From Octopus vulgaris (taxonomy: Eukaryota), in contig OX597818.1 in assembly GCA_951406725.2 (NCBI GenBank), positions 136,772,001 through 136,836,000 on the forward strand: a stretch of DNA of 64,000 nt, read 5' to 3'. Below are positions 1 through 64,000 of the stretch, piece after piece (the first letter of the stretch is position 1; the number at the start of each line of letters is the position of its first letter). A model generated the notes under the pieces. It did no database searches, was not told the DNA's origin, and worked only from the letters and a program-made list of their open reading frames with translations. A program made the position numbers and the translations under genes.

Positions 1-499
1 CTTGTTTGACCCTCTATGTTTAGCTCCTTGTGGGCAGCAAAGAAATATATAATTAAACAGCCTACATCTTTTAGGCTGTCTATAAATTAATATCACTTTC
101 CTTATTTCAATCACTTATAATTGGTTCCGGACAAATGGTAAAGTAAAGTCAGTTAGCTGTTGCATGCAAGACTTTTGTTTGATGACTGAACATGTTGGGC
201 AGTTCCATGATCACTACTTTGATACACATGGATACACAATATAGTGGGATCAAAGTTTTTGGCTTCTTTGATTTAAATGACATAAGCATTTACAACAGTT
301 TAGGTAAAATACTGATTACTCAATTTTTGCCTTTGATTTATAATACAAAACACTTTAAAATAAGTGGTTTGTACTTATAAAGCCAGAAGTAGATTTGGTA
401 TTGAAAGCAACCACTTTCAACAACTGTTATTCATTTAATTTCAGTTTTTCCATGCTAGCATAGCTTGAATAGGAATCGGTTTTGAGGCAAGATTTTACA

Positions 500-903
500 G
501 GCACTGGAGTGGCTGTGTGGTAAGTAGCTTGCTTACCAACCACATGGTTCCAGGTTCAGTCCCACTGCGTTGCACCTTGGGCAAGTGTCTTCTACTATAG
601 TGTCGGGTCGACCAAAGCCTTGTGAGTGGATTTGGTAGACGGAAACTGAAAAAAGCCTGTTGTATATATGTATATGTATGTGTGTGTGTGTTTGTGTGTC
701 TGTGTTTGTCCCCCCCCCCCCAACATCACTTGACAACCGATGGTGGTGTGTTTACATCTCCGTAACTTAGCAGTTTGGCAAAAGAGACTGATAGAATAAG
801 TACTAGGCTTACAAAGAATAAGTCTTGGGGGCGATTTGCTCGACTACAGGCAGTGTGCCTGCATGTCCACAGTCAAATGACTGAAACAAGTAAAAGAGTA
901 AAG
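500..903 (+). mobile_element. tRNA-derived SINE, family A (CORE-like; octopus OR-type)
   Basis: Head with A box (TGGCTGTGTGG) and B-box-like GGTTCAGTCCC, CCTTGGGCAAGTG CORE-like segment, internal (TA/TG)n, tail ACTGAAACAAGTAAAAGAG; more than 10 copies in the window. Confidence 0.9.
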
Positions 904-1191
904 GAGAGCTCTTTTTGTCTCCAACCTTCACTTGTTTTTAGGCAAGAAACTTTTATATTCTAAAAATACAGCCCTTACCCCCAAATGCACAAAATAAATG
1001 CATTCATACAAACATTCATACAAACATTCATACATAAAAAGACAACAAATGGAAAATATGACCTACCTATACATATATAATTTTTTAAAATGTGTAGTTA
1101 ATAAACAAACGAACATATACTAAATACACAGGTGGACGGAAAACAGGTAATCAATACTTCATCAGTTATCAGTGAGAGGAGTCAATCGCAA

Positions 1192-2046
1192 TTCAGCCCT
1201 TATCGATGATATTGCTTCCACTCTGGAGGTACCAACAAGAAACTTGCCGGGAATTGGACCTAAACATAACAAAACGAAACAAGCTCAAGACAAGACCATT
1301 AGTGGATGAACGGGGAACAAAACAATGAACAGAATAAAGGCTTTGGGCCACATCATCATCATCATCGTTTAACGTCCGCTTTCCGCGCCAGCACGGGTTG
1401 GACGGTTCGACCGGGGTATGGGAAGCCAGGGGCTGCACCAGGCTCCAGTCTGATCTGGCAGTGTTTCTACAGCTGGATGCCCTTCCTAATGCCAACCACT
1501 CCGCAAGTGTAGTGGGTGCTTTTTACGTGCCACCTGCACAGGTGCCAGGGGGGTCTGGCATCGGCCACGATCAGTTGGTGCTGTTAATGTGCCACCGGCA
1601 TGGAAGCCAGTCAAGGCGGCGCTGGCATCGGCCACGATCGGTTGGTGCTTTTAATGTGCCACCGGCACAGAAGCCAGCCAAGGCGGCGCTGGCATCGGCC
1701 ACATTCAGATGGTGCTTTTTATGTGCCACCGGCACAGAAGCCAGTCGAGGCGGTGCTGGCATCGGCCACGTTTGGATGGTGCTTTTTATGTGCCATGAAG
1801 ACAACAATTAATAATGATAATGAATATACAATGTAAAACCTTGGGGCTGCAAGACAAGACAAAAATGGGTAATGCAACGGAGAAATGAAAACTGTCCTAA
1901 AGGATTATACATGGGGAAGGGTAGAGTGAGGAGCTCAGAAAATTGTGTCCAGTATGGTCAAAGGCAATGCAAAAAAGAATGACACTGCCTTAGGTTGTCA
2001 CAGGTCATGTGATAGTGAGAGAAGGGTAACAGAGAAAGACAGAGAG
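1192..2046 (-). mobile_element. Degenerate repeat, probable Penelope-like relic (left arm of an inverted pair), interrupted by a family B insertion
   Basis: 1192-1350 plus 1796-2046 align as the reverse complement of 2712-3116. Confidence 0.5.
1351..1795 (-). mobile_element. Family B: RTE-type LINE 3' UTR/tail fragment with ~60-bp internal repeats
   Basis: (GAT)n tail on the minus strand, AGGAAGGGCATCCAGCTGTAGAAAC motif, tandem GTGCCACCGGCA units. Confidence 0.8.
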
Positions 2047-2091
2047 TGAGAGCTGTTTATTTACGACACTTTTTAAAAAATTATATACATA

Positions 2092-2490
2092 GGCGCAGGA
2101 GTGGCTGTGTGGTAAGTAGCTTGCTAACCAGCCACATGGTTCCGGGTTCAGTCCCACTGCGTGGCACCTTGGGCAAGTGTCTTCTACTATAGCCTTGGGC
2201 CGACCAAAGCCTTGTGAGTGGATTTGGTAGACGGAAACTGAAAGAAGCCTGTCGTATATATATATATATATATATACGTGTGTTTGTGTCTGTGTTTGTC
2301 CTCCTAGCATTGCTTGACAACCGATGCTGGTGTGTTCACATCCCCATAACTTAGCAGTTTGGCAAAAGAGACCGATAGAATAAGTACTGGGCTTACAAAA
2401 GAATAAGTCCCGGGGCCGAGTTGCTTGATTAAAGGCGGTGCTCCAGCATGGCCGCAGTCAAATGACTGAAACGAGTAAAAGAGTAAAAGA
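2092..2490 (+). mobile_element. SINE family A, full length
   Basis: Matches the other family A copies from head to AAAAGAG tail. Confidence 0.9.
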
Positions 2491-2711
2491 GGTAGGCCAT
2501 ATTTTCAATTTGTTGCCTTTTTATTTATTCCTGAAAATATCATTTATGTAACGCACACACTTCTTAATTTTTTTACCCATTTGTAGAAATATTCTTGGAA
2601 TATTTTTTGTGTAACTCTATCTCTTTCCTTTACTTTGCTTTTTTTTTTTTTTTTGTACTTGTTTAAACCGCGATCTCCGAAATTTACTTTCTTTCTCTCT
2701 CTTTTTCTCTC

Positions 2712-3116
2712 CCTCTGTCTTTCTCTGTTACCCATCTCCCACTATCACGTGACCCACGACAACGTAAGGCAGTGTCATTCTTTTTCGCGTTGCCTTTGAC
2801 CATACTGAACATAATTTTCTGAGCTCACTCTACCCCTCCCATGTATAGTCCTTTGGAACAGTCTTCATTTCTCTTTCACGTTACCCATTTTTGTCTTGCT
2901 TTGCAGCCCCAGGGTTTTACATTGCATACGTATTATCCTTATTAATTGTCTTTGTGTGGCCCTAAGCTTTTATTCTGCTTGTTGTTTTGTCCTCCGTCTG
3001 TCCACTAATGGTCTCATCTCGAGCCTGTTTCATTTTGTTATATTTAGGTCTGATTCCTGGCAAGTTTCTTGTCGGTGCCTCCAGAGTGGAAGCAATATTA
3101 CCAATAATGGTTGAAC
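2712..3116 (+). mobile_element. Degenerate repeat, probable Penelope-like relic (right arm)
   Basis: Inverted copy of 1192-2046; reads FCLALQPQGF, resembling the LxPxGLN end of PLE GIY-YIG ORFs (inference). Confidence 0.45.
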
Positions 3117-3350
3117 AAGTCCAAGCCAGGTTGTTTATGAAAGACCAACAGTCACCCATGCATACCAGCCTCTCCTCTCCATACCATTGATGTTATCCAA
3201 AGGAAAAGCAAAGGCTGATACAGTTTGGCCCCAGTGACATCACAACTCATTTCCACAGCTGAGTGAAATGGAGCAACATGAAATAAAGTGTCTTGCACAA
3301 GAACATAACCCACAGCCTGGTCCAGGAACTGAACTCACTACCTTATGATT
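3117..3350 (-). mobile_element. SINE family G, partial
   Basis: Reverse complement of part of 59371-59725 (CAAGACACTTTATTTCATGTTGCTCC core). Confidence 0.75.
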
Positions 3351-3399
3351 TCTTTATCCATCAGCTTCTACTAAGAGATGTAAGTAAAATTAATAATAG

Positions 3400-3740
3400 A
3401 GAAACAAAAATAAAACTTTGAAAACAGCAATGCTGCTCTAACTTACATGGAAACCATGAGCGTGCTTTCAAGGGAGATAATCAGAGAACGACTTGAAAGT
3501 CAATGCAATATCATAATGCTTTATGTAAAGTAAAGTGAATATAACAAATAATCTAGAATCCTTCTCCGGTACTGAATCAATCCCAAAATCTAACCAGTTC
3601 ATGACAGTCACAATGCCAAACATCCCTGAAAGTTTCATCTGAAACCATCCACTGGTTCTTGAGGTATGTTGTCCATAGTCAAACAAACAAAGAAACACGA
3701 CTGACAACAATACCTCTGCCTTCGCTAAGGCAGAGGTAAT
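3400..3740 (+). mobile_element. Non-autonomous Helentron/DINE-like element; 5' boundary approximate
   Basis: ACAAACAAA tract followed by a perfect 12-bp terminal hairpin TACCTCTGCCTT-cgct-AAGGCAGAGGTA (3711-3738). Confidence 0.5.
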
Positions 3741-3761
3741 AATAATAAGAATAAGAATAAA

Positions 3762-4317
3762 TGCCCTGATGCAATACCAGGCAGTGACTCTCATGGCTTC
3801 AGATCTTAACTGATTGGAAGTGTTATCATGTACATTGTTTTTACTTGGAATACAAGATGGGCTACAGTAACTATTCTACTCAATACCACAGATTTGCTTG
3901 TCAGTTGTTTGACCATAACCAGTTGAGCATGTCTCTTGGTGGCTGACGATATGTGCATCTCTGATCATGAGCAGAAGTAGTGGGGGAGCATCATAGCCAT
4001 GTGTTCAAAGGAATTCTTTGGAGTTTAGCTAATTCACCTTTGCAACCAATAGGTGTTTTGTTCATCATCCTTAAACAACCCTTATTCAAGGACCCTTTGA
4101 GTGGTATAGGCCACTCAACCTGAAGAAAATTGTAACTGGGCCCCATCTGCAAGTTCATGCGCTGTTTATCTTGATATGAGATCACCATGTCGTGCACATA
4201 TACTTGTGATGCATGTACCTAGTGTGCCCTTATCAGACAGATAGTTATGATAGGTATATTGGGCTTCGTATATTTTACCCCAGTGTCAGTTTGATGGCAT
4301 GCACTGCTCTCTCACTC
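3762..4317 (+). mobile_element. Family D: ~555-bp non-coding retro-repeat in a (TAA)n tract
   Basis: Near-identical to 47266-47816 and to the reverse complement of 9162-9676; flanked by AAT repeats. Confidence 0.85.
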
Positions 4318-4354
4318 AATAATAATGATAATAATAACCATCATTGTCCTTTAA

Positions 4355-4591
4355 CCCTTGTGTTATTTAACCCTTGTGTATTTCTGTTGAAATGCACCAT
4401 TGTTGTTCCAGTTAATCTTGAAAATAATGAAAAATTTAGTAAAATAACTTTGTCATCATTAATTAATCTAGTGTTTGCAACATAAATTAACACAAAATTT
4501 TGATGGAATATTTTAATTTAGATGACTTTAAAATGGCAAGTTTTGTGTTACAGAACCAAGGGTGGATTGGGGCAGTTTGATATCAAAAGGA
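4355..4591. mobile_element. piggyBac-like MITE, family E2 (old)
   Basis: TTAA|CCCTT...AAAAGGA|TTAA ends; homologous to 49919-50123 and to 25103-25580 (inverted). Confidence 0.6.
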
Positions 4592-5546
4592 TTAATATCT
4601 GGCTTCCAAACCAGCATAGGAGGGATTCATCTGGCAAAATACAATTACAAACAAGAACAGAATTTTTTTTTAAAAAAAACCACTTTAGATCTACTCATGG
4701 AAATGAATAGTGGTTTATGGCTATAAATTGCAAAAACTTTTGAATTTAGTTTCACAAAAGTGAAACAGTCAGGCAAATTTAGAATATATATAAAAAAAAA
4801 AACTGCTAGAAGAATAACCTTGTAAATTTTATCTACTTTTAATAGAAAAAAAACCCCCATTTATCGAGTGTCAAATTTTAAAAATAAAAGGAAAAGCATC
4901 ATTAAGAAATTCCATTGTAAAAGTATACCATTTATCAGAATTTATAGCTGAATAAATACTTGAAAAGGCAGCATAGTGTGAAATGTCAATAGGAGATTGA
5001 TATGGAGCAGAAATCAAATATTATTCTGATAAAATCAGGATATCATATGAAATGGTTTGTAACAAGTTGCTGGTAAAACTGCTACAAATGGTTACATTTA
5101 AAATTAGTGTCTTGAAATGGAAAGTATTTAGACAGCTGGGGTTTTACATGGTGAATGATGCTGTACTAACTGAAGAATTTTTATAAAATGGTGGCACCTT
5201 AAAGACTGTTGATATACATCAGCAAAACTTATCCAAAAACACATTCACATATTGTGCAAAGACGAAAAAACATTAAGAAAAGACAATGGAAGAAAAATGT
5301 TTTACAAATATGGTATTAATTTAATGCTTCAATAGAAAAACTATCTTAATGTTTTGGATGTTAGTTTTTGTCAGACGAAAAGCTAGAAAGAGAAGAGCAT
5401 AGAGATTGGGAAAAAAACACTGGGGTGGTGGTGGAGGGTTAAAAAAACTCTGTGGGAATGCTGCTTTATGGAGAGAAATTAAGAGGGAAGAAAGGGGTGT
5501 GTGCATAAATGCATTAGAGTATACCTGAATCTAGAGATAGGCTTAA

Positions 5547-5765
5547 CCCTTTAGTATTTAAACCGGCCACATCCGGCCAAAATAGCTAATCTGTTTTATG
5601 TTCAAACTAACCAGATCCAGGCTCTCACACCTACCCTACAATGTTATTCTACATTAAGTAATTACACCATCAAGATCTTGAAGATATGAGATAATGCATG
5701 ATTAATTCAAATCAATGGGAATCAATAAGCATTATGTTTGATAGAATAATCTGAACACTAAAGGG
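5547..5765. mobile_element. piggyBac-like MITE, family E1 (219 bp)
   Basis: TTAA TSDs (5543-46, 5766-69) and TIRs CCCTTTAGT/ACTAAAGGG. Confidence 0.88.
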
Positions 5766-5999
5766 TTAAAGGGAACTGATGTGTGTGGATGTGTGTGTTA
5801 GTGTGATGTATGTCTGTGTATAGGTGTGTACAAGAGCGAAAGTACAGTGGTGTTGGTTAACGATGAGGGTGTTGATATGTGTATGTCTCTGTTAAAGTAA
5901 CAAGATGATGGGTGAATGAACACAGGGGTACCTTGGCTCACAGACATGCTGTCTCCTCTCTCTCCCTCTCTATAATGACCTCTGCTCCTCAGAACCAGT

Positions 6000-6210
6000 T
6001 GGTCACAAGCTACCTCCATTCAAGCACTTGAAATTCGCTTGTTCCACTACTCATTACTAGTGCTGGATCCACCACCCCAACACACTAATCCCTATATCCA
6101 GTCCTTCTACCTCAGAACATTGACCTTCTGGAACCTCCTCCCTGTATATGTCTTTGTAGGTATTGACTTGCAGAATTAAGCAGAATGTGAATGGCATTGA
6201 TCTCATCCAT
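6000..6210 (+). pseudogene. CR1/Jockey-like LINE ORF2 C-terminal relic
   Basis: Translates ...TNPYIQSFYLRTLTFWNLLPVYVF..., matching the SFFPRTxxxWNxLP motif. Confidence 0.6.
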
Positions 6211-7260
6211 CTTCAAGGGCATGTGAAGACTATTGGCATTGCATCTTTCAGTACAAAGAAGGTAAATATTTTAGCAAGTAAAAAGTCGGAAAAAAAGAAG
6301 GAATTCTGAGAATCATTGGTTTCTCTTTTTGGCTTTAGAATAAAATCTGAATATTTAAACAATCTACAAAAAAAAACAAAAAAAAAAACAAACTAAAAAG
6401 ACTATTAAAATGATTATAGGTAAAAATTCTTGAAATATCTAAATTTGTCTTTTTATGGAAGCTACTTGTTTTGGTTCTTAGTAAGTAGCATCGACTAATT
6501 GGTATCTACAGAAAGATGAATTTCCTTTGGGAAGACAAAGGTTTTTGATGGAAAAGTCTGAGAGTAGAAGAGGAAAATGAGAGAATTCAGTGAAATATAT
6601 AGCATAGGAGATTGAAATATGGTGTTAATTCAATATAACAGCACCAACAGCAGTAAAAGGAAGGCACCAAGATTATTCTATAGTTCTTTAGTATTGACTC
6701 TTTGAATGTGTTTCTTCTTCATCTTTCTGATAAAAGACATCCTCTTGATTACACAAAAACATACATGCACATGTGCACCCATACATATGTATATACAGGC
6801 ACAAGACACATACAGATATACATGTACATATATACATACTGACACAGACATATGTACACACACACACACATAGACTGAAAATAGATCGTTTTCCTTTTTT
6901 TTAAATATCTTTATCAATGATTAAGAATTTGTATTTAGCTCACCATCTTTTACATCTATATACAATAATACATGGGATTGTATGTATGCATGGTGTGTGT
7001 GTGTGTGTGTGTGTGTGTACAGTCATGTACAAAACAAAAATGAAAAAAACAACAAAGCAAAATCCAGAAGTAATGCAGTCATGCACACAGATGTACAGAC
7101 ACACAATATAATTATATACCCAAACAGAATATATATACATTAGCATATACATATATAGAAACACAAAATGTGTATACACATACACACATATATATTCACA
7201 TACACAAAATACATACATAAAAAAAACCCTGATATATATTCACACACAGAATATATGCTT

Positions 7261-7325
<65 letters not shown>

Positions 7326-7869
7326 CTATTTTTTACAGTAATTATTTTTAGATGAGACCTAGTAGTAAAGGATAAAAGTACCAGAAGATGTGGATGTGGT
7401 TGGAATTATGGAGAAGAATGGAAAGGAACGGCATAAGGTTGGGAGATATATCCAAAGGAGGAAGGAGAGGAAGAGGAAAAGGGGGAGAAGAAGAAGGAGC
7501 AGATATGAAAGGATGAAGCAAAATTGATGAAAATGAAAATAATAGATAAAAAAAAAAAAGAAATGATAACTTGCAGTGATTATAGAATTATAAGAAGAAG
7601 AGTTCTTTAATGAAATTGGAATAGAATAAATGGCACAAGAATAATCGCCAGTCATGCCAAAACAAGCAAAGCAGTTGAAGTGTTGGTAGTAACATCTTTA
7701 TATAGGAAGGTAACAGGCTTCACTATTACAGAGCACCACCATCACATTATGATCTGACCACCACCGCTGCTGCCACAATATTGTAGAATAACACATCACC
7801 ACTACTACACACTTAATAACAAGACAAAGTTATAGCATTAGTGATGAGCACAATCTTTATTTAAAATGT

Positions 7870-8530
7870 GTGCTGGTGATACATAAGAGGCACCCGTGCT
7901 GGTGGCATACAGCAGGCACCAGTGACCATGGCATGAAATAGGTACCTGTACTGGTGACAAATAAGAAGCACCCGTGCCAGTGACGTGTAATGGGCATCCA
8001 TGCTAGTGACACGTAACAGGCATCTATGCTGGTGGAATGTAAAAGGCATTTGTGCTGGTGACATATAAAGGACACCCATGCTGGTGACACGTAAAGGCAT
8101 CTGTGTCGGTGATATGTAATAGATACCCAGTACACCCCGTGTAGTACAGTGGTCCCCAAACCTTTACAGGTTGCTGGCCCCTTGACATCCAGGCCACATT
8201 CCTAGTGCCCCCACCCCAACTAACCTTAATGAACCCATTATTTTGTTGTTTTTACATGACGTGCTACTCATTAACTCCCCACTTTCGACATAAATCACTA
8301 CCCCATTATCGCCCCACTTTTCTTCAATGCCTCCTTGGAACTTGCCACTGCCCCCAGGGGGCAATACCACCTACTTTGGGAACCACTAGTGAATGGCATT
8401 AGCGAGGGCATCCAACCATAGAAACCAAGCCACACCAAACTGGAATCTGGTGCAGCCTTGCGATTTACCAGTTCCAGTCAAATCATCTAGCATGGAAAAT
8501 AGGATGTTAAATGATGATAATGATGATGAT
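7870..8530 (+). mobile_element. Diverged family B tail with ~30-bp GCTGGTGACA repeats, interrupted by a hAT MITE
   Basis: GAGGGCATCC motif and (GAT)n tail at ~8511-8530. Confidence 0.7.
8147..8388. mobile_element. hAT/Charlie-like MITE
   Basis: TIRs CAGTGGTCCCCAAA / TTTGGGAACCACTA; related partial copy at 25260-25529. Confidence 0.7.
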
Positions 8531-8739
8531 AAATTCTGGTATAAAAAGGCAGGGGAGGCAACCCTGCAAAATTAATTAAAAATAAATATGTAAACACACT
8601 GGTGGTGGGAGGTGAGTATGTACCATTTGTGACAACTGACAACTCCTAGGTTAACCCATGGCTAAACAACACACAACCCTGCCAGATTATATTAGCTTAG
8701 TAACACTGACGATGCTGATGGTAACAGTGGTAATGACAA

Positions 8740-9140
8740 TGACAAATACTCAGCAGTATTTCTTTTGACTCTTTATATTTTGAGTTCAGTTCCCATCGTG
8801 GTCAACTTTGCCTTTCATTCTTTTTTGAGTAACAAAATAAAGCAAGAGTCAAGTACTGAGGTTGATGTAGCTGACTTTCCCCTCCCTTCAAAATTGTAGG
8901 TCTTGTGTCAAAATTAGAGAGAATTATTAAAGGCAACAAGTTAGCAGGATTATAAGCATGCAGGACAATATGCTTAGCGATATTTCTCCCAGCTTTACAT
9001 TCTGAGTTCAAATGCCACCATGGTTGACTTTTCCTTTTATTGTTTTAGGGTTGATAAAATAAGTACCAGTCAAGCACTAGGGACAATATAATTGACTTTC
9101 CCCTTCCCTCAAAACTACTGACTTTATGCCAAAAATTATT
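8740..9140 (+). mobile_element. Two decayed SINE family C fragments
   Basis: GAGTTCA...ACTTTGCCTTTCAT...AAGTACCAG motifs. Confidence 0.6.
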
Positions 9141-9161
9141 AAATATTATTATTATTATTAG

Positions 9162-9676
9162 TGAGTGAAAGAGCAGTGCATGCCATCAAACTGACACTGG
9201 GGTAAAATATATAAAGCCCAGTATACCCATCATGACTACCCGTCTGATAAGGGTACACTAGGCACATGCATCACAACCATATGTGCACGACATGGTGATC
9301 TCATATCAAGACGAACAGCACATAACCTTGCAGGTGGGGCCCAGTTAGAATTTTCTTCTGGTCAAGGAACCCATCCCACTCAAACGGTCCCCGAATAAGG
9401 GTTGTTTAAGGATGTTGAACGAAACACACATGTTTCCAGAGGTGAATTATTCAAACCCCAAAGAATTCCTCTCAACACATGGCTATGATGCTCCCCCACT
9501 ACTTCTGCTCGTGACCAGAGATGCACGTATCGTCAGTCAATAAGGGACATGCTCAACTGGTTAAGGTCAAACAACTGACAAGCAAATCTGTGATATTGAG
9601 TAGAATAGTTACTGTAGCCCATCTTTTATACCAAGACAAAACAATGTACATAACGCTTCCAATCAGTTAAGATCAG
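9162..9676 (-). mobile_element. Family D copy, slightly 5'-truncated
   Basis: Reverse complement of 47266-47816; starts from an (ATT)n tract. Confidence 0.85.
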
Positions 9677-11082
9677 TTGTTGTTGTTGTTGTTGTTGTGG
9701 TCTTTGACAGGTCTGACAATGGTTTCTATTGACGAGGCAGGAATCCAATCTCAAAGAGGTGGGATGGTGATATAACTAAGAGTTGAGAATAATAATATTA
9801 AGATTTCTGATGAGTATGACATTTTCTAATTAATCTTCAACAGAAAGTATTCAGTCATCACAAATACAAACAGGTTTCAAACAATTCATCACTTAACCAT
9901 TTCCAACAGCTGCTGATTTGAACCATTTCTGATAATCAATGAACATGGATATATATTTTCAATATTTGATATTCACCTCTTCCTCCTCTGGCTTGTCTCT
10001 CACTCCAACCACTCTATTTCACTCTAATACTCTCTCTTCTTTCACCCTTCCTTGGTCATGTTTGAGCTGAGAAATGGAGCCAATACAAAATGTATCTCTT
10101 ATGTAGTGCTATCATAAAATGCATCCAATGCACTCTTATAAGTGCTGAAATGCACGATATCACAAGAATCATACTAATGTTGTTTACATTCATTTTAAAA
10201 GAAGTAAGGAACTCTCTAAAATTAGCAAGAAAACACTAATTCTTTCTTCTGTCATTCATTTCTCTTATCTAACAAAATCATTACTAGACTTCACAACAGG
10301 ATGCCAAGAGTTAATTAGACACACTGTTAATTAGTTATACTGTGTGTAACTCAGAAAGCCATCACCAATACTGGTGTGATGATTGTAGGTTCAGCTTATA
10401 CTTTATCCAATAACTCATGCATTAGTTAAACTGCTAGTGTGATCATGGACATTTTAAATGATAGTCACACTGAAAGATTAAGAAGTATGGCAAAAACCAG
10501 TGATGTTTTCATTTGCTGAACAACTTTGCTTCAAATATGTGTCTGTTACAAGTATTTGACTTTGTTGCTGCAACTATATCTGTGATGAGAAAGAGAATAT
10601 ATTAATAATCTTCCTCACATCACATCCCACCATTATAACAAAAAAAGTATGCATTTAGATAATGTAAACCCAGGATGCCATTAGAAAGATGGGACAGCCA
10701 TGATGGAATGCCAGAGGTCATAAAGCTGTTCTAAATCTCACCTGAGTTAAACGACAACAACAACAACAACAACAAAGAGATAAGAAGGGAGTATTTCCAT
10801 TAACACTAGAGAATAAGGAGTTAAACATAGAAGTAAACAAGAACATGATTTTAAGTCACATGGGGAGGAACATTTAGCTTTATCATAATTTATCTTTACA
10901 TGGGATAATAGATGCAAAAATATGACCTCACCAATATTTATGGGACATTTAAATAAGAGGAATTTAAGTAAGAGGAATTGAATGTCAACACAAGGTATTT
11001 AACTGCTAACCATTCTTTTGTATGATCAGACATACCAACTGGTTTTTAAGTACTCTTCATAATTCAGTTATCTTCCATACGC

Positions 11083-11448
11083 TTTTACTCTTTTACTTGT
11101 TTCAGTCATTTAGTCGAGCAAATTGACCCCAGGACTTATTCTTTGTAAGCCTAGTACTTATTCTATCAGTCTCTTTTGCTGAACCGCTAAGTTACAGGGA
11201 CACAAACACACTAGCATCGGTTGTCAAGCGATGTTGGGTGACAAACACAGATACACAAACACACACATACACATATATACATATATACGATGGGCTCCTT
11301 TCAGTTTCCATCTACCAAATCCATTCACAAGGCTTTGGTAGACCTGAGGCTATAGTAGAAGACTCTTGCCCAAGGTACCACGCAGTGGGACTGAACCCGG
11401 AACCATGTGGTTGGTAAGCAAGCTACTTACCACACAGCCACTCCTGCA
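11083..11448 (-). mobile_element. SINE family A with a short internal deletion
   Basis: Reverse complement of the family A consensus. Confidence 0.88.
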
Positions 11449-12087
11449 CCATGAAAAAATAAATAAAAATAAAAACTACAACCAAGGCAGAGCAGCTTTT
11501 ACCAATTTGTGTTTAGCTTACTGTATAATCAGTAAAGAGAAAACAACAAGAGTAGAAACATTAGACTTCTGTACGTTCACAGAAACAACACAAAAGAAAT
11601 GTAATATTTAACTCTGAAGACATTGCTTCAGAATGATCTTAGCCATAATGGGGTAAACAAATAAAAGGCGGGTAGAACACACCTCTGTTAACACATTAAG
11701 TACCACAAGTTATAGCCCACAAGTTGAATTTTAAGGCCAAAATTTACAGCCATAAAAAGGCAAGTCAACTTCTGCACCAAAATGATTTGGGAATACCAAA
11801 AATTCCATGAGAAATGCAGTAGAATTTGGAAAGATGGTGATGATGTTTGACTACTTATGTTTCATGCTCACAGTATATACTATAGTGAATTGTGTGCTGG
11901 AAAATATGGTAATATGACAGATTTTTGTGCTTTCTAAGTGCCTTCTACAACCCTCCCAGGTATTAAAGTAAATTTGGTAAATAGAAGCTGTGCAGAAGCC
12001 CATTGTGTGTATGTATGCATACATGTCTGTCTGTCTATCTATCTATCTACCTATATATATATACACACACACACACACATATATATA

Positions 12088-12118
<31 letters not shown>

Positions 12119-12510
12119 TTATATCTATATGCATACACAACAATATTTTCTCTTTTGCTTTTATGCAACACTGATTGATAACTGATCCTGTATCTTATTG
12201 ATTTCATAAATAGGGACCAATTGAATAAGCACCAAAAGTAAAAAATATGGGTGTCACTTTGGATTGACTAAAACTCTCCAAGGCAGTCGAAAGACAGAAA
12301 AGATTAAAAGTGTATGAGTAAATAGACAGCACATTAAAATGATGTTGCTGCTGATTTAGTATGCATTTGGTAGAATCATAACAGCATTGGATAGAATTCC
12401 TTGTGGTATTTGTTCCAATTTTCTACACTCTGAGTTCAAATTTCACCTAAGTCAACTTTCCTTTTCCTCCATTCAAGGACAATAAATATAAAACAACCAG
12501 TCTAAGGTAG

Positions 12511-15500
12511 TCATCATCATCATCATCATCATCATTTAGCGTCCGTTTTCCATGCTAGCATGGGTTGGACGGTTCAACTGGGGTCTGGGGAGCCCGAAGG
12601 CTGCACCAGGCCAGTCAGATCTGGCAGTGTTTCTACAGCTGGATGCCCTTCCTAACGCCAACCACTCCGAGAGTGTAGTGGGTGATTTTATGTGCCACCG
12701 ACACAGGTGCCAGACGAGGCTGGCGAACGGCCACGCTCGGATGGTGTTTTTATGTGCCACCGACACAGGTGCCAGACGAGGCTGGCAGACGGCCACGCTC
12801 GGATGGTGTTTTTATGTGCCACCGACACAGGTGCCAGATGAGGCTGGCGGACGGCCACGATCGGATGGTGTTTGTTACGTCCCCAAAGCACGGAGGCCAG
12901 TCTATGCGGTACTGGCTACGGCCACGTTCGGATGATTTTCTTGTGTGCCACCGGCACTGGTACCACAAAGATACAAATTCCATTGATGTTCATCTATTTT
13001 GATTTGTTTTGATTTGATTTGATTTTCACTTGCCTAAAGCACGGAGGCCAGTCTATGCGGTACTGGCTACGGCCACGTTCGGATGATTTTCTTGTGTGTC
13101 ACCGGCACTGGTACCACAAAGATACAAATTCCATTGATGTTCATCTATTTTGATTTGTTTTGATTTGATTTGATTTTCACTTGCCTCAACAGGTCTTCAC
13201 AAGTGTCACAAGAAGGAAGGTATGCACAGGTGGACTGACTACGTCCCAGGTAGGGGCCACGGGTTATGGCCTGACTAGTCTTGCCGGGTCTTCGGATGGT
13301 GTTTTTATGTGCCACCGACACAGGTGCCAGATGAGGCTGGCGAACGGCCACGATCGGATGGTGTTTGTTGCGTGCCCACAGCACGGAGGCCAGTCGATGC
13401 GGTACTGGCTACGGCCACGTTCGGATGGTTTTCTTGTGTGCCACCGGCACTGGTACCACAAGATACAAATTCCATTGATGTTCATCTATTTTGATTTGAT
13501 TTGATTTGATTTTCACTTGCCTCAACAGGTCTTCACAGGTCTTCACAAGTGTCACAAGAAGGAAGGAAGATATGCACAGGTGGACTGACTACGTCCCAAG
13601 TAGGGGCCATGGGTTATGGCCTGACTAGTCTTGCCGGGTCTTCGGTTGGTGTTTTTATGTGCCACCGACACAGGTGCCAGATGAGGCTGGCGGACGGCCA
13701 CGATCAGATGGTGTTTGTTATGTGCCCACATCACAGAGGCCAGTCGATGCAGTACTGGCTACGGCCACGTTCGGATGGTTTTCTTGTGTGTCACCGGCAC
13801 TGGTACCACAAAGATACAAATTCCATTGATGTTCATCTATTTTGATTTGTTTTGATTTGATTTGATTTTCACTTGCCTCAACAGGTCTTCACAAGTGTCA
13901 CAAGAAGGAAGGTATGCACAGGTGGACTGACTACGTCCCAGGTAGGGGCCACGGGTTATGGCCTGACTAGTCTTGCCGGGTCTTCGGATGGTGTTTTTAT
14001 GTGCCACCGACACAGGTGCCAGATGAGGCTGGCGAACGGCCACGATCGGATGGTGTTTGTTGCGTGCCCACAGCACGGAGGCCAGTCGATGCGGTACTGG
14101 CTACGGCCACGTTCGGATGGTTTTCTTGTGTGCCACCGGCACTGGTACCACAAGATACAAATTCCATTGATGTTCATCTATTTTGATTTGATTTGATTTG
14201 ATTTTCACTTGCCTCAACAGGTCTTCACAGGTCTTCACAAGTGTCACAAGAAGGAAGGAAGATATGCACAGGTGTACTGACTACGTCCCAAGTAGGGGCC
14301 ATGGGTTATGGCCTGACTAGTCTTGCCGGGTCTTCGGTTGGTGTTTTTATGTGCCACCGACACAGGTGCCAGATGAGGCTGGCGGACGGCCACGATCGGA
14401 TGGTGTTTGTTATGTGCCCACATCACAGAGGCCAGTCGATGCAGTACTGGCTACGGCCACGTTCGGATGGTTTTCTTGTGTGCCACCGGTACTGGTACCA
14501 CAAAGATACAAATTCCATTGATGTTCATCTATTTTGATTTGGTTTGATTTGATTTGATTTGATTTTGATTTTCACTTGCCTCAACAGGTCTTCACAAGTG
14601 TCATAAGTAGGAAGGTATGCACAGGTGGACTGACTACGTCGCCGGGTCTTCGGATGGTGTTTTTATGTGCCACCGACACAGGTGCCAGATGAGGCTGGCG
14701 AACGGCCACGATCGGATGGTTTTCTTGTGTGCCACCGGTACTGGAACCACAAAGATACAAATTCCATTGATGTTCATCTATTTTGATTTGGTTTGATTTT
14801 CACTTGCCTCAACAGGTCTTCACAAGTTTGGTTTGATTTTCACTTGCCTCAACAGGTCTTCACAAGTGTCACACGTGTCACACACTTGCCTCAACACGTC
14901 TCCACAAGTGTCACACACTTGCCTCTGCCTCAACAGGTCTTCACAAAGTGTCACACACTTGCCTCTGCCTCAACAGGTCTTCACAAGTGTCACACACTTG
15001 CCTCAACAGGTCTTCACAAGTGTCATAAGAGGGAAGGTATGCACAGGTGGACTGACTACGTCGCCGGGTCTTCGGATGGTGTTTTTATGTGCCACCGACA
15101 CAGGTGCCAGATGAGGCTGGCGAACGGCCACGATCAGATGGTGTTTGTTGTGCCCACAGCACGGAGGCCAGTCGATGTGGTACTGGCTACGGCCACGTTC
15201 GGATGGTTTTCTTGTGTGCCACCGGTACTGGAACCACAAAGATACAAATTCCATTGATGTTCATCTATTTTGATTTGGTTTGATTTGATTTTTGATTTTC
15301 ACTTGCCTCAACAGGTCTTCACAAGGGTCACACACTTGCCTCAACAGGTCTCCACAAGTGTCACACACTTGCCTCTGCCTCAACAGGTCTTCACAAGTGT
15401 CACACACTTGCCTCAACAGGTCTTCACAAGTGTCATAAGAGGGAAGGTATGCACAGGTGGACTGACTACGTTGCCGGGTCTTCGGATGGTGTCTTTATGT

Positions 15501-15560
15501 GCCACCGACACAGGTGCCAGATGAGGCTGGCGAACGGCCACGATCGGATGGTGTTTGTTG
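12511..15560 (-). repeat. 3-kb compound tandem array built from the family B (RTE 3' UTR) sequence
   Basis: 62-bp units (12690, 12752, 12814); alternating 336/356-bp units form a 692-bp higher-order repeat (identical ORFs at 13181 and 13873); distal ~35-bp subrepeats. Confidence 0.92.
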
Positions 15561-15694
15561 GATTCGTAAAATGCTAGAGCAGTGGTTCTCAACCATTTTT
15601 TGCCTATAGACTCTCTTGGTTCCTATTTTACTCGACTGAAACCGCAAAACCATTTGATGTTTTTAAAAAGTTCCATTATATTTTTATAATTTTA

Positions 15695-16287
15695 CTAGCA
15701 GCATAGCCCAGTGTTGCTCGGGCTTCTTTTCTTTTTGACCCTTTAGAATTGGAATTTTTGAAAAGTAAAAATTTTGCATTATGTTGTTTGTTATTCTCTT
15801 TAACCCTTTAGTGTTCACATTATTCTGCCAAAATTAATGCTTTTTCATCCACATTGTTTGGAACTAATCATTCATTAATCTTGTAGCTATGAGATTTTGA
15901 TGAGGTAGCTGTTAATTTTTAAAATAATATTGTAGGGTTGGTGTGAGAGACCAGATCTGGCCAGTTTGAACATAAAACAGGCAGAATACTTTTGGCTGGA
16001 TATGGCCAGTTTAAATGCTAAATGGTTAAGTGAACATTTTTCTGGCTGAAATACACCGAAAACAGTCAAAAAATTGTGAACAATAGAAAAAAAGCACCTT
16101 TTTGATGTAAATAATTTTTGGTGTTAACATGGTCCAATTTGAATTTTTACTTCTACGGAAGGAAGAGCAAGCCTTCTTTTATCATACTCTCAATTTTGAT
16201 CAACTTGCGCCGTGGGGCTTGGAAGAGATAGTGTTAGTTGAAGGCTACCAAACCTGCCATACACAGCTTTATATATATATAGAGAGA
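15695..16287 (-). mobile_element. Non-autonomous Helitron
   Basis: Minus strand starts TC(TCTC)TATATA and ends with a CCCGAGCAACACTGGG hairpin then CTAG; same termini as 26814-27404. Confidence 0.75.
15804..16025. mobile_element. piggyBac-like MITE E1 nested in the Helitron
   Basis: TTAA TSDs (15800-03, 16026-29) and CCCTTTAGT TIR. Confidence 0.85.
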
Positions 16288-16768
16288 TAATAAATCTGCT
16301 TGTTCCTCCGTTACTTAGCCCGTCTGTAATGCTTCCACATGATTAGCTGAAAAGGGAGAGGAGGGAGAGGTGGAAGTGAAATGTGTAATTTTTTTTCAAC
16401 TAAGATTTTTTTCCTGTTTCTTAGCTCATCTGTAACACTTTCACATAATTAGTTGAAGGGAAAGGTGAGGAAGGAAAGAAAAAAGACAGAGAAAAAGAGG
16501 GGAAGGTGAAGAATGAGAGAGAAAGAGGGAGAGTGCTGTATATTAAGTCTATAAAATTGTGCACAAAGTATATAAAGTGTATATATAAAGTGCATTAAGT
16601 AATCATCATATTTCAATTTCCTTCATTTTTCAATGATTAGCAGATGTTTAATTACCTTTTGATACAGACACAACATAGGCTACACTTTCAGGTTTTTTGG
16701 ATAAAGTTTTCAGAAATAACCCAATGAGTTTACCATTAATTCCGTGAAATATACATGGGTCCTGTTAG
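16288..16768 (+). mobile_element. Possible second Helitron, head-to-head with the first
   Basis: Ends CCGTG-aaatata-CATGG hairpin then TTAG (degenerate CTAG); host MITE sequence resumes afterwards. Confidence 0.4.
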
Positions 16769-16939
16769 TTATATATTATTAGGAATTGTATAAAAAAAAT
16801 TGTTGAAATATTTTGTGTAATGTAAAAGTATAATGGATTTATTGCACATAAATTTTAACAGCAAAATATTATATAGACATGGCTCCCCCAAAGACCATGT
16901 GGACTCTGGTTGAGAATCATTTTCAGGTCTGTGTGTCCT

Positions 16940-17555
16940 CCAAGTTCAAATTCTGCTTGCAGTCATAAAAAAAAAAAAAGTGGGAGAGGGAAACAGATTC
17001 TTCAGAAAATACCTGGAATGGTAATAAACGAGAGAAATCATTAAGCAAATACTTAAGAATTTTTACTGATCTCTCTTCATGTCAGCTCACTGGTTGGCAA
17101 GGAAGAATGCAAGGAGATTTCCATGTTCAAATCCTGCTTGCTGTTGTCAAAAAAAAAAAAGGTGGGGATGTGGGGTGTGAGAAACAGATTCTTTAAAGGC
17201 GGCAAGCAGGCAGAAACGTTAACACACTGGGCGAAATGCTTAGCAGTATTTTGTCTGCTGCTACGTTCTGAGTTCAAATTCCGCCGAGGTTGACTTTGCC
17301 TTTCATCCTTTCGGGGTCAATTAAATAAGTACCAGTTAGGCACTGGGGTCGATATAATCGACCTAATCCTTATGTCTGTCCTTGTTTGTCCCCTCTGTGT
17401 GTAGCTCCTTGTGGGCAGTAAGGAAATAAGAAACGGATTCTTTAGAACCTGCCTGGAATGGTAACGGACCAGGAAAATAATTAAGAAATACATAAGTATT
17501 TTTATTGGTCTCTTTTCATGTCAGTTCACCAGCTGGCAAGGAAGAATGCAAGAGG
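16940..17555. repeat. Old ~190-bp tandem duplication; the second unit is split by a SINE
   Basis: CCTGGAATGGTAA...TGGCAAGGAAGAATGCAAG present at ~16992-17113 and ~17432-17552. Confidence 0.75.
17196..17428 (+). mobile_element. SINE family C (Meta-domain-like body)
   Basis: GAGTTCAAATTCC B box, GCCTTTCATCCTTTCGGGGTC body, 16-bp TSD AGAAACRGATTCTTTA. Confidence 0.88.
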
Positions 17556-18339
17556 ACGTCCAAATCATGAGCACTCAGTGAACAAATGAAATGCTAGCAT
17601 CCACACTAATGAAATTGACGATGATAATGATAATGATGATAATCAAGATTTAAGCCAGTTAATGGTACAATACTATTAGCCATTAATTAAGCACAAGTGG
17701 ATATTATTTCTAATTTCATTGGTTTCATTTTTCTTCTTATCTTCATGCCAACATAGATATCACTGCAAATAGCATTAGTCATTAGTGTAACATAGCAACT
17801 ATATATTTGTATACCACAGTCATCATCGCCCCCGCACTACTGGAATTGGTTTATATTTTATGTTCAACTATAGCAGTACTGGAAGCAGAAATGGTTCCTC
17901 ATCAACATTCAGGAAAACATTTGTTTCTACTTTTTGCTTTTTTTTTACCTTGCTGTCATTTTACTCAGATCACATGGATGATCTCCATGTAGATTAACAC
18001 AAGTGTCTGATAACACCATCAGTATCAGAATATAATATTCTCCCACTCATCATGATAAATTATTTGAAATATATCCTTAGTACCTTGCCAGTATAATGGA
18101 TTTATCAAATGATTTAAGATTTGTATTTTCATGTCATAGGCCTGCTACATCAATTACTCATCTATGGTATGTATGTAGGCAGGTGGGAGCGATCCATAGA
18201 GCTACTGTTCCAGATCTACTTTTACTGTCTGTAACACGTACAGGTACATCATATGGAGTACACTGCAATTTGGCAGTTTGGGTATATTATTTTTCTTAGT
18301 TTAGTCAATCTCTTTGCATAGCAATAGGTTGTCTTCATG

Positions 18340-19220
18340 TTCTGAGTTCAAATTCTGCCAAGGTCGACTTTGCCTTTCATCCTTTTGGGGTCGATTAAAT
18401 AAGTACCAGTTAAGAACTGGGGTTGATGGAGTCAACTTACTCCCTCACTTCAAATTTCAGGCATTGTGCCTATAGTAGAAAGGGTTAGGAGTGGTTGTGT
18501 GGTAAGCAGCTTGCTTATGAACCACATGGTTCCGGGTTCAGTCCCACTGTGTGGCACCTTGGGCAAGTGTCTTCCACTATAGCCTCGGGCTGACCAAAGC
18601 CTTGTGAGTGGATTTGGTAGACAGAAACTGAAAGAAGCCCGTCGTATATATGTGTGCGTATGTGTTTGTCCCCCCAACATCACTTGACAACTGATGCTGG
18701 TGTGTTTACATCCCCGAAACTTAGCGGTTCGGCAAAAGAGACCAATAGAATAAGTACTAGGCTTACAAAGAATAAGCCCTGGGGTCAATTTGCTCGACTA
18801 AAGGTGGTGCTCTAGCATGGCCACAGTCAAATGACTGAAACAAGTAAAAGAGTAGAAGAGTATTATAAAGGCGGTGAGCTAGCAGAATCATTAGCACACT
18901 GGTCAAAATGCTTTATCGGCATTTCATCTGTCTTTATATTCTAAGTTCAAATTCCGCTGGGGTTGATTAGTCCCCTCCCACAAAATTTCAGCCTTTGTAC
19001 CTTAAGCAGTAAAGCTGGCAGAACCGTTAGCATGCTGAGTGAAATTCTTAGCAGTGTTTCATCTGTCATCATGTTCAGAGTTCTAATTCTACGAAGGTCG
19101 ACTTTATCTTTCATTCTTTTGGGGTCGATAAATTAAGTACTAGTAAAACACTGGGATTGATTAAATCAACTAGTCTCTTCCCCCAAAATTTCAGGCCTTG
19201 TGCCTATAATAGAAAGGACT
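18340..19220 (+). mobile_element. Stack of SINE C fragments with a SINE A (18488-18860) inserted
   Basis: Three family C heads/bodies and one complete family A copy in the same orientation. Confidence 0.8.
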
Positions 19221-19235
19221 ATTATTATTATTATT

Positions 19236-19342
19236 GAATGAGAGAGTACCATATGCCATCAAAGTGACACTGGAGTAAAATATACAAAAGTCCAATATAC
19301 CCATCATGAGTACCCATCTGATAAGGGTACACCAAGTACATG

Positions 19343-19345
<3 letters not shown>
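19236..19345 (-). mobile_element. Family D, 3'-terminal 110 bp only
   Basis: Matches one end of family D; (ATT)n on both sides. Confidence 0.8.
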
Positions 19346-19390
<45 letters not shown>

Positions 19391-19906
19391 TTGGACAGAC
19401 AAGGCAGTTTTCCTTTGCCTGGTGGCTGTGGCGAAAGAGGTTGTTTGGTGGACAAGGCTGAAAGGCATGAAGGTAGAGCCCTCATTGACTTCAAGTTTCA
19501 CTTGAAAAGGAAATTGAGAGTGGAGAGGGAAGTGCTGTCCTCGACTGAGTTTATTGAAAGGTGGGTGAAAGTTGCGAAAATGACAAGAATGGATGGTACC
19601 TCTCTAAGTGTAGACCTGTAAATCGGAGAGAAGGAATTGGAGAGGGCACTTGCTCTTGATGTTCAGGGAAATCTCGGACAGTGGGGTTCCTCGATTATCC
19701 TGTATCAGGAGGGCTATATCTTTACCATCTCCCTCACCATCCCTCTTTTTTTAACCCCTGTATACTATGTATATGTACCTTTCTTTTACATTATATACTG
19801 TATATACTTATTTTTTTCTATCATTTCATTATATGTAAACTCCAACACTTTATGTTTGTCTTTGTATGGTCCCCTTCATTCTTCACCCTGATAGCAAATA
19901 AATAAA
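19391..19906 (+). mobile_element. L1/Tx1-clade LINE 3' fragment
   Basis: Frameshifted C-terminus AVFLCLVAVAKEVVWWTRLK...HLKRKLRVEREVLSSTEFIERWVKV, then 3' UTR ending AATAAATAAAA. Confidence 0.65.
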
Positions 19907-19920
19907 ATTATTATTATTAT

Positions 19921-20427
19921 TCAGTAGTATATTTTTTATATCGTGCTTTCACTTCACTACCGAGCGCAGCTCTGTGTGCCTTAGGTATGTGCTGTGATTT
20001 GTTGTGATGCTCTGATGGTTATTGTATGGAAAGCGTTCTGCATAGGATGTGTGCAGTGCCTAGTAGTGCAATTTTCTGTATGTTATATGTTTTGTTTGTT
20101 TTGTTTTGTTTTTCCAGTTTCAGCTCTTGAGCTGTGGCCATGCTGGGGCACCGCCATTGTGGTGAAAGAGTACAGCAGGGATCACCACCCCCTGCCGGAG
20201 CCTCGTAGAGCTTTTAGGTGTTTTCGCTCAATAAACACACACAACGCCCGGTCTGAGAATCGAAACCGCGATCCTGCGACCGCGAGTCCGCTGCCCTAAC
20301 CACTAGGCCATTGCGCCTAGTGGTTTGTAAGTGTTTGTAAGTCTATGTGTTTGTAAGTCTTGGTGTTTTTGTTATGTATTTGTCTGAATATTTTTTCATC
20401 ATGCCTAATGCATCTATTATGATAGGA

Positions 20428-20429
<2 letters not shown>
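19921..20429 (-). mobile_element. R4/Dong LINE 3' end, interrupted by a SINE
   Basis: IPIIIDALGMMKKYSDKYITKTP...YNIQKIALLGTAHILCRTLSIQ*; (TAA)n flanks. Confidence 0.8.
20093..20318 (-). mobile_element. tRNA(Arg)-like SINE: family F head with a family A-type tail
   Basis: GGCGCAATGGCCTAGTGGTTAGGGCAGCGGACTCG...TTCGATTC head; GGCGGTGCCCCAGCATGGCCACAG tail. Confidence 0.8.
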
Positions 20430-20466
<37 letters not shown>

Positions 20467-21397
20467 TCCATTTCACTTCTCAGAGCTTTTGATTTCACTT
20501 GTTCCAGTTAATTCTGTAAGAGCAGACAGCAACCTGTTATCAAAAGTCTCACAGGGTCTCTTTCCATAATACTTGACACTTGAGTACTAATCTTGAAATC
20601 CTTGCTATCCCCAAAAGAACAGTTTTCTAGGATGTTCTACCCTCGTGTCAATCCCAATTTCTTGAACAAATTTCCCAAACCTTGTTGTTAATGCTCCCAG
20701 TGTCCCTACAACTGCTGGAATCACTGTTACTCTCTTCATTGCCCACATTTGGGCAATTTCATCTTTTAGTAGCTTGTACTTTTCAATCTTTTCCAGTTCT
20801 TTGTCACTCACTCATGGATCTCCAGCTATGGCAAAATCTATGAAGTTAGTTTCCTTCTTCTTTTTATCCATTCCAACAATGTCTGGTCTCTGAGTATCAA
20901 TCACTGAATTACATTGGATTGTAAAATCCCATAAGATCTTATACTCATTATTCTTGGTGATGTCTTCTGGTTTACGCTTGTACCATTTCAGTGTTCTTTC
21001 AAGATCGTATTTCTCACACAGTCTCTAGGGAACCAACTTAGCTACATCATCATGTCTCCTTTTGTATTCCTTTTGGGCCAGTTTGCTACACTCGTTCACA
21101 GAATGTGAGATTGTTCCATTTTTGCTGTTTCACATTCTACAAAGGGGCAATTCACTGATCTTATCTATCTGGAACTTTGCATAATTAGTTCCAGAACTTG
21201 TTCATGAGTACCACATTTCAATGCCTCAGTGCATCCTTTCAGATCCTTAGCCCCTTCCAGGTGTTGGTCTTGTCTTTTCCTTTAATCTCTCTAAGGCCCA
21301 TGCATTGTTTCCATTTTCCAGTTGTAAAATCTTTGTTCTCCATCTTGTTTCTTAAATATTTCAGGGTGTGTCACTTTTTCACTAGGTACCATGTTGC
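20467..21397 (-). pseudogene. R4/Dong LINE 3' fragment (CCHC knuckle and restriction-like endonuclease), decayed
   Basis: LCRM*..TISHSVNECSKLAQKEYKRRHDDVAK...KILWDFTIQC..QRPDIVGMDK...IDFAIAGD..KELEKIEKY...VIPAVVGTLG, with in-frame stops; (TAA)n both sides. Confidence 0.92.
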
Positions 21398-22046
21398 TAT
21401 TATTATTATTATTATTTAGTCTCAGGAAGAAGGGCAATGCCCATGACCCTTTCTTGGGCCTCTGAGATTGGTGGGAAGGAACGGAGGTATTTTCTGACTG
21501 GAAACTTGACCTACGTGTTTGTAAAAGTATATTCTGCAAAAGGCTCCTGGCCAGATATGTTGGATACAGTTAAGTTAATTACAGTTAGATGTTTTCACTT
21601 ATATTTACAAGATATCTTTCATTACTGGGAATGCATTTTTTGTTACAGTATTGAATTTGTGTAACAGTAATCCCTGTAACTTGGAAGCTGCATAGCTCCT
21701 CTTAGAAAAATCATTGAAATATGCCATCACATCTCTTCCATTGATGCAATGAAGGTGGAATTGCCTGGTCAGTGCAAATATTTTGTGGCCTCATCGCTCA
21801 TCCTGACAAAACATTTCTTCAGGATTCGGGAAAAAATTGGAATACTTAACAACCTTTATTTCTAGTTTAAAGGATTTTGTAGGGGCCACATTACAAACAA
21901 AAGCATTGATGCAGTAATTAACTATGTGGTCCAGCCTTGTCACATATTGTGTCACACTGGTTCTGCTTTTAAAATTACATAACAGATACACATGTTTACA
22001 GAAAACTCAGCCACTTACATATTAATTTAGTTGCACTTCTGAATCC

Positions 22047-22623
22047 TCATCATCATTCATCATTGTTCGACCGTGGTCGAGACAATGGAATTTACCATGC
22101 TACGCCAGACTTCACGGTCCATCATGGCATTACGGAGGTCCTGTTGCTGGATGCATGTATCCCTGGAGATTACATCAGGGTAGGAGAGTGTGCGCCCTCT
22201 GGTATTGCGAGTAGATGGCTTCCACAGGAGAAGAGTAGAAATTACTTCTTTTTCAGCTCTACAACAATGTCCAGCAAACTGGACTCTCCTACCTTTCACA
22301 AGAGATGACACAGGTGGTAGTTTCCCATATATTTGCATTTTGGTTGGATGGTGCTTCCACGAGAGATTTTGAGCTCTCATAAGGAGGCGAGTGTAGGTTC
22401 CATCCAACCGCCTCTCAAGCTTCTTTGATAACGTCCAGGTTTCTGAGCCATATAGTAGAATTGGTTCGACTGTGGCTTTGAAGATTTCAAGTTTGAAGTC
22501 TCTACTTAGATTTGATGACCAGATCTTATGCATGTCATTACAGGCTGACCAGGCCATACCCTTTCTAGTTAGAAAGTATTTTCCAGATGATGATATGTAT
22601 GACCTAAGATATTTATAATCCTC
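22047..22623 (-). pseudogene. RTE/RTEX-clade LINE 3' fragment
   Basis: ORF 22060-22557: ILLYGSETWTL...RRVQFAGHC...MMDREVWR; upstream YKYLRSYI; (TGA)n tail. Confidence 0.92.
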
Positions 22624-24391
22624 ATAGTTGAAATCAGAAACCCATTATTACTTAATATTTACTACCATAAAAACATCAACAACAAGGGAGTTAGCCTCTT
22701 TTCTTCAACTCTCACCATGTGAATAAATAATACAGCTTATCAATTTTTGATAAATAGATAATTACTGTTATTATTTTATTAGCACAGATATGTTATTTCA
22801 TCAATATGGATACTGAACAACAGTTGTATCACGTTCCTGAGATTTTCCCACCGCATTCCTGACAATTACACCATATTTCATGCATAATAAACTATTTATT
22901 ATTTGCAATCCTTCATATTTTCAGTCAGAGAATGTAAGGCAAAACCTCTCTCTTTCCCTCTATCTGTCTGTCTGTCTATATCTACATAATCATCCATTCT
23001 TAATATGTTCCAACAGATTTGAATGTGAATGTGGTATTTTCTGTTGGGTTTGGTCTTTGGAGAACAATTCTATTTAGACATTATGGTTGACAACATTGTG
23101 TAAAGAGAGGAGTTGTTCTCTGAAGATGAAAACATAACAGCAAATAAAATATTTCCACTCAAATTTACAGGAATGTGTTAAGAATGACTGGACAGACCAT
23201 TATTTTGATTCTCGCTATTTTGCATGCTCACAATAATTTTCTATACACATTATATACACATGTGTATGTATGTGTGTGTGTGTGTGTATGATGTATATTT
23301 CTGCTATCATATAAAGAAGATCTTGCACGGGAGAGGTGTGAACCAACTCAACTGATCTTGCCAAATGAATAAAACCAAAGATAAGGTGGTAAAAGCCAGA
23401 CTGTATGCTATCTGTGTAGCAAATTAAAAACACACACACATACACACACACACACAAGCAAGCTAAACTAATAACGCAGATCTGATGATTGTTGGAAATG
23501 ACAGTAATGGAACCAAACATGTGACAAATTTTCATACATAACTCATACCTGTTTCTGTCTCTCTCTCTCTCTGTTTCTCTCTCCCTCTTTCCACTCCCTT
23601 CATAACAAAATTCAGTTTTCTCTTTTAGTATTAAATATTAAAACAAATTTATTATCCAATATATCCTTATTTGGAATGGAAAACTAACCATTATATATTC
23701 AGAATGTAATATTGTATTTCTCAAAACAAAATCCTATTAATAATATATTCTCTCTCTCTCTCTCTCTCTCTCACACATTTTTTTTTTTTTCCAAAGCAAT
23801 TTTCTAAAAATCAAATAAAAATTGCAATTCAGCAGATAAAATTAAAACTCGATAAACAAGTTGTGTTCGAAAACAAAACAAAAGAACATTCCTGTAGAAC
23901 GTTTCAAAACGCTACCGAAATTTCATAAAACTTTAACTGAATTTTCCAGATGTTTTAAACAAATATTCTGAAAAGTTTATTATTTGAGAATCGAAATGAA
24001 ATCCCAAAGACAAGAATTGAACTGAATGGTCAGGAATGATTAGATTTGGACAAATAAAAAAAAGATAAGTAATGCAGAAAGTAATTTAATTTGTAGACAT
24101 AAAGTATATGGAGACAGACTGACGTTGATGGAAGTGTGCAGCGTTGGGGTTGAGAGGTAGACGGAGGGGGTGGAATATATGTGAAATAGCATGGATAATA
24201 GAATAATCTGTTTAGTGGTAGCGGTAGGAGGATGAGATGGGGAGTGTTAAATTGGGAGAGATAGTGGGAGTGTGTAATAGAGGATGGGTGTGTGTGTATA
24301 CTGGGAGAGGAGGAAGGTGTGTTACATTCAGAGGAAAGTAGATGTATACATTGAAAGACAAGGAAGGTGTGTATACGTTGAGACAGAAGGT

Positions 24392-24392
<1 letters not shown>

Positions 24393-24456
<64 letters not shown>

Positions 24457-24479
24457 CATATATACATATATATATATAC

Positions 24480-24518
<39 letters not shown>

Positions 24519-24599
24519 CATATATATATACATATATATATATACATATATATATATACACACATATATATATATATATACACATATATATATATACAC

Positions 24600-24656
<57 letters not shown>
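24393..24656. repeat. (AT)n/(ATAC) microsatellite
   Basis: Direct inspection. Confidence 0.97.
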
Positions 24657-24659
<3 letters not shown>

Positions 24660-25102
24660 AGAGAAGATAAATGTGTATTTTGAGAGAGGAGGTAGATATA
24701 TACACACATTGAGATAAATGTGTATGTTGGGGAAAGGAATGGGTGTATACTGGGGAAGAAAGCAGGAATATTTAATGAAGGAGTCAGAAGGCAGGTGTGT
24801 ATACTGAGAGAGAATGTAAGAGAATATATTAGGAGGGGGTATAAGGTATGTATATTGACAAAGAAGGCAGCAAAAGTGTAAATGGAGAAAGTAGAGAGGA
24901 GTGTATATGGGAAGAAACTAAATCAACCACCTGAAATCAGGAACTGTCCCAATGATATGCTTTCATACAAGTTTTTGTGTATCTAATCTCACCATTTCCC
25001 TCACAAGATTTGAGCCCAAGGTGCCATGCAATGGAACTGAACCCAAAAACTCCATGGTTAATAAAGCATACTTGTTAATCACACAACTTTGCACTTTGTT
25101 CC

Positions 25103-25580
25103 AACTCTTTTGATACCAACCTGCCTGGAACTGCTCCAGTGAAATGATACAAAATTCATGTTTTAAATTGACTTAAATTAAAAAACTTCCATCAAAATTT
25201 CTTGCTAAGTTATATTCCAAACAAGCTTAATAATGACCAAGATATTTTGCTAAGTTCTTTAACTTTTGGAGGCTGCAACCCCCTTGGCACACAGGCCACA
25301 TTCCTAGCATCACTCCCTTCTCACTCACGACCATAAACATAGACCATTTTCTGCAGAAAATTCAAAACAACAGTATTTCACAAATAAAATTTAACCTAAT
25401 TAATCCATTATTTTTGTTGTTTTTACATCCATTGCCTCCTTTTGGTCACCCCATTTTTTCAATACCCTCTACTCCTGGATCTTTCCACAGCCCCCAAGGG
25501 GTCAGTACTGTCCACTTTGAAAATCACTGGTTTAACTGAAACAAATGCAATGTATTACAAAAGAAATATAGTGACAAAAG
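25103..25580. mobile_element. E2 MITE with a partial hAT MITE (25260-25529) inside
   Basis: Homology to 4355-4591 and 8147-8388; inner element ends TTTGAAAATCACTG. Confidence 0.55.
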
Positions 25581-25710
25581 GGTCAAAGCACTAATCCATG
25601 AAATAAGGTGTGATATAAGGAAGGCTTGAAGGGACTCAATAATAAGGACCTGAATAAGCTAAAGACCTTATCTTCAGCAATAAATTGTTGCTTACTATAA
25701 ATTACTATTA

Positions 25711-25943
25711 AAGGCGGCGAGCTAGCAGAAACGTTAGCACGCTGGGCGAAATACTTAGCAGTATTTCGTCTGTCGTTACGTTCTGAGTTCAAATTCTGCC
25801 GAGGTCGACTTTGCCTTTCATCCTTTCGGGGTCGATTAAATAAGTACTAGTTACGCACTGGGGTCGATATAATCGACTTGATCCGTTTGTCTGTCCTTGT
25901 TTGTCCTCTCTGTGTTTAGCCCCTTGTGGGTAGTAAAGAAATA
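25711..25943 (+). mobile_element. SINE family C, full length
   Basis: Matches 17196 and 60589 copies; TSD GTTGCTTACTATAA. Confidence 0.9.
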
Positions 25944-26062
25944 GTTGCTTACTATAAGTACTAATATAATTCTACTGCTTGTTTGTCAAAAACAAGGTAA
26001 ATTAACTAACCACTGAGATACAGACCCGTTTCTCGATATTTTAGTATAAAATCATCATACAT

Positions 26063-26472
26063 AGGCACAGGAGTGGCTGTGTGGTAAGTAGCTTGCTAAC
26101 CAACCACATGGTTCCGAGTTCATTCCCACTGCATGGCATCTTGGGCAAGTGTCTTCTGCTATAGCCCCAGGCCGACCAATGCCTTGTGAGTGGATTTGGT
26201 AGACGGAAACTGAAAGAAGCCTGTCGTATATATGTATATATATATATATGTGTGTGTGTGTTTGTGTGTCTGTGTTTGTCTCCCTAGCATTGCCTGACAA
26301 CCGATGCTGGTGTGTTTACGTCCCCGTCACTTAGCGGTTCGGCAAAAGAGACCAATAGAATAAATACTAGGCTTACAAAGAATAAGTTCCGGTGTCGATT
26401 TGCTCGACTAAAGGCGGTGCTCCAGCATGGCCACAGTCAAATGACTGAAACAAGTAAAAGAGAAAAAAGAGA
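26063..26472 (+). mobile_element. SINE family A, young subfamily
   Basis: Shares GGCATCTTGGGC, CCAATGCC and GTCACTTAGC variants with the 33078 and 55598 copies. Confidence 0.9.
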
Positions 26473-26813
26473 GTATAATAATAGATGTATCAAGCCTTGC
26501 CTTAGGCCCTCAACTCTCAATGGAGTTGTTGTAGTACTGTTGTGACATACAGCATCCCTTGGACTTAGTCAAACCCATCCCTCCCCAGATCTGATCACAG
26601 ATGGCTTATTAAGGTGGGAGGAAGAGAAGAAGGAAGAGGAGTAGAGAGAAAGGGAAGCACAGAACCCGGCACTGTTCTTATGGAAGGCAAAGCAAAGCCA
26701 GGTTACCTCAGTGGGATTAGAACACAGAACACCGATATAGAAATATATAAAAACATCAACACATGTGCACATGCATACATAATGAAGTCATATGATATAT
26801 ATATATATATATA

Positions 26814-27404
26814 CTAGCAGTATCGCCCGGCGTTGCTCGGGTTTGTAAGGAAAATAACTATATAAGCATTTTTAGAGAGTTATAGCCAAAAAAATAGCAA
26901 CAAAATGCATTAAAAATGGAAAAAAAATTATGGGAAATTTTTTTTTAAATCGTTGACTCCTCGTAGACATTTTTAGAGAGTTACTTCCCTTATATAATAG
27001 CGAAAAAAAATGCATTAAAATGGAAAAAAATGACGGTAAATTTTTAAAAATCGTTGACTCATCGTAGACATTTTTAGAGAGTTACTTCCCTTATATAATA
27101 GCGAAAAAAAATGCATTAAAATGGAAAAAAATGACGGTAAATTTTTTAAAATCGTTGACTCATCGTAGACATTTTTAGAGAGTTACTTCCCTTATATAAT
27201 AGCGAAAAAAATGCATTAAAATGGAAAAAAATGATGGTAAATTATTTTTAAAATCGTAGACTCATTGTAATACCCAGAAGGGCTCGATATGAATCACGAC
27301 TGTAAGATACCCGGTTTTGGTTAAACTGCACCGCAAAATGTGGGAGTAGTTAGGAATCTAAATCATAGGAGACAGACACACAAATTCACTTTTATATATA
27401 AAGA
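26814..27404 (-). mobile_element. Non-autonomous Helitron with internal 4x101-bp tandem repeat
   Basis: A|TCTTTATATATAAAAG start; CCCGAGCAACGCCGGG hairpin then CTAG|T end; repeat units at 26867, 26968, 27069 and 27170. Confidence 0.88.
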
Positions 27405-27585
27405 TATATATGTATACAAATAGGACACATGAAGAATCCATTCAACACGTATGTAAGGTTACATCAAGGTGGAAACTCCATTGTTCCTTCATTATCACAC
27501 TGCAACTGATATACACATGTGTGCATGTGCATGTGAGCATGTGCATTATAAATACACACACACATGGAAGCACACATGCATGTCA

Positions 27586-27657
27586 GTTATATATATATAT
27601 ATATATGTTATATAGATATATAGACATATGTACATACATAGTGATAGATAGGAATAA

Positions 27658-27702
<45 letters not shown>

Positions 27703-27704
27703 TG

Positions 27705-27740
<36 letters not shown>

Positions 27741-27750
27741 GCACACACAC

Positions 27751-27804
<54 letters not shown>

Positions 27805-27832
27805 GCACACACACACATATATATATACACAT

Positions 27833-27875
<43 letters not shown>

Positions 27876-27985
27876 TATATACACATGCACACATATATAT
27901 ATACATACACATGCACACACATATATATATATATATATATATGTTTGTATATATGCAAATACCCTCCCCACACACACACACCTGT
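27586..27985. repeat. Compound (AT)/(AC) microsatellite
   Basis: Direct inspection. Confidence 0.95.
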
Positions 27986-28319
27986 ACAATCATAGTTCAG
28001 AATACATTGAGGTAAACATGTTAACTAATTATAAAATGAGCTTCCGTTGCGATTGTCTTCTTTGCAGTTTAAGGGTGTAGCAATATGAGATCTAATTAAA
28101 GAATAGGAAAACCATGTATACAACTTTAAACATACATGACTGAAGGAAAGTATTTGGGAGCCTTAGGGGAATTAAACTAGAACATGGCTGAGAAATAAGA
28201 GGGGAGTAAGGAGGGAGCCTTGTCTCCATCACATACAAACACAGACAGAAGCAAATAAACATGACTACATATAAGGAAAGAATATATATATATATATAGG
28301 TGTATGTGAGTGTGTCTGT

Positions 28320-28678
28320 GTCTATGTCTGCATGCGTGTGTGTGTATATATATACACACACACACACATATATATATATATGTACATATCTATATATTAT
28401 ATATACACATACATATGTATATATACACATGTATACACACACGTATATACATATATATATATACATATATATAATAAAATAAATATGCATATATACATGT
28501 CTGCATGTGTGTGTGTGTATATATATACACACACACACACATATATATGTACATATCTATATATTACATATACACATACATATATATATATACACACACA
28601 TGTATTCACATACGTATATACATATATATAATAATATAAATATGCATATATACATGTCTGCATGTGTGTGTGTATATG

Positions 28679-28714
<36 letters not shown>

Positions 28715-28862
28715 CATATATATATGTACATATCTATATATTATATATACACATACATATATATATACACACACACACATGTATTCACATACGTATATAC
28801 ATATATATAATAATAATATAAATATGCATATATACATACGTATACTTACATACATGTCTACA
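28320..28862. repeat. ~160-175-bp higher-order repeat (x3) of AT/AC microsatellite
   Basis: Anchor ATGTCTGCATG and AAATATGCATATATACAT recur three times. Confidence 0.8.
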
Positions 28863-29005
28863 TGAATACATATGCACATGTGGGCACAGGACATTACAAA
28901 ACAAACAACAAATAATACGAAGTATGAGGACATGGAATAAGGGCTTTTTTTTTTGCAAGCAACAAAAGAAACAAATAGGAAACAAGACAAGCAAGACATA
29001 TACAT

Positions 29006-29040
<35 letters not shown>

Positions 29041-29072
29041 CATACACACACACGCATATGTATATACACACC

Positions 29073-29860
29073 ATCATCATCATTGTTGTTTAACGTCCGC
29101 TTACCATGCTGGCATGGGTTGGATGGTTTGAGTGCACCAGGCTCCAATCTGATCTGGCAAAGTTTCTACACCTGGATGCCTTTCCTAGTGCCAACAACTC
29201 CAGGAGTGTAGTGGGTACTTTTATGAGCCACTGGCACCTAGCCTTAAACTCCTCTGATACTGGCAAGAGGACTATGATAAATAGAAGGAAACTGAGCACT
29301 GGACCCTAGTAGACTCTTAACTGTACACTAAGTTCATCACTGTGCTCATTGCTAACTGTCACCTTGCTAACAACATCCTTGTACATGAATTGCATAGTTC
29401 TCACAAGCCATTCATCTGTTCCAAGCTTTTTCAGCAATAACCAGATCACTGAGCGAAGATTTCAGATGAAGGCTTTCTTCATATGCCAGATACAGCAGCT
29501 TACTGGCTTACTCTTAGATACTTCTGAAATTGTCTCACTAGAATGATGGCATCAGTAGTACTTCTTAGTATCAACTGAATTGCATCTCTTCCAAATTCAT
29601 TCTCTCCCTAACTAATTAATCTAGAATTCTTTCTGCTATTTTTCATGACCTGGTCCAGCAATTTGATACCCCTATAATTACCTCTCTCTAAAAGTTGCCC
29701 TACAAACAGTTGACTCTGCTACATCAGTCACTAAATATGATGCCTTCCTGTACAAACTGAATGATTATATAAGTAACTAGTCTATTTACCCGACCAGGTA
29801 TTTTAAGCACCTCAGCATTAATTCCTGATGGACCAGATGCTTTCCATACTTTCACAGCCT
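29073..29860 (-). pseudogene. RTE (BovB/Expander-like) reverse transcriptase relic joined to a family B tail
   Basis: KASGPSGINAEVLK...NYRGIKLLDQVMK...STTDAIILVRQ...LKKLGTDEWLVR...GPVLSFLLFIIVL with stops and frameshifts; tail 29073-29240. Confidence 0.88.
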
Positions 29861-30994
29861 TACAAATAAAATTTGGTGGATCTCAAGAATGATTCCAATA
29901 TGTTGTGTACAATGTTTGAATAGGCCTGTTGCAGGAATTTGTCACTCAAATTTCACTTTAGGTTTTATAACCATTTTTATGAAGTCCATCTCTTTTCTGC
30001 TCTGTACGTGTGTAAACTGAAATAACTTGCTCAGAATGTCCATAAGTTAAGGTTTTCAAATCCTATATTTAGACTACATTTCTTTCATTACTTGCCTCTA
30101 GTTGTTACTCATAAACTTACTAAGTTTCTAAACTTACTTGGGGAATATTATCTCAAGGTTTTGATATCACTGCTCTCATTTTCTTAATTTTTGAAATATC
30201 ACATAACTCTGTGTACTCTAGGAAATCTACCTCAATAAATTCTGTCTGATCTAAGCAAGTATGGAAAAGTGGTTGTTAAAAATGGTGAAGATCATACACA
30301 CACACACAAACAAACACACACACACAAACAGTAGCATGTGTATGCAATGAGAGATTCAGAGAATGAAGCTGCTTTTACAACTATTGTGCAATATCATGAT
30401 TAAGAAACACACACACACACACACACACATAAATTAATGAGAATATTTTTATAAATAAACATTGAAGCATCAAGTGAGTGATATATTTTTAGAAATTAAG
30501 AAAATCTCGAACATAGGAGAATAGCTGTGAAAACAGCTATTCTCCTGTGTTCAAAATTACATGTGTGTGTGTGTGTGTGAGGGATGTCTCATTTTCTGTT
30601 TACCAAATCAAATCCACCCACAAGGCTTTGGTTGACTCAGGGCTATAGTAGAAGACACTTGCCCAAGGTGACGCATGGTGGAACTGAATCTGAAGCCATG
30701 TGGATGGGAAGCAAACTCCTCAAACACAGTCGTGCCTGCATCTTATATGTATGTGTGTGCGTGCATGTCTGTAAGTGCCTTTTGCCCAGTCAGACTTGTT
30801 TGTAGAAGATGAGTCAAATGAGTCCATTGAGGCCAATCCTGTTACACTCTGGACTAAGCACTTCTCTGGATTATTACACAACAGTACACACTTGCACATG
30901 TACGTGCATGTTTCTATATATCTTGTGTGTATGGTTAGATGTACGGCCATTACAGTAAGTTAGAGCTCCATGTAAATTATCATTATCCATTCAG

Positions 30995-31090
30995 CTTCCA
31001 TTATGGTGGTTAGTCAACCATTATACTTCCATTATGGTGCTTAGTCAACCATTATACTTCCATTATGGTGCTTAGTCAACCATTATACTT
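30995..31090. repeat. 31-bp minisatellite x3
   Basis: CTTCCATTATGGTGCTTAGTCAACCATTATA repeated. Confidence 0.9.
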
Positions 31091-31192
31091 AACAGTGTTG
31101 CCAATTATGATATACAGTGCATATGCAGAGCAAAATTAAGATAAACACATTGCAGTTGTTCAGACTTAGCATTGGATGTTCCAAGTGCATTT

Positions 31193-31523
31193 TGAGAGCT
31201 CAAAATCTCTCGTGGAAGTGCCATCCAACCAAAATGCAAATATACGGGAAACTACCACCTGTGTCATCTCTTGTGAAAGGTAGGAGAGTCCAGTTTGCTG
31301 GACATTGTTGTAGAGCTGAAAAAGAAGTAATTTCTACTCTTCTCCTCTGGAAGCCATCTACTCGCAATACCAGAGGGCGCACACTCTCCTACCCTGGTGT
31401 AATCTCCAGGGATACAGGCATCCAGCAACAGGACCTCCGTAATGCCATGATGGACCGTGAAGTCTGGCGTAGCATGGTAAATTCCATTGTCTTGACCACG
31501 GTCGAACAATGATGATGATGATG
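31193..31523 (+). pseudogene. 5'-truncated copy of the same RTE/RTEX LINE as 22047-22623
   Basis: Near-identical peptide RAQNLSWK...TTVEQ*, (TGA)n tail, TSD TGCATTTTG. Confidence 0.92.
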
Positions 31524-31619
31524 CATTTTGGTTGCCTACCCTGATGATCCATTGCAGTTATGCTTCCAAAATGCATTTGAAACATTCAGTGTTGAGTTAC
31601 AGACAAAAGCAATGCTGAA

Positions 31620-31990
31620 ATCATCCTCATCATCGTTTAACGTCCGCTTTCCATGCTGGCATGGGTTGGACGGTTTGACTGAGGTCTGGAAAGCCAGCGG
31701 CTGCACCAGGCTCCTATCTGATCTGGCAAGGTTTCTACAGCTGGATGCCCTTCCTAATGCCAACCACTCCAAGAGTGTAGTGGGTGCTTTTTATGTGCCA
31801 CTGGAATGGGAACCAATCAGGTGGGCCTGGCATCGATCACATTTGGTTATTGGTTTTTTATGTGCCACCAACATGAGAACCAGTCAGGGGGCACTGGCAT
31901 CGACCATGTTTGGATGATGCATTTTACATGCCACTGGAACAGGAGCCAGTCAGTGGGCACTGGCCACAGCTATGATTTTGGTTTTACTTG
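31620..31990 (-). mobile_element. Family B tail
   Basis: Family motif and (GAT)n tail. Confidence 0.8.
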
Positions 31991-32049
31991 ACTATACAGA
32001 GAAACTAATAAGTTATACTAGTATTAATCTTAATTTTGCTTTTCTGTGC

Positions 32050-32410
32050 AGGCATGGATGTGTGGTAAGAAATTTGCTTCTCACTCATATGGTTCTGGGT
32101 TCAGTCCCACAGTGTAGCACCTTGGGCAAGTGTCTTCTACTATACTCCAGGCCAACCAAAGCCTTATGTGTGGATTTAGTGGATGGAAACTGCAAGCCCA
32201 TTGTATATACATATATGTGTGTCTCCCATCACCACTCGACAAGTGGTGTTGGTGTGTTTACATCCCTGTAACTTAGCAGTTGGCAATACAGACTGATAAA
32301 ATTAGTACTGGGCTAAAAAACATAAGTACTGGGGGTTGACCCATTTGACTAAAAGTTCTTCAAGATGGTGCCCCAGCATGACTGCAGTCTAATGACTGAG
32401 AGAAGAAAAA
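32050..32410 (+). mobile_element. Diverged SINE family A
   Basis: Head, CORE-like segment and tail recognisable. Confidence 0.8.
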
Positions 32411-32428
32411 ATAATATATATATATATC

Positions 32429-32750
32429 TCATCATCATCATCATCATTTAACATCCGTTTTCCATGCTAGCATGGGTTGGACGGTTCAACCGGGGTCTGG
32501 TAAGCCATAAAGGCTGCACCAAGCTCCAGTCTGATTTGGCAGTGTTTCTACAGCTGGATGCCCTTCCTAACGCCAACCACTCTGTGAGTGTAGTGGGTGT
32601 TTTTTACGTGCCACCGGCACAGGAGCCAGTTCAGGCTGGCAAACGGCCACGATCGGGTGGTGCTTTTTATGTGTCACCGACACGGACGCCAATCAGGCAA
32701 CGCTAGTAACTGCTACGCTCCAACGGTGCTTTTACGTGTCACCAGCACTG
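32429..32750 (-). mobile_element. Family B tail
   Basis: Family motif and (GAT)n tail. Confidence 0.8.
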
Positions 32751-32774
32751 ATATATATAGATAGATGGAGAAAA

Positions 32775-32807
<33 letters not shown>

Positions 32808-33077
32808 TAGATCAATAAAAGGCTTAAAAAACCCAACTTAATACCTAAAAACAAAGGGTAAATGCAAATACCCAACAGGAGATATGGCAGATGGGAGTTG
32901 GAGGGACAAGGGTGGGGTGTGGGTATTGATAAGACAGAAAAGTGATAAGAGATGACACTTTGTAGATGATGGAGAGAACGAAGATAAAAAAAATACTTTA
33001 GAAAAGTTGAAAACAGGGAAAAGAATAAGCAGAAGGGGGGGGGGATAAAAATAGAGAAATTTCAAAAACAGTATACT

Positions 33078-33493
33078 CTTACTCTTTTACTCTTTTACTT
33101 GTTTCAGTCATTTGACTGCGGCCATGCTGGAGCACCACCTTTAGTCGAGCAAATCGACCCCGGGACTTATTCTTTGTAAGCCCAGTACTTATTCTATCGG
33201 TCTGTTTTGCCGAACCGCTAAGTGACGGGGACGTAAACACACCAGCATCGGTTGTCAAGCAATGCTAGGGGGACAAACACAGACACAGAAACACACACAT
33301 ACATATATATATATACATATACATATATACGACAGGCTTCTTTCAGTTTCTGTCTACCAAATCCACTCACAAGGCATTGGTGGGCCCGGGGCTATAGCAG
33401 AAGATACTTGCCCAAGATGCCACGCAGTGGGACTGAACTCGGAACCATGTGGTTGGTTAGCAAGCTACTTACCACACAGCCACTCCTGCGCCT
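33078..33493 (-). mobile_element. SINE family A, young subfamily
   Basis: Full-length reverse complement. Confidence 0.92.
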
Positions 33494-34264
33494 ATATGTA
33501 TGTCTAGGAATGAAATAAAAGACAAAAAAAAAAAACTGAATTTGATTAGCTAAATAATAGTCATTAGTTTATTAGTAGAAAATATTTATTTGTGGTGTAC
33601 TGTTGTTACACTTGTATAAAAATATATATTCAGTCTTGCTTTAGAGAAGAATTTATGATAGGAACTAAAATTTTCAAAGAGAACAAATGGTATGATTGGT
33701 GCAATTTGTGTCACATGACTTTGTGTTAGTCTTCAAATGAAGGAGATGTCAAAATGGTTGCTCGATCTGCAAGAAATTACTTTGTGTCATGAGGTTGGGG
33801 GAGGGGCGTTGTGCGAGGATTTTGAGTTGCCAAGTAGGCGGATGACCCTGATATAGATCTGAAAATTTTGAGATAAAAGGACATCTATGTGGTTGGCCAA
33901 CCTGGTAGAAATAGCCACCAAAGCTCCCTCAAATCAAACCTCTCTGACTTATAGATGTAGAGTATACATCGGATAATGTAGCTATAGATACAAGCAAAAA
34001 GACTAGATTATATTGGCTGGAATATCTTTAATGAGTGGCCCACTTAACCAGAGCCAACCCAGGGTTAAACAACAACCAGTGCTATTTGAAGATTTAAAAT
34101 GCTTTCCTGTACATGCTCTAAGTTAGCAACCATACTTAATGTCTTTCCATATAGTCCATATGTTCTACATTATTTATAAATATAATCTGTTATGTCTACA
34201 TAACCATAATTAGTCTTGCTGAGTTAATGAGAGCATGTAATTAGAAAGTACATCACAGTAATAT

Positions 34265-34301
<37 letters not shown>

Positions 34302-34986
34302 TTCTCTGTCAGTTTTGATGATAAGTATGCATTTGTTCAATTAATAGAACTACCTACTTGTTAAATTAACCTGTAAGTGACGAAGCAGTATTCCATAAAC
34401 ACTTGTACTTTTATTGAAATGTTCAGGCTGAATCAATGTAACTTTGAATAAAACAAGTTCAATCCATACAGCAGGATTCCATACAGTTTCCCTCCTTCCA
34501 ATTTCAACCACAGTCGCATCAAGGTTCAGTCTTTGTTACGGTGTTGTGGTTTGTGGGGACTCAATGGCCCTGAGAGCCACATCAGTATAGTGCAAATCCC
34601 TGGCAGGGACCCCCATGCTGTACATAGTCAAAGGATAAAAGGCCAGGTTAATATGGGCTACTTCTTGCTATTGGTAAAAATGGGTTTCCCTATGGGCCAA
34701 CCAACAATCCTGCTTATAAAAAGATTCAAAGTTACTGAAGTGTGAACAACAATTCAAAACAAGACTAAGAAAAGGAAGGCCTTCAGAGAACTCCAGACAC
34801 ACAGATGGGGTGCGGGGAGCACTGCCTTGCAGGATTTTAATCAAACAAGTCAACCTCAGCCCTTATCCTTTTTTTAAGTCTGGGACTTATTGTATCAATT
34901 TCTTTTGCCAAATTACGAGTTTATGGGGATATAAACAAACAAAACCAGTTGTCAAATGGGGAAAGACACAAGCACAAATATATATA

Positions 34987-35370
34987 GGTGTAGGAGTGGC
35001 TGTGTGGTAAGTAGCTTGCTTACCAACCACATGGCTCCAGGCTCAGTCCCACTGCGTGGCACCTTGGGTAAGTGTCTTCTACTATAGCCTCGGGCCAACC
35101 AAAGCCTTGTGAGTGGATTTGGTAGATGGAAACTGAAAGAAGCCCATCATATATATGTACATATATATATGTATGCGTGTGTGTGTATATGCTTGTGTGT
35201 CGCTTGACAACTGATGCTGGTGTGTTTACGTCCCCGTAACTTAGCAGTTCGGCAAAAGAGGCTAATAGAATAAGTACTAGGCTTACAAAAAATAAGGCCT
35301 GGGGTCAATTTGTTCGACTAAAGGCAGTGCTCTAGCATGACCACAGTCACATGACTGAAACAAGTAAAAG
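34987..35370 (+). mobile_element. SINE family A, adjacent to older minus-strand A fragments (34810-34980, 35560-35700)
   Basis: Consensus match. Confidence 0.88.
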
Positions 35371-35386
35371 ATATATACATATATAT

Positions 35387-35435
<49 letters not shown>

Positions 35436-35962
35436 TAAAGACCCCCTTCAGTCATCAATGACCATGAGATTGCACTCAGAAAGTTACCTGCTGAGGCACA
35501 CGTCCGGGCAAAATTGTTTATGAAAGACCAGTCTGACGCTCTAACCACTGCACCACGCACAAACAATAGGTTTCTTTCAGTTTCCATCTACCAGATCCAC
35601 TCATAAGGCTTTGGTTGGCCTGGGTCTACAGTAGAAGACACTTGCCAAGTTCCACATGGTTGGGAAGCGAACTTCTTAACACACAAGCATGCTTACATCT
35701 ACAACATAATTTATCTCTGTTTATTAAGACATAAGCTTCCACATGATGCAAATGTTTCTCAAAGAGAATTGTTTCTTACCATTCTTGGGTTGCTGGACAG
35801 CATATTGAATTTGCAGCTCCCTCCCATTCTTGCTTATTACTCCAACAGTAAAGTAATCATGACAGAATTGCTAATCTATCTGTACTTGAGTGTTTTCATT
35901 CAAATATACCCATGCTTATTAATTGTTATTGTTGCTTAGTCCCAAGTCAGTTCTGATTCAAT

Positions 35963-36340
35963 GGATGGAAGCACTCCGTCGGTTACGACGACGAAGGTTC
36001 CGGTTGATCCGAATCAACGGAACAGCCTGCTCATGAAATTAACGTGTAAGTGGCTGAGCACTCCACAGACACGTGTACCCTTAACGTAGTTCTCGGGGAT
36101 ATTCAGCGTGACACAGAGAGTGACAAGGCCGGCCCTTTGAAATACAGGTACAACAGAAACAGGAAGTAAGAGTGAGAGAAAGTTGTGGTGAAAGAGTACA
36201 GCAGGGATCACCACCATCCCCTGCCGGAGCCTCGTGGAACTTTTAGGTGTTTTCGCTCAATAAACACTCACAACGCCCGGTCTGGGAATCGAAACCGCGA
36301 TCCTATGACCGCGAGTCCGCTGCCCTAACCACTGGGCCAT
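35963..36340 (-). mobile_element. tRNA(Arg)-like SINE family F, full body
   Basis: TGGCCCAGTGGTTAGGGCAGCGGACTCG head; TSD TGATTCAAT. Confidence 0.88.
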
Positions 36341-36946
36341 TGATTCAATAGAGTTCTACTCAAAGGCATTTCAACTTTGACCATCCTGTCTATTTAGGAA
36401 TGCCTAGAAGTACAAAGTTTAATATGTCCTTCTATCTTTGCTTTTAAGATGGTAGGATGCGATTTGAGATATATTTGACTGCTATTTCTAGAATCAGCTC
36501 CATTAGCTCGTAAATCATTATTTTTATACAGCTACTAATAATGATAAGCACTTTAATAATTAGATGACTTTCACAAAGAAAAGTTCAGTAACGAGATAAC
36601 AGAAATTCTGATGTTTTTGGTTCTATTACTCACCCACTGCCTCTTTTTTTATCATTTTTTTTTCTGTAATAAAAGTCAACAGATTGCATTAGCATATTTT
36701 GTCCTTCTAAGTCATTAATTCCAAAAGAACAAAGCCCTTATTGGAAATGGCATCTGGGTCTATGCTACATAATTAAACTCAACAACACTTCAGCTATCCT
36801 TGTAATTTCACCAACGACATTTATCTTGGCATCTAATTAACAAATACTCTTTATTCATTTAATATTTTAAATATATGTTTATAAATTCCATAGATTTGTG
36901 TATGCTATTATTTCCATAAGTTATTTACCAAATACAGATAACTTAC

Positions 36947-37137
36947 AGACCAGTAATTCCTAAATTATCTGATTGGAGCAAAATGCTGTTGTGGTTGTTA
37001 TTATCCACCATACTAATGGCAGCACCAATATAACAGTTGTGTCAGATTATTATCACATTTGCAAAGACAGATGGTTTCACAGATCTGATTTGTAAAAACA
37101 TTCTTCACTGTTGGAACGTTAGAAAGTGGTGCAGTAT
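36947..37137 (-). other. Candidate exon (191 nt)
   Basis: Unique sequence between TTCTAATTATAG and GTAAGT; contains agtATGg opening MVDNNNHNSILLQSDNLGITG; no homology recognised. Confidence 0.3.
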
Positions 37138-39061
37138 CTATAATTAGAAACATTACAGTAATTTAGTCACACACCTCTCTGTCTTAGGTTCAAATCTCAC
37201 CAGAACTAAATTGGCCTTCCCTCCCTGCAGAATGTTTTGTTGTTATTTAACCCCAAGTCAGTCCTGATCCAGCAGACCTATGATCTGTGACCATCCTGTC
37301 TTATTTTATCAATGTATTCTTCCTTTATAAAGACAATACAGAGTTGCTTGTTTTTTTTCTGCAGGGAAGAAGGTAGATTTGGCTGCTAGGTCTAGCTGTT
37401 CAAGCATCCATGTAGACATTCTTTTGCTGGCTTATCCCTTTGGGAATTTTTGCTGTTTAGCCACAAGTAAAATCTAGCCAATTAGACCTATGATCAAAGG
37501 TATTCCAACAATGACTCTCCTGTCTTTTGAAACAATTTATGAACTACAGTCTAATCATGTATTCTCTATTATCTTGAAGATGGTATTGCATGATTTGAGA
37601 GAAATTTAGCTATTATTTCTAATAAATTAAGTAGCCACATAGAGGCATGCTCAGTAGCACATCCTTCCTGGGATTGATAAAATAGATACCAGTCAAATGC
37701 TTTGGTCTGATTAACTGATCTCATATTTCCCTTTGTGCCAATGTATAACAATACATTAATCTGAATGGTACATTCCAAGAATACTATATTAAAATATTTT
37801 GGAATATTATATTCTGTATCAGAAATTACAGTTTGTTTTTCTGTAAAACCATTTTGGAACTTTCATCTCCAAACAACCAGAGTTGAAATTTTGAACATTC
37901 ACAGACAACATCATTCCCTCCAGTTCATAACAAAAACACAGTTGTTTATTATCTTTGGCTCCTGTTACAGCTTGTTTATTACAGAGCTTCTCTGGTTTAT
38001 CTTGTATACGGGAAGTATATAGCTTTGAGGGAATTGAAAACCAGAGGAATATATTGACACAGGATTCTACAAAAGATCTGGCAAGATAGAAAGTACAAAA
38101 GGAAAAATGAAAGAGAAAATAGGGCAAGAGAGAGAGACAGGGAAAATGGAGTAAGAGAAGAGGGAGATGGGTAGTTAGGCAGTTAGATAGACAGAAAGGT
38201 AATTTGATATATATAGGAAGATAGATAGAAAGATAAATATGAATAGAGAGAGAGAGAGAGAGCGCTGTAGAGAAGCAATATTGCATGCAATTTGTCTAAT
38301 TTATAGAAAAGACAGAAGCCAAGTAAGGTTAATTGAGTGTGTGAGAACAATGTTAATGTAGGTATACTAGATCAAGTGTTTGACCTCTTTTAGTGATCAT
38401 AGATATCCATTAATGGGCGAGTTGTGTTAATTACTTAAGAGGGTGGAGAAATGGCAGTTGAGAAGATTCTACTACATATCTGGGCATTATTTATAAGTGG
38501 AATTAGAAAGGTGGTGAGCCGGAAGAACTGTTAGCATGCCGGACAAAATGCTTAGCAGCATCTCATCCATCAACAAAAAATAGCAACCAAAACTCCCTCA
38601 CATCACACTCCATTATGTTAAGAAAATAACCCACAATTGATAAAGTAGGCCTGGGTTCCCAGCACAGAAATATGAGATGGTTAAGGCCGGAATGCTGTAG
38701 ATCATAGGTTTGCTCAATCAGGGCTGACTTAGAACTACTTCAGCAGCCATCGTTAACAATCTACTCCAAGCAATGCTATCACTACCATTAAACTCTTACT
38801 ATCATAACAAAATATGTTAATGAAGGGGCCTCTATGTGGTTCCTCAACCTGCCAGAAATAGCACCAAAATCATACTCTTGATAAAAAAGCACATTAAAAT
38901 ATAGTTCTGCAAACCACCGAATGATTCACAAGGAAGGACTGAATATGCAGATGGTGCACTCCAGTCTACCCTTGGGGAAGTTCCTGGCAAGAAACCAAAC
39001 TAGAAGCAGTATTGAGGGAAGCACATTGTCCAGTTGTGCGATCAACATGCTCGGGAGTCTA

Positions 39062-39585
39062 CATCATCATCATCGTTTAACGTCCACTTTCCATGCTAGC
39101 ATGGGTTGGACGGTTCAACTGGGGTCTGGGAAGCCTGAAGGCTGCACCAGGCCAGTCAGATCTGGCAGTGTTTCTACAGCTGGATGCCCTTCCTAACGCC
39201 AACCACTCCGAGAGTGTAGTGGGTGAATTTATGTGCCACCGACACAGGTACCAGACGAGGCTGGCGAACGGCACGCTGGATGGTGTTTTATGTGCCACCG
39301 CACAGGTGCCAGACGAGGCTGGCAGACGGCCACGCTCGGATGGTGTTTTTATGTGCCACCGACACAGGTGCCAGACGAGGCTGGCAGACGGCCACGCTCG
39401 GATGGTGTTTTTTGTGCCACCGACACAGGTGCCAGACGATGGTGGATGGTTTTTATGTGCCACCGACACAGGTGCCAGACGAGGCTGGCGAACGGCCACG
39501 CTCGGATGGTGTTTTTTATGTGCCACCGACACAGGTGCCAGACGAGGCTGGCGAACGGCCACGCTCGGATGGTGTTTTTTTATGT
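39062..39585 (-). mobile_element. Family B tail with 62-bp repeats (same subfamily as the 12.5-kb array)
   Basis: Near identity to 12511-12870. Confidence 0.88.
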
Positions 39586-39589
39586 ATTA

Positions 39590-40000
39590 TCTACATAATA
39601 CATAAAGTGGTCTGTTGTAAACGTGACCTATACTACAATGGGGGCACCATCAGAAAGCTGCATACAGCATTAAAGAACATATGCACACAAACACATCAGT
39701 TTATAAACACTTGCTGAAGTGTCATACCCAGGATTTTACTTCAACTATCAGAGTCTTGGAATGCCATATTAGGAATCTATGAATCAAGGAAGCTATTTGA
39801 ATAAATTTCGACTTTTGTTAACAGACAAGAACTATATAAGGCAGACTAATTACTATAACACCAGTCTGCATATGTCACTATCCTCTCCCATATATCTGAC
39901 GAAAGATAATAGCTCTATACCATCTCTCAATTCTCCATGTGTCCTGATGAAAGTACTACCCCCAAATATCAAAGAAATACGGGGTAAAACATTAAATGTT
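39590..40000 (+). pseudogene. Penelope-like GIY-YIG endonuclease relic and downstream pseudo-LTR region
   Basis: HKVVCCKRDLYYNGGTIRKLHT / IKEHMHTNTSVYKHL...NL*IKEAI*I after one frameshift; CTGACGA (39896) and CTGATGA (39944) motifs downstream. Confidence 0.7.
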
Positions 40001-40003
40001 TCC

Positions 40004-40482
40004 TAGATGAACATCAATGGAATTTGTATCTTGTGGTACCAGTGCCGGTGGCACATAAGAAAACCATCCAAACATGGCCGTAGCCAGTACCGCATCGACT
40101 GGCCTCCGTGCTGTGGGCACGTAACAAACACCATCCGATCGTGGCCGTTCGCCAGCCTCATCTGGCACCTGTGTCGGTGGCACATAAAAAACACCATCCG
40201 AGCGCGGCCGTCTGCCAGCCTCGTCTGGCACCTGTGTCGGTGGCACATAAAAAACACCATCCGAGCGTGGCCGTTCGCCAGCCTCGTCTGGCACTTGTGT
40301 CGGTGGCACATAAAATCACCCACTACACTCTCGGAGTGGTTGGCGTTAGGAAGGGCATCCAGCTGTAGAAACACTGCCAGATCTGACTGGCCTGGTGCAG
40401 CCTTCTGGCTCCCCAGACCCCAGTTGAACCGTCCAACCCATGCTAGCATGGAAAGCGGATGTTAAACGATGATGATGATGAT
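40004..40482 (+). mobile_element. Family B tail, inverted relative to 39062-39585
   Basis: 62-bp repeats, family motif, (GAT)n tail. Confidence 0.88.
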
Positions 40483-41330
40483 TTCAGTATTTCATCTGTT
40501 TTGCATTGTTCTAGCCTTTTAACAACTCATAATCAAATTTAATATCACACAATGCTTCACTCAGTCTTGGTATAATTTTGCTTCTAAGTAGCTTTGTCAT
40601 TGACCTCAAAAACTTGTTTTTCCCCTAAAAGACAACTGCCCAAAACACTGGATTTATCACTTCTCGTGGCAAATTAATTCATTGTAATTTATTTCATCTA
40701 TGAACTTTATATAATAAAAAATAAGATGAAAAAAAAATGCAAGAGAAAGAAAGTCATCATCTGCCATTATGAAAATGATGGCAAGATAAGGTGAAGAATA
40801 CCATTTCAGGTATTTTAGTGTTTGAATCTTCAGTTTAGTGGATTCTCTCTGCTGATTCTGATAACAGTGACAGCAGTAAGGTTAATGGAATTGTGATTAT
40901 CACATAACAATCAACAAAAGAAAGGTACACAACAAAAACAGGATCATTGAGTGAAGTCGCTCGGTAGCAGTGAGATGCCGATAATGGTTACAGATATAAT
41001 ATTAGAAAACAACATAACAGTTGCTATTGTCTGTTTGTCATAAGCAAGAAAGTGGTGTATGAAACAGTGCAGAGAAGCCAAACATGTTCAAATTTAATGT
41101 ATAGTTTGGAAAATTAGACAATATGATGGAGGAATTCTATTGCAATTGGATATTGGTTTCTATCTTTTTCTGATAGAAGCCTCTTCAATTAAATGAAAAC
41201 ATACCTAAGAAAATAGGACTGATATCTGCTTGTCTTTTGCAGTACATACACATGCACATACCTGGGTGGAAATGTTTGTTTTTTTTCTTATTCAGTTAAA
41301 GTAGTTACTACTGGAATTATATAATTTATT

Positions 41331-41746
41331 ATAAGAAATACTAATTACTAACATTCGTGTTAGATTGACAGTATACAACCATTCTATCGCCTCACCACCG
41401 TACATGTCTCTACGAGAGATTTAGAAATTTAGTATTTCTTATTTTGATAATCAGTGAATAGACTTCACTGAATTATAGATATATACAATACGAAGTCGAG
41501 ACAAATATTGCCGGCTGACCGGTGTCTGCTACTCTAGGCCGATGAAGGACAATGATCCTGAAACACGTGTCCCTAGATGCAGCTCCGGCGGCCGGGGGTG
41601 TTTGTCTCCCCTTCGTAAATGTATATAACGACACAGGGAAAAATGTGTCAAAGCCATCAGGAGGCGTTGATGCTTTCTAGGGCTATACAGCGGTGGTGTA
41701 CCCCCCTACTGTCACGTTCGTGTTAGATGGACAGTATACAACCATT
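41331..41746 (+). mobile_element. Candidate retrozyme / Penelope-mobilised hammerhead-containing monomer (363-bp period)
   Basis: 33-bp direct repeats 41351-41383 and 41714-41746 (2 mismatches), internal hammerhead, flanking TTAWATAATTTATT duplication. Confidence 0.75.
41533..41577 (+). ncRNA. Minimal type I hammerhead ribozyme (U4C core variant)
   Basis: TCTAGG-CCGATGA-AGGA(caatga)TCCT-GAA-AC(acgt)GT-C-CCTAGA: stems I, II and III all pair; predicted cleavage after GUC at 41571. Confidence 0.8.
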
Positions 41747-42104
41747 TTAAATAATTTATTGTTCTGTCTTAAAGAATTGGCAGGCATATGAATGACTATG
41801 CTTCACTGAAGAAGTTTAATAAGGCAGAAATATGCCTGGAATTGTAACTCCTGTCTGTAGAATAGATTATTCTTCACTTCACTGATTGTTTACTTCCAAT
41901 TCTAATTTAAGCGAGACATTGATGCATCGATTCGTTTCAAAAGTTTTTGTTTGATTTGCTTTTGAGTTGTCACCCTTGCTTTTGTGTTTGGTTAATTGAG
42001 GGCAGTTATTCTCAACCTTTTTGACTCTGTGGCAAATTAGAGTTTAATAAAATGTAAGACAATACAGAAACTATTATGTCTTTACTTGGTCTTTTTAATT
42101 TTAA

Positions 42105-42512
42105 TCTTTTACTTGTTTCAGTCATTAGACTGCAGCCATGCTGGGGCACCGCCTTGAAGAAATTTATAGTCAAATGCATCAACTCCAGTACCTTTTTTTG
42201 TTTCAAGCCTGTTACTTATGCTGTTGATCTCTTTTGCCGAAACACTAAAATACGGGGACATAAACACACCAACACCGGTTGCCAAGTGGTGGAGGCAAGG
42301 ATAAACACAGACACACATACATAGACACACACACACACACACACACATACAACAGGTTTCTATCAATTTCTGTCTACCAAATCCACTCATAAGGCTTCAG
42401 TTGGTCTGAGGGTATATATAGAAGACACTTGCCCAAGGTGCCACACAGTGGGACTGAGCCCGGAACCATGTGGTTGGGAAGCAAGCTTCTTACCACACAG
42501 CCACAACTGCAC
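42105..42512 (-). mobile_element. Older SINE family A
   Basis: Consensus match with private variants. Confidence 0.85.
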
Positions 42513-43984
42513 CTGGCAGTTTAATATTGCAGCCATATTTCCGTTGCCTCACTATCAATAAAAAATGCCATATTGATTTTTTAACTGGCTGTTGAAATGG
42601 CTGACCAATGCTTTGCGAGGAAGAAACTCTGAAGAAGCCCATTGCATGTGTAGGTGTTAGTCATTATGTTTGCTGTTGCATTAATGCTATTTGAAGAATC
42701 TGCATTTCATGTCTTGTATCTTAGTGGGGTAATTAAAGAGAGAACACTAATATAAGAAACCAGACTTTGAAATAAGTGCTGAGATCAATACAATGGACAA
42801 CAATACTTCAAGGTATTACCCCGATATGGTTGTAGATCAGTGATTGAAACCAGTAAAAGCATAACAGAGATGAGAAAATGACGAAGATACAAACATTGTT
42901 GGAAGAAAAGACGACAATGTAGATAACAGCAGAAGTGTTTTAGAGAATCATTAAAACAAGAACAAAAACAACAAGAATAACATCAACCTCAAGAAGTACC
43001 ACAGAAACAACAATTGCCAGAACACCGCCAGCTACCACCACCACCACCACCACCACCACAATAATAACAACTACCAGAACCATACCTACAGCAGCCAGAA
43101 CCATTATACCAATGAAAGTTTTATTGCTTTCCTGTTTGGTTTCTGAGTTTTTTCTCTCTCTCTTGAACATAAAAAGGTGGAATCTATTTGCTAATTTTTC
43201 AATCGGAATTTTCTACCACCTCCGGCTGAACGGTTATTTCTTTTTAGCCTTCTATTTTATTCTCCACCCCCACCCCCCACCTGCCACTTTAATTGATCAA
43301 TGATCAATGAATCAGTAATAATATAAACATATAAGTAAAAATAGATAAGTGAATATAGTTTCGAATAAAATATTTAGAATACAGAGAAAGAAAGAAAGAA
43401 AGAAAGAAAGAACAAGAACAAAAATATAAATAAATGGTAAGTGAAGAAATATATTAGGAAGAAATAAACATGGTTTTTCGTTTTTGCAAACAATAAAAGC
43501 AATCAAATAATAAATTAAATAAATGAATACAAAAAGAAAAATATAATTAGATAGAAATTAGGAAAAAAATTGCATAAATTTTAAATACATATAAATATAT
43601 TACAGCAATGTTTAGATACATTATGTGTTGTGTTTGTTTAGTTCCTTAACTTAAAGGAGAGATAGGAGTATTCATAAACTTTAGAGTCCCTTTGAGTATG
43701 GTGAGGTTATTGCTTGTGTTTTGATCTTGCAAATCTATGTTCAAAGATGTTGAGTTTGCTTGACACACAATAGGATAATATTATTATTCAATATGTGCTT
43801 CCTTTAGAAGCACACATTGTGTCATATGAAGAAAATTTAGCTGCTATTTGTAGCAGGTTGGGTGACTAAATAGAGGCTCCTTTATTGGCTTCCCTTTTGT
43901 GGGTTGAAAGCAATACTGGTTGGGAGAGATTTCTAGGAAGAACCAGTTCTAGGTAGTGAGAAAACATATGAGAAATGACAGGGT

Positions 43985-45100
43985 TGGCCAGCTGGAGAGC
44001 AGAAGAGGTGGAGAGCAGGCCAACTGGAGCGCAAGTCAAATGGAGAGCAACCCAAATGGAGCGCAAATCAAATGGAGAGCAACTCAAATCGAGAGCAGGC
44101 CAACTGGAGAGCAAGTCAAATGGAGTGAAGGCCAACTGGAGAGCAAGTCAAATGGAGTGAAGGTCAACTGGAGAGCAAGTCAAATGGAGTGAAGGCCAAC
44201 TGGAGAGAAGGTTGTGGGTTGAAAGCAATACTGGTTGGGAGAGATTTCTAGGAAGAACCAGTTCTAGGTGGTGAGAAGACATGAGAAATGACAGGGTTGG
44301 CCAGCAGAAGAGCAGGCCAGTTGGAGAGCAAGTCAAATGGAGAGCAGGCCAGCTGGAGAGCAAGTCAAATGGAGAGCAGGCCAACTGGATAGCAAGTCAA
44401 ATGGAGTGAAGGCCAACTGGAGAGCAAGCCATCGGGAGAGAAGGCCAGCCGGAGAGCAAGTCAAATGGAGAGTAAGTATAATGGAGAGCAGGCCAGTTGG
44501 GGAGCTAATCAAATGGAAAGCAGGCCAACTGGAGAGCAAGTCAAAATACACACACACATACAACAGGCTTTCAATTTCTGTCTAGCAAGTCCACTCATAA
44601 GGCTTCAGTTGGTCTGAGGCTATATATAGCCAAATGGGGAGCAGGCCAGCTGGAGAGCAAGTCAAAATACACACACATACAACAGGCCAACTGGAGAGCA
44701 AGTCAAATGGAGAGCAAGCCAAATGGAGAACAAGTCAAATGGAGAGCAGGCCAGCTGGAGAGCAGGACAAATGGAGAGCAAGTCTAATGGAGAGCAGGCC
44801 AGATGGAGGGCTGGCCAACTGCAGAGCACACCTACTGGAGGGCTGGCCAGCTGGAGAGCAAGTCAAATGGAGAACAAGCCAACTGGAGAGCAGGTCAAAT
44901 GGAGAGGAGGCCAACTGGAGAGCAGGCTGACTGGAGAGCAGGCCAACTGGAGAGCATGCCAGCTGGAGAGCAGGTCAACTGGAGAGAAAGCCAACTGGAG
45001 AGCAAGCCAGCTGGAGAGAAGGCCAACTGCAGAACAGGCCTACTGTTTATTTCTTCCCAACTGGAGAGCAAGTCAACTGGAGAGCAGGTCAGCTGGAGAG
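43985..45100. repeat. 16/32-bp minisatellite (GGAGAGCAGGCCAACT / GGAGAGCAAGTCAAAT)
   Basis: Dozens of degenerate units; contains duplicated flank and SINE pieces. Confidence 0.95.
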
Positions 45101-45458
45101 GCAGCACAGGGTTGAGTGAATTCTGTAGTTATGCAAAGGGCTGTGGCATTCTTTTGGAGCTAGTCCTGAAAAATGTACCTAAGGCACTCTGTAAAGTGGT
45201 TGGTGTTGGAGAGGGTATCGATCCTTAAAAACCAAACCAGATGTTTGAACAAAATGTGATTCTCTAACATTTCAGATTGTGTCCAACCATCCTAACCATA
45301 TAAGCATGGTAAGCAGATGTAAAATTATGTCAATGATGATTCATTTATTTATTTCTTCCACTGTCTTTTATTTGTTTCAGTTACTGAACTGTGGCCATGT
45401 TGGGGCACCACTTCAAATGCTTTAGTCAAACAAATCGACTTCAGCACTTACTTTTTAA

Positions 45459-45677
45459 CCCTTTAGTGTTCTGATTAGTCTATCATACATATTGCTAATT
45501 GATTCCCATTGATTTGAATTAATCAAGCATTATCTCATGTCTTCAAGATCTTGATGGTGTAATTACTTAATGTAGAATAACATTGTAGGGTAGGTGTGAG
45601 AGCCTGGATCTGGTCAGTTTGAACATAAAACAGATTAAATATTTTGGCTGGATATGGCCGGTTTAAATACTAAAGGG
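45459..45677. mobile_element. piggyBac-like MITE E1 (219 bp) inserted into a SINE A tail
   Basis: TTAA TSDs (45455-58, 45678-81) and perfect 9-bp TIRs. Confidence 0.9.
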
Positions 45678-46099
45678 TTAAGTCTGGCCCTTACTTTGTT
45701 GGTCTCTTTTGCCAAATTGCTGAGTTATGACTATAAAACAGTGCCTGAATAACATGCATTCGCCTAATCCATATTAACAAGGCAAAACAAATTTGTATAA
45801 CATATTTTATGCCAAAGAAAGGTTTAATGTAGTTTAACACAGTTTATAAAGCTTACACTGTGGAAAGTAAACAAAAGTGAATACATTATGTTATTCTCTT
45901 TGCACAGAGAAAAATTTATGCATGGATGGAAGGAAGTTGTGGAAGAGGGTGACCCAGGAGCACGTGGGACAAAATACTTAAAACACTGAACCTTATGAAG
46001 ATGACAGAAGTCTGAGATATGTGGCACATTGCTGTACTCAAGAAGTTCCACCCACCACAATAGACTTGAGATCCTAAAACCAAGATGCCACATAAAGAG

Positions 46100-46620
46100 T
46101 GTAAAGGGAACTGGTTGCTTCTTTACACTTTTGGGGTGCAACTTGGGTGCAACACAATTTCCTTTCTTTTTGTTTCTAGAAACTACCAGTCAGGAACGAA
46201 ACGCAAGTTTATAAATATATACAATTCTTTATTCTCTTATTCAACAACGAAACATGATGGTATACTGGTATCCACCTAGTTCAACACAGCAAGGCTGAAT
46301 TCTAACGTTTGTAAGCTTTTTACAACAATTCAGCATTAATAGAACAGGTTAAATCCTAAGCGTCTGGGACAGGAGAATAGGCTGATCACACGTTTAAAAT
46401 ACGTCCTTTCTCTTCTATCGCCGTATCTCAAGTTCCCGATGCTATTAAGGAACGCGACAGAATTTCTTCTTCAGTCTCTAGCGCATGTGCATGAGGGAAC
46501 TTCCTTATGCCTTTCCAGAAGGTTCCAACCCTGCACACGCACACTGAAGAAGGACGTTCCGCACACGCACACTGAAGAATGACGTTGCGTGTGCGCACAC
46601 TGGAATATGACGTCACTACA
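46100..46620 (-). mobile_element. Solo LTR (521 bp), Gypsy-like
   Basis: TGTA...TACA ends, 4-bp TSD AGAG, minus-strand AATAAA at 46228-46233, CpG-richer than flanks, 3x ~29-bp internal repeat. Confidence 0.72.
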
Positions 46621-47227
46621 AGAGCATTGATATGGGTGCTGGTGCCAAGTTGAAAGCACCTGCTACACTCTGTGAAGTGATTGGCATTAGGTAGAAACCA
46701 ATCCAAAACAGACTATGGAACATGGTGCCAGCCCTGGACTTGCCAGTTCCTGTGAAGCCATCGAACCCATGCCAGCATGAAGAGCAGATGTTAGATGATG
46801 ATGATGATGATGAATGTGTGTGTGTCTACTGTCCATTAATTTTCGTATAAAACCCTAATTATTTTTTAATTATCATCAACCATAGGTATATTATGATGGA
46901 TTACTACAAACGTTGTACAACAGAACCACACCAGAATGGAAATCTGAGGAACATCATTTTGTTTTTATCTTGATTTTAAACATGTTACATGATAGCAGCC
47001 TTGGGCTTTTGTCTTTCATTACCAAATTTCTTCAAAAGCACTTTTATGACACGAATTCCAAAAAAAACTAGAGTATCATATTCCTTGGCCGCTTTCAAGA
47101 CCTCATTTTTTTTTTTTTTACAATAGCAATGGCACAGTAAGAAAGAAACTAATACATCTTGTGTTCATTGGATTGTTTGAAAATATTTTATAGAGCAGAT
47201 CTTTTTCACAAAACTGCTTTAAAGAAC

Positions 47228-47265
<38 letters not shown>

Positions 47266-47816
47266 TGATGCAGTACCAGGCAGTGGCTCTCATGGCTTCT
47301 GATCTTAACTGATTGGAAGTGTTAATCATGTACATTGTTTTGTCTTGGTATAAAAGATGGGCTACAGCAAATATTCTGCTTAATACCACAGATTTGCTTG
47401 TCAGTTGTTTGACCGTAACCAGTTGAGCATGTCCCTTGGTGGCTGATGATATGTGCATCTCTGATCACGAGCAGAAGTAGTGGGGGAGCATCATAGCCAT
47501 GTGTTGAGAGGGATTCTTTGGGGTTTGAATAATTCACCTCTGGAAACATGGGTGGTTCTTTCAACATCCTTAAACAACCCTTATTCAGTGACCTTTTGAG
47601 CGGGATGGGCTACTCAACCTGAAGAATATTCTAACTGGGCCCCACCTGCAAGGTCATGTGCTGTTTATCTTGATATGAGATCACCATGTCGCGCACATAT
47701 GGTTGTGATGCATGTGCCTGGTGTACCTTTATCAGACGGGTAGTCATGATGGGTATATTGGGCTTCGTATATTTTACCCCAGTGTCACTTTGATGGCATG
47801 AACTGCTCTCTCACTC
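47266..47816 (+). mobile_element. Family D, near full length, in a long (TAA)n array
   Basis: Long (TAA)n runs on both sides. Confidence 0.88.
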
Positions 47817-47822
47817 AATAAC

Positions 47823-47880
<58 letters not shown>

Positions 47881-49224
47881 CAAGCAAAAATGTGAAATTA
47901 TTTGGAGTCGTGATTCTGGTAGATTATAATCAAGTTATTCAGAAATATTTCCAAAATTGCACGCAGTAACGAGGTAATTGATATGAAAAACCTCACTTAA
48001 TACAATTCAAACATAAAATTATTGACTCCATTCTGCTGCTCTTATTGAACAGAACCATCTCTTCAAAAATGATGTATATGAAGTTGCATGGACACGCACG
48101 CACGCATGCACACACAAACACTTTATACTACATGGGCAAGTGTCAGTAAATGTATTTTTCATATACAATTTGAAAAATTGCATCAAATTATATTAATGTA
48201 CATCTCAGCATAATTGATTTAAACATGTACAATTAATAATTTCAAAATAATTTTATTTAAAAGTAAAAATTATGACAAGACACAACTGAACATTATTATT
48301 AATTAAAACATGTAAGAAATTATATATCTGCTGTTTAGCCCAAGGAAGACTTGATCATACTGATCTAAGATCAAAGGATGTCAGCCATGACCATTCCATC
48401 TGACTACTAGACATAGTACAACTAGGACTATGTTATGCAACTGTATCCTTTTTCTTTATATTAAAGCTAATTGAGAGAGATTTGAGGGTTCTTTGGCTGT
48501 TGTTTCTAGCTGATCAACTGATCATGTAGAGGTTCTTGTTTATCTGTATATTAGAATTTAAGACAAGAAACAAGTTTACAGAAAAATCTCACTAAATGGA
48601 GCATCAACATCTTGATAAACCCTCCCCGTTTCTTTCCTTTTGTCTTCCCTTCTCCCCTACTTGCTCTTTCTATTTTCCCTTCTTACCTTCCTTTTCTCCT
48701 TCTCCCTCTTCTTCTTTCTCTGCCCCCCCCCCAACCTTTCTATATCCTCTCTTCCTGTCTCCTTTTCCTTTCTTCCTGTCTCATCTCATTCATTTCCCTT
48801 CCTTTGTTTCTTTCTCTGTCACACACACACACACACACAAACACACAGGGGTGAATAACATGTGGTAAGCTACAAGTAACCTGATCTGGTTTCAATTCCC
48901 ACCTGAGGCTAATTTAGTTTGCCTCATGTCATCTCTTGCCCACAGCTCCAGCTGCAATCAATAACCGAGGGAAGCTGATTGTTCTCAATTAAACTAATTA
49001 CGCTTGACACACAACAGATGGCAGCTAGTCTTCAGTTACTCATTTCCAAAACAGTCTAAAACCCCAAACAAAACTCATCCCTTCTTTTGAATTCATTGAT
49101 TAGCACAGATTGGAGTGAGTGCCTGTATTAGCATCTAAAGAGTCAACAGAAGGTTTGTTAATTCCAACTGTCATGAAGAATATAAAAAATCAGATTCTTT
49201 ATACCTCATGGGAGCTGAACTTAC

Positions 49225-49327
49225 CAATGTAACCATCACCAGTTCCCTTCGATTCCATATTTCACTTCATATTAGCACCGACAGTCTTGACAATTGATGA
49301 CCAGTCCAGATTTCACTTTTACATTAT
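49225..49327 (-). other. Candidate exon (103 nt)
   Basis: G|GTAAGT donor; aaatATGg at 49258 gives MESKGTGDGYI; acceptor weak. Confidence 0.25.
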
Positions 49328-49918
49328 CTGAGTGACAGTGTCCCCTTGGGTGTGTTGTGGTTTCACCAAAGGACAGCAAATGTCAAGGGAATTGTAGTGG
49401 GAGTTAAGAGAAGTTGTGAATTTTTCCTAGCAATAAAATATTTAATCGAAACACTATACTTATATTTTAAGCACATACAAAAAACAAACTTTTTAGGGCA
49501 GTGGATGGATTGGCAAGATTGTTTGAGCTTTAGACAAGATGCTTTGTCATATCTGTTCCAGTTCTTTGCATTCAGAGTTCCATTTCTGCCTCTTATCACT
49601 TGTTTTGTTGAGGTAGGAAAAATGGCAGGTTCGAATTTCACACCATAATTTGGATTAATATGCAAGAATATGGAACTTGCAGTGAAGTGAGACAAACACA
49701 AACCAGAGCTGAGTGCTTTAGGAAACCATGGTTACAGGCAAAAAGAGAAGCGCTGTCCTGTTAACTTCATGGTTGAATGGTTATCATTTAAACATCACGT
49801 CAAATGCAGAACTTGAAATAAAAATAAATTCTTCTTAGAAAATAATTACTAAAATTTGCAAAAATATCAAACATTGTAAGGTTTTGTTAAAGAAATCATC
49901 AAGAAAAGGAATATTTAA

Positions 49919-50123
49919 ACCTTTTCTAACAGTATTTCTGCTGAAATACACTGTTTTTGCTTCAATAAATTTTTAAAATAATGATGAATTTATTAAAATA
50001 TTTTTGTCATTATTAAACTGGAGTTTGGAATATAAATTAACATGAAATTTTGATGCAAAGTTTTAATTTAGATAATTTTAAAACAAAGTTTGTATTATAG
50101 ATTGAAGGCTGGCATCAAAAGGG
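49919..50123. mobile_element. piggyBac-like MITE E2
   Basis: Ends AAAAGGG|TTAA; homologous to 4355-4591. Confidence 0.6.
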
Positions 50124-50174
50124 TTAACTTGATTTCTAAATTACTCTATCTCAGCATTAAAAAAAATTTGTTTC

Positions 50175-50349
50175 ACGGAGTGGTCTACACTCACGGAGTG
50201 ATTGGCATTAGGAAGGGCATCCAGCCGTAGAAACACTGCTAGATCAGACTGGGCCTGATGCAGCCTTCTGGCTTCACAGACCCCAGTTGAACCGTCCAAC
50301 CCATGCTAGCATGGAAAGCGGACGCTAAATGATGATGATGATGATGATG
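50175..50349 (+). mobile_element. Short family B tail
   Basis: AGGAAGGGCATCCAGCCGTAGAAAC motif and (GAT)n tail. Confidence 0.85.
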
Positions 50350-50942
50350 TCTGATTGTCTCTTGTAGGATTTAGAACTTAGTCTTTGTCCTGTTTAGCAT
50401 CTGATTCTAAAGACTGTCATCTGCTGTTAGTTTCGCATACATGTGGAAATAGTTGAACTCACAATGAGGAACATAGAAGTTATGATTTATTAATTTTTCT
50501 TTTAAATTTAATCATTTAGTCAGAGAAAGAAAAACTTGCAAGACCTGATGAGTGGAAGGACTCTTGAGACCAAAGACCAGGCCTGTATGTTAGCAACAGA
50601 GTGGACTCCACCCAGGACACTGCGAAACAAATGTGATAGTGATAAACCAAGAGGCAGATTAAGTCTACCATCTATGAACAGGAACTGTCCTTTTGAAGAT
50701 AATCCACACAGTTTCTGCCTACTAAATTTTATGAGCAATGCTTTGATTGACTCAGGTCTAAGATAGAAGACATTTTCCAAGGTGGGATTGAACCTGAAAT
50801 CATGAGTTGTAAAGCAAACTTCTTAAGCTTAAGATAGGTATCAAATTGGCAGAGTCGTTAGAGCATCTGACAGAATGCTTTGCAGTATTTGTTGCATACA
50901 AGCTGTGCTTTGAATTTGAATCCTCCATAAGGATGAATCCTT

Positions 50943-51179
50943 ATGTTAGAGAATCATATTTTGTTCAAACATCTGGTTTGGTTTGGTTTGTTTTTTAAGG
51001 ATCGATACCCTCTCCAACACCAACCACTTTACAGAGTGCCTTAGGTACATTTTTCAGGACTAGCTCCAAAAGTATTGCCACGGCCCTTTGCATAACTACA
51101 GAAGTCACTCAACCCTGTGCTGTCTCTCCAGCTGACCTGCTCTCCAGTTGGCCTGCTCTCCATTTGACTTGCTCTCCAT
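50943..51179 (-). repeat. Inverted duplicate of 45062-45270
   Basis: Reverse-complement match including minisatellite units; 23-bp direct repeats at both junctions. Confidence 0.92.
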
Positions 51180-51697
51180 AAGGATGAATCCTTATGGAGG
51201 TTAGTAAAAAAATACCAATCTAAAGCAGCAGATTGGCAGAACTGTAAAAACATTGCACCAGACACCTTGTGCATCATGAGTTCAAATTCCACTGCGACCT
51301 ACTTGGGTGGCTGAGGTGTTAAAGCACTGAACAGACTGCCATGTGAATGCTGCTCTTAGTCTTTATGGCCTGAGTTCAAAACTTGCCAAGATCAGTTTCA
51401 CCTTTCCTCCTCTTTGGAGGTTAATAAAGAATTAGCCAAGAACAGTGGCTGGAGCATCAAAAAAGATACTGCAATAACCTGTTGCTTGGTTTAACACCAT
51501 CATCTGGCACCCTGGGTGCTTTTAGGGAGTCCACATTGTAGCAAGATTTCTGGTTTGAGGATATCTTCCTCCCTCCCTTCCACCCCTCGAAGGTCCTGTA
51601 GACAGGTCATGGGCACTACTTGCCCTGTTGACTAAAAGATCAAAAAAGAAATCAGTACACACACATGCATGTGCATATGTGTATATGCATGTGTGTG

Positions 51698-51734
<37 letters not shown>

Positions 51735-51852
51735 TTTAAAATAATAAGGGTGAAAAATTGAATATTAATTTGATTAATATCAATTTAAAACCAGTGGTCT
51801 AGCATATTGAAAAGTCTGAAGCTTCAGAAAAATTTATATTACATACATATAA

Positions 51853-52044
51853 GAGGGATGACCTGTAAGTGGACATCCATTATGCTAGAAGAAGATCCGC
51901 TATTGACTTACCACTCAGAAAGGAATGTTCTCAAGAAAATTTAGCAAATGCCAGAAACTTTCTTGAGAACATTTTTTTGTTAGTGGTAAGACTAAAGCAG
52001 ACCTTCTTCTAGCATAATGGATGTCCACTTACAGGTCATCCCTC
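51853..52044. repeat. 192-bp foldback palindrome
   Basis: Perfect 42-bp outer arms (51853-51894 / 52003-52044) and a perfect 15-bp inner arm. Confidence 0.93.
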
Positions 52045-52158
52045 ATATATATATATATAAGTTTCGTTTTGTTGCATTCTTATCAGTTCAGAATTAATTC
52101 TTGGTTTCAATTATCAGCATGATGTTTGATGTATTTCCTTTGGATTCAGCAGTTTTGA

Positions 52159-52215
<57 letters not shown>

Positions 52216-53350
52216 GTGGGGTGGGAGGAGAAAGAGCACTAAGCTGTACTTTGTGTGTATGTGTGATTGAGTAATCAGATAGCAAGAGAGAGTAATAGTG
52301 ACAGATAAATAAGGCAAAGGATTTTGATGTTCTCTGGTTTCTCTGGACAGGTTATCTAAATAACTTCTTTGTAAATATAGATAGTTTATGAGCTTAGCTG
52401 TCTAAGTATTAGTAACAGTATTAGAAATAATGAGAGAGAGAGGGGAATAATAGAAATAGCAAGAGAGAGAAAATAAGAGAAGAACAGGAGAAATAAAAGA
52501 GAGAACTTTTAAAGATAATAATAAAAGAGGGTGAAAGATATAAAGAGAGTAAGTGAAAGTGAACAGCTTGTGAAAGAGGAAATGAACAGAAGAAAGCTAG
52601 ACAAAGGTATTGAGAGAGAAGGAAAGAGAGAACAAGTATTCACTGCCATCTATGAACAGGAATAGTAAAAGAAGAAGAAGAAGAAGAAGAACCTTCTGAA
52701 ACTCACATAAAACAAACACAAACACACCTAAATTCTATAGTTCTTCAGAAAGAATAGTTTCCCTTCTTTGCATTTCTTGGATGGAGGGGAGCTAGTTGAG
52801 ATTCCGAAGATACTCAAAACCATTTACCAGATTGAATGTCAGTCAGCTTACATAAATTGGTAATTAGAAATTTGGACTAAAAAGATCCAAGGAATTCTAA
52901 AAGCAAGATAAAGGGCCGTTGTTTTACGCTATGCAAGTTAGCGATTTAATATATTTGCATGGTTGAGTGTCGTGGGGGACAGTTGGTATGCAAGTACGTA
53001 CTTCATCTATTAAATATATCAAAAAGTGTCTTCTTTGCAGATAATATTAATATACAGAGACGATGTACTTTATCTCTCACCCTTCTCCTCTCCTTTGTTA
53101 TCTATCGTAGCTTCTAGACTAATTACATTCCACCGGATGAAGTATTTTCTTTGCTTCACATCTCGATAAAAGATTTTCTCAGCTTTATATTCATTAATTC
53201 AAATGAAATCAAATTTGGCTCAGCCAGTTTTCCAGCCCATCTTCAGGTGATATAAATTCACTTTTGCTTTCAGCTCTAGAAAATTTGTTTATTTATATAT
53301 CTCGAGTAAGAAAATTTAATTAATAATTAAATATTGTTAATTAAATATCA

Positions 53351-54172
53351 TCAAGTCATCCCATAAGTTCTGTCCGATTTTTACCATTTCCAAAATTGAA
53401 TGAAGTTTAAATAGTATTTTAGAATGACTAATGGAATTAAAAATTATTTTTATGCATTTACTCTTTGACTTGTTTCAGTCATATGACTATGGCCATGCTG
53501 GAGCACTGCCTTTCGTCGAGCAAACCAATCCCAGGACTTATTCTTTGTAAGCTTAGTACTAATTCAATCGGTCTCTTTTGCCAAACCACTAAGTTACGGG
53601 GACGTAAACACACCAGCATCGGTTGTCAAGCAATGATGGGGGGACAAACACAAACACTCAAACATATATACATACACACACACATATATATATAAATGAC
53701 GGGCTTCTTTTAGTTTCCGTCTACCAAATCCACTCACAAGGGTTTGGTCAGCCCGAGGCTATAGTAGAAGACACTTGCCCAAGGTTCCACACAGTGGGAC
53801 TGAACCCGGAACCATGTGGTTTGTAAGCAAGCTACTTACCACACAGCCACTCCTATGCCTATGTGTACATTCAAACTAATTAAATATTATTTTACAGAAT
53901 AATAGAATTAGAATTTCTTTGATTAAAACCCTTTCTAACATGGAAGTATCCAAAGAGCATTTGAGGCACATAATGCTTTATGAGTATGAAAAAGGAAACT
54001 CTGCAGCCAAAGCGACTTGAAACACACTCAGTTTATGGGAAAGAATGCTTGAATGAAAGAACTTGCAGAAGATGGTTTGCAAAGTTCAGAATTTGAGATT
54101 TCAGCTTTGAAGATGAAGATCGAACAGGACATCCAGTCGAGTTTGATGATAAGCTCCTTGAGGTATTACTTA
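53351..54172 (+). mobile_element. Mariner transposon 5' fragment (TIR and N-terminal HTH), interrupted by a SINE
   Basis: ATG 53940: MEVSKEHLRHIMLYEYEKGNSAAKAT*...VYGKECLNERTCRRWFAKFR..DFSFEDEDRTGHP; TIR-like TCAAGTCATCCCATAAGTTCTGTCCG. Confidence 0.88.
53457..53860 (-). mobile_element. SINE family A inside the mariner
   Basis: Consensus match. Confidence 0.9.
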
Positions 54173-54519
54173 ATCATGGCTTCATGACTAGCCTGTGGCT
54201 AAACAATAACACCACACATATATACATATAAAATACAAAGGTAATGGTGTAGTCAAAATGGATGTAGCTGTCACAAGGAAAGGAAAACAATATTGTTTCA
54301 GGCTGATGCTCTTTGTCAAGAATGAATTCTAATCCAGGATGAAGAAGAGAAAACAGGAGTTCTGTGTTTGCCAGTTCAAAAGCAGAATGAGACAATTGGG
54401 TGTGGCTGGTTAGATGCTGACAATTTGGCATGGCTGACTGGATGGATATTCAACCTGTTTTTGTGACAGTATGTGTTTTGGCACAGGAGACAATCACATA
54501 CATATGCACAGAAATATAC

Positions 54520-54997
54520 ACAAAGAGAGTGAGAGAGAAAGATGCATTACACATACATACAAATGTAACTAGATACTCACAGAGAAAGTGAGAGAGAGAG
54601 ATAGAGAGGGAGAAGTAGAGAGAGAGGTAAAAAGAGAGAGATAGATTAAATAGAAAGACGTTACAAATACACACAAGCATAACTAGATGCTCACAGAGAG
54701 AAAGAGAGAGAGAGAAGAAGAGAGAAGTAGAAAGAGAGAGAGGTAGAAAGATAGAGAGAGAGGTAGAGAAAGTGAGAAAGAAACAGAGAAAGATAGATGG
54801 ATAGACAGACATTACAAATACACACAAGCATAACTAGATGTTCACAGAGAGAGAGAGAGAGAGGAAGAAAGAGAGAAGTAGAAAGAGAGAGAGGTAGAAA
54901 GATAGAGTGAGGGGTAGAGAGAGAGGAAGAAACAGAGAAAGATAGATGGATAGAAAGACATTACAATACACACAAGCATAACTAGATGCTCAGAGAA

Positions 54998-55048
<51 letters not shown>

Positions 55049-55120
55049 GAAAAAGATAGGGATAGAAAGAAATTACAAATGCATGCAAGCATAAGTAGGT
55101 GCTCACACAGACAAACAGAA
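54520..55120. repeat. (GA)-rich higher-order repeat, 5 units
   Basis: Anchor TTACAAATACACACAAGCATAACTAGATG recurs between GA tracts. Confidence 0.85.
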
Positions 55121-55533
55121 AAAGAGAAGGAGATACTGAGAGGAATATTAAAAGTGTCTGATGTCGACTAAGTTAGCATTGGATGAGCAATGCAAAAGAG
55201 GGGGCACCAAAATGGCTATGTCAAGATGTCTTGTAGCCATCTAGGAGACATAATAATAAAAAAGCAAAAGCAAAGTAGAAGTTTACATTTGTATATCTAG
55301 GTGCAGCGCTGGGTTAATCATTAAGCGAAATAAGCACATGCTTAGGGCATCAAGGGGCACCACAGAAATGGTAAATGGTTTACGGCACAAAAGAAATCAC
55401 TTTGAACTTGCTAATATAATATTTGGGACGCCTCCTTTGTCTCCACTAAATATCTGTCAAATGTAAATAATGTACATAACTCCTCATCTCTTAAATATTG
55501 AACTGTCTTAAGTCACTCTGTAACTATTGCCAA

Positions 55534-55590
55534 TCTATTATAATAAAAGCGGAATTCTGTCTGTCCGTCTGGGACCCCTGTATCTCAGTT
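55534..55590 (+). mobile_element. Helitron-like 5' end
   Basis: A|TCTATTATAATAAAAGCGG...CTGTCTGTCCGTCTG. Confidence 0.45.
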
Positions 55591-55597
55591 TATATTT

Positions 55598-56022
55598 GCT
55601 CTCTTTTATCTCTTTTTTTACTCATTTACTTGTTTCAGTCATTTGACTGCGGCCATGCTGGAGCACCACCTTTAGTTGAGCAACTCGACTCCGGGACTTA
55701 TTCTTTGTAAGCCCAGTACTTATTCTATCAGTCTCTTTTGCCGAACCGCTAAGTGACGGGGACGTAAACACACCAGCATCGGTTGTCAAGCAATGCTAGG
55801 GGGACAAACACAGACACACAAACACACACACACACATATATATATACATACATATATACGACAGGCTTCTTTCAGTTTCCGTCTACCAAATCCACTCACA
55901 AGGCATTGGTCGGCCCGGGGCTATAGCAGAAGACACTTGCCCAAGATGCCACGCAGTGGGACTGAACCCAGAACCATGTGGCTGGTTAGCAAGTTACTTA
56001 CCACACAGCCACTCCTGCGCCT
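55598..56022 (-). mobile_element. SINE family A, young subfamily
   Basis: Near-identical to 33078-33493. Confidence 0.92.
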
Positions 56023-56468
56023 ATAGACATATTATACCGTTTGGGAATCAAGATGATCCTGGGATTGAAAATCTGCCCTTCATTTGGTTCTTGAACATCC
56101 AGTATCAGGATCTGATTTAAAAGCATTTGGGTTGCTATTTCTAGCAGGTAAAGCTCGGCTGATTCATGCCACCTTAGTCAGCATTTGTCAGATGATGTCA
56201 GAGATAAAGGGGGAGATAAATGACATTTGCTTCATTAATTTTTCAGCGAGATAAGAACTTTGGAACAAATTGGCCAACAGTTGGAATTCAATTTGGGACT
56301 GGAATAATAGAATGATTGTATTACGGAATTAATTCTCATCAGTCCTTAACCTCTGATCAAACACCGCTGGGGTATATAGTCATTATAGACGTATTTATAG
56401 TCATGCTATTTAGCTCTCTTTAGTTTTGGGCCACAGGTCCAATTAGCCCTCTGCAGAAGCTAGATTAA

Positions 56469-56689
56469 CCCTTTAGTGTTCACATTATTCTGCCAAAGTT
56501 AATCCTTTTTCCTCCTCATTGTTTTGAACTAATCATGCATTATCTTGTAGCTATGAGATTTTGATGAGGTAGCTGTTAATTTTTTAAACAATATTGTAGG
56601 GTTGGTGTGAGAGACCAGATCTGGCCAGTTTGACCATAAAACAAGCAGAATACTTTTGGCTGGATATGGCCGGTTTAAATGCTGAAGGG
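56469..56689. mobile_element. piggyBac-like MITE E1
   Basis: TTAA TSDs, CCCTTTAG/CTGAAGGG ends; closest to the 15804 copy. Confidence 0.88.
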
Positions 56690-56784
56690 TTAAAAGTCCA
56701 CACAGAGTGTGGCTTCTAAGCTAGTTAATAATAAAGAAACAATTTTTGTATATCAAGCTATATAAATAAATTGAATTCACTTAC

Positions 56785-56978
56785 GTCAGTTGTTCTTGAA
56801 GACATTGCAAGCCACATCAACATGAGGTTTGTCTTTGACTTGCAACACTTTCTGGATATGAGACACTAAGGCAGTGTCAAGGTCACTTGGAGAGCTCCTT
56901 TTTGGGTCAGTCAGTTTAGCCCTTAATTGTCCAATGGCATCAGCTGTTGGACCATTCAGGATATAAATCTCCAACAAT
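56785..56978 (-). CDS. Candidate last coding exon of an unidentified protein (hAT dimerisation-domain-like)
   Basis: TATTTTCAG acceptor, GTAAGT donor, a single open frame LLEIYILNGPTADA...ACNVFKNN* with the stop 1 nt before the donor. Confidence 0.5.
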
Positions 56979-57527
56979 CTGAAAATACATCATTATAAAT
57001 AAGCTTGAAAAAGGGAATTATGGTGGGTGGCTTCTGGGGTTAAGGCCCTGGTTAATGCCTTTGTCATACAATGGCTAAAATTCTGTTATTTTTATTGATC
57101 TGGCTTTGGCCGTTTAGGGAATTCTTGTAGCATTAAATATCTTTAATTTACCTTAGTGAAAATATAGATTATTCCCTCTGAACAATTAAGGGATTTACAT
57201 TAAGTTCTGAAAATATCTACAGCATAAATTTCTCCAAATATCTAAATCTGAAGAACCTTCTAGCTAGTGCAAGCTTGAGAACGAATGGTGGAAGGGGAGG
57301 GGTGAAAGGAAGGGGGAAATGTTTGAACCGAATAAATAAATACTAAGTAAATTGAATTTTGTTCACAAAGGAATTTGTGGAAGAAAGGAAGAGGAAAGAA
57401 AGTGAAATGAACTGGAATATACAGGTTGTATGTGTGAGAGGGGTAAAAGGAGGAAGGAGAGAGAGAGAGAGAGAAAGAGAAAGTGAAAGTAAAGCATGAG
57501 TGTGAATAAACAGATATATATATACAC

Positions 57528-57642
57528 GTAATGGGTGTATTCTCTGTTGGAAGATTAATGGAAACAATTTCCAGCCTATCAGATATCTTGAAATGTTCTT
57601 CTTGAAGCAAAATACCGTATTCTCTATGGTATACGGCAAATT
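57528..57642 (-). CDS. Candidate upstream coding exon (115 nt)
   Basis: CTTTGCAACTTTATAG acceptor, open frame FAVYHREYGILLQEEHFKISDRLEIVSINLPTENTPI, weak GTGTAT donor in phase 2 matching the next exon. Confidence 0.42.
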
Positions 57643-58699
57643 CTATAAAGTTGCAAAGAACTGAATGGTTCCATCATTAATGCATTTACCTATTGGAAAG
57701 CTTTTACCACAATTGCCAGATTGATGCCGTAGCTATCAACATCATCATCAAGTTAAAATTTTTGTTCTTCTATGCAGACACGGTTTAGATGTTACAATTT
57801 ATGTAAAAGGCAAACCAAGGTTTGAAGAAACCAATAATGGTTAGCACCAGTGAAGTTTGTAAATTCAGAGAAGTCATTGTAGTTAAGGATGATGGCACTC
57901 CTGACATTTGGTGCAGGCAGAAAGTCTCCATTAATCTTAACAGCAAAGACTAACACCACTGAACTTTTTCATCTTCTGTACCCTGTTTCCACCCTCAGTA
58001 CTAAAGGCTCTGTTAACTTAGCTATAAGGTCTCCCTCTACTGTCTTCTATATTTTCTGTATTCTGATTCTACCTTGATTGCTAATGGTTGTTTACTTGCT
58101 GCTCCTTAACTATTTCCTTTCTCTTCCCTACCTTAATGCCTTAGTTAAAGGCAATAATCATGACCGATATTTTAGGGTTGCAGACTTGTGGAAGCTATCT
58201 TCAAACCAGAGATGCAACTGAAATGCTTCCAACCGCATGGACTCTGTGATAAACCAAGTGATGGATAAAGTCTACATTCTAAAAGCAAGTAATGGCCACT
58301 TCATTGAAATTCTTCAGAGTTTTGGGTATCAAGTTCTACTCACGACACTTTGGTTAACCAAAGGTTCTAGTAAAAGTCACATGGCCAAGATGTTGCAGAA
58401 TGAGATTGAACCTGGAAACATTAGTTGTCAAGCAAACTTCTTAACTGCACAGCACCAAAATCCTCCCATCTATAACTATAAGCAATAACAAGAACGCTGC
58501 TGCTGCCATCACCACTACCATAGTATTTGCTTTGTTTTTGGTGATGTTATGTATCACCAAGCAAGGCAGGATGATGCTATGAAAGCCATATCTTTCTTTT
58601 GTTATGAATATTTCAGTCTTATCCATACACATGTTGCTTGTGAATAGCCGGCTCTCTGGTGGTTACAGCAACAAGTGTTGATTCAAACAATGGAACAGC

Positions 58700-58975
58700 T
58701 TCATCATCATTGTTTAACATCCATTTTCCGTGCTAGCATGGGTTGGACGGTTCAACCGGGGTCTGGGAAGCCAGGAGGCTGCACCAGGCTCCAGTCTGAT
58801 CTGGCAGTGTTTCTACAGCTGGATGCCCTTCCTAATGCCAACCACTCCGTGAGTGTAGTGGGTGCTTTTTATGTGCCAGGGGAGGCTGGCAGCGGCCATG
58901 ATCGGTTGGTGCTTTTTACGTGCCACCGGCACAGAAGCCAGTCAGGGCAGCGCTAGCATCGGCCACGTTCGGATG
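58700..58975 (-). mobile_element. Family B tail
   Basis: Family motif and (GAT)n tail. Confidence 0.82.
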
Positions 58976-59230
58976 AAATTAACATGCAAGTGACTGAGCA
59001 CTCCACAGACATGCATACTCACTATATAGTTCTCAGGGAGATTCAGCGTGACATGAGATGTGACAAAGCTGGCTATTTTGAATTATAGCTACAACTCATT
59101 TTTGCCAGCTGAGTGGACTGGAGCAACATGAAATAAAGTGTCTTGCTCAAGGACAAAATGCACGATCAGGAATTGAACTCATGACCCTACAGTCATGAGC
59201 TGAATACCCTAACCACTAAGCCATGCATCT
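58973..59230 (-). mobile_element. SINE with a family G head and a family F-type tail
   Basis: Head matches 59371 copy; tail matches ~36030-36150. Confidence 0.75.
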
Positions 59231-59370
59231 TCACTGCTTGTGAACACTGATGTTAGCAATGGTTATACTCATCATGAGGTCATGAAAATGTAACCAACAC
59301 ATTCAGAGTGAGGGTACCATTGTAGGTGTACCTCATATGTGTCAACTTCAATTGTTTATGCATTTTTCTG

Positions 59371-59725
59371 GTGGCCTGCATGGCTCAGTGGTTAGAGCAT
59401 CAAGCTTACGATCGTGAGGTTGTGAGTTTGATTCCCGGGATGGGCTAAGTGTTGCCTTCTTGAGTAAGATACTTTATTTCATGTTGCTCCAGTTCACTCA
59501 GCTGTAGAAATGAGTTGCGACGTCACGGGTGCCAAGTTGTATCCGCCTTTGCCTTTCCTTTGGATAACATCAGTGGCATGGAGAGGGGCAGCTGGTATGC
59601 ATGGGTGACTGCTGGTCTTCCATAAAAACAACCTCAGGTCATGCATTCGTCGGTGAGGCGACTTTCCACGCAGACTTGTGCCATGGAGGGGAACCTCTTA
59701 GATGCACCAATGGTCATTCATAACT
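59371..59725 (+). mobile_element. tRNA-derived SINE family G
   Basis: TGGCTCAGTGG A box, AGTTTGATTCC B-box-like, CORE-like body. Confidence 0.82.
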
Positions 59726-60058
59726 GACAGAGTCGAGTAAAAGGTGACATGCATGTAGTTTGATCTGTAAAATTTTGTGTAAATCATCATAGTATGGTTT
59801 TGTGTGGTTAGTGGCATACAAGGTTGGGCAGTGCATCACATTTAAAGGTTTGTTCCATGGTGGATGTGTATCTGAACTGCTTTGACTTACATTACTATTC
59901 ATAGTTACATGACGAGCTCAGGATAGTTAAACAATTTCACATTTCCTCCAAGAATGTCAGAAGGTGACTGGTATGAATTCTGTGTCGATTTCTACCATAT
60001 ATTTCAAGTGTGTGTGTTTGTGTGCATGTCTTTGTGCGTGCATGTCTTTGCATGCATA

Positions 60059-60096
<38 letters not shown>

Positions 60097-60588
60097 AGTG
60101 AGTGTGTGTGCGTGTGTGTGTGTGTGTGTATGTGAGTGAGTGCTTGTGTCTGTGTGTGTGTGTGTGTAATAGGTGCAGGCATAGATGTGTGGTTAAGGTG
60201 TTTGCTTTAAAACCAAATGGTTTTGGGTTCAACCCAGTTGTACGGCAATGATTTGAGAGAAAGAAACACTGCTGAAACATCATCGTCATCATCATGATCA
60301 TCCTCATCAGTTAATATCCATCTTCCATTCTGCTTTGTGTTGAATTGTGTGACAGGATCCGACAAGCAGGAGAATGCATTGAACACCAATGTCTGCTTTG
60401 GCATGGTTTCTATGGATAGATGCTCTCCTAACACCAATCACTCAACAAAGTATACTGAGTGTTTTTCATGTCACAGTAACAAGTGAGGTCACCAGGAAAC
60501 TTTCAAATTTTGGCACAAGGCCAGCACTCTTGGGTGAGGCATAAGTTGATTGCATCAACCCCAGTGATCAAATGGTACTTATTTTATT

Positions 60589-60815
60589 AGGCGAGCTGGC
60601 AGAAACGTTAGCACGCCAAACGAAATGCTTAGCGGTATTTCGTCTGCGTTACGTTGTGAGTTCAAATTCCGCTCAGTCGACTTTGCCTTTCATCCTTTCG
60701 GGGTCGATAAATTAAGTACCAGTTACGCACTGGGGTCGATGTATTCGACTTAATACCTATGTCTGTCCTTGTTTGTCCCCTCTGTGTTTAGCCCCTTGTG
60801 GGTAATAAAGAAATA
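60589..60815 (+). mobile_element. Young SINE C nested in older minus-strand C copies (~60505-61047)
   Basis: Perfect 15-bp TSD GGTACTTATTTTATT. Confidence 0.92.
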
Positions 60816-61051
60816 GGTACTTATTTTATTGACACTGAAAGCACGAAAGGCAAAGCTGACTTCAGTGAATTTGAACTCAGAATGTAGAGATGGCCGAAGT
60901 GCTGCTAAGCATTTCATCTGATGTTCTAATGATTCTGCCAGTTCACCATCTTAATAATAATGATTTCAAAATTTGGCATAAGGCAAGTAAGTTCGTGGAA
61001 GGGAATTAATTAATTACATTGACCCAGTGCTCAACTGGTCCTTATTTTTGC

Positions 61052-61910
61052 ATGATGCATGTGTACGAACAGCCATGCTACATGGCAGTGAAACATGGAC
61101 TGTGACTGCTGAGGACATGCGTAAGCTCGCAAGGAATGAAGCCAGTATGCTTTGATGGATGTGTAATGTCAGTGTGCATACTCGACAGAGTGTAAGTACC
61201 TTGAGAGAAAAGTTGGACCTAAGAAGCATCAGTTGTGGTGTGCAAGAGAGATGACTGTACTGGTATGGTCATGTGGCGAGAATGGATGTGGATAGCTGTG
61301 TGAAAAATCAAAATCAAATTTGATGACAGGCATCCATGCTAGTGGAGTGCTAAGAGCACAATCCGAGTGTGATCGTTGCCAGAGCAACAAACTGGTTTCC
61401 ATGCTGGTGGCATGTAAAAAGCACCATTTGAGTGTGATTGTTACCTGCGTTGCCTTACTGGCACTTGTGCTGGTGGCACGTGAAAAAACATTCATTGCCA
61501 GTGCCACTGAACTGACTCCTGTGCAGGTGGTACATAAAAAGCACCATTTGAGTGTGGCCACTGCCAGTACCGTCTGACTGGCACTCATACCAGGCTCAGA
61601 CAGGTCTCAGTGACCTTCAACAAGATCATAGTACTCTCAAATGATGTCTTCATTTGGGCTCTTTCCTGTTCATCTAGTAGATCAGATCAAAAAGATAATG
61701 GGGTGATAAATGTCCCCTATGCCAGTGGCATGTAAAAGCACCCACTACACTCTCAGAGTGGTTGGCGTTAGGAAGGGCATCCAGCTGTAGAAACTCTGCC
61801 AGATCAAGATTGGAGCCTTGTGCAGCCACCTGGTTCGCCAGACCTCAGTCAAATTGTCCAACCCATGCTAGCATGGGAAGTGGACATTAAACGACAATGA
61901 TGATGATGAT
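61052..61910 (+). mobile_element. RTE LINE C-terminal relic followed by family B 3' UTR/tail
   Basis: DACVRTAMLHGSETWTVT...LREKLDLRSI...WYGHVARMD, then B repeats and (GAT)n. Confidence 0.88.
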
Positions 61911-62031
61911 CTTGAAAGGATGAAAAGTTAAGTTGAACTTGGTCCAATTTGAACTCAAAACATAAAGACAGATGAAACTGCTGCTAAGCATTTTGTCTGG
62001 CATGCTAACGATTTGGCCAGCTCACCACCTT

Positions 62032-62095
<64 letters not shown>

Positions 62096-62469
62096 ATAAG
62101 AATATAATTACTGTAGTTATTACATAAAGTTATTATATACCAAAACCATGAACATACATGAAGTTCTTTTTTTCATCTTGTTTATGAAAAAAACAACAAA
62201 ACACAACGAGGCAACAACAACATTAAGAACAAAACCACAAAAAATGTTACCTTTGATGTGGGTGAAAATATAAATAAATAAATGAGTTACTCATCCATTT
62301 ACTGGTTGGTGTCTAGTCAGTGGTGGGTAGTGGGGTGGAAAATGTGGATGTGTGTATATATGTGTGCGAGAGAGAGAGAGGTATGTCCTGGCTTATTACA
62401 TTAGTTACTTTCATAATTCCTAGATAACAATTACATTACCGACACACCATTATAACAATCATGATAGGA

Positions 62470-62537
62470 ATTATCATTATTATTATTATTACTATTATTA
62501 CTATTATTACTATTATTATTACTATCATTATTATTAC

Positions 62538-62573
<36 letters not shown>

Positions 62574-62609
62574 TATTATTACTATTATTATTACTATCAT
62601 TATTATTAC

Positions 62610-62653
<44 letters not shown>

Positions 62654-62745
62654 TATTATTACTATTATTATTACTATCATTATTACTATCATTATTATTA
62701 CTATTATTATTACTATCATTATTACTATCATTATTATTATTACTA

Positions 62746-62782
<37 letters not shown>

Positions 62783-62830
62783 TATTATTACTATCATTAT
62801 TATTATTACTATCATTATTATTATTATTAT
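62470..62830. repeat. (ATT/ACT/ATC)n trinucleotide microsatellite
   Basis: Direct inspection. Confidence 0.97.
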
Positions 62831-64000
62831 GTTTCTGTACACGTATAGATAGAGACACACACATACACACACAAATTCAACCAAACAGACATATACTCAG
62901 AGGAACACACATATGCAATCTGACTAAAAAAAATCTGCACACATTTAATATACAACTATATACATGCAGCTATGAACATAATACAAATAAAAACCAATAC
63001 ACATACATATACAACAACATATATATATATACAACAACATATATATATATACAACAACATATATATATACTACAACATATATATACACACACACATATAT
63101 CAGACGTTAAATGATGATGATGATATATATATATATATATATATATAAATATATATGTATGTATGTATGTATGTATACATATTTGCATTCACAAATACAC
63201 ATAGATCTATATTTGTGTTTATAAATGTGTGAGGATCAATCATTGAAACACTGAACAGATGTAATAAGACAAAGATAGGTTAACCCTAGCAAATTCATAA
63301 TTGACTTTGCTAATTAGAATCTCCACAAGCAGAGACTGCAACATGATATAATAGCTAGGACTCTGCTACGGTGCTACAATGTGTGCAGAAGTGAGAATTT
63401 CAACATTTGCCTGGCTGCATATTGAAATGGTAGGTATTGTGTGCAGTGAGAATTGGCTGAATGTTACTATAGCAACAGAAATATTTTAGAATATAGAACA
63501 TATCAAGAGGTTTTGAAACAGAAACAGTTTTTTCCCTAAAAAAAGAAATGTTGACATTTCAAAGGATTTTTCCACTCCGTGTGTCTGTGTGTGTATGTGT
63601 GTGTACACTCGCATGTGTGTGTGTATGCAGACACACACACATATAGGTGCAGGCATGGTTGTGCAGATAAGATGCTCGCTTTGTTTTCATGTTGGTTGAG
63701 GATCAGTCCCACTGTGCAGCACCTTAGGCAAAAGTCTTCAACTATAACTTCTCTCTTCCTCTCCCTCTCTCCTTCTCTTTCTCTCTCTCTCTCTGGCCAA
63801 GTAACCATGAATCTCCTCCATAGCAAGATACCTGTTTCTGCCTCTCTGTCACATTCTAACCCTTCATCAAATAACACAAGATCACCTCCTCCAATGCACC
63901 CTCCCCTCTCAAAATTCCTTGTCATGCAAGTTACTTGGTGACCCTGCTAATGCTGGTGCGACTATCTATCTATTATCCAGTTATCTATCTATCTATCTAT

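Follow-up and report, generated by a model that had tools for sequence, protein, structure and literature searches.

A non-LTR retrozyme family of Octopus vulgaris with a variant hammerhead core, a PSE-like motif and a LINE that inserts at its predicted start site

A 64-kb window of the Octopus vulgaris genome (the whole 64,000-nucleotide stretch analysed here) contains a dispersed insertion of a non-autonomous non-LTR retrozyme, made up of 1.1 units and a short inverted arm. As to how such an element moves, the mechanism that we infer, and hold to be probable at roughly 0.7, combines snRNA-type transcription, slow dimer-dependent cleavage, circularisation and two-strand Penelope-like priming. 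An initial annotation of this DNA had claimed a minimal type I hammerhead whose stem III is palindromic, in the setting of a Penelope element or a retrozyme, with stems, core and cleavage triplet in exact hammerhead order; every part of the motif is in its place, and the setting is that of a non-LTR retrozyme, whose unit measures 363 bp and whose insertion ends are of Penelope type. The element itself, its promoter-like motif and the LINE that targets it had not been seen, and it is the promoter and LINE link, more than the ribozyme, that gives the finding its weight. The octopus family addresses the question of how animal retrozymes are transcribed and mobilised. Its features in the window, with u denoting unit positions, are as follows.

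41321..41330, + strand, left 10-bp target-site duplication ATAATTTATT (direct read)
41331..41351, - strand, short inverted arm that matches u71-u92 as reverse complement and stops at fixed 3' end B (u92)
41351..41713, + strand, 363-bp retrozyme unit (u1-u363); the window copy really begins at about u4, 41354
41388..41442, + strand, 55-nt 'tail' (u38-u92) between the two fixed 3' ends
41450..41458, + strand, PSE-like motif ATCAGTGAA, matching the element 57-60 bp upstream of U1/U2 genes
41480..41627, + strand, rod-like hairpin of ~150 nt with the hammerhead at its apex (folding)
41507..41523, + strand, site duplicated by LINE/ORF1-only insertion in other copies, empty in the window copy
41533..41577, + strand, type I hammerhead fold (direct read, descriptor scan, covariation, dimer model)
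41533-38 / 41572-77, + strand, stem I TCTAGG/CCTAGA
41539-45, + strand, core CCGATGA, with C at core position 4 (41540)
41546-59, + strand, stem II AGGA caatga TCCT
41560-62, + strand, GAA
41563-70, + strand, palindromic stem III ACACGTGT
41571, + strand, C preceding the predicted cut, which falls after 41571
41714..41749, + strand, beginning of a second unit (u1-u36), cut off at fixed 3' end A (u37)
41751..41760, + strand, right 10-bp target-site duplication ATAATTTATT (direct read)

The retrozyme family and its hammerhead

The unit is non-coding (GC 44.6%, longest ATG frames 42 codons) and has the attributes of a non-LTR retrozyme, namely a non-coding unit of 150-450 bp, GC below 50% and no LTR. 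In its own genome (2.8 Gb; 40 of 2039 candidates scored) the copies are 94-98% identical and occur as partial tandems with inverted arms. Exact patterns returned 388 matches for the window-type hammerhead, 324 for sister-subfamily hammerheads and 3394 for a 17-mer near the unit's 3' end, with 0 for the reversed control each time. Same-strand hammerheads lie 362-369 bp apart, as tandem units, at 8 loci among the first 100 matches listed, element arms reach 1252 nt, and the whole element folds at z = -8.2. Taken alone, the inverted arm of the window is a weak match (22 nt, 91%, E 0.076), consistent with the rule on A and B ends described below and with the duplication; with its one hammerhead, the window copy is probably a dead-end daughter. 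An internal Pol III B box was considered and rejected, GTTCGATGC being present in one subfamily only while the others read GCGTCGATGC in a hairpin.

A hammerhead descriptor allowing one core mismatch found 41533-41577 as its sole match on both strands of the window; among 30 shuffled windows there was 1 loose match, and none that combined a 6-bp stem I with a palindromic stem III. Compared with the canonical type I core, C3, G5, A6, N7, G8 and A9, then G12, A13 and A14, the A15.1-U16.1 pair and H17 are present; U4 is absent, replaced by C at 41540, and we therefore class the motif as a core variant and not as a canonical hammerhead. The Rfam hammerhead models, a check of the kind that the initial annotation had proposed, were silent, with no match at E<=10 in 36000-47000 of the window. 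Six related loci likewise gave nothing at E<=1, among them two with canonical cores (L216, L092), so that the models do not cover the Penelope-type minimal hammerhead. In the minimum free energy (MFE) fold of the window hammerhead as a monomer, the core GAU is paired with the GUC triplet, an inactive fold; that of two copies is an active double hammerhead, at -27.5 versus -17.8 kcal/mol for two monomers. Modelling and covariation together support the idea that the palindromic stem III favours a hammerhead dimer.

Across 18 aligned copies C3, G5, A6, G8 and A9 are invariant and position 7 is variable. Double changes affect 3 pairs, with G-C/A-U in stem I and A-U/G-C in stem II. The sequences are related, and about three past events account for the covariation. 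Of the stem cells, 94.9% are paired, a level reached by 0 of 500 shuffles, and slid controls attain at most 52%. Stem III varies in length (ACACGUGU, ACAUGCAUGU, ACAUGCGUGU, ACUAGU), each variant self-pairing; one subfamily has a central G.G mismatch (ACACGGUGU). The expectation that homologues would conserve the stems and core was upheld in that the stems covary and stem III stays self-complementary and, judged from these alignments, the hammerhead fold is under selection.

The C at core position 4 had been ascribed either to decay of the window copy or to a family variant, with a comparison of CTGATGA and CCGATGA across the genome to decide between them. The second alternative stands: C4 is the family state in the copies compared, with C in 97 and T in 3 of the first 100 window-type matches listed and C in 125 of 138 hammerheads extracted from 111 loci (three of them chosen for T), and these counts rule out decay as its source. 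Sister subfamilies have C4 in 76 and T in 24 of 100, with 23 of these T in one stem II type. In the young subfamily T4 occurs in 5 of 92 passes, similar to other CpG sites (mean 4.5%). One subfamily with U4 groups among C4 rows, with starred support, in an unrooted tree of 44 rows comprising all sister loci and 20 chosen young loci. Elsewhere in the genome most hammerhead families carry U4 or are altered in other ways, so that C4 was probably derived and then retained. In a viroid hammerhead, U4C is reported to lower in vitro activity considerably (PMC3088659), and the U4C viroid ribozyme is nevertheless still functional in vivo (Ambros and Flores 1998, cited in PMC3088659). We found no description of a family-wide U4C in the mostly open-access main texts searched. 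As the C4 family with its covarying stems illustrates, standard hammerhead descriptors miss whole families, and a 'forbidden' C4 kept while stems covary makes selection for slow cleavage testable.

Other hammerheads accompany this family. At least four further retrozyme families, with units of 349-362 bp, a palindromic stem III and similar ends, lie at L210-L212, L215-L217, L219, L222, L226, L229-L239 and L296-L323; their cores read CTGATGA, CTGAGGA, TTGACGA, TTGACAA, TTGAAAA, TTGATAA or CCGACGA and their stem III ACTAGT, ACTATAGT, ACTGCAGT, ACGCGT, ACTCGAGT or ACATGT. Canonical-core motifs with GAAACACGTGT, mostly at the same 14-nt spacing, number 95 in the genome, a few of them being T-copies of the window-unit family; ~90 motifs of the form CTGATGA-N14-GAAACACGTGT are highly heterogeneous and belong to older repeats (L051-L070, L081). 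An isolated 67-nt fragment between short repeats (L087, C30:4513927-4513994) consists of the hammerhead alone and matches one contig type in all four sequencing runs examined, presumably of RNA, contigs being unable to show start, end or level. Elsewhere in the window there are a 16/32-bp tandem repeat GGCCAACTGGAGAGCA of ~1.1 kb (43986-45100), and tandem repeats of 62-63 bp and of 350 bp that consist of a GC-rich, SINE-like unit (12681-15585, 39228-39585, 40116-40315).

The PSE-like motif and insertions at the predicted start

Among the snRNA loci examined in the octopus genome, ATCAGTG stands 57-60 bp upstream of the gene in 12 of 12 for U1 and, if one mismatch is allowed, in 13 of 15 for U2; its exact occurrences number 9 in 128 kb (both strands of the window). 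With the PSE ~60 bp upstream of a predicted +1, the motif and spacing of the unit equal those of U1 and U2, and the retrozyme seems to carry the promoter of host snRNA genes. Motif spacing and LINE junctions place the predicted transcription start at ~41507-41510. As the LINE junctions mark this candidate start site to the base, promoter, cut and circle become testable.

Same-strand motif pairs ~2 kb apart are units split by an insert, of which there are two types: a 1.6-kb ORF1-only element with a CCHC knuckle, and a 5.5-kb element that additionally has APE, RT and zf-RVT. The best Atlas cluster for the LINE protein is Transposon TX1 149 kDa (score 0.96), the Tx1 label coming from the domains and this cluster name. 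Inserts end in AATAAAG, and on either side of them lies a 14-17 bp duplication taken from u157 onward, with the letters of the subfamily that serves as host. Counted from ATCAGTG, this duplication begins 55-60 bp downstream in 19 of the 21 insertions for which both junctions were available, and 46 and 52 bp downstream in the other 2; some of these insertions may be copies of one composite. Target letters differ among insertions, and U2 and one retrozyme family have TTYATCG in common. LINE/unit composites end at u37/u92 in (TA)n, which indicates that the LINE travels as cargo.

The 3' flanks of the 21 closest RT relatives, classified by eye, held a hammerhead retrozyme in 13 (2 of the window-unit family), U2 snRNA from +1 in 3 (Rfam 178.8 bits) and a retrozyme start followed by another element or sequence in 3; in 2 none was found. 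In the next LINE family (85-86%) the flank was a retrozyme in 8/10 and a tandem LINE in 2/10, and in a family 82-84% identical in RT a hammerhead was found at 0/8 flanks, so that the targeting does not extend to all LINE relatives. In an unbiased sample of 30 of 236 ORF1-only 3' ends, 18 adjoined a hammerhead retrozyme by eye (7 of the window-unit family; stricter script labels gave 11 hammerheads), 6 a retrozyme start and then another element or sequence, and 6 neither. The ORF1-only 1.6-kb element (L168-L174), a derivative of the LINE which we take to be HAL1-like, has 236 exact 3'-end matches, and its copies are 72-94% identical. No LINE insertion at U1 was seen in the flanks examined. U2 snRNA arrays with the Tx1-type LINE at -3..+14 lie at C3:20.77-20.84 Mb and C23:43.31 Mb (loci L209, L213, L223, L248, L252, L267), each showing 14 additional nt at the 5' junction that resemble the start of another retrozyme. 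In three U2-inserted LINE copies 13 positions of this extra stretch match the first 14 nt of another retrozyme family; this is probably one event, and it fits a LINE RNA that started at the +1 of that retrozyme. Intact Tx1-type LINEs also form head-to-tail arrays with a period of 5.28-5.37 kb (C5:29.18-29.20, C9:59.21-59.25 and C2:73.05-73.07 Mb).

These observations invite a wider reading, which we put forward tentatively and without quite favouring it, of a three-tier parasite system in which retrozymes would have captured a PSE, deliberately slowed their dimer-dependent hammerheads and spread by Penelope enzymes, and a Tx1-type LINE would dock on the SNAPc-bound PSE. The LINE's site might then be chosen by docking and not by target sequence, at the start of U2 genes and of every retrozyme family alike. 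Equally tentatively, the LINE may use the retrozymes' promoter and hitchhike on retrozyme insertions. LINE targeting of retrozymes was not described in the mostly open-access main texts searched.

Insertion anatomy and its explanation

The arms of the element end at two fixed 3' sites, u37 (A) or u92 (B). The 111 loci hold 58 pairs of inverted arms; in 39 pairs both arms stop at a fixed site, and every one of these joins one A to one B, whereas in the other 19 at least one end lies away from u37/u92. Fixed ends are flanked by (TA)n in 94 of 151 cases, by CT runs in 6 and by other sequence in 51, where 10-12 bp duplications are visible by eye. The traits of Penelope mobilisation (partial tandem, inverted 5'-truncated arm, one-end tail, AT-rich target) are all present: Penelope-like elements are described with a tail on one end and an inverted truncated copy (bioRxiv 2021.04.23.441226), and an anole Penelope-like protein with two internal start sites (PMC11167929), by analogy with which the 55-nt tail would lie between two reverse-transcription start sites. 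Penelope dependence of animal retrozymes had been proposed from co-occurrence and similarity (PMC7229834; bioRxiv 2026.07.22.740005), and the insertion anatomy, with two fixed ends, one per strand, provides direct genomic evidence on retrozyme mobilisation.

The genome has intact RT/GIY-YIG elements of the Penelope-like type, which are flanked by (TA)n and show two 3' ends. The 363-bp unit had no sequence in common with an autonomous partner in 36 GIY-YIG loci or stretches sampled from the top-scoring families, and a young 781-codon RT/GIY-YIG family, considered as partner, had no sequence match to the unit and was not assigned. That family (L071-L080, L086) has an intact 781-codon frame preceded by one of 479 codons, and its 3' region of ~1 kb contains internal repeats. 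Its two 3' ends lie in (TA)n at a distance of 40 nt from each other, and inspection by eye shows a hammerhead-like motif of the U3-A8 kind.

Locus-unique alleles are common to both units at 8 of 76 sites in tandems and 8 of 89 in two arms, and at 2 of 1584 across loci, in pairs that are not independent and with L107 left out; of 112 arms, 8 are long enough to include two predicted start sites. Both observations suggest repeated copying of one template, and gene conversion could be an alternative source of the shared alleles. In a nearest-neighbour test of same-template origin, which did not support it, units within a locus were mostly not closer than the nearest outside copy (8/46, 15/53). The 5' arm ends form no peak at either candidate place: of 112, 2 come within 3 nt of u222, the cut site, and 2 coincide with the predicted +1, these last being LINE junctions. 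Neither place was retained as template 5' end; the arm ends cluster at u184 (8) and u327 (7) of 112, in loci partly chosen by hammerhead patterns, a selection that biases these counts. The truncation hot spots correspond to 41533-35 (u183-185) and 41675-79 (u325-329) of the window, both at CTAG palindromes.

In the mechanism that we favour, an internal snRNA-type promoter would start transcription ~25 nt before the hammerhead, and in tandem copies two hammerheads would pair through their palindromic stem III and cut slowly, C4 weakening the core. Cleavage would release unit-length RNA, to be circularised. A Penelope-like RT/endonuclease, supplied in trans, would nick both strands of AT-rich DNA, and would copy the RNA from two internal sites, u92 on one strand and u37 on the other, passing round it more than once. 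The Tx1-type LINE would insert at the promoter start site, as at U2, and be transcribed from the promoter and carried as cargo. Against this we count the inactive monomer MFE, the in vitro loss with U4C, the lack of a 5' peak at the cut site and the lack of a partner match. Hammerhead mutants did not affect insertion by the anole Penelope-like protein (PMC11167929), and 8/9 Xenopus retrozyme dimers are reported not to have cleaved (bioRxiv 2026.07.22.740005).

The main rival keeps the same element and promoter and supposes that the hammerhead no longer cuts, the fold being kept as structure and uncleaved tandem transcripts being copied with template jumping; through a palindrome-driven RNA-RNA dimer, a dimeric RT would receive two templates at once, one for each strand of the DNA. 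We consider this unlikely. In its favour, C4 has been kept across subfamilies 73-90% apart though one CpG transition restores U4, other families have altered cores (TTGACGA, TTGACAA, TTGAAAA, CCGACGA), no 5'-end peak marks the cut, both insertion arms overlap on the template and cleavage is dispensable in vitro (PMC11167929). Yet the invariance of C3, G5, A6, G8 and A9 with position 7 free (18 rows) is the pattern of a catalytic core, U4 is found in one subfamily and most other families, and the U4C viroid ribozyme is functional in vivo (PMC3088659). Far less probable, and largely refuted, is the proposal that an autonomous element with LINE-type ORFs has the 363-bp unit as its pseudo-LTR or UTR, so that the LINE would mobilise the unit. 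ORF1-only and ORF1+ORF2 elements do lie between unit halves, in composites ending at u37/u92, but the inserts end in AATAAAG and bear 14-17 bp unit duplications that follow the host subfamily, and the same LINE family occurs in U2 genes and unrelated hammerhead families, so that the LINE is a passenger. The unit-derived duplications rule out the unit as LTR of the LINE, and Penelope elements are characterised both by arms that overlap on the template and by the tail rule (bioRxiv 2021.04.23.441226, PMC11167929). A chance motif or decayed single copy, as the position-4 mismatch, A-U for G-C at 10.1-11.1 and silent Rfam models might suggest, is refuted by the covariation, by the shuffles and by a count of 388 exact matches where the reversed control gave 0.

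Comparison with known systems

Non-LTR retrozymes, the minimal hammerheads of Penelope elements and the link between both are already known (PMC7229834, PMC4209133, bioRxiv 2026.07.22.740005). The squid genome paper lists 235 Rfam hammerheads, and in the mostly open-access main texts searched we found no description of the octopus 363-bp hammerhead family. It resembles the metazoan non-LTR retrozymes in its non-coding 150-450 bp unit with GC under 50% and one type I hammerhead per unit (PMC7229834), in its tandem and monomeric copies with strong self-pairing, and in unit size, those of mussels being 350-390 bp, with Penelope dependence proposed (PMC7229834; bioRxiv 2026.07.22.740005). It differs in the family-wide C4, the Penelope-minimal hammerhead geometry and an explicit A/B two-end rule; a PSE-like promoter and LINE targeting are not described for metazoan retrozymes in the accessible text of these sources (PMC7229834; bioRxiv 2026.07.22.740005). 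Non-LTR retrozymes are characterised by expression as linear and circular monomer RNA, on which the DNA evidence from the octopus family bears indirectly.

With the hammerheads of Penelope-like pLTRs the family shares a palindromic stem III, a predicted dimer and partial tandems (PMC4209133; bioRxiv 2021.04.23.441226; PMC11167929), and with insertions of Penelope-like elements, as far as these are described, an inverted 5'-truncated arm, a one-end tail, AT-rich or (TA)n targets and two internal start sites. In contrast to those elements, the octopus unit is without an ORF, its tail is 55 nt versus a reported 30-40, and it has no sequence match to the autonomous elements examined. Newt satellite 2 is likewise a hammerhead repeat (~330 bp) with an internal snRNA-type promoter (Coats et al. 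1994, cited in PMC2220036); the octopus host is an invertebrate, and its promoter is inferred from motif, spacing and LINE junctions. The viroid U4C hammerhead has the same core change as the octopus family. There it is a variant, whereas in the octopus C4 prevails in a genomic family whose copies number in the hundreds.

Target-specific LINEs of the Tx1 clade include Keno (U2), Tx1L (Tx1D transposon) and Tx1-Mar (PMC4494074, PMC4640811), and the targeting of U2 and transposons by Tx1 is attributed to endonuclease specificity (PMC4494074). The octopus LINE resembles the clade, as described there, in APE, RT, zf-RVT and a CCHC ORF1, in insertion into U2 genes and mobile elements and in its tandem arrays. 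It differs in occupying -3..+14 of U2 and the equivalent site in several retrozyme families. The Keno site inside U2 is further downstream than that of the octopus LINE, and TRE5-A, positioned by TFIIIB near tRNA genes, is an analogue of a promoter-positioned LINE. The target letters of the octopus LINE also differ between retrozyme families, its distance from the PSE-like motif being constant. If the three-tier reading is true, the positioning of a LINE by the promoter complex of snRNA genes would be a form of target choice new to APE-type retrotransposons and could be useful for site-directed insertion.

Follow-up and report, generated by a model that had tools for sequence, protein, structure and literature searches.

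A hammerhead retrozyme family in Octopus vulgaris: two-site Penelope-type priming, a candidate snRNA-type promoter and a LINE at the predicted start site

Introduction

A 64,000-nucleotide stretch of Octopus vulgaris DNA (contig OX597818.1; hereafter the window) contains a 363-bp sequence that begins to repeat itself and can be folded into a rod. What kind of element is this, how would it be transcribed, and by what machinery would it be moved? A sequence-only reading of the locus had proposed a retrozyme, copied from a structured circular RNA. Retrozymes are a known class, widespread in animals; what is added here is priming at two sites, a candidate snRNA promoter and a LINE located at the starts of U1 and U2 genes and at the predicted start of the retrozyme. 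The mode of transcription of animal retrozymes and the enzyme that moves them are stated open questions. The present family makes both testable, and it offers a promoter and a start predicted to the base. A literature search, whose reach stopped short of Repbase/Dfam and subscription journals, returned nothing on start-site-directed LINE insertion into retrozymes, two-site priming or a retrozyme snRNA promoter. It found no paper on this family either, the supplements of PMC7229834 and of a 2026 preprint also lying outside its reach.

Results and Discussion

Structure of the insertion

The insertion is bounded by 41331-41750 and carries a 10-bp target-site duplication on both sides. Unit positions (u) are window positions minus 41350. 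The parts of the insertion are:

41321..41330, no strand: left target-site duplication, 10 bp, same sequence as 41751-41760
41331..41344, minus strand: short inverted arm of 14 bp, carrying the u92 end, the second of the two fixed 3' ends; reverse complement of 41429-41442 without mismatch
41351..41713, plus strand: full 363-bp retrozyme unit, defined by family matches and a closed circle
41388..41442, plus strand: 55-nt segment separating both fixed 3' ends (u38-92), equivalent of the Penelope 'tail', defined by 3'-end pile-ups at u37 and u92
41480..41627, plus strand: long rod with the hammerhead at its tip (predicted fold)
41714..41750, plus strand: second pass over u1-37, stopping at the first fixed 3' end
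41751..41760, no strand: right target-site duplication, 10 bp, matching 41321-41330

The element had been placed at 41351..41746. The repeat that defined it was found, 33 bp at 41351-41383 and 41714-41746 with 2 mismatches and a spacing of 363 bp, and it can be extended to 36 bp at 92% identity; the bounds had to be moved outward to take in the 14-bp inverted piece and the 10-bp duplication. Each of the proposed stem and hairpin motifs that was looked up is present. The arms of the long stem are TATATACA at 41480 with TGTATATA at 41620, TACGAAG at 41489 with CTTCGTA at 41611, GAGACAAATA at 41498 with TGTTTGTCTC at 41599, and CCGGCTG at 41511 with CGGCCGG at 41589. Further hairpins are formed by TCAGTGAA (41451) and TTCACTGA (41464), GACACA (41630) and TGTGTC (41644), and CATCA (41655) and TGATG (41668), and the unit is closed by pairing of CACCACCG (41393) with CGGTGGTG (41691). 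The rod-like fold was likewise upheld against shuffled controls, with z-scores between -5.7 and -8.3: the linear fold gave z -8.3 on the plus and -5.7 on the minus strand (0/100 shuffles as good), and the circular fold -7.2 and -8.0, respectively, against 40 shuffles. The longest ATG-initiated ORF has 42 aa, in agreement with the reported absence of any ORF of 60 aa or more.

Terminal redundancy had also been put forward as a feature of the element. This part was not sustained, because 5' ends are scattered round the unit and run lengths vary among 60 other loci. The redundancy of 33-36 bp in the window is a product of chance 5' truncation and marks where copying happened to stop. With 1.1 units and a single hammerhead, the window copy is a terminal product that cannot release a unit circle.

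Several other repeats were observed in the window. A repeat family with internal tandem units of 62-67 bp, which we presume to be SINE-related, occupies 12681-15435, 39228-40315 and 1555-1795 and includes one 350-bp x 4.6 array. A 16/32-bp tandem array lies at 43986-45100, and a short version of it is present at 51124-51178 on the other strand. A 194-aa open frame at 22060-22644 (minus strand) resembles, by eye, the C-terminal portion of a reverse transcriptase of LINE type.

The family across the genome

The genome searched comprises 2.8 Gb in 227 contigs. Of 2,039 candidate places for the unit, 40 were scored and yielded 118 matches, with 93-98% identity in the best copies; rows L008 (= L004), L017 (= L002) and L019 (= L018) were removed as duplicates. 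Exact-match searches of the whole genome found the 32-nt hammerhead core at 228 sites and a 22-nt 3' motif at 1,906, both with controls of 0. In 27 distinct best-scoring loci and 60 loci picked by the core pattern, the pieces place onto a closed 363-bp circle. Copies are circularly permuted and 0.1-3.4 units long. The longest same-strand run reaches at least one unit in 32 of the 60 other loci, at least two in 4 and at least three in 1; the maximum, 3.37 units at L063, contains no ORF. While 5' ends are spread all round the unit, 3' ends are concentrated at u37 and u92.

The genome-wide search suggested by the sequence-only reading thus returned what a retrozyme predicts, namely dispersed, permuted and partly tandem copies of a non-coding unit bearing a type I hammerhead with covarying helices. 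These data support the view that the window element is one copy of a many-copy, non-coding non-LTR retrozyme of the known animal class, with predicted self-cutting. It is assigned to the non-LTR group because its integration is Penelope-type (see below). The unit is small and non-coding, occurs in monomers and multimers, carries a canonical type I hammerhead, lacks LTRs and is flanked by duplications of >4 bp.

At least three further, more diverged families of the same architecture were noticed (L175, L177, L182, L188, L243-L245; L186, L236-L252; L283, L287, L292, L293; L079:1360-1569). Among them is family 2, which has a unit of 362 bp and a U3-A8 core. A hammerhead-like motif in inverted pairs was also seen at L121:4332-4338 and 6874-6880, in a duplicated stretch that holds two truncated retrozyme copies.

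The hammerhead ribozyme

41526..41582, plus strand: type I hammerhead, predicted cut after 41571 (Rfam alignment, ensemble pairing, covariation)

Helix I (41533-38/41572-77) follows a UAC bulge. It leads to the core CCGAUGA (U4C) at 41539-45, helix II at 41546-59 and then GAA; helix III is short and has a palindromic loop. In a scan of 81 bp, Rfam Hammerhead_1 aligned end to end with 14.3 bits against a cut-off of 34 (E 0.46); at gathering level no match was returned in the window, and 41200-41900 gave chance matches only. In the circular ensemble helices I and II pair with p 0.83-1.0, and helix III, with p 0, is unformed in the monomer. The geometry of 41533-41577 (6 bp in helix I, 4 bp in helix II, a weak helix III) fits the description of canonical metazoan type I hammerheads, in which a weak helix III with a palindromic loop favours cleavage of the dimer.

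The U4C core is found in 98 of the 100 core matches listed; related families in the genome have a standard or a U3-A8 core. It has been noted that U4C lowers activity in vitro, yet supports viroid infectivity (Perreault, 2011). In the accessible part of a recent preprint, one of nine predicted Xenopus retrozyme dimers was cut and eight were not (Li 2026, bioRxiv 10.64898/2026.07.22.740005). In 21 diverged copies both sides had changed in 22 of 39 named pairs, compared with 9.1 in shuffles (0/500 reaching 22) and 2-7 in slid controls; since the copies share kinship, these counts are to be read as support and not as a probability. Indels partly misalign helix III and the last hairpin in the alignment used (A1). 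As judged from the aligned copies, the hammerhead is conserved across families, and helices I and II covary.

A LINE inserted at one position of the unit

41507..41522, plus strand: predicted transcription start and empty LINE target site; locus-matched duplications of 14-17 bp start here in occupied copies, and the site is unoccupied in the window

Some copies of the unit are interrupted at u157-172 by a 1.6-kb element with ORF1 only or by a 5.4-kb relative, a LINE with an intact 1,140-aa ORF2 of APE-RT-zinc finger type. At L211 the LINE encodes an ORF1 of 512 aa with zf-CCHC and an ORF2 of 1,140 aa with Exo_endo_phos, RVT_1 and zf-RVT; the best solved-structure match of ORF2 is human L1 ORF2. 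We take this LINE to be Tx1-like, with which its architecture (a zinc knuckle in ORF1, APE-RT in ORF2) agrees. Homologue and atlas searches yielded no clade name and returned no named Tx1 reference.

The association with retrozymes is frequent. Among the 30 best ORF1-only loci, 20 adjoin a retrozyme directly and 3 do so via a second LINE (23 in all), the remaining 7 being elsewhere. Hammerhead bulge and core follow within 18-40 nt at 51 of 236 exact ORF1-only 3' ends (control 0; 0.04 expected), a number that may include composites copied as a unit and so overstate independent events. Twelve further ends failed the strict pattern: five lie at diverged retrozymes, two partly so and five do not. 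With L235 left out as having no LINE 3' end, 17 autonomous-LINE 3' ends were read, of which 14 are at retrozymes, 2 at position 1 of a full U2 gene and 1 at another LINE.

Pattern searches revealed six LINE junctions at U2 +1, on three contigs, and one at U1 +1 among ~38 full-length U1 matches; they gave none at the starts of U4 or U6. Keno, by comparison, inserts inside U2 and not at +1. U2 gene clusters with the LINE at +1 were noted at G000:C3:20.77-20.84 Mb and C23:43.30-43.32 Mb, with one tandem pair (L212).

Target duplications of the LINE are mostly 14-17 bp, both sides carry one local variant, and loci differ; the duplications that the automatic finder chose for L171, L183 and two rows of L188 were not credible. 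The LINE occupies sites equivalent to 41507 in three retrozyme families with different target sequences, and each of its two main clades is present in more than one retrozyme family. Because the duplications carry local variants that differ between loci, and each main clade occupies more than one family, the junction sequences indicate that the LINE has inserted into units repeatedly; some copies may later have spread as composites. Copying of composites does occur, since L161 and L177 hold 5'-truncated LINE-retrozyme composites within Penelope-type inverted insertions. At L181 a 16-nt 5' piece of the LINE copy matches the duplication of another locus, which suggests re-mobilisation from one retrozyme to another.

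A candidate snRNA-type promoter

41450..41455, plus strand: ATCAGT, putative core of an snRNA proximal-sequence element (PSE), in an inverted repeat, 57 nt upstream of the LINE junction at 41507
41477..41486, plus strand: TATA-like AT run, ~30 nt upstream of the predicted start, variable among copies (from sequence)

In vertebrates the PSE of snRNA genes lies ~60 bp before the start. In the octopus, ATCAGT was found upstream of snRNA genes at about -56 to -61, in 5/5 U1, 4/4 scored U2 and 2/3 U4 genes. U2 regions without a preceding LINE have it at -58 to -61 in 9/9 cases (by eye); the U1 and U4 regions, with positions of -56 to -58, were taken after the motif had been seen in U2. Hexamer and spacing in the retrozyme match those of U1, U2 and U4, the spacing in the retrozyme being counted from the LINE junction and not from a mapped start. 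A promoter of U6 type was considered and rejected, since all three scored U6 upstream regions are without the hexamer. Family 2 has ACAAGT at -56/-57. In 81 loci ATCAGT is the least variable stretch of u65-156 (1.4% variation), and the chance p of the hexamer is about 0.003 for one site. With a profile of 11 snRNA promoters, the PSE site in the window ranked second (6.3) after its own inverted copy (7.0), and it ranked second in family 2 as well. The PSE-like core, 41451-41471, is an inverted repeat on which the profile scores both strands; an antisense start near u65 is possible. Contigs of probable-RNA runs, which are unable to show starts, gave no start-site signal.

We infer that u157 is a Pol II start of snRNA type, that the retrozyme has an internal snRNA-type promoter, and that the LINE targets such start sites. 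The LINE could instead be an ordinary sequence-specific element of Tx1 type, whose endonuclease would read a loose motif (often ATC at the nick, with conserved downstream hammerhead bases); the coincidences at U1/U2 +1 and with the hexamer would then be incidental and the retrozyme promoterless. Many targets do start with ATC, there is a single U1 junction despite ~38 full-length U1 matches, and none was found at U4. It has also been noted that retrozymes seem to lack promoters (2020 review), and that Tx1-clade families prefer other transposons, satellites and U2 (available sections of Kojima 2015, PMC4494074). However, the duplicated targets differ strongly between the main family, family 2 (starting GTAGC/GGAAGC), family 3, U2 and U1. 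Their distance to the hexamer is nevertheless 56-57 nt in both the main family and family 2; in U1 and U2, which have no hammerhead, the targets are exactly at +1. We regard a sequence-specific LINE as a serious but rather unlikely account of these sites. Against the promoter it can be said that it depends on one hexamer within an inverted repeat whose inverted copy scores slightly higher. Against the start site, LINE insertions elsewhere are common (7/30 and 5/12 in the two sets above), none is at U4 or U6, and both off-target sites examined for the hexamer, L171 and L185, lack it at -57.

Circular or linear template

Diagnostic alleles were common to the units of one locus in 866 of 881 tandem comparisons (507 expected) and in 1,097 of 1,124 inverted comparisons (642 expected). 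By this measure, each insertion copies one sequence variant. A circular template would fit, and an uncut transcript of a homogeneous tandem would fit likewise. The cut linear monomer was rejected as template: when 20 loci chosen by the 3' motif were searched for 5' ends clustering at the cleavage site, no 5' end or arm was at the cut site (0/20), while 7/20 read across it. Contigs were examined from three runs that are probably RNA and from one large run. In the probable-RNA runs, depth follows the DNA run, and contigs pass u92 into the flanks, as read-through would; the type of the runs was guessed, and such data cannot show strand, start, level or circularity.

It is conceivable that no circle is formed at all, with a Penelope reverse transcriptase copying uncut linear tandem transcripts or jumping back on its template, and the hammerhead being slow, regulatory or vestigial. 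Nearly all core matches listed have the U4C core, and an RNA circle was not seen in the contigs described above. Nonetheless, the hammerhead helices and core have been kept with compensatory changes, including the U3-A8 core of family 2; the predicted start shows no excess of 5' ends, which linear precursors might have given; and retrozyme circular RNAs have been demonstrated in coral, mussel and axolotl. We consider it more likely than not that circles are formed, and think their absence rather improbable.

Penelope-type integration

Inverted two-arm insertions make up 51 of 87 distinct loci. With ten left out because an outer end was unclassifiable, the outer ends were one u37 and one u92 in 41/41, and pairs of 37/37 or 92/92 did not occur. 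The same rule was followed by 10/10 such inverted loci among 20 that were selected independently through the 3' motif, and by the window copy, although classification by outer ends puts a few loci, the window copy among them, wrongly in the single-orientation class. Both fixed priming sites end in TAT, 55 nt apart, and (AT)4 or longer is present at 96 of 131 such ends. Of 20 loci judged by eye to lie outside microsatellites, 17 have duplications of 6-14 bp. There is no fixed 5' end among copies, and 5' truncation, an inverted arm, a one-sided tail and a bias for microsatellites are all present in the family. Truncation, inversion, one-sided tail and microsatellite bias have been described for Penelope-like elements, which also form partial tandems without circles (Craig 2021, bioRxiv 10.1101/2021.04.23.441226, in the portion available). 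On the evidence of these ends, integration is Penelope-type, primed at two fixed sites, one per target strand, and mostly into (AT)n. The strict two-site rule can serve as a fingerprint of the Penelope mechanism.

Autonomous Penelope elements were sought by their GIY-YIG domain. No partner with shared ends was present among the 30 top matches of 150 scored (6,136 candidates) and 17 longer stretches. L133, an autonomous RT+GIY-YIG element, is built in the same two-ended way: its tail of 28 nt lies in (AT)n, and it has a hammerhead-like motif of U4C type. Two autonomous families were noticed in this search. In the second Penelope family, comprising L133, L134, L137 and L140, the hammerhead-like motif lies in the pseudo-LTR (U4C in 2/4) and the 28-nt tail is one-sided in (AT)n. 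The other, at L127:2626-4971 and many identical loci, is very young and has an intact 781-aa RT+GIY-YIG ORF, overlapped from upstream by a ~479-aa ORF in a different frame, a pseudo-LTR that ends in (AT)n, and a 3' region with repeated CCAAT/TGACGT-like motifs and no convincing match to the hammerhead pattern. Neither family showed blastn similarity to the unit. L122 was examined as an autonomous element with the unit as terminal repeat and rejected; its ORF modules are flanked by duplications of their own and are found at other places too.

The main alternative of the sequence-only reading, a solo pseudo-LTR of an autonomous Penelope family, shares the Penelope-like insertion anatomy, and in Xenopus a resemblance to known repeats, for the most part to Penelope ends, has been noted for 24 of 57 retrozyme families (Li 2026, bioRxiv 10.64898/2026.07.22.740005, in the part accessible), but it is very improbable here: copies map on a closed 363-bp circle, the unit closes on itself for up to 3.4 passes without an ORF, the hammerhead is canonical and not minimal, the only ORFs found within units belong to inserted LINEs, which have separate duplications, the loci examined hold no RT plus GIY-YIG ORF linked to the unit, and unit similarity is absent beside the sampled GIY-YIG ORFs.

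Proposed life cycle

We consider it reasonably probable that the family is a non-autonomous, Penelope-mobilised non-LTR retrozyme with an internal snRNA-type promoter, whose monomer is circularised and at whose start sites a LINE inserts. Family membership, ends, targets, covariation and LINE junctions are read directly from the genome; promoter use, cleavage, circularisation, the identity of the enzyme and site finding by the LINE are proposed as follows. Pol II would start at u157 (41507) under the PSE at -57. A tandem transcript would pass two hammerheads, and cutting of the dimer would free a 363-nt monomer running from u222 round to u221. The freed monomer would already hold the promoter of the next unit, which would make each new tandem copy self-sufficient; an element with an upstream promoter could retain it in this way, because the ribozyme-cut monomer includes the next unit's promoter. 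After circularisation, an enzyme with a Penelope-type RT and GIY-YIG domain would copy the circle, through its ligated cut site and for as many as several rounds, priming at u37 and u92 from both target strands with a variable copying distance. The APE-RT LINE would insert at the start of the retrozyme and at +1 of U1 and U2 and could then ride on Penelope-type mobility. At a retrozyme start it would come under the promoter, ~50 nt upstream of the ribozyme cut.

Several observations count against this scheme. The probable-RNA contigs gave no demonstration of RNA of the family in any form. U4C lowers cleavage in vitro, helix III is unformed in the monomer, and the Rfam score is far below the cut-off. 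The GIY-YIG loci sampled included no autonomous element with shared ends, and the common alleles and the reading across the cut site would also suit uncut linear tandem transcripts.

A wider proposal, which we offer tentatively and think somewhat doubtful as a whole, is that the retrozyme superfamily is a self-promoted circular-RNA parasite and that the LINE finds its targets via the snRNA transcription-initiation complex and not by target sequence, forming a three-tier host-parasite system. If so, the LINE would land at +1 of U1, U2 and retrozymes alike and take over the promoter. In retrozymes it would gain a ribozyme-cut 3' end ~50 nt downstream and hitchhike on Penelope-driven copying. Homing on snRNA-type starts whatever the target sequence would be a protein-guided mode of LINE targeting, which we did not find described. 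It would be of interest for gene insertion at safe sites and for the ways in which mobile elements exploit one another.

Comparison with known systems

Metazoan non-LTR retrozymes, in the available portions of Cervera & de la Pena (2020, PMC7229834) and Li, Clavereau & Pollet (2026, bioRxiv 10.64898/2026.07.22.740005), are non-coding units of 150-450 bp (350-390 bp in mussel) with a type I hammerhead. Like the octopus family, they are less than 50% GC, fold stably, occur as anything from monomers to multimers and have duplications of >4 bp; Penelope machinery has been proposed for them. Octopus, squid and cephalopods go unmentioned in the main text of PMC7229834. As far as the accessible text goes, the octopus family stands apart in its priming at two fixed ends under the one-of-each rule, in its (AT)n targets, and in having a candidate PSE and a LINE that targets the unit. 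Conversely, circles have been demonstrated for known members (PMC7229834, in part), whereas for the octopus family they are proposed.

EN+ Penelope-like elements share with the family 5' truncation, partial tandems, an inverted 5' arm, a tail at one end and microsatellite bias (Craig 2021, bioRxiv 10.1101/2021.04.23.441226; Cervera & de la Pena 2014, PMC4209133; portions available). They differ, within the same portions, in that the octopus family has no ORF, its tail equivalent is 55 nt (30-40 bp in theirs) and lies within a closed unit, and its hammerhead is canonical where theirs is minimal.

Newt satellite 2 (cited in PMC2220036, available in part) is likewise a hammerhead tandem repeat with an internal snRNA-type Pol II promoter. 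In that amphibian satellite the promoter was established by experiment, according to the accessible text; in the octopus it is predicted from sequence, in a dispersed family of invertebrate type whose start would be marked by a LINE.

The Tx1-clade LINEs Tx1L, Keno, Tx1-Mar and SINEU, as far as covered by the available parts of Kojima 2015 (PMC4494074) and PMC4640811, resemble the LINE found here in APE-RT organization, duplications of ~15 bp, tandem pile-up at the target, a non-autonomous partner and a preference for U2 or another mobile element. In those parts their preference is ascribed to the sequence specificity of the endonuclease. In the octopus the targets share position (the known or predicted start) more than sequence, and the LINE spans U1, U2 and retrozymes, with its junction at +1.
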